The position numbers were made by a program, and so were the translations under genes. Positions 1 through 64,000 of a stretch of DNA of 64,000 nt are shown in pieces (position 1 is the stretch's first letter; the number at the start of each line of letters is the position of its first letter). Under the pieces are notes generated by a model. That model was not told the origin of the DNA, searched no databases, and worked only from the letters and a program-made list of their open reading frames with translations. The stretch comes from Eledone cirrhosa (Eukaryota). The DNA is taken from contig OZ024745.1 of NCBI GenBank assembly GCA_964016885.1, positions 27,590,001-27,654,000 on the forward strand, written 5' to 3'.

Positions 1-2290
1 TATACGTACAGATGCCAGACTTGTTCGGAGGCCTCTTGGCCGACGTCTACTGCAACTGGCAACAGAACGGGAGAATTCCCAGCTATGTGAGCCGAGGTGG
101 CGCTGCTGAGAAAGTATCCGAACAAGGGGGATAACATAGATAATTTCAGGCCTATAACTCTGCTAAACACAGAGTTCAAGATTTTGGCCAAGGTGCTAGC
201 AAAGAGGTTGGCGCTTGTCGCTGGTGGTCTGGTGGGAGAGGCGCAGACATGCGCCATTCCCGACAGATCCATCCACGACAACCTCCACCTCATGCAATAC
301 ATCGTGGAGAGGGTAGCTAGGGAACCTGGCACGGGTGGGACTTTGATCAATTTAGATCAGTCGAAAGCTTTCGATAGGGTCCACCATCGTTACCTAGTGG
401 CAGTCCTGAGGGCGGCTGGCTTTGGGCCCGTCTTCAGAGGCTAGATCGCTGCCATGCACAGTGACATCTGCTCTGTGGTGAGAGTGAACGGTCACCTTTC
501 GGAACCGTTCAACATCATGCGCTCGGTCCGCCAAGGATGTCCCCTCTCGTCCCTCTTGTACGTATTGACTCCCGAGCCATTACTGCACAAACTGGAGACG
601 TTGAGGGGGATCCCGCGCGAACTAGGACGCGGAAGATCCGTGTCAGCATATGTGGACGATGTCACCGTAGTGGTGTCGAACGCCAAATACATCGAGGCGA
701 TCGGCACTACACTATGAGAATACGAAGCGGTGACAGGAGCAATGATCAACCAGGAAAAGTCAGTGGGCCTGCAGCTCGGCACCTGGAGAGGCAGGTCCAT
801 GCCGTCCAACAGCGTCGTCGGGCGCTGGACGGACGGACCGGTTAAATTGCTAGGGGTCTTGTTCGGTCCGGACCTCCAGACGGACAAAACTGGAACGAGG
901 TGACGAGCAGGGTGGCTTCTCTCACCCAGAAATGGGCGGAGAGGAAGCTATCCCTGAAAGGTCAAGCGGAGGTGGCTAACGCGTACATCGCGTGCGTCAT
1001 CTACTACCGCCTGACCGTCGTACCTTGTCCTAATCCCCGCCTGACTGCGCTGGAGCGTTTGCTCTTTCGCTTTTGATGGAAGGGACGCGCTCCGATGGTC
1101 AGGCGGTCCATCTGCTGTCAACATCCGCTACGTGGAGGGCTGGGCATGCTGTGGCTGATGATGCGCAGACACGCGCTGAGGCTACGACATCTCCACCTCT
1201 TTCTCGACGGTGATCAGGTGTGGTCGCCGTTTGCTAGACGCGTCTTTCCCCAGCTCGTCTCCTTGACGGAGCTGCAGTCCTGGGTCAAGCGAAGACCGAG
1301 AGGGAGCGCTTGGAGACTGGAGTGTCTTCAGGCGCTCACAGCCCTCGACCAATCGGGCAATGTGATCGGTGGAAACTCCACCTTGACGTTCTATAGAGGA
1401 TCAGTGGAGGGGAAGAGCGACGACGTACTTGGGGAAACTCTAGGCGTCGACGAAAATCAACTAGCCAATCTCTTCGGAAGAACTTTCGGGCCGGAGCCTA
1501 TGGACAACTTTCAGAAATCCCTGGCCTGGCAGTGCTATGGAGGAGCTTTGCCAGTTCGGGATAAACTCTACAGGCATGGAGGTGCCGTCAGCCGGGCATG
1601 TCCGAGATGCGCGCAGGGCGACAAAACCGTCCTGCACGCACTCGTCCAGTGTCCGAGCATTGCTGACTTGTGGGTTTATCTCGAACACCTGCTGTCGCGT
1701 GTAGGACGGATCCAGCTATCAGCTGAGTCCATCGTGAGGATTGCCCCGCCCTCTTCTTTTAGCCGGGAAGGGCAGGCAATTTTTATCTGTCTGGTGGCCA
1801 TGGCGAAAGAGATAGAATGGTGGACACGTTTGAAAAGGCTGAAGACGAGCACTTACCTCTTCGGTGATGCCCTGATTAACTTTTTCAAATTTCATTTAAA
1901 AAGGAAAATCAGGGTAGAGAGGGAAGTGCTCTCTTCCCAGCATTTTGTTGAAAGATGGGTGAGAGAGGCAAGAATGGCCCGAGTGAATGGGCCTACTCTG
2001 AGTATGTGTCTGTAAATTAAAGGAGGAAAACAGGGAGAGGGCACTTGCCCTGGTGGTCAGGGTCACTGTGGCTTTTTAATGGGCTTTCTCCACAAATGTC
2101 CCTCGGAAGTCTCCCTCCTATTGGGGAATTTTTCATTGTTATTTTTTTTTGTTACATCCTCTGCTTTTGTTTTTTACACGCAGAAATGCCCATTTGTTTC
2201 GTCCTGTTTTGTCCTGTACCGTCCTTAATGTCTACTTTATGTAAACCCTTGTGGTTAATAAAGAAATCATTATTATTATTATTATTATTA
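1..2290 (+). mobile_element. Tx1/L1-clade LINE, 3' part of ORF2 (RT plus C-terminal zinc knuckle), decayed and cut by the window edge
   Basis: RT motifs FRPITLLNTEFKILAK, LDQSKAFDRV, VRQGCPLS and AYVDD, then CPRC-x8-H-x4-C. Stops at 442 and 715 and a frameshift near 885. AATAAA near 2257, then (TTA)n. Confidence 0.9.
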
Positions 2291-3105
2291 CTCTTTGAGT
2301 CTCAGTCATTGATGTTATTTAACTGGAAAGTTTGTTGGAATGAATATCAAGCCACTACCTGCAGCCTCAGATATTCAGGACGTATCGGAGGGTTCTTGCT
2401 GTTCCCAGCAAGCATGCCTTTTGAAGTGTTCCAAAAAGCGGGGCGGGACCAATTTTCTTTAACCATCCTTGGAAACTCTTTGAGATAGTACCTAGTGCGC
2501 CTATGACAATCGGGACCACTTTGACTTCACGGCAGTTCCAAATCCTTTTTACCTCCCACTTTAAGTCCTGGTATCGGTTAATTTTCTCCCTCTCCTTCTC
2601 TTGCACTCTTGTGTCGAATGGGCAGGCTACATCCACAATCAGGCACGACCTTTTTTTCTTGTCTAAAACCACCAGGTCAGGTCTATTGTGTTCCAGTTTC
2701 TTGTCCGTCTGTATCCTAAAATCCCACAGCACCTTCACCTGATCGTTTTCTATCACCAACTCTGGCTTATGCTCATACCACTTCTCAGAATGTGGTAAAT
2801 TGTTTACTTTGCATAGGTGCCAGTGGATCACCCTGCCCATCACATCATGTCTCCAACCTTTATAGTGAGTCTGGGCTAGGTGTTTACACTCGGATATGAT
2901 GTGAGCCACAGTCTCCTCTCTCTCTCCACAGATCCTACACAGTGGGCTAGCCTCCTCCTTGTAGATATGGTGTTTCAGCCACCTCGGTTTGAGGGCCTGC
3001 TCTTGCGCAGCCATTAGTATTCCTTCTGTAGTCTTTTCAACCAGTTCCATGTCTGTGGATCTCTAAATTCAGTTTTCTCAAAGAAGGCACTATGAAGGGA
3101 TTTTT
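2290..3105 (-). mobile_element. Dong/R4-like non-LTR retrotransposon, 3' fragment with restriction-like endonuclease
   Basis: ORF 2367-3050 has CRIC-x7-H-x4-C, RHD, PDLVV...IVDVACP and EKINRY. A short 3' UTR ends in (TAA)n. 5' truncated. Confidence 0.88.
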
Positions 3106-3149
3106 CATTTATATTATGATTATTATTTAGATTGGTAATATTGTTAAAG

Positions 3150-3312
3150 CGCCGGAAAGCTTGCTTTGCGGAATATAGTTACGTCCCTTAATGATCTGAG
3201 TTCAAATACCGCCGAGGTTAGCTTGGTCGTTCATCCTTACGGGGTCGATAAAATAAAGTACCAGTAATGCACTGGGATAATTGCTGGCCTCGTGCTAAAA
3301 GTAGAAACAATT
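3150..3312 (+). mobile_element. tRNA-derived SINE (the dominant family in this window)
   Basis: B-box gagttcaaat, core tcatccttacggggtcgataaaataaagtaccag, tail aattgctggcct...agaaacaatta. Confidence 0.8.
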
Positions 3313-3751
3313 ATTCCACAGGTATTACAGTCATATGATGTGTTTCTTTTCTCTTTCTTCATATCAATGAGACAATCAATGTAAAGCAAGTGCCCGTAAA
3401 GTTGTTGTTGCTTTTAAGTGACAGGAACTTGGAGTCCACCCCTTCTTAGAGGTCTTACAGTTCTCCCCTTTACCATCTCGAGTATCTCTATAGCCCTGTA
3501 CACTTGTGTTAGTTAAATATGCAGGAATATTTTTAGTGAATGTCTACATCTCAAAGGTCAACTCCTAGCTAAGTGGAACCAATCAACAAATTCAACTGAT
3601 TTTCAACTACCTTCATATTGATTTATATATTTTCTTTTACCACACTTAATTTGGTAAACCTATACTACTCACCCTCTTCACATTTAACCTTTCATATTTT
3701 ACATACCACCACACATACACACACACGCATACAGACACATATGTCTGTGTG

Positions 3752-3828
<77 letters not shown>

Positions 3829-3949
3829 TATATATATATAGAGAGAGAGAGAGTGAGAGAGAGGGAAATTAATAAATCACATGAATACAAGAATTTCGCA
3901 CTTGAAGGAGTAACATTTATTACGTAACTGACACGTGTTGCTTTAATAT

Positions 3950-3989
<40 letters not shown>

Positions 3990-4006
3990 TATGTATGTAT
4001 TGTATG

Positions 4007-4082
<76 letters not shown>

Positions 4083-4085
<3 letters not shown>

Positions 4086-4140
4086 TCAGACAGTCTGCTT
4101 CTAGCGAACTATTTACATTATTTTGCCTTCATCAGGGAAT
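4083..4140 (-). ncRNA. Degenerate type I hammerhead ribozyme
   Basis: Minus strand: attcc CTGATGA aggc...gcta GAAG cagactg TC tgaat. GAAA is changed to GAAG. Adjacent to (TA)n. Confidence 0.5.
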
Positions 4141-4437
4141 CCCTGTGATTCTGTGTACAGCAGAATATTGTTATAGCAACGTCATATATATCATACTGAC
4201 TACAGAAAATACCTGAAACGATCTGACTAATTCCTATAAAATACATACGTTTGGTGAGGTACTTAAATGAGTAATACATATCTATACTAGAACATATCAT
4301 ATATGATTTGAAGATGTTAAGGGAGACAAAAGATAGATATAGCACAAGAATCGAAATTAATAGAAAGTCTCGGTGTCAGCTGATGATTAACAGTAATGAT
4401 TGGATGCATACAAACTTCCTGGCTAGTATATTGGCAT

Positions 4438-4545
4438 TTGTGAAGGCACATGGCTTAACAGGTAGAAGAGCTGGGTTACAATGAAGTTGTGAGTTCGAAT
4501 TCTAGGTCGGGCGATGCGTTATGTCCTTGAGCAAGATATTTTATT
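4438..4545 (+). mobile_element. tRNA-derived SINE head (second family)
   Basis: ttgtgaaggcacatggctta...gagttcgaat...gcgttatgtccttgagcaaga, homologous to 36601-36720. Confidence 0.65.
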
Positions 4546-5519
4546 TTATATTTTATTTTATTTATAACATCTGCTAGGAGATGTTTCCGGTAGATAGTAT
4601 TAGCAACTGGAAATATCAATGGGAACATTGTTTCCTTGGTTTGATCTGATGAGTATCACCTCACTCGGGCAGCGTATGAAATCTGAGAACTTATCGATAT
4701 TGGCCTCAATTATGATGTTAAAAAATACGTTCTGCTGTTGTGGACGGCTGAGTGCACCGTCTATCGGGATCCACCTGATGGAATGTCCATTCAATTATTT
4801 ATTTCCTTACCCCCAAATCTATAAACTGTTCTAAATTATGAACTGTATTGTTAAGTTAAGGTCCAGTAAATTAATTCGTTTCTTCAATTTCACGGATTTC
4901 TTTTAGAGCTTTTGTTATCGACAGAAATCCATTGTGGAATTATGTATGAAATGACATTGATAACGTGTTTTTGTTTGTCAATAGATCTTCGCTGTCATCT
5001 TCAAGTGAATATTGTTCAATTGAGTGGCATTTCCTTTTGCTTTTGAAAAACGTTTAAGAAATTGTGTTATAACGCTTGACACATAAAATCTTATTGTTAA
5101 GGAATTGGTTCTTATTTTAACTCTTAACATCCTGCAATTATTTAGCAGGAAATATCTAGAAACGGGTTTGTTAATTCAGTTATTCATTGTATCTTTTCCA
5201 GTGAACGGATCATTGTGAAAATTTGAAGTAAATTAAAGAAAATAATTTAATTCTCAATGCGACGCATTTATAGTGCTGTTATGTAATTTTGATCTTGAAA
5301 AATAAAAAGCAGCACTATAACTGCATCGCATTAAAAATTAAAGTCTTTACTTTAATTTACTTACTAATGTGGTTTCATGCGATATTGGGCGTTAAAAGTT
5401 AATTTCATGATGGTAGCTACATTACGAGAATACAAGTCCGCAACGTGGTGGAATTCAAATCCATATTTATATCTAAAACAATCAATTATTATAATATATG
5501 TAAAGGTTTTGCTACATGA

Positions 5520-5975
5520 TAATAATATCGTTATCTTCAATTCGGTGTTCGGTCAAAGCCTTACCTATGGTCATGAATCTTGGATAATGACCGAAAGAAT
5601 ACAAGCGGCCGAAATGGGGTTCTTCCAATGGGTCTTCGAAATAATGTTACTCGATAGAGTGCGTAGCTCGGAGATATGAGTTGTTCCAGATAGAGCTGCT
5701 ATTTCTCCGCATCGTGAGATCACAACTCTAGTAATATGGACATGTGGTGAGAATGTCGAAGGAAAGAATCGCTGGACAGATTTTATGGGCAAAGCCAGCC
5801 GACAGGAGACCCAGAGGCAGACCACAGGCTAGATGGTTAGATAACATCCATGAGCTCGCCTGAGGATCGTACCGTATCAATTGGAGCCGGTTGCTACTGA
5901 CAAGATCCGCTGAAAGGCCTGTCTCAGGACTCTATCCCCACGAACCTCCCAAAAATAAGTGGGTGAAGAAGTTTC
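5520..5975 (+). mobile_element. RTE-clade LINE 3' fragment
   Basis: IFNSVFGQSLTYGHESWIMTERIQAAEMGF. A homologous copy lies at 24225-24600 on the minus strand. Confidence 0.75.
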
Positions 5976-5999
5976 GAAATAAGCATTAAATTTGACTAT

Positions 6000-6760
6000 T
6001 ACTCCCACTTTGCATTTCATCCATACGGGGTCGATAAATTAAAGTACCAGTAACGTACTGGGGTCAACTTAATCGACATTTCCCTCCTCTTCAAATTGCT
6101 GGCCTTGTGCCTAAATTAGAAACAATCATTTTTTTTCTACTAAAATTGTACATATTTGATAAGTATGATGATATTATATTATCTTTTGGCAACTAAATAT
6201 GTGTTCAGAATCATATTTGTAGTTTTAATAAATGTAGCTTATATTGTCTGGAAAATTGCTGTCTCATAGGTATTTGTTATTGATATATGAGATAGTGATT
6301 TATGCAGTGATACAGAACTGTCGTTTCTAGTATTATTATTACTATTGTGTCAAGGACGGTGGATTAGTAGAATCGATAGTGCGTCGTATGAAATGCATTG
6401 GATTATTTCGTCCTCAGTTCAAATCCTGCCGAGGTAAGGCATGCTTTTCATCATTCCGAGGTTGATAAAATAAAGTAACAGTCAAGTACTGGTGTCGATA
6501 TAATCGACTTTCGCCTCCTCACAAATTTCTGGTTTTGAACCTAAAATAGAAATAATTTTACTGTTGTTTCTAAGGGCAGCGGATTGGCAGAGTAGTTAGA
6601 GCGTCCGTCAAATTGCTTTGAGTTCAAACCCCGCCCAGATCAACTTTGCTTTTCATCTTTCCAGGGTCGTTAAAATAAAGTACCAGTCAAGTCGATATAA
6701 TCGACGTGCCCCTTCCCTTAAATTGGTGGCTGTGTGTCAATGTTAGAAAGAAATATTATT
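6000..6760 (+). mobile_element. Cluster of three same-orientation tRNA-SINE copies
   Basis: Repeated ttcatcc..ggggtcgataaaataaagtaccag core near 6020, 6450 and 6655. Confidence 0.75.
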
Positions 6761-6896
6761 ACTGTTTCTAGTCATTAAATCGTTGAACATGAAGAACTTC
6801 TTATGTCCGAAGAGCCGAACCCTCCTCTATTTCCTCCTAAGATGATACTAATAAGACCTTGTGACTTTTCCTCTCACTCTGTTTGTCTTGTCATTT

Positions 6897-6980
<84 letters not shown>

Positions 6981-6984
<4 letters not shown>

Positions 6985-7320
6985 TGATGAGCAGAACAAA
7001 CAAACATTAAACAATCCTTTAAATAAATTAAAAAATGATTTAAATATCTATTTCCAATCTTTTGTGGATGGAAACCGCCGGTAATAGCATTATGAACAGG
7101 TAGATATTTAAATCATTTTTTAATTTATTTAAAGGATTGTTTAATGTTTGTTTGTTCTGCTCATCAATTTTTATAGTTTCCTCCCGTTGCATTGTATTTT
7201 CTACGCCATCTTTATTTAATTCTGGCAATATTACACAAATATGACCCTCCCCAAGTATAACAATATTTGTTTCGACACACGATTTCATATAAAAAACCTC
7301 GCAAAACTAATTCATCGCTG
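6981..7320. mobile_element. Fold-back remnant of a PLE terminal repeat (same family as the 57-59 kb element)
   Basis: 70-bp inverted arms 6981-7050 and 7101-7170. Segment 7176-7320 matches parts of 57363-57710 with an internal inversion. Flanked by (TA)n. Confidence 0.75.
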
Positions 7321-7332
7321 ATATATATATAT

Positions 7333-7427
7333 AGGAACATGTTTAACCCCGACGGCAGAGCTCAAGCCGTTTCGACGGCTATTTCTGGAGGTTATGGTCC
7401 ATCTGGTTCCTTACCACACCTCCTTCG

Positions 7428-7430
<3 letters not shown>
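7333..7430. mobile_element. HHR family B short element with internal inversion
   Basis: Reverse complement of the HHR 3' half (gaaatagccgtcGAAAcggc...gccgTCgggg) is joined to the sense tail ggtccatctggttccttaccac. Lies in (TA)n. Confidence 0.7.
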
Positions 7431-7504
<74 letters not shown>

Positions 7505-7508
7505 TATA

Positions 7509-7588
<80 letters not shown>

Positions 7589-7601
7589 CATATATATATA
7601 T

Positions 7602-7652
7602 AGCTTCCTGAAGATTTCGTCTGAATGAAACAGTACTAGTCCTGTAGAAGCT
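7602..7652 (+). ncRNA. Type I hammerhead ribozyme (family A)
   Basis: agcttc CTGAAGA tttc-gtct-gaat GAAA cag-tactagtc-ctg TA gaagct. Complete core, three stems and a GUA site at 7644-7646. Confidence 0.85.
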
Positions 7653-7740
7653 CCTTCTATAAAGTAAAAAAATTTTACTCTGCCATGTATTGAGTACCTT
7701 ACTTACTGTGGTTATCCCCGACTCAACCCGGGACCTACGT
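7602..7740 (+). mobile_element. Family A non-autonomous HHR element (3' end) in (TA)n
   Basis: HHR plus tail actctgccatgtattgagtaccttacttactgtggtta...caacccgg. Also seen at 52797-52930, 22325-22455, 28565-28680, 33855-33915 and 55137-55186 (minus). Confidence 0.75.
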
Positions 7741-7755
7741 ATATATATCTATATA

Positions 7756-7916
<161 letters not shown>

Positions 7917-7929
7917 GTATATATATATG

Positions 7930-8091
<162 letters not shown>

Positions 8092-9032
8092 TGAGAGAGT
8101 CATGTTAAAATGAAATATCATTGCTTTTATTTACAGATCTTATTGAGGAATTATTATCGCAGAGAAGTATATTATATGAATAATTTTTTTCTACTATTTA
8201 AAAGTCAATTTCAATATTCGAGGCGCCCTTTAATAAAGGATGCCACTTTGCTTGACAGAAAACATTCTATTGATTTCATCGGTTTATTCTTGGAAAATTT
8301 CGAAAATAAATCAATTTTTTCAAAACGTAAATGAATGATCAACGAATAGAGATGGTTAGAAAGCAATTTCTATTTTCTTCTTTTTACCCAATGACAGAAG
8401 TAAAGTATTTCTTTGACCTTTTTTAGAAATTGGAAAGGTTTTGACCGCAACAAGTCACAATCCCACTCCTTAATGTCATTAAATTATAACAGTATTTAGC
8501 AATTCATGCGCTTGAAATATATTTTTTTCCATTACATTTCTTGCTATTTCAAGAATTGTATATAATAGACGTCTTTCAGTATTTCAAAATAATTTAGTAC
8601 GTACAAAAGAATGTCATTCAAAGTTACCCAATAATGAATAGTGTGAACTTTGCAATGAGATTTATTTGTTCAAAATGTTATATTCATTAAAATATAACAT
8701 GACATACATTTAAACAGTTATAAATCGTTAAAAATATCCAGAGTTCTTCTAACCATATATTGTACTTCTGGAGGACTCATAGATACAAAATATTTTCTGG
8801 AAGGAATTTTCAGGCAATTTACCTGTAGAGAACGTGTAGTTTTAATTTATTTACATTTCTTTGCTAACTACATCAGGTATACTAGCGCCAGGATTTCAGG
8901 CACCAAACATTCTCTGGTATTCCCCCATCTCGTAAAATTTGAAAGTCATAACGCCACTTTGTCTTCCTTTACAAACACTCTATAGACCTCTATAGTCATC
9001 TGAGGTTTGTTGTCATGGATAAACTATAACTA

Positions 9033-9272
9033 TACGAGTGTCGGCCGAAACTCGTATAGTTATAGGCTGACTATGAAGTATTGATGCTAGTGCTGTGAAA
9101 TCTTGCATGCATTAATTTCAACTCTTCTTATTAATAACTGCATTGTTTCGTTCCAAGGACTATGTGGAAAAATAAACCTCATTTGGTCATTCCATGAGAG
9201 TATATTGGTCAGCCTATTAACTTTTCAGCCTATAAACCTTTCTGCTAATAAACTTTTCAGTCTACCCTCGCA
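9033..9272. mobile_element. Mariner-derived MITE
   Basis: Termini tacgag...ccctcgca and internal aggctgac/gtcagcct. Partial copy at 28463-28565. Confidence 0.7.
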
Positions 9273-10248
9273 CTTCATCGAAAAAGGCCTAATAAGACCG
9301 AAACATGCGGGCAGCAGTTGTGACGATATTGCTGTCCCCTCTCTAGTTTGATAAGGAATTTTCTGATCATCAAATGTGTTAATTTAATTAACATGTCTAG
9401 GCTGACTACTACAAGTATGCTAGCGCCTACTTTACTATTAATGTCCGTAGAAGCGAATAATGTGCAAATATGCCTCATAACATTAAATCACAGTTACCTA
9501 ATTGAATCTTCATTCGACAAATATGTAAATAAGAAAGCTCGGTTTCACACTCGATGTGAACATATAAGTACTTTATAGCCAATCACGTATTCATGAAACA
9601 ATTAGAAAGCAGTCAAGATATTCAGAATCTCGATATTGAAAACCGGCCAATTGTCAATAAGCACTGTTTATTCAGTTAGAAGTGCACAATTCTTCAATAG
9701 TAAATATGCTAAATTGATTGTTGTTGGATTTTGGTGACAAGTTGAATAGATTTGAAAATAGAGTGATTGCTAGTGAATAGATTTCCAATTGTGGATTTTA
9801 CCTACGAGATTGCATTGATGCACACTAGCTTTTGCAATCAAGTAAGTGCTCTTACTATATAACCTTGCATTTATTTTCCAAGTTAATAATATTGCCCTTT
9901 TGAAACAAATGACATATCTATCGTATATAACAGATTTCTTGGGAATTGTTAAGTGAAAATTAATTTGGACCTATTATTTCAAGTGACCAAAGAAATATAA
10001 TCATACTTCTCTTTGAAGCAGCTAATATAATAGAATATAGAAAATTGTTTACATTATATATAGTTTCAGAAGATCCCGTTAAGGGTGAAATCAGAGATTC
10101 TTTGCTTAAACTTTAATCTGTTATTTTAATATATATATATATATATAATGAATATATACACGTACTTTTTCTCCCCACAATTTTTCCCCGTTTCTTCCTC
10201 TTTTCACTCTCTTCTATCTTTCTATTTATTCTTTTATTTCTCATTCTA

Positions 10249-10285
10249 TCTTCTGATAAAGGACTAGCATCTGAAATGTTAAGAC
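10249..10285 (+). ncRNA. Degenerate minimal hammerhead
   Basis: tctt CTGATAA agga-ctagca-tct GAAA tgt TA aga. A related decayed copy lies on the minus strand near 15975-16015. Confidence 0.4.
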
Positions 10286-10299
10286 ACTTTTCTTACTAT

Positions 10300-10375
<76 letters not shown>

Positions 10376-10404
10376 TGCGCACATGAAAAGTCATGATAAC
10401 ATTC

Positions 10405-11305
10405 AACATATTGCCAGGTATACCAAGGTTTTTGAGGATTTTCTAGAGAGCTTTGCAAATGACAGCACCAAAGGCTTTGGTCAAGTCGACAAAGACCATA
10501 AATAGTCCTTGTTTCTTTTCCCGAACATTCTCTGTAAGATGGCGAAGGGATAAAAATGACGCCAATAGTATCCTGACCTATGCAGAAGCCACATTAATTT
10601 TCAGGGTACATATCAACATGTCTGGATGTAATTCTGTTGAGAATGACACGGCAAATGCCTTGCCAGCAATACAGAGAAAGGAGGTGCTACGAGAGTTGTT
10701 AATTATGTCAAATAACGAATGCTCTGAAACCTTTGGTGTTACCAATGGTACGAAGCAGGATTGTACCATGGCTCCTGTTCTCTTTGGGTTGTTCTCATCT
10801 GTAATGTTCCACCATGCATTTGGCGACTTAGCCACTGGTGTCAGATTTGAATTCCATACATCAGGTGGGTTATTAAACCACCGGCGTTTTAAGGTTAAAC
10901 ACCCACACGAACAAGTTTTATTCGTGATTTATTGTTTGCTGATGATGCTGCACTTGTTGCAACATCCCTTGGATAGGCATAAGAACTGAAGAACTGTTTC
11001 TCGCTTGTCTGTAAAGCATTTAAGAAGACTGAGGTGGTACATAAACCAAGGCCAACCACCAACAGACAAGTAGATGTTGGACAAGGGCACGGGGCACGGG
11101 AAGCCCCATGTATCAATCACCGTTGATGGCAATGTGAACTCCTTTATTTAGATTGACAGCAAAGTGAACCACTCTGCATCCCTGGAGGATGAGATCGTCA
11201 TTCGTATCTCTAAAGCAACTGACGCCCTTAGCAAATTATATCTTGATCTATAGGGTGTCAGAGGTATAATGCTGAAGACGAAAGCTGCACTAAAATACAA
11301 AGCGT
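10405..11305. mobile_element. RTE LINE RT fragment with an inverted 5' segment
   Basis: 10405-10680 encodes MVFVDLTKAF on the minus strand. 10680-11305 encodes GVTNGTKQDCTMAPVLF and LFADDA on the plus strand. Confidence 0.7.
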
Positions 11306-11364
11306 TACTGAGAAGGGGGAAGGACAAGACAGAGAGAAGATAATTCAATGAGACAGAGATGTTG

Positions 11365-11605
11365 ATTAATGTGGATTTGAATTTTTACAAATTGCAGTGA
11401 TCCGGAATTGGAGAAGCGGAAGAGAATTCCATAAGTGAGATATGCGAAGGAAGAATCTATTAGAATAGAATTTGCAATTGCATAGAGGAACTTCAGCTGT
11501 AAATGGATGAGACATAGCTACCGATCTGATGTCCCATTTGAACGCATGAAAATGAGGCAATAAAGAGGATAGCTCATCGGGACAATTCCCATGAGTGTGA
11601 TAGCA
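11365..11605 (-). mobile_element. CR1/L2/Jockey-group LINE 3' end
   Basis: YSNRFFLRISHLWNSLP, the typical terminal WNxLP motif. Confidence 0.6.
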
Positions 11606-13689
11606 ATCGAAACCTGCATGATGAGTCAGAACCAATAATGTTGATGATTCGTCTTCAATACAAAACCTCAATAAGAGTAGTTAATACATGTTCACTATCC
11701 TGTTGTTTACACTCACGAACACAATTTCTGGTGTTAAGATCGTTTGAAGAACCATTTGTGTTTATATTTTAATGAGAATGTTAAGAAAGAACCCAACAAT
11801 CAGTTTCTCGTTTATTTCAATGAAAGTTCGAAGAACAATTGCATTTCATTGAAATTCTTTTCAAGAAATCCGTCAATTATTTTAATTAGCTGGGTGGCGT
11901 ATTCACAAAATCACCAGTCAAGCGCAGTCGTTGTTAGCTCAGTCGTTTAAGGAGGGGCCAGAGATAAGATGTTTTCAGACAGGGATCTAATTAGCTTGGG
12001 TCTCTCGAAGTATCACAGGTAGGATTTGTTTAAATTCACTGGTAAGAACTATATTCACCCCTCTCATTATACGTTTATTGTCTTTTAGATCTTACACTGT
12101 GATTTATACTGGCTTCATCACGAATGAGGCTTGCCCCTGGGAGAATGCTTTCACGATCCAGAAGCGTTTCTGCAGTGTCAAAAGATGCCACAATAAGGGA
12201 AATATGCTGCATGTGGCGAAGCTTGCAAGCAGAAGGTTTGTAGGACGATTTGCAATTAGAATCAGGAGCACTAACGAATATGTGTCCTCCCTTGTTATTT
12301 TCAATGATTTTCATGATTCTTTGAAAGGCATTTGGTAATCTACCAAAATGTCATTTACAAACTAATTCAAGGCGTGAATGTTGAACTTTGCCTCCCGACG
12401 GATGTTTGTGTTACCCCAATTTCTTCATCTGTCTTTGGCACTCGCCAAATTAGCCAATGTGCTATTCAGTACATGTGCAAAATAATATTTGATTGTAAAT
12501 ATCGGGGCAAAATCATCTCATGCTCACCATTTAATTCTGTATATTAATTTAGTTCATCAGACATTATTTTGTTCTCATGTCAGAGTAGATGATATTTATC
12601 AATTCCATATGATGTGAGCATAATAGCAAACAACTGTTTTATTTGACTTGTCACGCGAGTAATTGCTGCTTCTTCTAGAATTTCACTTTCGAAACATATG
12701 ACATATGGATTGAATATAATAGATTTCAGACTGAAAGGTTAAGTTAAAATAAATTTGAACTTATTTTGTCAAGTGACCAGAGAAAAATAATTATTCTTTT
12801 CTTTGAAACATCTAATATAAAAAATATTAAAAAAACTCAGCTAATATAAAAAAATAGAGAATCTGTTGCCAGTGTTCATTGTCATACAGGAGAGTGTGTA
12901 GTCCACATGATTCTTAATATTTTGTGCACTCACTTCCAGTAAAGTATCTGAGAACCTTAAATAATGTTAGTCTTAGTATAGTGTGGAGAAGTAGACACAT
13001 GTAAACAATCTGTTACTGAGATGGACAATTATGAGAAGGACCACCGGAAAAAATGTTGATTGAGCTGCGATTTGAAATTCCGAGATACACTTGTTTTTAC
13101 AGACACGTGTAGTCATCAGTTATTAAGTTAGAAATTTGTTAAAGCCATGTCATAACGAAAACAGAAAGTTATACAATAAATAACGGTTTGTATATTTGAG
13201 ATATCGAACTTTCGATAAATCGCTTGAGAAATGTTGTATATTTAATAAATATCACTTTCTCCTGTTGCTATATTATAACCAGAAAGGAGAGAACACTATC
13301 AATGTGGATTAAGTACGTAATTTATGGTGTATGGGTAGCCAATAACTTCTATTATGTTGTCAAGCTGCTGGTGATTCAACTCCGTTTGCTTAGAAAAATT
13401 AACCAGTGGCATCCCAGCACTTTATCTCTTTATAACTCTGTTGCCATATATGTTTATAGCTACACAAACATTCTACATAAATTTCAGGATGGAATTATAA
13501 ACAAACATCAAGCCTATTATATTTGCCATTTTTCTATTATATGTATGGCTTTTAGTTAAAGTTCATTGCATTAATGTGTGTATAAATTATATGCTTTAAT
13601 ACATACATGTACACATCGTTATTTTGTATCTCTTTTATGAATTGCATATTTTGATTGCTTTTATTATTAAAATATCTCGGTATTTAGTT

Positions 13690-14200
13690 ACAACGGTCTA
13701 CATCTAAAGGTCAAATCCCGCCGAAGTCAACTTTGCCTTTCATTCTTCTGGGATCGATAAAATAAAATACCAGTAACGTACTGGGGTAGATTTAATTGAC
13801 TTTCCCTCCCGCAAAATTGTTTGCATTCTGCCTAAATCAAGGAGTATTATTAAAATGTTTCTGTATTTAGTTTCGACGCTCTACTTCCAAAGTTCAAATC
13901 CCGCCAAGGTCAACTTAACTTTTCATCTTTCCGGGGTCAATAAAATAAAGTATCAACTTTGCAGAATTGCTGGCCTTGTGACAATGTTAGAAATAATTAT
14001 TGATTTCTGATTTAGGCACAAGGCCAGCAAATTTGAGGGAAGAACAAAGGTGATAAAATCAACTCCGGTACTTAACTTGTACTTTATTTTATCGACCCCA
14101 GACAGATGAAAGGAAAATTTCATCCGCCGTAAAAATAAAATAAAATAAGAACAAATACCGCAATGACATTTTATCCCACGTCTACCAATTCTGCCAAGAC
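13690..14200. mobile_element. tRNA-SINE cluster (two plus-strand copies, one minus-strand copy)
   Basis: Same core as 3150-3312. Confidence 0.7.
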
Positions 14201-14875
14201 AACATTTAAAACAGGGCGACAGATTAATACCATCGTAAGGAGGCCGAACAATATCTTGCAATATTTAGTCTCGGCTCTTTAACTTATAAATTCAAAAGCT
14301 TTTATATTCGACTTGGTCATTTACCCTTTCATGGTCGATAAAATAAGCACCAACCCTATACATGTAAAATACTAGAAGTCAATTTAATCGTGTCATTAGT
14401 TCCACGTTAGAAATCAATATGAAAACGTTTGGGCTTTCAATTCCTTTTAATTATAAATTATTTCCCATGAACTTCAGCAACTGATACTTCTCACCATCCA
14501 ATAGAAAAAACTTTTCTTTACTCGTATATATTTTGGAATTACTTTTTTGTGCGATAATTCCATTACGTTTATTTGTGTAGATGATCTGGGAGTTGAGTCT
14601 ATGGTTAGTTTTATTCTCAACTGAAGCCAAACTAATTCCTCTTTTGCCGCCAATACTTTTAAGAAAATAACTAAAAAATCTATAAAAGATGACACAAAAA
14701 ACGTATATAACACCTTCCAATGTGTTGCTATAAACATAAAGGAAACGCACAACACTAAGCTTTCTCTACTAATGGACAAATTAGACTCACCAAGTCTTTC
14801 CAATAGCTACACACACTCTAATTTTATGGCGTTCCTAAATTTGTCACCTATAATAGCTATCTATCTATCACTCTA

Positions 14876-15022
<147 letters not shown>

Positions 15023-15052
15023 TATGTTGTACGTTTTCTATTCTATACAATA

Positions 15053-15122
<70 letters not shown>

Positions 15123-15139
15123 ATCTCTCTCTCTCTCTT

Positions 15140-15233
<94 letters not shown>

Positions 15234-15304
15234 GACAGTATTGTATAGAATAGAAGACGTATAACATAGAATAAAGACTCAGAATTGTTAGGAAAGCACA
15301 TACA

Positions 15305-15346
<42 letters not shown>

Positions 15347-15382
15347 TATTAAGTTATACTTTATTTTTACGGACCTATAAGT

Positions 15383-15565
15383 ATACGAGGGGTGCTGAAA
15401 AGTGTCTGGCTTTAAGGATACCGCGAAAGAGTAGAGCTGTTAACTTTACAGGGGGAGGTAGGACCGTTGCAATAAGGGTAGGAATCTGTTGAATAAAATC
15501 ATAGTCAACTGATCCTCTTGTATTTTCTTTTAACTGATTCTCCTGTATTATCTTTTACCCTAAGG
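15383..15565. mobile_element. Mariner-type MITE fragment
   Basis: Begins tacgagggggtgctgaaaagt, resembling a mariner TIR. Confidence 0.5.
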
Positions 15566-15752
15566 GTGGTGGATTGGCAGTATCGGTAGCGGGTCGGATG
15601 CCATGCTTTTCAGCAGAGTTACGTCCCTTTACGGACTGAGTTCAAATCCCGTAGAGGTTAACTTTGCCTTTCATCCTTACGGGGTCGATAAAATAAAGTA
15701 CTAGTAATGTTCTGGGTAATTGCTGGCCTTGTGCCAAAAGTAGAAACAATTA
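15565..15752 (+). mobile_element. tRNA-derived SINE
   Basis: ggtggattggcagtatcggta head, B-box and conserved core and tail. Confidence 0.8.
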
Positions 15753-15840
15753 TCTTTTACTCAAAGACAGGAACTTTCCAGTACTCTCTCGCACATATAC
15801 ACACACAAACACACAGACAGAGACAAACACGCTCACATGC

Positions 15841-15889
<49 letters not shown>

Positions 15890-16120
15890 AAAAGTAAAAG
15901 AAAAACAACACATTGAAACGATACAGTACAATGAAGATATATATTAGTTTAACGCTTGATATAGTAAGACAAGAGTTTCAACATTTCGGACGTTTGTCTT
16001 TCACCAAAAGATAGAATGAAAGATAAACGAAATAGAAAGATCGACGAAAATAAGGAGAAACCGGAAAAAACATTTTTTCAGAGAAAACAAGTGTTTATTC
16101 AGCAATTTGTTTAAAAATCG

Positions 16121-16161
<41 letters not shown>

Positions 16162-16166
<5 letters not shown>

Positions 16167-17488
16167 AAAATACTGCAGGTCGCACATGGAAACATGTAAT
16201 AAAATAAGTCCCTCATCAGTGATTTGCCGAAGATCATAGATATTTCATTGCATTAAAAATCATATATCTCACTTCGGTGCAATAATAACCAAAATAAGTT
16301 ATTAGGACAATTAAAACGCGTAAAGCGAGTGAGACAGGAGAACAACAGAAAAATTAGCATACCTTAGGGGAGAAACAAGCTTCAAAAATTATTCGTTTAG
16401 CATAAGCTAGGTGAATATATGAGAGCTGAGAGAATAGAACCAACACAAACGAAGGCCATTGAGCAGAGAGAGAAAAAATAGCGTTCGTGAGTGCAGGATG
16501 AAATGAAGAGAAGAGGGAGAAAAACAGTGAGTGAGTGAAAGTGTGAGGAAGAGTTAACGGACAAGACAGAGGGGGAGAAACAGAGAGAATGGGGGAACAG
16601 TAAGAGAGAGAGAAAAAAACACAGAATCGCAGTGGTAAATATATGTATTAAAATATAGAGAAAAATACTGCAGGTCGCACATGGAAACATGTAATAAAAT
16701 AAGTCCCTCAACGCTATTTTTTCTCTCTCTGCTCAATGGCCTTCGTTTGTGTTGGTTCTATTCTCTCAGCTCTCATATATTCACCTAGCTTATGCTAAAC
16801 GAATAATTTTTGAAGCTTGTTTCTCCCCTAAGGTATGCTAATTTTTCTGTTGTTCTCCTGTCTCACTCGCTTTACGCGTTTTAATTGTCCTAATAACTTA
16901 TTTTGGTTATTATTGCACCGAAGTGAGATATATGATTTTTAATGCAATGAAATATCTATGATCTTCGGCAAATCACTGATGAGGGACTTATTTTATTACA
17001 TGTTTCCATGTGCGACCTGCAGTATTTTTCTCTATATTTTAATACATATATTTACCACTGCGATTCTGTGTTTTTTTCTCGCTCTCTTACTGTTCCCCCA
17101 TTCTCTCTGTTTCTCCCCCTTTGTCTTGTCCGTTAACTCTTCCTCACACTTTCACTCACTCACTGTTTTTCTCCCTCTTCTCTTCATTTCATCCTGCACT
17201 CACGAACGCTATTTTTTCTCTCTCTGCTCAATGACCTTCGTTTGTGTTGGTTCTATTCTCTCAGCTCTCATATATTCACCTAGCTTATGCTAAACGAATA
17301 ATTTTTGAAGCTTGTTTCTCCCCTAAGGTATGCTAATTTTTCTGTTGTTCTCCTGTCTCAGTCGCTTTACGCGTTTTAATTGTCCTAATAACTTATTTTG
17401 GTTATTATTGCACCGAAGTGAGATATATGATTTTTAATGCAATGAAATATCTATGATCTTCGGCAAATCACTGATGAGGGACTTATTT

Positions 17489-17493
<5 letters not shown>
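16162..17493. repeat. 495-bp non-coding unit in tandem and inverted array inside (TA)n
   Basis: About 1.1 units on the minus strand (16162-16710) then about 1.6 units on the plus strand (16710-17493). CTGATGA at 16976 and 17471 gives a period of 495. Copies are nearly identical. Confidence 0.9.
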
Positions 17494-17580
<87 letters not shown>

Positions 17581-17677
17581 GTAAAAAACTGCGAGGTTTT
17601 ATTCGTAGTAAGTAGAGCACTCGGCCCACAGGACGAGTTCGGCATAGAGTTAGTTCCACAAGTTTGCTAATTTGTTG

Positions 17678-17825
<148 letters not shown>

Positions 17826-18000
17826 GTAGTTTAGAAAGCCACAACAATGCAGATGGGAAATCTCGAGGTAAGAAGTGAGTGAGAAATAGGAGAAAGTGAA
17901 AATGAAAATGAAACAAAACAAAGGTAGAAGGGTTACCTTCTAAACTACATATTTTACATATTTTACACATTTCACAATGCTTCAAGCAAACTTTAACACC

Positions 18001-18071
<71 letters not shown>

Positions 18072-18242
18072 CATAATCAGAGAAAGCTAATAGCGATACT
18101 CCGGCCAAATTCCAACTCACTCAACAAACATTAGGAAATACCTGAGTATATTCCCAATTAAACGTTCGGGGTGCTAACTAATTGTATTGTGTGGAAAATT
18201 GGCTGTATCATTTCATATGAGATATATCAAATATATCTCTTC

Positions 18243-18321
<79 letters not shown>

Positions 18322-18450
18322 ATTATACTGCCAGTACATTCTGTAGTAAAGTATGTTGCATACAATCCATCAGTAACAACAGTCTCAAGTCAATATAAGC
18401 ATATACTGATAACGTAAACTGTCATTCTTAGTCTTTTAAGTTTAATACTA

Positions 18451-18541
<91 letters not shown>

Positions 18542-18576
18542 CGTTTCGCTAATTTCTACTCGCCGAAATATATACG

Positions 18577-18607
<31 letters not shown>

Positions 18608-20017
18608 GTATATATATATATATGTATATATGTATATATATATATGTATATATATATATATGTATATATAAATATATATATATATATATATTTTTTTTCA
18701 TATATATATTCCTCTGTGTCTGTCTCTATGACTGTTTGTTTGTTTGTGTGCATGTCTTTCTGACTGTTTGTCTCTCACTCTTTCTCGCGTGCTCTCTCTC
18801 CCTCTTCCCCCTCTCTCTCTACACACACATATATAGAGAGAGTATCTTACTATTTGTTTGAATTTGTTTGAATTTTTCCTATAAAGAAGGAAATGCTTCT
18901 ATCAAAGGAATAATGCACCGTCACTGGATGGGTTGCACTTTGAACTTTAGAGAAGTCTTGCTTGTTTTTACTGTTCCGATGTATTTTCAAATTGCATGTT
19001 TGCATGAAACTTTCATTGCCTGAAAAATCAAGCTTTTTCGAGATTGCCACGTAAACATTTACCAACATAGCAAGGTACATTAATCATGTTATGTATGCAT
19101 GTGTATTTATAATCTGACTAGAGAAGATATAGTTTTCAAAGCAGTAGGCCATAAATACTTTCTCCGCCACGATTTTGAAAGAAATGTTCACATCTGCAGA
19201 TCAATTGACCAGCAAGTGTAAATAATTTCTTATTTTCTTTCTCAAACAGTTATATCAAACCTGTTATCTTTACACTTGACGGCATTTTGGACAAGAATGT
19301 TCCATTAATATTCCTCGTGTTGATATCTATATATTCAATTACAGAAGTTTTTTTCATTATTTATCAAATGGAAGAATTCTGTACAGATCTCATTATATAT
19401 ATTTTTTTTCTTTTAGAAGCGATATCATATCGCATTCGAAGGAAGCAAATTTTAACTTCTAGTCATAAATGCAACGGGAACTAATCTTCCATAAAAGGTT
19501 TTGTTGTCCTTGCTTTTTTATTTGATCGTCAAATAACCGGGAGAAGTTGCTTGTTGTATCCTTTTAAAGTACTTGAATTCATTGTTCAATAAATGAACAC
19601 CGACTTAAATTTGAAATCTCCCTCAACATTACCTCAATGTAAAACGGTTCTGCAAAGCGACACTTTTCGCGAGAAAATTTCTTAATGGCATTATATTTTA
19701 GAAGACGCAAGCTTTGTCTCTATTGAATATTTGACAAGTATCGATTATCTTTTTGCATTTATCAGGATGTTTAACTGCGACATCTTCATCTTGTCGCTTC
19801 TGTTATTTCAATTTTTTCAATTCTGTTCGAGTTGTGAAATGTTCTAACCAACATTTGCTGATATAAACTGTTACAGTATTTTTTTTTTCTTTCCGCTGAG
19901 GAAAAGATCGAGAATTAAGATAATAAAATTAATGTGCGCCAATTAAGCCGTTCTAATTTAAAATTTTCCAACGAAAGTATTAATAAATCCTCCATATCAA
20001 TCATTATTAACTATTCT

Positions 20018-20202
20018 GTGGATTGGCAGTACCGGTAGAGGATCGGACGCCATCCTTTGCAGCATAGAGTTACGTACCTTTGCGACTTGAGTTCAAATCC
20101 CGCCGACGTTAACTTTGCCTTTGATCCTTACGGGGTCGATAAAATAAAGTACCAGTAAAGTACTGGGATAATAGCTGTCCTTGTTCCAAAAGTAGAAACA
20201 AT
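20018..20202 (+). mobile_element. tRNA-derived SINE
   Basis: Near-complete copy matching 15565-15752. Confidence 0.8.
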
Positions 20203-22243
20203 ACCACTTAGCATTGATCTCTGAGCTCATTCATTTTGCCCAAAATTATTCTTTGACTTACTAAAGTTAAGTTCTTTTCCGTTCTTAATTTTGTTTCCAC
20301 CTTAATCGAAATTTAATGATATAAATTTAAAGTCTAAAGAAAGAAATTTTTCTCGTTTTAATTTCTAGTGTATTTAACTTTTCTTGTAGATATGGTTTCG
20401 TATGTGTGCATTTGGTAGGATAATATTTTCAATTTGAAGAGTATGTGGTGACGTTTTTAATAAAAATGTAACATGTCGTTCACACAGATGACTGGTGAGA
20501 GACGGAACCTAAATGCAACCCAAATTAAATCAAATCCAGCCACAAACCCAAGCAAACAAAATATACACCTACAATCAACCCAAACACCAGATGCAGGCTA
20601 CTAAAGAAAAAAATTAAGCTACGTACGACCTTCTAACTATATTCCCATCTCCCATTAAACTAACCACGGATCCGCAGAAATTATTGGTAAGAAGATGACA
20701 GATATCATCAGGCTGTAGCCGTCATATTACATAGTTTCTATATAATAGGCTGCAGCGACTACGGATCCAGTATGCAATAAGTATGGAACACACATAATCA
20801 GTACTGTCCTTAGGAGCTACCACATATTCAAGCCGCTTACAAACCAGACACTGTAATATTCAGTTCATGACATCCTTGTACCTGTTTACCAGTCTATAAA
20901 TCTATGCCAAGCTACATTAGCATGTGGTTCCGTTAGCCATTACACACATAACACCAACCACGTATGCCATTTATCGAACTCAGCCTAAGTTAAACTACTC
21001 TCTGCACATTCATATAAACATGAACCACGAAAAGCGCTAAGCATCTTGATCGACTAACAAAGCTAATAACTGAAACAAATAGAATTAACATTTCTATGAA
21101 AAACCCTAAACTATCAAACTACCACCCAACGTTCTCGACTAATGGCCATTTGCTACTTAACTGCAAGCAAGCCCAAAATAGCTTAGAACCTTCTTAAAAC
21201 CTTCCTTTTCATAGCAATGTCACGGCAAAAGCGTTGTATCCATAATTTCCTATCGAATCCTTGTCTTCCTATATGTGTTGATCGTCTCCTAACTGTGTTC
21301 GTAAAAACGTTAACCTGGTTACTTATTTTACCATACCTTAATACTCGACTAGAAAACAGGTTGTAATCCATTAAAACGAGTATACAGATGGGAGAAAAAG
21401 ATACAAGCTACCTAAACACTAAGATACGTAGTCTTATTGTAAACACTTGCTATTCCAACTCATCATTCCTTTCGATGGTAACGTCTAAATAATTGTCCTT
21501 ATTTACATCGCAACCATTCCACTTCTCCTCCAAACTATCCGGATAAATTTTATGCAATTAGCCGTCAAAGTGACCATAGTTCAGAACAAAATATAATCTG
21601 TCTCCACAGCCCCCACACAACAGCTTATTCAGGCCTATCCTCCTTAGTTTCCTCAACCCTGCTAGAAAGACAAACTCCCAAGTGGATAAATATAAATCGG
21701 CTTTAATTACATGTCTGACTTATTTGAACAGATTACCCGCAAACGTAATATATGTATTATTTACTATAAATCCTACTGCTCGTTTGAGCTTAACCTTTGT
21801 CCAACAAGTGTACCCGTTATACCCTATTCAAGAAATGAAGTCTTTCCTGTTCCTAAAAGAAACATACTTATATTTTTCCGAAAACCTATTGCCCTACCAA
21901 CCCCGTCCTAGTTTACAAACTAGTATATAAAGTATAAACATTATACGCGTGCATAGTTTTAACTACCTCTATTCTATTCAATTTAACCGAAAACTCAGCA
22001 TACTATCCTATACTCCAACTCATATTCAGACCACTATCATAAAGAACCACATCAAAATACTTAACAAAGGCCTCATTAACCACTTCTAAAGTCTCATCAA
22101 CCAAAATGTATGTCTAGAGTCTATGTGTAGTCTGTAAAACAATTTTGGCATTATACTGTTAATAAGAAGATGCTGTTCTCTTTTTAAGATAATTTGAACC
22201 AATAATGAAGCTGAAAACTAGTTTCTGGTTTCTAGAAAACATT

Positions 22244-22320
<77 letters not shown>

Positions 22321-22462
22321 TCTGAGATCATCAACAGTTCTAATCTTATAGAAGTAATTTTTCTATATATGTAGTAAATATGCCTATACTCTACCAATGT
22401 ATTGAGTACATTTTTTTAAACTGTGGTTACCCCCCGATACAACTCAGGAATATACATATTAT

Positions 22463-22496
<34 letters not shown>

Positions 22497-23759
22497 TGTG
22501 TGTGTGTGGCATTAGTCTTCGTTTTACAAAATAGTGTTTACCAATATTTTTAGCAATAACTTTTTAATTTTATTCTCATATCCTATACCTTTAACTAATT
22601 ATATAGTTTATTGAATTATTATCTAATATTATCTACTTTAAATGATAGTGAGATAGCAATTTTAGAGAGCAAAACAGACTTCTTTATAGCATTTCGTTTC
22701 GTCTGTATACAATCCGTGCTAAAATATGTTTACCATACCTTTTATCACCATGGTGTTTGTAAACTTGTAGTATTAATTTTCAAGGGTTAATTTACTCGAT
22801 TAAACTTATGCAAATTTTGTGGTTTTATGACTGATCAATATAATCCAAATTTGCGTTTAGAAATCAATCGATCTAACATGTGTTGAAACCATCGTGTTAT
22901 AGTTGAAATGAATTCACTAGATAATCGTTATTGTTGTCTTATAAAACGACGACTGATCTCCGCAAATCATTCTTAGACATCAGATTAACTAATATTAAAA
23001 GCCTAATTAATTAAAGAATGTGAAAGTGATATTCTGGGACAGTTTAACTGCAATTGATATCTTATTGAGGCCAAAACAGTTATTTTGTCCTCTAAAGCAA
23101 TGTAATCTCTATATTAAGATATGAAAATTGAGGTAAATAGGCACATTATTTACGTAGACATCTAGACTCCATTAGTAAAATCTATTTCAAATAACAACGT
23201 TACAGGTATTTAAAAACGGAAAACGAAGGGAAAAGCAAGGGCTCTAGGGTCACAGAAGAATGGGAAAGGGAAGAGGGAGGGTGATGGGTTCTAGGCCCGG
23301 GGAGCGGCAGTGTTGGGACAAGACCGCAAAAGCATTTCCGTGGACAATCTAAATAAGGAGTTTAACAAATTTAGTTGGAGAGAAGGATTGACCAAATCTA
23401 CCCCATAACTTGACTAGTAATTTATTTAATCAATTCCAAATATATAAAAGGAAAGGCGATCTCAGTTTAGAGAAAATGTGAGAGCAACAAACAGTTTGTT
23501 TTCAGAACAGTTCTTATTGCTTGAAACAAGATTTTCTAAGCGCCGGAATGCTGCGTGGCGTTTCCGATTAATTGATTTTCATAAGGCTTATCTTGTATCA
23601 CTGTAGGCATAGATACTAAACTTGTTTATTTTGTGTGGGCGACACAAATCCCATCGCATAGAAATATCAAGCCCATATGTTCATACGTTATAATAAACAA
23701 ACACTGTTTAAGTTAACGTTGATTAATGCATGGCAATATTTTGATACAAAATATGTTAA

Positions 23760-23985
23760 GATTTCTAATTTAAGCACAACGCCAGCACATTTTGGCGAAG
23801 GGGCAAAGTTGATTGAATCAACCCCAGTACTTGACTGGTAATTTATCTTATTGAACAACGAAGGGTGAATGTTAAAGCCGACCTCAGCTCAGCATGATTT
23901 GAACTCGGAATGTTAAGAACTAGAACAGCATCTCAAAGACATATTATCCAACGTTTTACCAACTCTGTCAATCCAGCACCACTTC
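23760..23985 (-). mobile_element. tRNA-derived SINE (diverged)
   Basis: Reverse complement of the SINE core (gtacttgactggta...gatttgaactc). Confidence 0.6.
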
Positions 23986-24224
23986 AAAATATGTTAAGAT
24001 TATTAAAGCATCATGGCCAATAAGGGAAGAAAGAATTATCAAAACATCATTAAGCCATAATTCACAAAGTATTGCTGTTGTTGCCCGGTTTCAGTAAACC
24101 TCTGATGAAAGTAATTTCATCTATAACGAATCGATCTTCTTCTTCTTCTTCTTCTTCTTCTTCTTCTTCTTCTTCTTCTTCTTCTTCTTCATTGATGTTA
24201 TTAATCTATCTTGCTCGGGGTCTA

Positions 24225-24600
24225 CTCCTGGGTTTATCGCTGGCTGGTTTTACCCATAAAATATGTCCAGTGATTTTTTCCTGAGACATTCTAATTACAT
24301 ACCCTAAATTACAATCTCTAAATTCGGAGAAGTAGCAGCTCTAACTGAAGCAACACTCTGATCTCCGAACTTCGCACTCTGTCGAGTAAAATTACTCCAA
24401 AAGACGCTTCGGAGGAACCTCTTGCGTTCGCGATCTTATTCTTTCGGTCATTACCCAGGATTCATGATCATAGGTAAGGTTTGGCACGAATATCGAATTG
24501 AAGATAGCGAGTTTAGCTTTTACACCTACTTCGTCTGATGACCGAATGCTGAAGTTGGCGCAATACTGCACCAGCGTCTGCATGTCATTTCAGGAACAAC
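24225..24600 (-). mobile_element. RTE LINE 3' fragment
   Basis: KAKLAIFNSIFVPNLTYDHESWVMTERIRSR, with a (GAA)n tail at 24135-24190. Confidence 0.7.
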
Positions 24601-26619
24601 CAATCGATTTTGTTCTGTCGTAGTGAATCTATAACTATATTATCTGATGAGTTCTTCCTTTTCTTACTATAGTTGAGTATGATTTGGAAATGGTTTGAAA
24701 AACGAACGATGGCATGGAAGTTTACTTTGCTAAGTTTTGGGAGTCGACCCATCGCATAGAAACGTCTTTCTTGACTCTTTGGTAGACTTGTAAGACATAG
24801 AAGTGTATTGATAAAGAAAACAGAAAGCTGGTACTTTATTTTAATGTAAAGAACAGGAAGAAATAAAGCAATGACATTTTACCCAAAGTTCTAACGACTC
24901 TGCCTAACAACCGTTCCAAAGGCTATATCAATAATGGTTTCTGATTTAGGCACAAGGCCAATTCGGTGAATTCGGTAAAGAAACTCCGCTCAAAGTTCTG
25001 AATTAGCCTGTTGTATTAATGGCTTCAAAAATTGTCCTCTCTTAATGTCTTGGCTTATGTTTACAATCGCATGATCAGAATTGACCCATTTAGCTGGTTA
25101 CTTTTCGTTGTCCCAAACCTTCGACTGATGGTGCTGATGTCATTGAGCTTCTGATAATTTCATTTGTTTTTGCTTTCAATCTAGCTCTCCTCGGAGCTGC
25201 AGGCGATGTTGCTCAGGAAACAGTAATAACAGCAACCATATCTATGATCTTCCTATAAGAAACCTGCTGTTTTGGCCACCTTTGCTACAACTGACTGCTT
25301 CCATATTTTTCTTTTACTTCTACTCTTCTTCTGGACAGAAGCTCCCCCTCTACCTTTACTGCTTTACACTAAAAGTTAGTCACGAGCGGTGGAGTTCACT
25401 CCAAGCGGTACTTTTAGGGAGTGGAATTTTATGGGTATCTTTGTTGTGCTGTTCGTGGATTGGTGTGAGGCACAAACTCTAATTGTAACCTCATTAATTA
25501 AACGGGAGTACGTTTTAAAACTTTCTCTTTTATTCATTCAAAGACGTCAGACAAAATGATATTTTATTACTGAATGATTTGACTTCTTTTATATCACTTC
25601 CAAACTTAGTTCTGCTATCTAAATGAATGCCTTGTTGTTGAGTTGTTTCGCCCGAATCATATTCTGATTCTGCAGACTTATGTTCAAAAGTATTCCATTG
25701 GGGGATGATTTGAACTGTATTATCTATCCTTTTCTTCAGACGATAATGTGACATGTGAGGGAAAATTGGCTGTTATTGCTTGCAAGTCTATCGATCACAT
25801 GAAGGCATTTCGTTAGCTTGCAGATAGGCATTTCATATATATGCAGTTTCTTAGTTATAACTAAACAAATGAGAAAATATTAAAATCATCTTATTAAAAA
25901 AAAGTAAAAAAAAATAAAAGAAGAAACAATTATTTGTATTTCCTTAAATAAGAAATGATTCTTTTAAAATTCTCTCCATGATTTAGTTAAACTTTCTCTA
26001 CAAGACTATGAAGATTAAATTAGTCATAGAACAGCTATTTCACTCCACTTGATATGTTATTTCCCATGAACTAAACCTCTAAATAATAGGCTTAGCTGAT
26101 CTGCATCTCGTACCAGTCAGCTACTTGTGACAATATAATGGACTCCCTCGCCCAATATTGTTGACCTTATGCTAAAATTAGAGTCGATTATTAATAGAAC
26201 GACTGGGCTGTGTTAGACGGAGAAATTGTTCCGATTCTTTACGTTTTGAGTTCAAATCCGGCAGAAATAATTTTGCTTTTCCGGGGTCGAAAAGATAAAA
26301 TACCAATAAAGTACCATTATAATCGACGTTCCACTCCCACTACGAATTTCATGTTTGTGCTTAGATTAGAAATCAATATCAATATAGCGGTTCGATAAAA
26401 TAAAGTACTGACGTCGATATTTTACCGTCATAATTGCTATTTTATTTGTCTACATCAGAAACGATTATTAATAGAGCCGTAAATCGTAGAGTTATAATGT
26501 ATCACAACATGTTTTGTGGTATTTAGTTAGGTTCCTTTCTAGCTCAACTCCTGCTGGAATCTATTATGCGTTTCATTGTTCCAGACTCGGTAATTCTTAT
26601 TAGTGTTGCCTGCCATAGT

Positions 26620-26825
26620 GGCAGTATTTGTAGAGCATCGGACAAAGTACTTGGCTACATTTAGTTATGGCCCTTTACTTTCCGAGTTCAAATCCCCCCG
26701 GAGTCAATTTTGCCTTTCATCCTTCTAACGTCGATAAAATAAAGTACCAGTAATGCACTGGGATCGATTTGGCTTTCACCACCTCCCAAAATTGCTGGCC
26801 TTGTGTCTATAGTAGAAAACATTAT
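26620..26825 (+). mobile_element. tRNA-derived SINE
   Basis: Conserved core and tail. Further decayed copies at 26150-26420. Confidence 0.7.
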
Positions 26826-27709
26826 TATTAGTGTTATATTAAGACGTTTATTGAAGTCGCTTTTGTTTTAAGCGTTAGTTAGATATGTTTAGTTTTATTA
26901 TATTTTTAATATACCGGCGAAGAGGTGGAAGGATGAATTGTTAGTATGCCTTTCCTGTTCAGATCAAGAATATTGTTACTTGTTTCTATAACAAAGGCAT
27001 TAAAGTGGTGAAAGTGGATGGTATTTCCAATAACAATGTCAGTTCTTTTCATTCTTCTGAGCAGAGGAAAAAGAGAAAACAAAGCTAATTTAGACAATAT
27101 AACTAACAGTACAAATAGTATATTAAAAAAACAACAACAGCAGAAACACGCTATCTGACTGAACAGAAAAGACTTATAGCTCAGTACACTGCAACCGCTG
27201 GCAGTACAAGCAGAATGAAGAGAGCTAACAAGAAAACACCGACAACACCAGTAACAATATGAACAGCAGCAACATCATTGACAACTGCAGCGTCCAAGCC
27301 AGCAATGGAGCTTCGTTGTGATCGATGAAACTGCTAGAAATAGTAGATCTCCTTTATTGTCTTAGAAAAAGACATATTAGATAATGTGATCATGAGTTCC
27401 ATGCACAAACAAATGAAGGAATGACCACAGTTGGAACGGCAATAATCATAGTTTTTCTCAGCAAGAACTGACATGGGGATAAACAACAACAACGTTGCCA
27501 AAAAGTAAATTTCAGCGTGGTCGCCTGGCTTTCGTGAAACAGAAGCCGAATTTTCCTTCAAATCATATTATACCCTCTTAATATAGAAAGAAATACATTC
27601 GTTAAATAACCCCTTCTTTCAAGAATGACCATGGGTTTTGCATCTAGAATGTTCCTTTTTAAAGCACAACAGGTGTTTTTTTTGTAGAAGACCAGTAGTC
27701 ACCTATATA

Positions 27710-28040
27710 TACCAGTCTCCCCTCACCTCGTCACCGACGTTGTCCAAGAGAATGGCAAAGGCTGATGCAGCTTGGTACCAGTGACGTCGCAATTTATATA
27801 TCCATTATATATACACTGTATATAGACTATATATACACCGTGACACATTATATATGATGTTGTCCAAGGGAAAGGCAAAAGCCAATACAGTTTGGCACCA
27901 GTGACTCATTTTTTCCAGCTGAGCGACGTGAAATAAAGTATCTTGCTGAAGGAAACAAGTCATCGCCAGGTCAGGGAATTGAACTCATGACCTCATGGTT
28001 GTGATCCCATCATGCTCTAACCACTAAGCCATGACACACT
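27710..28040 (-). mobile_element. tRNA-derived SINE (second family)
   Basis: Reverse complement of tggcttagtggttagagc...gagttcaattccc, with an internal duplication gttgtccaag...ggcaccagtgac. Confidence 0.6.
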
Positions 28041-29209
28041 CCCTGACTAAATGACAAAGTAACTGGAACAACTTTGATCATAGAGCTCACCTGAGGCTAA
28101 ATTACAACAGCAGCAGCAAAGACGATGACATTGAAATCAGCACCACTGTTACAATTGAACAGAATAAAAATAGTAAGGAAAGTGTTAACAGCGATCATAA
28201 AGAAGAGGAGTGAAGAGGGTTATATATATGTGTGAAGTTACAGAGATAATTAGGCTCAAACTCAACATGTAACTGAGAAAAATACAGCAAATATGTTAAC
28301 AGTGAGGACAAATTTATATTTTCATGAGAATATTCTGGAGAAAACTAAGAGATGTAAGGTAATAGGTGGCTGCTTCTCTAAGAGAACGAAAACAAAACAG
28401 ACACTCCAACGAAGACATACTTTGAGTTGGAAATTGAATAGCTTTAGACTAAACATAAATAATACGAGGCTCTGCTGAAAAGTTCATAAGCTGACTATGA
28501 AGAAGTGATGCTAGCTGTGAAATCTTGCATGCATTAATTTCAACTCTTCTTATTAATAACTGCATGAAACAGTTCTAGTTCTTTGGAAGTCATTTCTATA
28601 TAAAATACAGATGCTTATACTCTACTAACGTATTGAGTACCTTGTTTAACTTTGGTCCCTTCCCAATACTCATCGGGAATCCTGGTGGTCCCAGTGGACA
28701 GAATAGAGAAAACGTTGCCCAGGAGGATGACGAGGGAGACGTGTTGGAATAGTCATTCCAACATGCAGGGATCGTTCTTGCGGTTGGCCAATTCTGCCTC
28801 GATAGTAGCGAGTAGGGAAGTGGTCCTAGAACCAAGAACGCGGCAAGTCTCTACAGCTACATATTTGACCACAAACCTATCGGAGAGCGACCGACACTTC
28901 GACAGTTTATCATCTTCAATCTGATGAGCAACGAAGCCTGGGTATTTTAGTTTTTCTATCAGCATGTTCTCTGTCTTAGTACCTGCCTAGACGAAACACT
29001 TATAGCGCCCTTTCAGAATATGGTCAATGACAACATTTGGTGACAACAATATGGCGGACTAGAAGCAATGTATTTGATACCTAGCTACTCAATCATTTAG
29101 AGCATGAGAGTTTGTTGATTCTGTTACATTAAATGTAGTCGTTTTAACAATTTCATACCGATATCATTTCTGCTGTTCTTCAGTTCTTCAAAACTTTTTA
29201 AAGGAATAC

Positions 29210-29301
<92 letters not shown>

Positions 29302-29810
29302 TCTAAACAATGATGGTTTTATTCAGAGCCCAACGTAAGAAAATATTCTAAGGCCAATGGTCTGTTAATGAAATTAAGGCAGATTGTGATACTAAATCCG
29401 TTGTCCTATGTTAATTGAATCTGAATGATTACCTTCAATATCTTGGGACTATTTCTTTCTCCATCGTTGAAGCTTTGTATGTAATTTCAATCCATGCCTG
29501 TCCAAACAAAAGTCGGCATTATTGGATTTCGAACTGAAAAACCGATGTCTTCGTTACACAGTGTTAAACTCGATCAGCTATCAAAACCCGATATCTGTTG
29601 ATATGATGCAGTAGATTTAAAAATAGCAACAAATATATTAGAAAAAAACAAACAAAAAAAAACAAAAACAAAAACAAAAGACAAATAGATAAACAAATAA
29701 ATCAATCGATTGATATTAAACAAATGAAAGGAAGCATACATGGATAGATTGCTGGAGAGAGACAGATGAATATATAGATTTAAATATAGTAACAACACTC
29801 AGTCCCCACC

Positions 29811-29857
<47 letters not shown>

Positions 29858-30264
29858 CAACAAATATAATAAATAAATGAAAAAAATATATAGAAGTGTC
29901 GTCAAAGTGAATAACATGCAGTTAGACTACATACTGCGGTTGTACAACGGTGGAAGTCATGACTAGCCAGTTGAACAAGATATATAGGAGAAAAGGTTAT
30001 ATGTCCTCTCACAGATACAGCTGCTAAGGTATCGGCCGCAGTGAAGAGATAGTGCGGCGGTAGAGCAACAGCGTGTTTAGTCCTATTACATACGATTGAT
30101 GACTTAACTATTTCAGCAGCTCCGTCGAGGTAGGTAATTTAAACTGTTCTCTCTGTCAGTGAATGTTTAAGTACTTAGATGTCTACATGCATAGGTATGC
30201 ATGACAGTGCAGTAGTGTACTTGCTTTCCATTGCATTTATGTGTATATAATAATTTTGTGCATG

Positions 30265-30351
<87 letters not shown>

Positions 30352-30411
30352 GAAAATATATATATACATACATGAAAAAATATATATATATACATACAAA
30401 AAAAATATATA

Positions 30412-30492
<81 letters not shown>

Positions 30493-30508
30493 GTATGTAT
30501 ATATATGT

Positions 30509-30554
<46 letters not shown>

Positions 30555-30570
30555 GTATGTATATATATGT

Positions 30571-30618
<48 letters not shown>

Positions 30619-30631
30619 GTATGTATGTATA

Positions 30632-30662
<31 letters not shown>

Positions 30663-30825
30663 GTATGTGTGAATATATATATATATATATATAAAATATG
30701 AATGTGTGGGTGTAATGTATATATATTTCCCTATATGCGTAGGTATATGAATGTATTTATATATGCATGTATGTATATATATATGTATATATGTACGCAG
30801 TCATGTGCACATATATGAATGTATT

Positions 30826-30858
<33 letters not shown>

Positions 30859-31019
30859 ATGTGTGTGTGTGTGTGTATGTATTTATTTATGTATGTTTGT
30901 GTGTATCTGTGTGTGAATAAGAAAGAATGATGTGTTCGAGATAGAGAGAGAATGAGATAGTTAGATAGATATATATATATATATAGAGAGAGAGAGAAAG
31001 AGGAAGAGAGAGAGAGAGA

Positions 31020-31101
<82 letters not shown>

Positions 31102-31140
31102 TGGCATGTGCGTGCCTGTGCATATCTATTGCACACTTAA

Positions 31141-31179
<39 letters not shown>

Positions 31180-31967
31180 TGTGCAATAGATATGCACAGG
31201 CACGCACATGCCATCTTTATATATATATATATATAAAAAAAAAATATATATATATATATATATTTATAAATATATATATCTAACCGCATTCTCGTAAGTT
31301 TTATTTCCGAAGCACTCTCTGCACATGATGTACAACCGTCTATTTATTACACCAAACAAAATAGTAATATGCATCACACACGTACAGCTGTACTTTATTG
31401 TTGTTTTTTTTCATTAAATGTTCTATAAACGTGGAAGCTGCACAACAAGAACTATATAAATAATACCAAGTATACTACGAAAATTTAAAGGTGTGACACA
31501 TTTATTTTAATCATCTGATTAAGAAGCTATTCTTTTCCTTTTTGTTTTGTTGCGGAATAATTCTTTGAATTTGTATCTTTAAATTCTTTGCTACAGCTTT
31601 TAGGTGCGGTAGGTGATAAAAGTACATATGATATTTAATAAAAAAAAAAATCAAAAAAAAAAATCAAAAAAAAAATCAATGATATAGTTTAAGAATCCAC
31701 AATATGAAACGAACACAAAAAATACCATTAATAAATGAAAATAATAATGTTTTTTTTTAAAGTCTTGTACAAATAAAAAAAATGAAAAGGGAAAAATAAA
31801 AAAAATATGTTTGCATACAAACGAATATTTGTAATTATTGATATTTAGAAAACTATGTTGTAGCAGCTATCACAAATATTTGATATACATAACCTTTCAT
31901 TTCATTTTATCTCGAAAGAACATCTAAATTTTATAATTCTAACCATTGTAAAGTAAATTTCATTGTT

Positions 31968-32013
<46 letters not shown>

Positions 32014-32015
<2 letters not shown>

Positions 32016-32124
32016 CGAAGGAAATGTGGTAAGGAACCAGGTGGACCATAACGCACCAAAGTACTCAATACTTGAGGTAGTAGAGTGGGTAATAGGAACC
32101 AGTAAGACCCCGGTCTTACTGGTT

Positions 32125-32186
<62 letters not shown>

Positions 32187-32250
32187 TATGTGTACATATA
32201 TATATATATGTTTATATTTTATATGTGTGTGTTTATATATTTTGTGTATA

Positions 32251-32318
<68 letters not shown>

Positions 32319-32374
32319 ATTTCCGTAGAAAGGGTAAAGGAAAGGAATAATTGTATTGTGTTGTTTATTATATA

Positions 32375-32430
<56 letters not shown>

Positions 32431-32566
32431 TCCAGAAATAGCCGTCGAAACGGCTTGAGCTCTGCCGTCGAGGTCAAACTTTTTCTTATTACCCACTCTA
32501 CTACTCTAAGTATTGAGTACTCTGGTTCGTTATGGTCCATCTGGTTCCTTACCACAATTCCCTCGA
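32014..32566. mobile_element. Two HHR family B fragments in opposite orientation (32014-32128 minus, 32428-32566 plus)
   Basis: Shared cactctactac..agtattgagtac..ttatggtcca.ctggttccttaccaca. The plus copy carries the HHR 3' half GAAAcggc...gccgTC. Confidence 0.75.
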
Positions 32567-33117
32567 TATATATATATATAATGTGAGCTTAGCTTTATCA
32601 CGTTTAACCAATTTGGAAGTACCCTCCCACCACCAAAATGGAAGTTCACTTACCCTCCTAAAATTATCAGAATAATTTTGATTATATAATTATATTAATT
32701 AAATTAATCCGGCCTAAAAAGTTAGATAAATATCTAACATTTTAAAAGATATTTATGCAATATTTATTGGGTAGTATAATTTCTATTTAGAAAAAGGAAA
32801 AAAAGTCTTCTTCATGATGTTAGGGTTAGGGTTAGGTTTAGCTAAATGAACACTAATCTGTTCCTTTAAAATTCACAGAAGTTGGATAATGAGCAATTAA
32901 ACCCTATACATTTTATCACTGTCACTGATCCCTTTCCTATTCATAGTGCTGTTGGAGCGTTGTCATGTGATACGGCGTACCTTGAGCATTTGAAACCGGG
33001 CCGTGTCTAGCCCCTTTTTAGGTTTGACTACAGCTTATTGTTTCCGGAGTAAAAAATATATATATATAGAGAGAGAGAAAAAAGAAAGAGAGTGCATGAG
33101 AGGAAGACAGAGACAGA

Positions 33118-33186
<69 letters not shown>

Positions 33187-33216
33187 AATGTGAGAGAGAG
33201 AAAGAGTGTGTGTGAG

Positions 33217-33263
<47 letters not shown>

Positions 33264-33854
33264 ATCGACTTCAAAAGGATATAAGGTAGTGTTAGCCTGA
33301 GCGGAATTTGAACTCCAAGAACCAGAATGAATAATGCATAACATTCTGTAGGAGCCTCTAAGGACCCTATCAGCTCGCTGCTTTATCTGAGGACCCTATC
33401 AGCTCGCTGCTTTATAGATTTAATAAGTTTATAAACAACACAACAAAAACAACAATAAACTAACCAACAAAACAAAATATTTATTTTGTAAACTGAAAGC
33501 AACAAGTTTTCTTTTTGTTCTGAGAGTCAACAGAATAGTTCTATTTAATATTCAGCAAAATACCGAGAAAGAAATGAAGGAAGGAAAAATGGAGAAATAC
33601 GTATAGGCTGCAATTACATATTAATAAAACATACATTTTGGAGATTAAACACACACACACATATGCATATTCAAACAGGCACATGCACACTCACGCATAC
33701 ACCCACACACAAGCGAGCACACACGTGTGGGTATATATGAGGTTTATGTTTTCATGTGAGGAGGTTGAGTAGTGTATATGTTTATAAAATATACAACTGT
33801 AGAATTTGTTTTGCATTTTCATTTTTATTTGGGCTTTCTTGATCTTTCTGATTA

Positions 33855-33905
33855 GCTTTCTTGATGATTTCCTTCAAATGAAACAGTTCTAGTCCTGTAG
33901 AAGCC
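33855..33905 (+). ncRNA. Family A hammerhead, slightly degenerate
   Basis: gctttc TTGATGA tttc-cttc-aaat GAAA cag-ttctagtc-ctg TA gaagc. Confidence 0.6.
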
Positions 33906-34759
33906 ATTTCGATATGAAATATATATATATGTGTGTGTGTGTAAAAGGTAAACAGAAATAACGACACAATCGGTACAGTATATGGAAGGGATATATTAGG
34001 TTAACGCTTAATATAGTAGGAATATGAATGAACGAATGAACCCATAACTAATGGTAGAGTCGTCGGGGCACTGTGGTGATATACGGCGTTTCTTGGGCAT
34101 TTTGAACCTGGCAGAGCCCACCCCTTCTCCGGGTCTGAACACAGTCGGTTGCTTCCTAAATCTAGAGGGAGAATTGGCCCCAGGATGGGATCTGTACTTT
34201 TCTTATCGACTTCGAAAGGATGAAAGTAAAAGTTGACCTTGGCGATATTTGAACTTGGAACTAGAACGAATACCGCCAAGCATTCTATCCGACGTTTTAG
34301 AGGCGGTAAAAGAAGTTGCCATCAGCCGCTACAATGAATCGAACATCGTATCTCCCTGATACCGGCTAGGTCCTTTGAACCATTAATCCAAGGGACAGTA
34401 ATAACTCTTTCCCCCTTAAATTAGGTAACTGAATCACAGCATCTATATGTAAACACACACCGTATATACGTAGCCGTACTCTGGGGCTTTTACGAAGCAC
34501 TGGGGGGTGGGGGTGGTGGTAACGTTAATATAAACAATGGAGTGCTCATGTGCGAACATGATATGAAGTAGCTTATAAAATAGAGTGAAGACCCTTAAAG
34601 ACGGGAAAATAAGTTGGCATCAGTAGTTACGAGATACGAGGTTCGATTCCTCGTGGCGGCCGATGGCAACTTATGTTTTCCTCTCTAAGGGGTTTTCACT
34701 CTATTTCATAAGCTATTTCATGGCAACTCCGCGCATGAGCACACCATCTTTATATTAAC

Positions 34760-34824
<65 letters not shown>

Positions 34825-34900
34825 CTGTGTTATATCTGGGGATGGTCCTGTTGTCAATATTGTTTCTATTGAAACTTGCAAAATCAATAAGCGCGCGCGC

Positions 34901-34947
<47 letters not shown>

Positions 34948-35833
34948 GGTTTATCCTATAAGGTCAGTAATTTTCAGGGTTACTGGAGGTACCAATATCA
35001 ACACATAATGCTAAGACAGAGAGTATCAATTAAAAATAACCAGAAAAAGATTCACAATAATGTTTTTATTAGTTATCGACCAATTACGTACGGTTCACAG
35101 ATGATTGGCTTAAGGTCCCTATTTGTGTAATGGACCCAACTCCAGCACCAACCTGCTGATCAGACTTGTTAATCAGGCTAAAAACAAAATTTAGGTATGT
35201 TTTCCATCATAGCTTCAGATCGACTAAAAATTCGAGAGAAGAATTTGGTAGACGGAGAGTGTGTCGAAGGGACCGTTTCTCATTTTGGGTGATTGACTTC
35301 ATTCTTTTGTGTCTTTAGTAGACCCCATTTTGTTGCAAACATTTTGGCCAAGTCCTTTCGTCTAAAAAAGCCCTCCTTTCGTCTTCTTTATCCCGGTGAA
35401 CACGAACAAAGTTGATGAGTGCTGGCTTTTCTCTCCTGACAATGCCTTTAAAAAGAGAAGGTGGATATGCGCTGATATTTTTCTTTGACCATAATATTAA
35501 CCTAGCTAGGCTTTTAACCAATGCCATTATGAGGCTGTCAATTGAAAGGGAGGATACGATCGATACAAGATCACTATGACATTTGTAACAGCAATTGTGT
35601 CTCTATGCGATCTGGTAGAAATACAGTCAAATTCCGCACAATCAAATTGTCATCGATAAAAAAATGGAAATTTTAGAGAAACTTTTATTAACCCTTTAGC
35701 ATTTAAACCGGCCATATCCGGCCAGAATTCTCTCACAGATTTCTGTTCAAACTGGCCACAACTGGCCCTTCATACCGACTTTAAGGTATTGTTCTCAAAA
35801 TAAATAATATCAAAATCTCATAGACTCGATATA

Positions 35834-35950
35834 ATTGTTTCTACTTTTGGCACAATGCCAGCAATTACCCAGTGCATTACTGGTACTTTATTTTATCGAC
35901 CCCGTAAGGATGAAAGGCAAAGTTAACCTCGGCGGGATTTGAACTCAGAG
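35834..35950 (-). mobile_element. tRNA-derived SINE 3' part
   Basis: Reverse complement of the conserved core and tail. Confidence 0.75.
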
Positions 35951-36436
35951 ATATAATGAGAGATATTTATGTGAAGTAAAGCCTTTTCTCTGAAAATACA
36001 ATATTAAATATAGAGTAATGTGAATGCTAAAGGGTTAAGTGTTGATTTGGGGCTGAAGAACAACAATAACTAAATACTAGAAGAAGCTGGTTGAATTGAA
36101 TTGCGGAGTAGATCTAAACCATTAATATTGTATATGTTGTACATATTGAAATGGTATGCAATCTTACTTGCATTCCTCTGTCTGACAAACTAGTTCCATT
36201 CCAACACCGTGAAAAATGATAGGAATGGCAATTGTAGATATTATATATAAATCCGCGTGGTGTTGACGGACGCAAGAATGAGTACTCAATACTGAAGTAG
36301 AGTTTAACAATACTTTTTATGATGGCAATGTACTCTGGAATTTCGCCAGTGTACTCACAAGACCTTCCCGTGAGTATACTGATGAAACTTCACAATAATA
36401 ATACTCGCCACATATTCATAATAAAGAACATTATAA

Positions 36437-36491
<55 letters not shown>

Positions 36492-36496
36492 AAATT

Positions 36497-36598
36497 GTAC
36501 TAGCTACGGCAGTACATATTCTAAAATTGGAACGATACAAAGATTAGCATGGCCCCTGTGCAATGATGACACGCAAATTCGTGAAGCGTTCCATATTT
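36497..36598 (+). pseudogene. U6: Full-length U6 snRNA retropseudogene
   Basis: Matches U6 (…ctaaaattggaacgatac…agattagcatggcccctg…gatgacacgcaaattcgtgaagcgttccatattt). A 3-nt deletion breaks the ACAGAGA box. The upstream sequence is (TA)n with no PSE. Confidence 0.9.
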
Positions 36599-36600
36599 CT

Positions 36601-36800
36601 TTGTGAAGGCGCGTGGCTGAGGTGGTTAGAGAATTGGATTCGGAATCGTAAGGTTAGTTCGATTCCTGGACCGGGCGGTGCGTTATGTCCTTGGGCAAGA
36701 CACTATATTTCCCGTTGCTCGTTCTATCCGGAGTTGCGACCGATAGAAAATATTAGCAATTGGAAAGACCAATGGAGACCTTGTTTCCTCGGTCCGATTT
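36601..36800 (+). mobile_element. tRNA-derived SINE fused to the U6 3' end
   Basis: tgtgaaggcgcgtggctgaggtggttagag (A-box) and gttcgattcc (B-box), followed by gtccttgggcaagacac. Confidence 0.75.
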
Positions 36801-37136
36801 GACGAAACGTCGATCGACTGTTTATATATATATATATAATTTTCCATGTGTATTTTCCTATTTGATACAACACAGTAGGTGTTAATCGAACTACATTTAG
36901 AGAATGATTGAGTGCGTGTACGTTGGAGAATTAACTGAAAATCTATCTATCACTCTGTATATGTAGACAAGACAATGTTCGTGTTAATTGCATTGCCCCA
37001 ATTTCTCTCTATCCCCTTCTCCTTTCTCACACAATTTCTCACTATTACTCTCTTCCCCACTCTTTCATATACATATATGTATGTATGCATGTATGTATGT
37101 TTGTGTGCATGTATGTGTGTAGATATATATAATATA

Positions 37137-38527
37137 CTAGCAGAATTGCTCGGCGTTGCTCGGAGTTTAATTGCTTTAAAGTACTTTTAATGATTCCACT
37201 CAATTATGAATATTGAGGCATTGAAAGTAAATACGGGAAAGTTTGAAAATATACAACAATACCATCTACTCACCATATGTCAGATCGGCAAGACTGGAGT
37301 GGTGCTGAATAGAGGAGTCACAACACCTCTATGTAGACCACATTTTTTGTTCTGCCTTTGGGCGCAAGTATGAATAAGTTCTGCTTGCATCCCACTCTTG
37401 AGCATGCGACGTATAATTGGCCGTTTGGGAGGCATGACCGTAGATTCAAAGAATGTGTTTGGTAGCGAAAATTTTCAAATGAACTTTGAATTAGTTTAAA
37501 GTGAGTACTATATTGTAGCAGGACCGAACACGTAAATATTTATGCAGGTAAGGGGGAGTAGCCAAAACTTTCAATTGAACGGTGAGTAAGTGGAAAGTGA
37601 GTACTAAGTAATATCTATGAAGAATGCACGTCAAATAATAGGTCAAACCTGTAAGCCAAGCCTGTCTGAGTTATAGCACAAAAGAGCGTAAACAGGAGCG
37701 TTATTTTGGAGCACACTGGAAAATAAATCATCGAAATCGGACGTTCGTGAAAAAAGTTTTCTCATTAATTTTTTGTCTCATATTGAGAAAAACAAAGAAA
37801 GAAAATTACAAAAAGGACAACAATAAAATATAATGTCTTTGTTGAGAATCATGTAAATAAATGCTTAATAAGCGTCGTTATTGTTACGTTTGTTGTTTTA
37901 TAAATTCATCTGTTGCTTTTGAATATTTGTTATTTGATGTAAAATGTAAGTGTGTAAAATGTAACGTTGAGAGAGCAGTATGTATTTAGTGTTATCGGCT
38001 TTTTAAATTTTGATATTTGATGTATGACGAACGAAGAGGGGGAATGATCTAATATATATAGAGAGAAGTTTTGTCGTTGTTCTAAACTGTAATGGAGACG
38101 GAGGCAGTAACCTTTTAAAGAGAGTTGCAGAGGAGATTGAGGGTAGTGAGAGGAATGAAGCGTGTAAGAGAGAGGGTCATCAAAGTTTGTGTCGCGTTCC
38201 TTCAAAAGAAGTTTTGTCGTTGTTCTAAACTGTAATGGTGATAGGTTAGTAGACGGAGGCAGTAACCTTTTAAACAGAGTTGCCGAGGAGATTGAGGGTA
38301 GTGAGAGTAATGAAGCGTGTAAGAGAGAGGGTTACAGCATGTATTTAGTTTTATCGATTTCTTTTTCATAGAAGCATGAAATCTTTGGCAAAGATAATTT
38401 GGCGTTGACCTGCCCTGGTACATTTGGAGCACATTGGAAAAGAAATCATCAAAATCGGTAGAGAAATGTGGAAATGCATCAAAATCATACACACACACAG
38501 ACAGACATCTACCGTTTTATATATATA
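37137..38527 (-). mobile_element. Non-autonomous Helitron
   Basis: Minus-strand 3' end ccgagcaacgccgagc...ctgCTAG at 37137. 5' region tatatatataaaacggtagatgtctgtctgtgtgtg. Internal direct repeat of ~145 bp at 38065-38335. Confidence 0.7.
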
Positions 38528-40310
38528 CTAGCAGTTTAGCCAGGTGTTGCTCGGGTTTGTTCATTTGCTATGAAAAGTTACATGCAGGTAAACGTGGCTT
38601 GAAAGCGAATACGCTGTTCAACTGCTTTATGCCTTAAATAAAGCAGTTGAACAGGTTATTAAAAGTTACGAACCAATTAGCATCAATGATGGGTTAATAA
38701 TCTTTCAATAGCGAATTTAGCAGACCAAAGTTGCAAGATGGTGTCCCTGATGCCACTGGGTGTCACATCTGTCTGCCATGGGTGACCCTACCAGGAAATA
38801 GTTTTCCAGACGGCATAGCTCCAACACCTCCAACACCTGCACCAACATCTATAGCACCTCTTTGTAGACGATATTGCGTGTCATCCCTTCAGGAGTGTAA
38901 GCAAAAAGTGCATTCCTGCTCCCTACGTGGGAACAGGCAAAATAAAGTTGACCATGGAAGAAGCATGGCTCCCCCAAATGGATGCCCGCCACCGACAATG
39001 TTTGCCCTTGTGACTTGTTAATGGACATGGCAAAACATGGTCTCATTGGGAATTGGGATCGCCGGAAATCGAACGGGATATCTGACGCCGAGGGGAAAAG
39101 GTTCATCCTTGGAATGAAAACATTCTCCCCTCTCCCGCACCCCGTTACAATGGTGGCCTCAATCAAGTGGGGCGTCATTTACTTGACGACCATGCGAGTA
39201 CCGTTGCACTGCTTTGGTGGGCGCAAGTTCCTTATTAGCATAATGAGACAGCCAATCCTAAGCTTAAGAATGTGAGGTGGGAGCCCTGGAGGCTCAAGGG
39301 AATTTAATAACTCAACCGGATAATTAAAGATATCGTCGGGGTCTGACGTCCGATCGATAGATTTGAAGATGTGCTCTTTACCGGGAATTTTCTCAATCAG
39401 CTGATCGTTAATAAAATTAACCATGGCATTTTTCGGAGCAAGGATGGCTCTTTCACTGAGCCAATCGAAGTTTTTAAAGTTAGATGAGGCATTAGGAAAA
39501 ACTGCCTCCCAAAGGTCAGAAGGGCTGCTCATAATGTTGCACAGGGAGTCGATTGCTATGCCGTCCTTGTCATCCGCAGGGACCTTGCCCTCACCAAGTG
39601 CTAAAATGTTCTGAGCAAATGCTGCAGACATGTTGTCACCATGCAAATGAGCACGCATATTTGTGCTCAGGTACAAAATCTTCACCTGGGGCCACAATGT
39701 GGACGACTTAAAGCAGGCACGCACTTCATTAGCTCTTGTCCCTTTGGGGATGAGAGACAGCGTTTGCCGAAAATCCCCTGATAGCAGAAGGGTTACGCCA
39801 CCCATAGGAGACGTAGAATCCCTAATGTCTTTCAGGGTTCTGTCCAAGGCCTCAAACGCACCCTTGTGTGCCATTGTGCACTAATCCCAAACAATGAGGC
39901 AACATTTTTTTAGAACCAGAGCTTCGTGTGAGCTCTTGCTGATATTGCATGTTGGTGTCTCAGTTTTTACTAAATCCAAGGGGAGTTTAAAGGTTGAATG
40001 TGCTGTCCTGCCTCTCGGCAGCAAAGTAGCAGCGATCCCGGACGATGCAACGGCCAACGCAATATTTTTCTCCTGACGAATCTTAGCGGGAATCAATTTT
40101 GTTACAAAAGTTTTTTCCGGAACCCCTAGGAGTATCAAGAAAGTAAATACCCCCAGTCTGATTTTGAACCGCTCATTTTCCTCTAAGTATTGGGAAAGAG
40201 ATTCGATGTCATATGCTGTTTCCCGCAACAAATCCGGGGCCAACGTGTTAGCTTCATCTGTGACGGTTGACAGCAAGCCATACGTCGCCAACTCACTCCC
40301 ACCCATGTCG
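38528..40310 (-). mobile_element. Helitron RepHel remnant (PIF1-family helicase), pseudogenised
   Basis: AVASSGIAATLL..GRTAHSTFKLP, GDFRQTL, RAILAPKN, MLIRNL...CNGTR, RSQFP...FAMSINKSQGQTL and HGQLY. Stops at 39881 and 39179. 3' hairpin plus CTAG at 38528. Confidence 0.92.
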
Positions 40311-40811
<501 letters not shown>

Positions 40812-40836
40812 CATATTAGTATGTATGTGTATTTCA

Positions 40837-40871
<35 letters not shown>

Positions 40872-43272
40872 TGTATACAAACGTATGAAAACAGGAAATT
40901 CCACATGTGACGTTTGACCAATACAAACACATTCTGTCATATTCGCTTTTTTATGGTTAACCTAATGTAATACTAAAGAACTATATATTTGCTGTCGTCG
41001 TTGATTGTAATTGCCTATATATATACGTAAATAGAATCGTCAAATACTTAACATAGATACATATAGAAAAAGGTTATCCAAAGTAATCCACGAAATAAGA
41101 CCATCGAATATTCTAATTCATAAACAATACACTCAGTAAAACAAAACTAACTATATACTAGACACCCAGGAAATAAGACCATCAAACGTCCTAACTCGTA
41201 AAGTATACATTTAGTAAAACAAAGTCACCTATAAACTAAGCACCTATACTAGATCTAAAACATCATCCATATTTCCTCTCTTAGATATTATCCATATTTT
41301 GTGACTCTTATATTCCGTAAACCAACAACCAATCTACACTAGTGACCAATATGGCGGGGACAGATTTTACCAAACAGCAGGGGTCATATTATATAGTTTC
41401 TGTAAATAAATATTTAAGCAATCTATTTTTAGAAATGTTGAGCGATAGGAAGTTTGAATTTATCAATGTTTTTCGACTATGAAAAATAGTCTCAGTTTGG
41501 TATATAAACACTGGAGACGGAGACAATTTGTATAGTACCGTCTGTGGGACTCCAACCCACACCTGCAATATACCGGTTCATCGTGCTGGTCATTACACTA
41601 AAGTGCCTATTGATACATTTTTTCCGTAATATGAAGCCTTAAGAAACAGACATATTAGGTATGAAAACACATATTGGAGTTAGTCAGCCATCTTGACAAT
41701 TGAAAATCTCAGAACTGGGCTTAGAGTGTTGAAGATTTATTCCAAGGGGGATAAGCCTCAAAGAGTGAACATGTAAAAAAAATGTATTTGTGTGTTTATA
41801 TAAAACTCTGAAGGTTGTGGTGTGCAACAGATGGTGACTGTAGCTGGAGTGTATTGTTTATGTAATGTTGTCTAAGTGTATACACGAACATAATGTGTCG
41901 TGCATGCACAAGCTGAGAAGCATTAGGAGTTGTCAGTGACTCACACGCTAGAAATGTGTGTCGGCGTACACGTGAGTGTGTGTATGTGTGCATATATGCA
42001 CACCCACACATGTAAGCTCGGTCAACATTATACACATACATATAAAATCACGGCAATTCCAGTAGCACCCGCATTCAAGCGCCATTTCCAATATCGTTGG
42101 TATGGTATAGGGGAAAAACACAAGACATCATTAAGATAGTACAATCACCAACTGCCGAACTTCGAAGGGTGAAGGCCAAACTGGTTGTGAAGGGGGATGG
42201 AACAAGGTTTTGAAGGGAAGATGAAATAACTGCTGCAAAATATTTTAATCTGTTGTCATGACGGCCACAGGAAAAGGCCTCATGCAAACACAACTCCACA
42301 TACATGTACACGAATATCCGTGCATGCGCACACACAAGTGTAACTAGGGTTTGAATACGTGGAGTCTCCATTGTAATGCATATAGCAAACGCCTAGAAAC
42401 GCATGCATACGTATGCATGTATGTACACACGGTCATAAATATATACACGCATCCATATACATATACATTTATAAGTGATGTATGAAGTGGCCGTATGAAG
42501 CTATATATGCATGTATGATGCAGCAATGTATGTGTGTATGCATTGTTTGTGTATATAGTAGGATAACGTTTGTATGTTTCAGAACAGATCAGTGAAATGG
42601 TGTGAGTATCTATGTATTTGCTAAGTTCCTCGTGTATTTTTGTGTGTGGTGATGCTGGAACCAGAGAGGTGTTGAGTGGAGTAATTAAAAGAACGGAAAG
42701 CACTGGTTATATGAGTGTTATTGCTAAATCGTATGTGCTTCAGTTTTTCTGCGGATCGATCCGCCAGAGAGCGGCCTGTTTGTCAAATGTAGACACAGAA
42801 AAGCATATGTGACATTGATGGAGGTGAAAGAGTAATGGATGTGGAAGAGATATTGGTTCGACTTTGAGGTTGGTAATGTTGGTGGGAATGGGAAGGTATA
42901 ACAAATGGAACGGGAGCAGGGAAGTGAGCTAAGTTGAGTGGTATATGAGGAAGTGGAGGTGTGATATGGCGATAAGCTGTTTGACATACGGTCGAAGGTT
43001 TTGGTAACGTACATATAACATCTAGAATTTGCATGCAATAAAATACTACATAAAACGTTTCAGCTACTGTATGAAGATACAATGTTCATTGTGTGGAGAA
43101 TGTTCGTGACCAAATATATAATAACACAATGTAAGAATTCCTAAAAATAAGCTTGTAATATGCAGACAAAAGGAAAACCGATAAAATTAAATAAAGAAAC
43201 CAATGAATGCACTTATATATATCTATAGATACACATATACATACATATACATACACCCCCACACACATACGC

Positions 43273-43349
<77 letters not shown>

Positions 43350-44435
43350 CATATATATATATATACATACATATATATATAAGAGACGTATATGTATATG
43401 TATGTATGGGAAAGCCAGTACAATGCAAATCAAAAATATAGGAATGAAAGGAATTGTGAAGTTAACACTTTATATATATCTGCTGTTTAAAGCTATATAT
43501 ATATATATATACAAATATAATTTCAGCGAGATTCGTATTTCGACTGTGGTCGAAAACAAAGCGAAACGCAATATCCGAGTAATACTGGCAAGCGCCCCAT
43601 GGACCAAATAGAGACCAGAACAATAAACAGGTTAAAAAGGCCAAACAAACTGAGATGGTGTTCAAGAAGCCATCAACCACCTAAGCCAAAAAGACGAGGC
43701 AAGCCAAACAGGTCAAACGAAATAAATGAAATATTTACTCGGACCCTTGGAAAAGATGGTATAATCCAGTACAGGGTTTCTGCGATACCTAAATCAATTA
43801 TACTGCCTGCTTAAAATAATAAGCTTTTGGTATAATGATCGAACAAGGGTGTCACTTCGTCAACAGGTATTTTGTTCTACGCCAACGTTCAGAATCACAC
43901 AGTGGTATGTAGTGGTAAAACCACGCGTGTAACTCTTCACGGGAGAAAACCCCAGATTTTGGCAGATGAATTCAGTAGGTGTAAAATTAATGCAATAACT
44001 GCAAAAACTACACAAATCGAATTAAACTCTCAACCGGATAGTTTTAAAAATAAACTTAGAACACCGCATTGAATGACTTTATTCGTATTTTTCAAGTGTA
44101 GCAATTGTCTTCGCAATCACACAGTTTAGATTTATTGGGAAAAGAAAACATCCATGTTAAAATACAAGTTTTCTCTTGTTCTGTTCTGAGGAACGATCGA
44201 CTTTTAGCTTTTATTAACCTCCTAATACTTGCTTTGTTATTCGTTTATAAACCTTTGGGATATAACTTATAGTATGTCAGAGCTTTACAAGTTCGTCACC
44301 TGGCTGGGTTCACCAAGAAACTCATCATACATTTATATCATTGACCTCATATGCTGCAAAGAAAGGCGGATTACGACCTGAATCTATATACGATGTCTCA
44401 TATTGTCCCCGTACTTTTTAGTTGGCATAAATGTA

Positions 44436-44618
44436 GGATTGGCAGTATCGCTAGAGGGTCGGACGCCATGCTTTGCAGGAAAGAGTTACACCCCTTTATA
44501 GTCTGAGTTCAAATCCTGCCGAGGTTAACTTTGCCTTTCATCTTTACGGGGTCGATAAAATAAAGTACCAGCAATACACTGGGATAATTGCTGGCCTTGT
44601 GCCAAAAGTAGAAACAAT
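44436..44618 (+). mobile_element. tRNA-derived SINE
   Basis: Near-complete copy. Confidence 0.8.
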
Positions 44619-45258
44619 TAATGTAACATAGGCTTATGATATAAGCAGTACATATAATGTTATATTTAGGAGAATGTGACTACAAATAGGCCTTGCGGTT
44701 GGTATACCACTGAGCTTGTGGCTTAATAAAGTACGTGCCCATAAACAATTTAGAAACCCTTCTGGTCCCGAGCTAGCCATAATGACCACAACTACATCTA
44801 AAAAAAACAAAACAATCATTGTGAGAAATTCTCCAAGTCTTACAAAAATGGAGTCAGTTCTATTGTCAGAGTGAGTACTTGTCTCAAATGTCACAATAAG
44901 TGTAACCTGGTGTCATCTAGGATGTAAATTAATGTAACACAGCGTAGAGTAAATACAAGTCATGTAATGAGGGTTAACGATAGGCATGAATACGGGAGAT
45001 AATTTGTTAGGAAGGTCAGCCATGCGATTCTGTAGCCTGAGAGAGGAAAAAAGCAATCTTTGTAATTGAGATATTCTGTACAGAATCTCTACATTACGAG
45101 TTGGCTTCCCTACACCATAGAGCTGTTGAGATTGCGGTTCCTGCATCTTTTGTCGTTGTGAAATGAAATGTTTGATATTGATCTTCCAAACTGCAGCTAA
45201 ATCATCAAATGTAACTGACATTAGAGGAACCGGAAATCTGGTTGTGATATTTTATGTT

Positions 45259-45309
45259 TTAGAGCCTTCAATATTGCAGGTGTGGTATAAGCTTGCATGA
45301 CTACCTGCA

Positions 45310-45345
<36 letters not shown>

Positions 45346-45353
45346 CCAAATGA

Positions 45354-45384
<31 letters not shown>

Positions 45385-45601
45385 ACGAAGGAATTGTGGT
45401 AAGGAACCAGAAGGACCATAACGCACCAGAGTACTCAATACTTAGGGTAGTAGAGTGGGTAATAGGAAAAGGTAAGACCCCGACGGCAGAGCTCAAGCCG
45501 TTTCGACGGCTATTTCTAGACTCGGAAATAGCCGTCGAAACGGCTTGAGCTCTGCCGTCGGGGTCTTACCTTTTCCTATATATATATATTTTCTCATTTG
45601 G

Positions 45602-45659
<58 letters not shown>

Positions 45660-45709
45660 TGCAGGTAGTCATGCAAGCTTATACGACACTGCAATATTGA
45701 AGGCTCTAA
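45259..45709. repeat. Nested inverted repeat around an HHR family B fragment
   Basis: Outer arms ~45259-45360 and ~45585-45709. Inner 55-bp arms 45462-45516 and 45525-45579. Confidence 0.85.
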
Positions 45710-46660
45710 TATATATATAATGTGTTTGTGCGTGTGTGTGGGGGGTGGGTGGGTGCGCGTGTGTGGTTGTGCGTGTGTGTGTGTGTATATGTGTGTTTGT
45801 GTGAGTGCGTGTGTTTGTGCGTCTGTGTGTGTGTGGTTGTGCGTGCATGTGTTGTTGTGTGTGTGTGTGCGCGTGGTTGTGCGTGCGTGTGTGGTTGTGT
45901 GTGTATGTGTGTGTGTGTGCGTGGTTGTGCGTGCGTGTGTGGTTGTGTGTGTGTATATATATGTGTTTGTGTGAGTGCGTGTGTGTCCTTTTTTAGCATT
46001 GATATTTTTCTGGTGTGCGTGCACAGCGACGTATCGTTTCGTTAATCCTACCACGCCACCCTCCAATTGTCAGCGAATGACACTCGATATTCTCATACCT
46101 TTGGTAGTCATCAACCTTAAAGAAGTGAACTGGAAAGTCACGAGAAATGAAAGAAAAAGAAAGAGAATAGTAGTAACAATATATATCAAAGGATGATTTT
46201 ACTTAAATACAAATATTCTCACGAAATACATTTATAAATGTACGAAAAATACTCTGACATAAACATAAATAAATGCATTCGCAGATAACCGCTAAAAATA
46301 AATAAATGATTAAATAAATAAATATATAAATCTCAAATGCAGTCACAAACACGCTGGTAAATAAACAGATAAATACAACCATAACATACATATATACACA
46401 TTAAAATATAGATTCTGAAATGCGTGAATCGAAATAAGGTTTCATTTCGGAAGATTGTGTGTGTGTGTTTTTTTTCTCTTTGCAATATACACACATACAT
46501 ACATATATATATATATATACATACATATACATATGTATGTATGCGTTATATCAAATATCAATAATAATGTTCGATCCCTTTGTAAATAAACGGCCCGGTT
46601 AGAAGCTATGCCGTGCCGGTGACCGATCGCCACCTGTTTGTTCAACACTGGCTTTGAGGA

Positions 46661-46703
46661 ACAATCAACATGTTTCTGGGTCACTACCCTTCATCAGGAC
46701 TGT
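46661..46703 (-). ncRNA. Minimal type I hammerhead ribozyme
   Basis: acagtc CTGATGA a-gggt-agtg-accc-a GAAA catg TT gattgt. Palindromic stem III and a GUU site. Confidence 0.8.
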
Positions 46704-46778
46704 ATACCTATATGCCAATGTGTTGAATGGTTGAAAATATATAGTTTTTTAAGTACTCATCGGCTGAGTAGTCTCATT

Positions 46779-46821
<43 letters not shown>

Positions 46822-46849
46822 AAAACCACAGACCCTCCATCTCAACTCA

Positions 46850-46887
46850 CCTTTTGAAAAGTAGAAGAACTGCGAAACCGGTAAAGG
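46850..46887 (+). ncRNA. Degenerate minimal hammerhead
   Basis: cctt TTGAAAA gtag-aagaa-ctgc GAAA ccgg TA aagg. All stems are intact with two core substitutions. The downstream tail recurs at 55316-55370. Confidence 0.55.
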
Positions 46888-47022
46888 AACCAAATAAATA
46901 TATATATTTAAAAAAAAATAAGACTCCAGTTGCATTTTCGATTTCATCTCTTTTTCTTTATACTTTCACTCGTGTAGGACACCTCGGTTATTTTTCATTT
47001 TGTAAAAAAAAAAAAACCTCAC

Positions 47023-47103
<81 letters not shown>

Positions 47104-47272
47104 TAGAGATAGATAGATATTAGTATTGGTGCTCTGAAATAGCGATGTATACATGAATGTATGTATAGTATATTTGGCAATGTGCCGCATGTTTAATTAG
47201 AAACATTTACAAGACCATACGCTATCGGTTATAAAGTAGTGACATAGTCACTTAATTCTTTTCGGCGAAAGA

Positions 47273-47335
47273 AGGGAGAGAAGCTGACAGTCTGTTTCAC
47301 GCTGGTTGGCGTTCATCAGAGCCACGTACTCCCCT
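47273..47335 (-). ncRNA. Type I hammerhead ribozyme (retrozyme copy 1)
   Basis: gct CTGATGA acgc-caacca-gcgt GAAA ca-gac-tg TC agc, with an extended stem I agggga/tccct. Confidence 0.9.
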
Positions 47336-47757
47336 GCTTCCGCCGAAAATGATAGAAGCTGAATTCTTATAGAATTCTAGTAATAATCAGGAGCTGATTA
47401 TACAGAGCGATTGCCGGTCCAGCAAAAATTAGGTATTAGGATTGGTGCTCTGCAATAGCGATGTATACATGAATGTATGTATAGTATATTTGGTAATATA
47501 CTGTATGTTTAATTAAAACCATCTAGAAGACCATACGCTATCAGTTTTAAAGTAGTGATTATGTCACTTAATGGTTTTAATTAAACATACAGTATATTGC
47601 CAAATATACTATACATACATTCATGTACACATCGCTATTTCAGAGCACCAATCCTAATACCTAATTTTTGCTGGAGCGGCAATCGCTCTGTATAATCAGT
47701 TCCTGATTATTACTGGAATTCTATAAGAATCCAACTTCTATAATTTTCGGCGGAAGC

Positions 47758-47820
47758 AGGGGAGTACGTGGCTCTGATGAACGCCAACCAGCGTGAAACA
47801 TACTGTCAGCTTCTCTCCCT
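47758..47820 (+). ncRNA. Type I hammerhead ribozyme (retrozyme copy 2)
   Basis: gct CTGATGA acgc-caacca-gcgt GAAA ca-tac-tg TC agc. GUC site at ~47805-47807. Confidence 0.9.
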
Positions 47821-47999
47821 TCTTTCGCCGAAAAGAAGTAAGTGACATAGTCGCTACTTTAAAACTGATAGCGTAAGGTCTTCTAAATGTCGTTAATTAA
47901 ACATACGGTATATTTCCAAATATACTATACATACATATATATATATATGAATATATATATGAATATGTATATGAATATAAATATGAATATATATATATA

Positions 48000-48060
<61 letters not shown>

Positions 48061-48181
48061 ATAATAATAAATTTGAAGACTAAAATCCAAAGAGGGCTCG
48101 ATAAGGATAAATATATATCAAATATAGAAGATCCCGTTAAGGGTGAAAGCAGCGATTCTTTGCTTAAACTTTAATCTGTTA

Positions 48182-48261
<80 letters not shown>

Positions 48262-48595
48262 TGTGTGTGTGTGTGTGTGTGTGTGTGAATACGTATGCAT
48301 ACTTACATTTATGTATCAGCTGTGCTAGAGCGAAAAATAAAATTCTAATATATATATATAGAGAGAGAGAGATTACAATAATCAAAGTTCTGTTTAAATC
48401 ATTTATTTGCTTACAATTGTTTCCTCCAAACCGAGGTTTGGATTCTTCGGAGCAACTATTTAGTGATCTATAACATACTTGACCTCCTTTTCAACACAAG
48501 AGACATATAAAAACATATGCATATATTAACCGACAGTGGGATGACATCCATCAAAATGATATAGCATGGCAATTTACATATAAAGGTTAAAGGAT

Positions 48596-48738
48596 AAAAA
48601 TAAAAATAAAAATAAAAATAAAAATAAAAATAAAAATAAAAATAAAAATAAAAATAAAAATAAAAATAAAAATAAAAATAAAAATAAAAATAAAAATAAA
48701 AATAAAAATAAAAATAAAAATAAAAATAAAAATAAAAA
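48596..48738 (+). repeat. (TAAAAA)n hexanucleotide microsatellite
   Basis: About 24 perfect copies. Confidence 0.95.
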
Positions 48739-48945
48739 TGAAACATTGTCAGTTTATGAAGATAAAGCAAGAGGGAAAGTTTAGAGTAGTCAGTGTATGA
48801 AACAATCTCACGTGTATCATGCACGCGTGTCTTATTTATACAGGATTAGAGTGCGGCAGATTGTTACTTGCAGGGTCAGGCAGTTGAAGCAGGCAATCGA
48901 TAGTATTATGTGGGCTGAATTGTTAAATCATTTTTTCCCATACAC

Positions 48946-49036
48946 TATTGACATACCCAGGAATAGGATCTTAACGGTTCAAGTTATTCCTGGAATAACT
49001 TGAACCGTTAAGATCCTATTCCTGGGTATGTCAATA
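48946..49036. repeat. Perfect palindrome with 45-bp arms and a 1-nt centre
   Basis: tattgacatacccagg...ttattcc T ggaataa...cctgggtatgtcaata. Confidence 0.95.
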
Positions 49037-49053
49037 TTTATAAAACAAACTTT

Positions 49054-49116
49054 GTATTTTATCTGATGAGTGCGTACCAAAGTTTTGGTATCCTTGAAAT
49101 ATATATAATAGAATAA
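49054..49116 (+). ncRNA. Minimal PLE-type hammerhead
   Basis: tattttat CTGATGA gtgcg-taccaaag-ttttggta-tcctt GAAA tatata TA atagaata. Confidence 0.65.
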
Positions 49117-49264
49117 ATATGGTTTTATAAGTATAGTTTCCATTTATTTAATATCATTGAATATTATACTCCAGAAAACCTGCCGAGCGCTTTAAATCAG
49201 TTAAAAACATTTATATTTGTTGAATTACCAACAAATTAAATATATATATATATATATATATATA

Positions 49265-51700
49265 AGATCAAAAGATGGTTAAAGGAGTTCCATGTATTTT
49301 ATTATGCGCATTTCAAAAACAAACATCATCATGCAATAATATTTGTGTTTTCATCAGATAAAACAGGAGGACATGATATGAAGGCTAAAAAGCACTTGTG
49401 GATAGTGCAGTTTTAAATCAACATATGAGAAGTAATTTTAGATTGATGTGTGATATTGGGAAAAATATTTTTTTAGAGAGGGGGTGTGGAAAGGATGAAA
49501 AAAGGGGAGGAGATGCGAGTGAAGGTGGAGAGGGAGAGATGGGTGATAGAGAGAAAGAGATAGTTTTTATAACTGAGAAAAGATATATTGTTTTACATAG
49601 AGAGGTTGAAAACCGTTGGGAGATAATGTATAAATTAAAAGAATTTGAAAATTAACGAAGGGAAAAATATGTACGAAGAAGGAGAGGGAGTTAATATGTA
49701 TTGAGATTAAAAAGTTTGATGATAGAGAGAATAGAATAATGAATTGCAGATGAATATTCTAACGTCAAAAAAATGTGTGTATATTTACAAGTATTATGGA
49801 AATTTGAAAATTAGCGAAGCGAAAAAATTATTAAGGTTTGTGTATTGAAGGATTTGAGAAAAATAATGTGAAGTTAAGGTTTGTATATTGAAGGAATTGA
49901 TAATATGTGCGAAGAAAGAGTTAATATGTATTAAGAGTGAGTTAGCTGGTGGGGAGAAAAAAATAATAAATTAAGGATGAATAATCTGGCGTCAAAACAA
50001 ATGTATATGTTACGAAGGATTTTACAAGGTGAAGATAGAGTGAGGGTAATGAGTAAACAAGTATTATAGAGTGTATAATACCCTTTGAAGTAAGGTAGGA
50101 AGATGGGTATATTTTAAAAGAGGTGTATGTATATGTGCCTTTGAGAAAAGATTCTAAATTGATAAAGAATTGAATATTAGCTGTATACTTTGTGAAATGT
50201 CTTATGGAATTTATGCAAGCAGATAGAAAACAAATCTGTACGTCTATTTATTATAGAATCTAGATTAGAGATAATGGTAAATTTTTCATTTAGGCAGAGA
50301 TTACAGATTTTAGATAGAGAGCTGTTCAAGAAACCTTCTTCCAAAAGATGGTATATTTAATGTTTTTGTCTTTCAAGGACCATATGAGTTCTGAGAGAGC
50401 CGTGTTGGTTCTTTTAAGTTTGTATTTAAAAGATGAATGATGATTATAGAGACGAGCTTTAAAAGAGGTGGAAGTGGAGCCAAAATAGGTGAAGGAATTG
50501 GTGCTAGTTATAACTTTACATTCATAAATTAAGTTTTTATCAAGACAATGGTTGTTGAGAGGACATTTATTTTTAATAGGGCAGTTGCAATTAGAGAGAT
50601 TATTAATGAGTGACCTAGTGTTATCTATAGAAGGAATTGGATTGGAGAAGTTGTTTGCGATAGGAATAATAGTTTCTTGATTTAGAGTTGGATTATAAAC
50701 ATTTAGCGAAGTTGTGTTTGACGTTGTATTTGGGTTTACAGAAATTAGCCTAGGGTTTACAATGACGTCGGGAGTACTATTACTGTTATGAAATTCAGTG
50801 TTGGAAGGAAGAGATTTAGTATTTAGTATTTTATTGTTGTGTTTAGAGATAATGTTGGAAATATTGGAGGATGTAGAATAAGAAAATTTTATGGTGTGTT
50901 TGTTAAATATTTTACTATAGATATGTGAGGGAGGGAAGCATTTATTTAAGGCACTAAAGAATAATTTAGGAATATTGTTATTAATAGAGATGGAGAAAGG
51001 AGCATTATACCAGATTATGTTTTTGTATCTAGGTCTTTTATTAAAGTTATTGGAATGATCATGATTAATTATTCTACTGTAAGTTCTTCTAGAATTTGTT
51101 TCTTTACTATATTTGATTTTATCAGGATAGCCGGCTTTAGAAAGTGCGTTATTATAGTAATTGGCGTTAGCATCAAAGATGTTTTTATTAGAAGATATGT
51201 TAGATATTCTTTTTCCAATATTACTAACTATAGCATTCTTGATATTGGTAGGATAGTTAGATTTAAAGTTAACATAATTTAGGTTCTCATTATTTTTATG
51301 GTAAGGGTAATATAGGCCAGTGTCAAGATTAAGAGATACATCCAAGAAATTAGCTAGTTTGATACTGTTATCAAATTCAATTTTTAGGTTATGTTGGTTA
51401 AAGAGATTACGTATATTGTTCTTAATAATATTAAGGTTAACTATATTGCAATTTAAGATAGTAAAGAGTCCATCGTCACGATAAATTCCACCGCGAAGTT
51501 GAGGAATTTTCTGACTCAAAGAGTTCAAAATAAAGATACCAATTAAATCAGTCAATTGGGATGAATCGGATGCTCCCATTGTGATGTCGAAGTTGTTAGA
51601 GGTATCGGCTCTGGTCCAATATTCGTTGTTGAACTCTAGGATGGTTTTACGTGCGGTGAGGATGATGTGAAGTTCATCTGTGGTGATGTCAGAATCTGCA
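49265..51700 (-). mobile_element. Penelope-like element, Naiad-type, 5'-truncated (RT C-terminal half, thumb, GIY-YIG, 3' UTR)
   Basis: FDITMGASDSSQ, IYRDDGL, FLDVSL, CNCPIKNKCPLNNHC and LIYEC...YFGST...FKARLYNH. After a frameshift near 50325 the reading continues ICNLCLNEK...INRRTD...CLH to a stop at 50177. Confidence 0.88.
49293..49366 (-). ncRNA. Minimal hammerhead in the 3' UTR of the Naiad-like PLE
   Basis: tgttttat CTGATGA aaacacaaa...tttgttttt GAAA tgcgca TA ataaaataca. Same strand as the ORF, with a palindromic stem III. Confidence 0.8.
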
Positions 51701-51733
51701 TTGCTTTATTGTACTACAATAAAACTCACCTCC

Positions 51734-51768
<35 letters not shown>

Positions 51769-51864
51769 ACTAACATATGCGTACAGATGTACGCTAATGC
51801 CAGCAAATACACAGGTTATGTCATAGTACCTAGGTGGTTCAATGCAGGAGGATGCAGAACAATA

Positions 51865-52020
51865 ATATAAAAGACCTGATGACGCAATGAATTCTCAACA
51901 GTTTATTACGTAACTGTCTTTATCCCATTGCAGAAACTAATTAGTTGGAGTGAAAATTTTAGTAAGTAAGTTAATTTAAAAAATTTTTTTTTAAATTTTC
52001 TTACTTTACGTCTTTTATAT
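51865..52020 (+). ncRNA. Hammerhead-like motif with an extra hairpin after the cleavage triplet
   Basis: atataaaagac CTGATGA c-gcaatg...cattgc-a GAAA ctaa...ttag TA [agtaag...cttact] ...gtcttttatat. Confidence 0.5.
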
Positions 52021-52034
52021 ATATATATATATAT

Positions 52035-52930
52035 AGTTTTAATATAGAAGAGCTTCTACAGGACTAGAACTGTTTCATTCGTGTGAAAACATCAGGAAGC
52101 TGGCTGTCCAAGTAAATGGTAGTATTTATGTCTTTCCTTATCTGGTGGTAGGAGAGGGTGGGGATTGGGATGAGTGTAGGTCATCGGTTGAAGGATTTAA
52201 AGAAAGGGGATTCATTAAAAGCTAATTCTTAAAAGCTATAATATTAACAAAGGCAGAAAGAATACTGTAAACAAATTCAAAAATTGGAATACCAATCCTT
52301 GTTTATCACTTAAAGTAACAATGGCTGTAAGACAGGTGTCTACAGGATGGGTGGGGTTCAATGGTTTAAAGAAAAGGGAAATTCTTTAGAAGCTAATTCT
52401 TTAAGGCTAAAATGAGGGTGACAAAGGCAGAAAAGTTTCCATCAACAGATTCAAGTGTTGGGGTGAACCCCATATAGTGAAGTTTCTCTTAATATATATT
52501 CCAGGTGTCGACAAAAATATTCACACACGCGCCCACTCACACACGTACTCACACTGTAGACACCTGTCTTGCAGCCATTGTTACTTTAAGTGATAAACAA
52601 GGATTGGTATTCACACTTTGAACTTGTTTACAGTATTCTTTCTGCCTTTGTTAATATTATAGCTTTTAAGAATTAGCTTTTAATGAATCCCCTTTCTTTA
52701 AATCCTTCAACCAATGACCTACACCCATCCCAATCCCCACCCTCTCCTACCACCAGATAAGGAAAGACATAAATACTACCATTTACTTGGACAGCCAGCT
52801 TCCTGATGATTTCTCACGAATGAAACAGTTCTAGTCTTGTAGAAGCTCTTCTATATTAAAACTGTTATACTCTGCTATGTATTGAGTACCTTACTTACTG
52901 TGGTTACCTCCGATTCAACCCGGAATAACT
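52035..52930. mobile_element. Family A HHR element with ~310-bp inverted arms
   Basis: Arms 52035-52345 and 52554-52863, 3' tail to 52930. Flanked by (TA)n. The left-arm HHR (52051-52101, minus) has CTGATGT. Confidence 0.85.
52797..52847 (+). ncRNA. Type I hammerhead ribozyme (family A)
   Basis: agcttc CTGATGA tttc-tcac-gaat GAAA cag-ttctagtc-ttg TA gaagct. Confidence 0.85.
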
Positions 52931-53002
52931 TATATATATATATATATATAAGAGAGTATTGAAGTTTGCTTGAAGCATTGTGGAATAATAGATAAATATC
53001 TT

Positions 53003-53703
53003 TAAGTCGTTTGGAAGCCTAGACAATGCAAATGGGTAAATCTCCGGGTAACAAGATCCGGTGGTGGAGAGAGAGATGTAAGTGGGTGTACGTTGAGATG
53101 CATGGTGTGTATAAGACGTGTAGAAGAATGAAGGAAAGAGTATAAAGGATAAAATAAAAATAAGAACACGAGAGAGAGTTACCTTGGGAGAGATTTAATT
53201 GTCCCTATATATTTCGGATTCACATCCATCAACTGGGGGTTTTTTCCGGGGTGGGGGAAAGGTTGTCTGTCGGAAAGGTGCGAAACGCGTCCTCCGCTGT
53301 TTGTTGTTTTGAATATCGGGTGGGTATAGAATTTCCAATAAAACCGTTTCAGTGGCTGAATAACTATTAATCACACACACACACAAACTCATATATTCAA
53401 AACAACAAACAGCGGAGGACGCGTTTCGCACCTTTCCGACAGACAACCTTTCCCCCACCCCGGAAAAAACCCCAGTTGATGGATGTGAATCCGAAATATA
53501 TAGGGACAATTAAATCTCTCCCAAGGTAACTCTCTCTCGTGTTCTTATTTTTATTTTAACCTTTATACTCTTTCCTTCATTCTTCTACACGTCTTATACA
53601 CACCACGCATCTCAACGTACACCCACTTACATCTCTCTCTTCACCACCGGATCTTGTTACCTGGAAATTTAGCCATTTGCATTGTCTAGGCTTCCAAACG
53701 ACT

Positions 53704-53705
<2 letters not shown>
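53003..53705. mobile_element. Fold-back element with 313-bp inverted arms, probably PLE-derived
   Basis: Arms 53003-53316 and 53393-53705. Contains GAAACGCGTC and a degenerate HHR-like motif at 53470-53505. Flanked by (TA)n. Confidence 0.75.
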
Positions 53706-53753
<48 letters not shown>

Positions 53754-53968
53754 TATGTATACGTACATACATATATGTGTAAAGACGTACAGTAGTATGT
53801 ATATATATATACATACATGCACACATATATATATATAATTTATATGTACGTATGGGTTTACCGAACATTTATTATAATGTTCGGTTTGTTTGTAAACAAA
53901 CAGCCCGAATTACGCCGTACAGTGCTCGGCAACCTTCGTCGTCCTTTTGTTCAACACTGTCACAGGAA

Positions 53969-54052
<84 letters not shown>

Positions 54053-54509
54053 TTGTGTATATGTGTGTGTGGGGGATATTGATGCTTCTGAAAAAGCGTA
54101 AAAAAAAGATTGTTGTCAGTTGATATACGTAGAAAAATCAACGCAGTTTCACTGAAACATTATAAATTTATGTAATAATAATCCTCTTTACTGAAATACG
54201 ATATTTAAAACGTAATGGGTTGGAGACAATTTATTAGTTTAGCAACACAACATAACATATGACATTAGGGATGGGCACGACTGGAACAATGTCTGTATTA
54301 TCAGATTTAGCATGAGATAAACAACAAAGCACTAACTACACATTAAAATAATTGTACACAAAATGAACTTTATTAAATTAAATTTGGATTGGAAGTAGTT
54401 ATATTTGCAGAAAAGAATTTCTGTGGTACGGGTGGGTATAGAATTTCCAATAAAACCGTTTCAGTGGCTGAATAACTATTAATCACACACACACACACAC
54501 ACTCTCTTG

Positions 54510-54625
<116 letters not shown>

Positions 54626-54636
54626 TGTATACATAT

Positions 54637-54682
<46 letters not shown>

Positions 54683-55033
54683 ATCTTTGCTATTTACTAT
54701 ATTCTACTTCTGATATATTACATTCTAAGTGGTTCGTCTTTGCTTCATATTTTCTTTCATATTGCATGCTCTCTTGTGTTTTAAACTGAGAATAAGCGAT
54801 ATTTTCCTTGTTCAGAATATCCTCAACGGATAAATCGCACGAAACATTAAAAGGAAGAACAATTTAAAGAAGAAATTGGATATGTAAGTTTCTCGACGAA
54901 AACATAGTGACTATAAAGAGGTTACCATAGAAACTGTTATTTTAATATCGGAAACATTACTGGGAATATACTTTTTGTATGGTTATTTCAGAAGAATAAG
55001 AACGACTTTAATATTTAATAGATGTATATTAGT

Positions 55034-55136
<103 letters not shown>

Positions 55137-55413
55137 CGTTATTCCGGGTTGAATCGGAGGTAACCACAGTAAGTAAGGTACTCAATATATACACATATGT
55201 ATAGGAAAAAGAAGTTGCGATTGCAATTGGAGTCCTTAAGAAGATTTAATTACAGGGAGAGATGTGTAGCTATGCAGACCATCCCTCATAACCTTTTGCT
55301 GTAAGTAAACCTTAAAGACTCCAATTGCAATTTTCAACTTCTTTTTCCTGTATTTCGACTCGTGTGGGTTATATTAAAAAAAAACTTACTTTCGAGTATG
55401 TATATATGTATAT

Positions 55414-55592
55414 AATTGTTTCTACTTTTGGCACAAGGTCAGAAATTACCCAGTACATTACTGGTACTTTATTTTATCGACCCCGTAAGGATGAAAGACA
55501 AAGTTAGCCTCGGCGGGATTTGAATTTAGGTCGTAAAGGGACGTAACTATGCTGGACAGCATGTCCGATCCTCTACCGATACTGCCAATTCA
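55414..55592 (-). mobile_element. tRNA-derived SINE
   Basis: Reverse complement of a near-complete copy. Confidence 0.8.
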
Positions 55593-56503
55593 CCGTGTGC
55601 GTGTGTGTATGTGTATGATGGAAGTTTGTCTATATAAAATGTTCAGCAATGGTTCCTAAATATTGGTCTTCCAAATTTATTAAATCAACAGAGATCACAA
55701 TTCGCTTGACTGGGTTTTTCCGAACTGCTAAACAGCGAGTCGTAGTGTATAACGCAATAATTGACACCTTTGGACAAAACCTGTCGTCACCTCCTGGGAT
55801 ATTGCACCCCTACCCAATATTGCAATGTCCATTACAATGAATAAATTTGATCTAGCAATAATGTCGCCTGGAGAGATAGTGCTGTTCCCAAGGACGGAAA
55901 AGATGTAATCAAACTTCCTCCACGAAAAGGAACTGGTATGAGGATAAAGTGTGGTAAACATAGAAGCATTGCAATATTGTTAGCTTAGGTTAATGTTCTG
56001 AATAAATCCCTTGTGAATGGTGGCCTTTCTGAATATCAGTTAGAAAGGTAGGGAGAGGGCGAGGTAAATAGAAAGAGAGAGTAGGAGGAAGAAAGAAAGG
56101 CGAGAGAAAAAAGAGAGGGAAAGAAAGAAAGAGAGTGGGGAGGGAAGGAGAGAGTGACAATGTAATGAGAGGTTACATACCCCAAGCTGCGATTTCTTTA
56201 TATCAGTAGAGTATCAGCGGTTTTTACCTCGGGATTTATTGACACTGTAAACGAATGCATATAAATTTATTCAGAACGAATACAAATATATGCTACCCCA
56301 GTACTTTTGTTACGTAATGCGCTTTGCCAGTGAATCTTTTTTTATGCCAGTAAACAGAAGCTGAGCATGTCGTTCATCGCATATTTCATAATGTGGCTGT
56401 TGAGCATACAGTAGACATACTTCGTAGATCGGAAGAAGTAGACAGACACTCCTAACAAGCTTGCATAGATATGCGAAACTAATCAATGTTGTTATTCACA
56501 GAT

Positions 56504-56540
<37 letters not shown>

Positions 56541-56557
56541 CAGAGAGAGAGAGATAC

Positions 56558-56595
<38 letters not shown>

Positions 56596-57307
56596 GGGGG
56601 AGAGAGAGATAGATAGATAGAGAGAGATAGAGAGAGAGAGAGAGAGTCATGATGTTTAATAACCGTAAATTCGCATTGGGTTTCTATATAATATTGGAGA
56701 GATTTTTTGTGATTGTCAAGAATTCTGCACCACAATTACTTTCCGCCATCTCTTAAAACATATTATACATTAGTGCTGCGTAAACGAGTTATAAGCTTAT
56801 AGCCATGTAATGTCTACTCGATTCGTCACTCCAATGGAGCATGATAACTTTACTTGAGTCGTTTATAATTTCGAATTAATTATTGTCTTTAGATGAGAAC
56901 TGTTTTGTACAGAAGATTCCTTATGTCGAGTGCATTTTAAACAAAATCACTAATTCTTATCACCAGAACTCTACTGGATAGATTCGCAAAGTCATTTTAA
57001 CTGATAATTCTGCCGTGTTCGGCTTTGTAGATATTGTTCATGTAAGATTTTGTCCCCATTGTTAATATTTAATCTGAAATATTGTATGTAATATATATAC
57101 TGATTGTATAGGGTTTCGTATGGAAACAAGTTAAGTAAAACAGGCGAAACACTAATAATTTGTATAGAGGTATTAAATTTTCCTGTCAATGTTTGAACAT
57201 GACACAGAAATATGTATATTCACGAAACTTTGTCTTCGGGTTCAAAGTAGGCGTTCTATCTCTTTCTTTTCGTGTATTTCTTGAACTAACATTCGATTAT
57301 TAGAGCA

Positions 57308-57362
<55 letters not shown>

Positions 57363-57366
<4 letters not shown>

Positions 57367-59550
57367 TTTTGCTAGGTTTTTGATATGAAACCGTGTGTCG
57401 AAACAAATATTGTTATACTTGGGGAGGGTCATATTTGTGTAATATTGCCAGAATTAATAACAGAACACACTCACTGTTTCGTTGGTTTTCGCTTTTCGCT
57501 TCTGTGTCTTTTATATCGGTAATCTAATTTATTCGGTCCTCAATGTTGCCATTGACTGACCAACGGTAAAAAATAATACAGATACAATATAGACACAAAC
57601 ACATATATATAGTTTATCAAAGTTCTTTCGTTGCACATCTGCAACATCGTCAGTGGTGCTATTGTTTCCTCCCGTTGCATTGTATTTTCTACGCCATCTT
57701 TATTTAGTCTGTTTATATATTTATTTATTAGTTTATTTTATTTTGTCTTTTTTGCGCATGCGTTTGCGTGTGTGTATAGTGTTTTGTTTGATGTGTGTTC
57801 GTGATTGGGTGACTGTGTATTGGTTAATGTATTCTATCTTTACTAGTGTGTGTTTATATGCGTTTGTTGTTATTGTGCTTGTGTATGTATTTATTTATTT
57901 ATTTATCTATTTATTTATTTATACTTCTCTTAGGTCAGTGTTGTTTGTTTGGGTGTTGTTGTTATTCCATTCATTCTTTCTGTTTAGCCTTGGCCTTCTA
58001 AGTTCTATTTCACTGGCCTCTCTGATTTGCCTATCTGCTGGATCATTTCTATGTTTAGATATTATTCTAATTTCTATGTTGTCTATGTTACCGTCGTGTT
58101 GTTGTCTGGCATGTTCGTATAGTACTGAACCGTTTTTTCGTCCTTTTAGTTCCCCCCCCCCAGTGTTGGTCTATCCTCTCACTTATGCTACGAGCTGTCT
58201 CGTCTATGTATGTTGTTGTCATTGTTCTGCAAGTACCCTCTGTACATCTTATGCTATAGACTACGTTTCTAGTTTTACAGTTTATCCGGGGTTTACCTTA
58301 CATATGATACATTTCCTATTAGTACAGTGGGTTTTCTTAAAAGGGTAGGTTTTGCTGATCAGGGATTTTATGGTGGTTCCTGGCTTTTCTACCACCTTAA
58401 TCTTTAAGTGGGTCTTTCTCAGGGCCTTTCTACACTGGTTAGCTAATTTTCCTCCAGGGGTAGCGTCCACAAACATGACACTCTGGTATCTCTGGTTGTC
58501 GTACCATGAGGTGGCTTTCCATATTTTATGTCTAGCCCTATCTAAGCTATTCCATGGCTCCTTCGTATACTCTGACTCTGTCTCTTTGGTTGTAGCCAGA
58601 GAACTGCATGCGGTTGATGAAGTGTTGGATGTGTCTTTCCATTTCTGTTGGGTCGCACATGCGGGACACATTCTTGATCACTCGTACCAAATCTGCGATA
58701 AGAATATTAAACTTAGCGCTACTGGACATTGCTGAGTTTTTGAGTATCAGGTATTTGGAGGCCATGGGTTTAGCATAGTGTGAGTGGAGAATTTGGGCTC
58801 TCTCGTCTATAGTGTTAATCCAGACTTCCGTGTCTAATACAGGTAGTCTATTGTTAGGGTGTTTGGAAGGGTAGTCGATAGTTACAGTTATACTCTGGTG
58901 TATGGAATTAGCTATCTGCTGGATGCTTTCCATTGTGCTACGTTCTAAATCAAACTTGTTAGTGCTCTCTAGTGGGGATGTTCTTATAACTATATTGATA
59001 TCGTCTACGTAACGAGAGTACATGAGAGTACATAAGAGAAGTATAAATAAATAAATAGATAAATAAATAAATAAATACATACACAAGCACAATAACAACA
59101 AACACATATAAACACACACTAGTAAAGATAGAATACATTAACCAATACACAGTCACCCAATCACGAACACACATCAAACAAAACACTATACACACACGCA
59201 AACGCATGCGCAATAAAGACAAAATAAAATAAACTAATAAATAAATATATAAACAGACTAAATAAAGATGGCGTAGAAAATACAATGCAACGGGAGGAAA
59301 CAATAGCACCACTGACGATGTTGCAGATGTGGAACGAAAGAACTTTGATAAACTATATATATGTGTTTGTGTCTATATTGTATCTGTATTATTTTTTACC
59401 GTTGGTCAGTCAATGGCAACATTGAGGACCGAATAAATTAGATTACCGATACAAAAGACACAGAAGCGAAAAGCGAAAACCAACGAAACAGTGAGTGTGT
59501 TCTGTTATTAATTCTGGCAATATTACACAAATATGACCCTCCCTAAGTAT

Positions 59551-59558
<8 letters not shown>
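57363..59558 (-). mobile_element. Penelope-like element, 5'-truncated, with a 526-bp inverted terminal repeat
   Basis: Minus strand YSRYVDDI, LPVLD, HYAKPMAS and FVDATPGG, then a frameshifted GIY-YIG (VVYSIRC...YIDETARS..ER..QH...RQIREA...LNRKNEW). Arms 57407-57932 and 59033-59558. (TA)n on both sides. Confidence 0.9.
57609..57662 (-). ncRNA. Hammerhead in the PLE terminal repeat (mirror copy at 59303-59356, plus)
   Basis: atag-cac-ca CTGACGA t-gttgca-gatg-tgcaac GAAA gaac TT tg-ataaa-ctat. Stems I and III are weak. Confidence 0.6.
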
Positions 59559-59612
<54 letters not shown>

Positions 59613-60039
59613 ACAATTTTTATGTTGTTTCGTTTCTGTTAACATCTCTGTTATTCCCAGGATAAAGGTTTACAGTCGCTGCGAGGATAATAGACAAACG
59701 TTAATTTGATAAAATGCAGGGACTTTAATTTCTGGTCAATATTCACCTCCGATTTCCATAATAGAACGCACAATTTCTTTATTCGGTTTCTTGTTTAATA
59801 TTGTCGGTTTATGTCCCTTTTTGGGAGTGAATTTTATACATGAATTAATCGCTTTTTGGGAAGTTTCCCTAAAGATACATTTTTAACTGTTTGTACTCTT
59901 TACTTTCCCAGCTAATGGTAGACATAAACCATTGACAGTATTTTGATGTTGATGGTTAACGCGACTACGATATGTAGTAGTCGAGGTAAAATCAGTTGTG
60001 ATACAGGGTGTCAAATTTGTCACCGACAGGACACTTTCA

Positions 60040-61270
60040 AGAGACTGCTTGTGTATCGGGGCACTACAGATATGATCTTCACTGTGCGGTAGATGCGGAG
60101 GATGTATGGGGGAGCAGTAGCATGATCTGTATAGTTTCTTCATTGATCTCATGAGGGCTTTTGATACCGTCAGTGAGTAAGCTTTAGGAATGTTCACTTG
60201 TGGATGGGATTCCCTGGCGGGTTTATGAAGCTTGTGCGTTCATTGCATGATGGCGTGGAGGCGTGGATTTGTGCTGGTGGTAGCCTCTTGGGGCCTTTCT
60301 GGTTGAGACAGACGTGAGACGAGGTGATTTGCTCGCTCCCAGTTAACGTGCCTATCTATACACAAAGCACTTTCAACTTCTGGTGGAGAAACACATCTCC
60401 ACTCTTCCTTATCCTCCCTACAGCCAAGATCTAGCTCCGTGTGATTTCTATATCTTTCATAAGTTGAATTTGAATTTGAAGAGTCGTCATTTTGAGACTG
60501 TCAAAAACATACAAAAAATTGTAACCGACGAGCTAAGGACACTCACAGAAAATGACTTTTGATACTGCTACGATCAATGGAAAAACGGAACCACTGTGAT
60601 TTCCCAAAGTTCGTATTTTCAAGGAGATAACTTGTAATTTTATGTACGTCTAATATACATTTCAATAAAACATAAATACCCTTACTTTTGTGAAAAACCC
60701 TCGTACGTTATTGAACAGCAGGAATGCTCTTTAATATCCGAAGATTCCTTGCCGCATCAAAAATATATACTTCACTGATGCGTGGACTTCTTTGAGCAGA
60801 CGACTACGATCTTGTTGGTCACACAGAGCGAGGGACCTTTCACTTCTGATGGACTGTTCATTGGCAACGTGTAGTGGGTTTGAGCTGACAATCGACTTGA
60901 AAAAGACAGTGGTGGTGTATCAACATGCACCCGGACAACCTATGATTCCACCATTCATGTCTGTCAGAGGGAGAATGTTGAAGATTGTGGATAGTTTAGT
61001 CTGCCTGGGTGGTTCTCTCTCTGGAGCAAGCACTCATGGTGGAGAGGTCAGCTACCGACTGTCTAACGCTTCCGATGCTTTTGGTAAGCTGGAGAAACAC
61101 CTGTGGTCACATTCAGATATCAGTGTGCGCACCAAAGTTGAAGTGTATCAAGCATGTGTGGACTGTGGGAATATCCAGCGCCTTGAACATTTCCACCAAC
61201 AATGCCTGTGTTCCATCCTCGAGATATCATGAAGGTCTCATACATAAGAAGCTGATGTGCTGCGGCAGGT
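60040..61270 (+). mobile_element. Decayed RTE LINE RT region, interrupted
   Basis: DMIFTVR and FIDLMRAFDTV, later GFELTIDLKKT, YRLSNASDAFGKL and TKVEVYQACV. Confidence 0.7.
60470..60705 (+). mobile_element. Mariner transposase 3' fragment with TIR
   Basis: LKSRHFETVKNIQKIVTDELRTLTENDF..CYDQWK. Ends ttacttttgtgaaaaaccctcgTA. Confidence 0.7.
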
Positions 61271-61507
61271 CTGTCTGCCAACCATCGGCGAGAGCGACAT
61301 CAATGTCACGTTTTTGCCAATGTCTGCTTTTCTTTTGTTTTCTAAGAAGGGGCCATAACATACACGAATTAGCCTCTCCACTAAGTATGAATGTATGTAT
61401 GATATGTATGTATGTATGAGTGCTACTGGTAACATGTAACCCAGTACAACCTGTCACATGGTCGGGTCGGCGGCGACTAAATCGGCAACCCCACCAAGTT
61501 TACTTGG

Positions 61508-61726
61508 TGAGGTGGGTGATTTTTCACACCCTGCAAGACAAAAAACAAAACCTGACAAAGGGCGGAAGAACTCATAAGGGTCAACGGCCATCCAAAAGTG
61601 TGTAAATATGTATATACACATATACATATGTATATGTGTATATACATATTTACACACTTATGAGTTCTTCCACCCTTTGTCAGGTTTTGTTTTTTGTCTT
61701 GCAGGGTGTGTAAAATCACCCTCCTC
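61508..61726. repeat. Nested inverted repeat
   Basis: Arms ~61508-61578 and ~61657-61726 with a central palindrome at ~61597-61658. Confidence 0.85.
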
Positions 61727-62379
61727 ATGTATAAGTATGTATAAGTATATGTGTATATACGTGGGTTCATGTGTATGTATATGCGCGGGGACATAGAAAT
61801 AATCGGGCTGGACACCCGATTGCGCGGTTAAACCACTGGGAGTGAAGGACCCGTAGCCTGTGTCAAGGCATTCTTCTAGGGGAAGGCAACTCAGGAAACT
61901 GGGATAACTCCGATATAAAACTTGCGGCTTAGTAGTTACCGATGATGTTGTTCTTTTCTTCTTTTCGGGTTATAGCTACTGTCGCTCAGAGAGTGGGATT
62001 GGCTCAGTGCACAGTCTTTCCTCACTTTAAAAAATATCTTCACGCACAGGCATTGCACGATAGAATTAATTAATAATTATTAATAATGGTATATCGTGCA
62101 ATGGCCATACTCGATAACGAGGGGGCAGCCATTATGTATGTATGTTCTTCTGGTTTTATAATTTCACAAATTTTTGCCAATAGAGATGGAGTCGGTTTCT
62201 AACATAGACACAAGACTCTCTCATTGGAATTTACACATGTATGTATGTATGTATGTATGTATGTATGTATGTATGTATGTATGTATGTATGTATGTATGT
62301 GTGTGTATGTGTGTGCGTGTGTGTGTGGTGAGTGTGTGTGTGTGTGTGTGTGTGTATGTAAACCGTCCAATGGACCAGA

Positions 62380-62975
62380 GTGGAAGAGGCACATGCCAGA
62401 CGTGTTCGGTCACATCTTAGTGGACGTCTACACCAACTGGCATCAGAACGTGGACATACACAGTTCTGTGAGTCGAAGAGTGATGGCGCTTCTTAGCAGT
62501 GATCTGGTTGGAGAAGTGCCGGCGTGCGTCTTCTCAAACGGATCTAGCCATGACAACCTTTAGCTAATGCGGTACATAATAGAGAGAGTAAATAAGGAAC
62601 CTGACAAAGGTGGGGCCCTGATCAACAGATCAATCGAAAGTTTTTGATAGAGTCTATTATCGCTATCTGGCAGCTGTCCTCCAAGCGGCCGGTTTCGATC
62701 CTGTCTTCAGGGTATGGACTGATACAGTGTTTAGCGACATCTGCTAACTGGTCAGAGGAAATGGCCACCTATCGGAGCCGTTCATTATCATATACTCGGT
62801 CTGTCAGTGATGTGTCCTCTCGTCTCATATTTATTCTTGAACCATCACTGCACAAGCTGGAGTTGGTGAGGAGCATCCAGCAGGAACTAGGATGCAGGAG
62901 ATTCATGTCGGTATATGTCATCGTCGTCACCTTAATGGCGTCGAACACGAAACATATCGATGTGTTTAGCAAATA
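62380..62975 (+). mobile_element. Older decayed relative of the Tx1/L1 LINE at 1-2290
   Basis: Colinear similarity to positions 1-700 (atgccagac.tgttcgg...gacgtctac..caactggca.cagaacg and catgacaacct). Confidence 0.75.
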
Positions 62976-63062
62976 TATAATACTCTAATAACTCTACTAA
63001 TTCAATCTCAGTGACTTTATATATAATACATACAGCTATATATAATATACTCTCACACACAC

Positions 63063-63109
<47 letters not shown>

Positions 63110-63784
63110 CCTTGCAATACCAGACAGCATAAATCCACTTTAATAGTAAACTTTCTGCAGTAAAATCATTAGCTGTATCTTTAATATGTTGCAATAATAA
63201 AATAGATTTCGCACACAAACTTGTATTTATCCGGTACCTTCTAATGATATTGCTGTGTAGAACAGGATTTGTTTTAAACAATAATTTAGTTTGTGAAGCA
63301 TTAATGATATATGAAATCATAATCAAGGAAAATGGGTAAATAGGTTGTTAAACCTGTCTCAAGATTATCAAACTGGTTGTGGAAAACACATCAATAATGT
63401 TTCGCAAACCTGTACTGCATTAAAATATATATAAATTAGCCAAATGAGAAAGTGAAAGTGGTGATTAACTGGAGGCCATTCCAAACTGGTGAGATTGAAG
63501 CGGATGTTGCCCAGCCTGAATATCTGTAATATAAGTGTCTGCGAGGATAAATATGAGCAGGAAGTGACTGATATTCTTGTGTGAATGTTTGCAACAAAGT
63601 GAACGAATTTTATGACTTAGTTAAATTATGAACAGCACCGAGTATAAATATTGTAGCCCCCCCCCTCTCCCCCCGGAGACTAGAGAGTAACTTAGACACC
63701 TCAACTCATGGGTTGTTGTTAACCATTCCTTCACGATCACTATACGTACCCCAAACAGGAGTCTGCTATATAAAGGGCATGTAT

Positions 63785-63814
<30 letters not shown>

Positions 63815-63816
<2 letters not shown>

Positions 63817-63940
63817 GAATTTCTTTTGCAAGGTTTTTTTTATATGAAATCGTGTGTTGAAACAAATATCGTTATATTTGAGGAGGGTCACGTTGTTATA
63901 ATATTGCCAAAAGTATATAATAAAACATACTCACTGTTTA
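63815..63940 (-). mobile_element. Terminal fragment of the 57-59 kb PLE family
   Basis: aggttttt..atatgaaatcgtgtgt.gaaacaaatat.gttata...ggagggtca matches 57370-57480. Confidence 0.7.
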
Positions 63941-64000
63941 CTTCGCCATACTAGAGCGAAAACTAATTTTGCTTTTAATGTCCGACTTGAAAATAATTAA

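Follow-up and report, generated by a model that had tools for sequence, protein, structure and literature searches.

A predicted non-circularly permuted hammerhead fold in a retrozyme-like tandem and inverted insertion of Eledone cirrhosa, with counterparts behind Naiad reverse transcriptase genes

Rearranged hammerhead ribozymes have been analyzed in terms of three blocks, S (the cleavage site), G (GAAA) and C (CUGAnGA), and the orders SGC and CSG cleave (Eckert et al. 2023, PMC10085705). The accessible part of that article takes CUGAnGA to be inseparable from its stem II strand and on this basis arrives at six possible orders for the hammerhead, and the rearranged hammerheads it reports were found outside known genomes. 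Hammerhead variants with additional helices are mentioned in one sentence in the available part of PMC13725137, and a word search of the available text of PMC10162972 returned no description of such variants. Our literature search, which mostly covered sources other than subscription journals, found no description of a permuted fold with a split block C.

Among Penelope-like elements (PLEs), Naiads have (TA)n as their target, and their insertions are partial tandems next to which lies an inverted copy truncated at its 5' end (Craig et al. 2021, PMC8557442). In the accessible article and supplement they are reported to be without a canonical hammerhead, and eight of them, one an octopus Naiad, are tagged 'HHR_half_core'. 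These half cores are described as CUGAnGA with GAAA on either side at a longer distance, in the 3' UTR, and that part of the source offers no fold for them; the absence of hammerheads from Naiads was taken as a hint of mere parasitism by hammerheads. Animal non-LTR retrozymes have been proposed to be non-autonomous PLE derivatives (bioRxiv 10.64898/2026.07.22.740005). With regard to PLE insertion itself, internal initiation by reverse transcriptase (RT) has been shown for a PLE other than the one examined here, insertion in vitro had no need of hammerhead (HHR) cleavage, and, in the accessible part of the source, no reads start or end at the HHR cut site (PMC11167929).

Here we followed up a sequence-only reading of a 495-bp unit in a 64-kb stretch of Eledone cirrhosa DNA (the window), which had seen only half a hammerhead in it and had proposed either a non-canonical or permuted ribozyme or a ribozyme-less circular passenger. 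The tandem and inverted layout with its (TA)n flanks (Table 1) is real, and the arms are nearly identical, with four differences from the unit in all. The left (TA)n run itself covers 16124-16156. In each arm, CTGATGA lies on the strand that has its 3' end on the outer side, an orientation of the core strand that is shared with the 47-kb and 57-59-kb elements of the window. As had been noted, the inversion junction falls inside CTGATGA and the right end lies beside it: the left, minus-strand arm, which has one complete ribozyme fold inside, starts at unit position 271, within CUGAUGA (the letter equivalent to 16980), and the right end is 16 nt beyond the last A of the CTGATGA at 17471-17477. 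The arms end 66 nt (right) and 101 nt (left) beyond the predicted cut, not at the cut. The absence of an ORF was likewise borne out, since the circular unit stays free of stops for at most 116 codons in sense, in pyrimidine-rich sequence, and 39 in antisense, and neither strand holds a credible ORF or coding remnant. Folding both strands as circles, a check that had been proposed, gave only modest structure (z -2.1 sense and -1.7 antisense, 40 shuffles), and a viroid-like rod is absent from the circular minimum free energy (MFE) fold. No further copy of the unit was found elsewhere in the window.

Table 1. Positions of the insertion, of its predicted ribozyme parts and of a separate Naiad remnant in the window
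Feature	Position	Strand	Remarks
Whole insertion	16162..17493	.	Two back-to-back arms, 3' ends pointing outward into (TA)n
Right arm	16710..17493	+	784 nt = 1.58 units; 2 mismatches vs unit
Right arm, content	16933-17427 (monomer)	+	2 complete ribozyme folds and 1 full monomer between predicted cuts
Left (inverted) arm	16710->16162	-	549 nt = 1.11 units; 2 mismatches vs unit
495-nt unit	16710..17204	+	ORF-free; unit as analyzed
Left target	16124..16161	.	(TA)n and short (GA)n expansion
Right target	17492..17577	.	(TA)n
Permuted hammerhead, copy 1	16887..16987	+	Whole motif; closed by helix II', 16887-16891 with 16983-16987
Permuted hammerhead, copy 2	17382..17482	+	Identical; arm stops 11 nt later
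Permuted hammerhead, copy 3	16208..16308	-	Identical; arm stops 46 nt later
Hairpin P1	16892..16911	+	7 bp; second extra arm of four-way junction; linker-free on both sides
Stem II	16912..16948	+	6 bp; 16912-16917 with 16943-16948
Stem I-II interaction helix	16918..16968	+	6 bp; 16918-16923 with 16963-16968; next to stem I
Stem III	16926..16957	+	6 bp; 16926-16931 with 16952-16957, including U16.1-A15.1
Predicted cleavage triplet AUA	16930..16932	+	By analogy to hammerhead core
Predicted cuts	after 16932; 17427; 16263		Copy 1; copy 2; minus-strand copy
Stem I	16933..16975	+	6 bp; 16933-16938 with 16970-16975
Core GAAA (G12-A15.1)	16949..16952	+	23 nt upstream of CUGAUGA
Core CUGAUGA (C3-A9)	16976..16982	+	
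Decayed Naiad-type RT	21222..22107	-	Stops and frameshifts; separate older insertion
Same-order hammerhead core	20697..20808	-	In 3' UTR of decayed Naiad

The likeness that had been seen to the element near 47 kb holds for the layout and not for the sequence, which is alike only in the microsatellite flanks. The 47-kb element (47090-47948) is an older back-to-back insertion of PLE type with a period of ~316 nt, an arm identity of 86-90% and, in both arms, a hammerhead core of the ordinary type I. Three more back-to-back insertions lie in (TA)n at 52035-52863, 52988-53720 and 57364-59558. Type I-like cores occur in those at 52 and 57 kb, the latter with an RT fragment on its core-bearing strand; in the 53-kb insertion, GAAA and a palindrome lie on the strand that faces inward, and CUGAnGA is absent from their vicinity. 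By eye, a 459-codon open frame at 50326-51705 (-) is like the Hydra-clade PLE RT-EN in the accessible PMC8557442 supplement. Pfam gave no hit for this frame and no useful family for three ORF pieces of the window. A U6 snRNA gene or pseudogene (90.6 bits) at 36497-36600 (+) has three letters missing from its ACAGAGA box. The frames at 38849-40408 (-) are Pif1-like helicase frames by motif, which we take to be probably a Helitron remnant.

The core letters of a hammerhead (CUGAnGA, GAAA and NUH) are complete in the window copy, and all stems are present as well, in a non-canonical order. The supposed half is thereby supported as a complete predicted hammerhead fold, non-circularly permuted and pseudoknotted. 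The order is II'(5'), P1, stem II 5' strand, interaction strand, stem III/UH/stem I, stem II 3' strand, GAAA, stem III, interaction strand, stem I, CUGAUGA and II'(3'), and the six helices are fully paired in all three copies. The earlier failure to close a canonical stem II was correct for the letters directly after CUGAUGA, with which the strand before GAAA (16943-48) forms 1 bp, but that strand forms 6 bp with 16912-17, upstream of the cleavage site. Two extra helices, II' and P1, interrupt the backbone between A9 and G10.1, giving a four-way junction with the core, II', P1 and stem II as its arms. Since this junction replaces the A9-G10.1 link, stem II should still be able to stack on the G12-A9 pair. 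Viewed as a circle, the predicted fold corresponds to that of SGC/CSG opened between A9 and position 10.1. Of the two proposals made earlier, the permuted ribozyme is the one borne out by this predicted fold; the ribozyme-less passenger is unsupported. The first pair of stem II is A-U in the window copy versus G-C (G10.1-C11.1) in nine of nine Naiad loci described below. G10.1-C11.1 is the usual first stem II pair in classic hammerheads, and its replacement by A-U suggests that the family of the window copy may cut slowly.

Chance pairing was assessed by shuffling with GAAA and CTGATGA held fixed: none of 20,000 trials produced stems I, III and II with 6 bp or more, and seven produced such stems I and III alone. 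Likewise, none of the 246 cores in 12 block-shuffled windows gave a split match. The nested part of the fold (II', P1, interaction helix and stem III) appears in the MFE structure with pair probabilities of 0.82-0.87, and stems I and II, which are pseudoknots, have near-zero probability in the nested ensemble (0.01-0.02), as expected. The Rfam check that had been recommended was run and gave no hammerhead match in the window, none in 16100-17600 up to E 10, and none in 20 of the 36 Naiad loci up to E 0.05, including all nine that bear the motif.

The unit is not unique, as parts of it are present in 15 of 20 listed sequencing runs. Reads were compared in detail for runs X1, X2, X5 and X18, which carry three organism labels; each contains at most half of the unit's words and probably comes from other individuals or species. 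In X1 (781 records) the depth is 150,000-300,000 over 16863-16998 versus 2,600-4,800 at the unit ends. A single 489-nt contig of X2 spans the unit across the tandem joint (17204->16710) with 11 differences, and the joint is also found in X5 (one contig) and in X18, where the 36 reads have one shared start and so possibly represent one molecule. No strand-changing joint at the inversion junction of this locus was found among the matches listed for these four runs. That other unit copies also end in a UA-rich stretch just behind CUGAUGA is suggested by loose (TA)n ends at 17051 and by reads ending at 16992.

Forty read variants were listed, 66 further ones being outside the list. None of the 40 touches the core letters. 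Thirteen fall within 16880-16995, ten of them in helices, and nine of these ten keep the pairing, against an expectation of 38 in 216 for a random single change. Four of them make up two compensatory pairs, 16922/16964 in the interaction helix (~90% of reads each) and 16928/16955 in stem III; the reads are unphased, and co-occurrence is deduced from the frequencies. With A in place of T at 16957, the outermost pair of stem III is lost unless the partner letter changes too. The two local hairpins of the sequence-only reading exist as sequence but, judged by read variants and Naiad homologues, are not the conserved fold. The first needs U16.1 at 16957, which is A in 240 of 272 and in 99 of 426 reads of run X18; in the opposite-strand GAAA hairpin, an inserted letter behind 17004 breaks GAAA in 219 of 399 reads.

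A core of the same order was also found in the window in the 3' UTR of a decayed Naiad, ~500 nt behind the RT match. It retains stem I (8/9) and stem III (6/6), its stem II and P1 are degraded or differently spaced, and 58 nt separate the stem II strand from GAAA. Anchoring failed for its stem II, P1 and II', and it was counted as partial and kept outside the ten-motif statistics. The decayed RT, with X at its stops, gave no match in a word-based protein search, but phmmer matched 35 proteins. DKA and CxC motifs were present in the four proteins inspected, and an N-terminal GIY-YIG domain scored above the Pfam cut-off in two of seven scanned, which identifies these relatives as Naiads. A search by alignment of eight RT proteins yielded 36 loci, 33 from metagenomes and three from the genome collection, with no relatives in viral_contigs; an exact pattern of P1 loop, GAAA and CTGATGA with gaps had 0 matches in genome_contigs and viral_contigs.

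The split motif occurs in nine loci (L001, L002, L003, L004, L006, L010, L014, L016 and L024), on the sense strand and 90-548 nt behind the stop codon. The 3' flank is 250 nt or longer in 26 Naiad loci, of which these are nine; the other 17 are without the motif. Near-duplicates exist among these negatives, and no two of the nine positives are 80% alike over 300 nt. Applied to the 36 loci, a strict descriptor matched nine of 19 cores from 100 nt before the end of the RT match onward. It matched none of the 31 cores on the ORF side (up to the match end), none of the 23 antisense cores and none of the 69 cores in shuffles. Weaker descriptor matches within ORFs (L012, L013, L034) and at window position 1839 failed the strict descriptor or the spacing and were attributed to chance. 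The best BLAST match of the unit to the Naiad loci is a 52-nt AT-rich stretch of L017 (E 0.006). This likeness is unconvincing, and the link to a Naiad helper therefore rests on the motif and the layout.

Several other features of these loci were observed. By eye, L012:4330-4420 follows the split order from a hairpin through stem II and GAAA to stem III and has no CUGAnGA before its (TA)n end; it may be decayed, truncated or a core variant. The hammerhead-free loci L008, L011, L019, L022, L026 and L034 have GC-rich, structured-looking stretches in their 3' flanks, possibly other ribozymes, which are common to L022 and L026 and to L011 and L034; Rfam gave no match in those scanned (all but L034). 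Some Naiad ORFs run on into a ubiquitin C-terminal hydrolase domain (Pfam UCH, P0012, E 2e-24), and in L027, L031 and L032 long, open-looking sequence follows the RT match by eye. Naiad-type RTs on contigs of bacterial or archaeal MAGs (L034, L035, L036) most likely reflect eukaryotic contamination.

Covariation was examined in ten motifs, the window copy and the nine Naiad loci. The core letters CUGAnGA, GAAA and U16.1-A15.1 are invariant in all ten, and H17 is never G. With anchored columns, 49 of 50 cells are paired in stem I, 40 of 40 in stem III and 50 of 50 in stem II formed with the upstream strand, and swapping strands among sequences gave means of 36, 29 and 32, respectively, the observed values never being reached in 5000 trials. 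Stem II formed with the strand after the core has 17 of 50 cells paired versus a shuffled mean of 19.8, and directly after CUGAnGA it reaches 0-1 bp in every motif; the stem II that abuts GAAA has 6 bp in nine motifs and 5 bp in L024. Because stems I, II and III had served to select the nine loci, their paired totals are in part a product of that selection, and more weight than on the totals falls on the variety of pair types, which is seen in the upstream pairing of stem II. The nine loci are also related by descent, which inflates covariation scores. Two parts of the fold played no role in the selection. The interaction helix has 6-11 bp in all ten motifs and was equaled in 0-7 of 2000 local shuffles for seven of them and in 140-159 of 2000 for three, including the window copy. 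P1 with II' is present in nine of ten, at a level that 0-55 of 2000 shuffles attained; in L006, P1 is longer and was found only when the search range was widened. A MAFFT alignment, which misaligned P1 and the 5' strands of stem II (both were scored by anchoring, with no covariance model), showed two-sided changes in eight of nine pairs of stems I and III, a value equaled by 0 of 500 shuffles and far above that of slid controls. Together with the compensatory changes in reads, the covariation that had been recommended as a check was thus found.

We also read by eye the 3' ends of 15 of the 54 published Naiad consensi (accessible PMC8557442 supplement). The split form can be placed in Naiad_Obim, Naiad_Ovul and Naiad_Amil, with differing stem letters, and in Esco with an imperfect stem II. 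In Naiad_Ovul, GAAA stands 23 nt upstream of CTGATGA and the P1 loop is as in the window unit; together with a SINE motif, this likeness points to an octopus as the probable host. A complete CSG type with interaction helix can be placed in Parc, 3_Nbra, Hpol and Smim, and tentatively a plain SGC with a long insert in Ppla; no hammerhead was placed in Omin, 3_Dst, CGi, Mgal, Adux and 1_Pfla. Seven of the eight 'half cores' are among those read, as four CSG, two split and one unplaced. By eye, the four CSG forms with that tag belong to nematodes and a spider; in the accessible part of PMC10085705, CSG otherwise comprises two metagenome sequences. Of six motifs from the unit searched in the available PMC8557442 supplement, five had 0 hits and one had four, two of which, those shown, lie in unrelated GC-rich sequence.

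Based on the layout, the helices, the covariation and the position of the fold behind Naiad RT genes, we consider it quite likely that the insertion is a non-autonomous Penelope-like element, a retrozyme-like passenger of Naiads with a rearranged hammerhead. The structure supports well the view that the predicted permuted fold is a new hammerhead-class variant within such a passenger. We lean, with less assurance, toward the broader proposal that Naiads of several animal phyla carry active non-circularly permuted hammerheads, including a seventh topology that falls outside the six orders held possible, and that this topology serves the 495-nt unit as a retrozyme with circular RNA. Read-through RNA would cut itself after AUA at 16932 and 17427 to give a 495-nt monomer, and this may be ligated into a circle, which would re-form the whole ribozyme. 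A Naiad EN-RT acting in trans would nick (TA)n DNA, reverse transcription would begin 11-46 nt beyond the ribozyme, where the sequence is rich in UA, and extend over more than one unit, and a second priming on the other strand would produce the inverted arm. The over-unit arms could equally derive from tandem read-through RNA. The start of the left arm inside CUGAUGA, 48 nt from the cut, may, on a speculative view, mark stalling of the RT at the entry to the fold.

The unit could instead be a mere 3' pseudo-LTR of an autonomous Naiad that arose from tandem read-through RNA, with no independent family and no circle. Naiads normally insert as truncated partial tandems accompanied by an inverted copy (accessible part of PMC8557442), and many reads match the unit only in part and have different letters upstream (loose ends before 16757 and 16848). 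Nevertheless, head-to-tail joints of the unit occur both in the window and in three runs (X2, X5 and X18), and the unit holds no coding remnant, whereas an autonomous element would have an ORF upstream of the repeat; we judge this alternative unlikely. It concerns the element only and is compatible with the ribozyme model. The ribozyme result is also independent of the inversion junction, which matters for the suggestion that faulty assembly of a repeat created the tandem and the inversion. That suggestion could draw on the missing junction among the read matches listed and on the trouble that such structures cause in short-read assemblies (accessible part of PMC8557442), but it is very improbable in view of the four differences between the arms, the tandem joint in other runs and the presence of at least four other back-to-back insertions in the window.

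Another account accepts that the hammerhead-derived fold is real and holds that it does not cut, or that cutting was lost in this family, and that it acts as a structured signal for the Naiad RT in recognition, internal priming or 3' protection. The A-U pair that closes stem II in the window copy would suit this account, as would the arms, which end 11 nt (right) and 46 nt (left) beyond the motif rather than at the cut, and the in vitro PLE insertion that is independent of HHR cleavage (PMC11167929, accessible part). It is, however, hard to reconcile with catalytic letters (CUGAnGA, GAAA, U16.1 and an H17 that is never G) that are kept in all ten motifs as the stems vary freely and are spared by every listed read variant, or with the cleavage of the SGC and CSG forms (PMC10085705, accessible part), and a non-cutting fold seems quite improbable. 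A further reading takes the hammerhead to be a minimal, dimer-type one formed locally, from GAAA, a 1-bp stem III, UA, the short hairpin pointed out earlier as stem I, and CUGAUGA, without stem II, or else assigns a second half-core to the opposite strand. PLE hammerheads of minimal type that cleave as dimers are reportedly known, and the local hairpin and the opposite-strand GAAA with its palindrome are both present. Yet the direct stem II has only 1 bp, A is frequent at 16957, where U would be required, the GAAA of the opposite strand is frequently broken, and the Naiad homologues keep the long-range helices and not the local hairpins, all of which makes this reading hardly credible.

The retrozyme-like Naiad passenger with a permuted hammerhead, which we prefer, has several implications. 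Its motif separates CUGAnGA from the stem II strand, against the assumption made in the accessible part of PMC10085705 and with the support of covariation, and rearranged hammerheads are thereby placed in animal genomes. Descriptors of type I and Rfam would overlook an entire class of retrozymes. If the motif cuts, the hammerhead-as-parasite argument in the accessible part of PMC8557442 weakens, and a role of self-cleavage in Penelope-like retrotransposition becomes testable in the Naiad clade; active permuted hammerheads, if confirmed, would explain why Naiads were reported to lack canonical ones. The prediction is exact, namely a cut after A16932 and six helices to disrupt and restore.

Compared with known elements, the insertion resembles Naiads (Craig et al. 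2021, PMC8557442, accessible part) in its (TA)n target and in its partial tandem with an inverted 5'-truncated copy, but the unit, unlike autonomous Naiads, has no N-terminal GIY-YIG, CxC, DKA or RT ORF. It shares protein-free tandem units with one hammerhead each with animal non-LTR retrozymes as presented in the available part of bioRxiv 10.64898/2026.07.22.740005; those, however, are defined by type I hammerheads, whereas the hammerhead predicted here is permuted. Like the type I hammerheads of PLE pseudo-LTRs (Hydra table of PMC8557442, accessible part, and the 47-kb element), the motif lies on the sense strand near the 3' end, and the insertion ends a few tens of bases past it. In contrast, those hammerheads are nested three-way junctions in the order CUGAnGA, GAAA, site, and the predicted fold is not a circularly permuted nested three-way junction as in Rfam types I, II and III, with no Rfam match. 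From type SGC as given in the accessible part of PMC10085705 it differs in its split block C, with the stem II strand at the 5' end and not directly after CUGAnGA, and in its occurrence in animal retrotransposons. It agrees with type SGC in the order site, GAAA, CUGAnGA, and with both SGC (HRIMA-1) and CSG in its pseudoknotted stems, its full set of core letters, the short linker from the stem I 3' strand to the stem II strand and the Watson-Crick helix that links the far ends of stems I and II.
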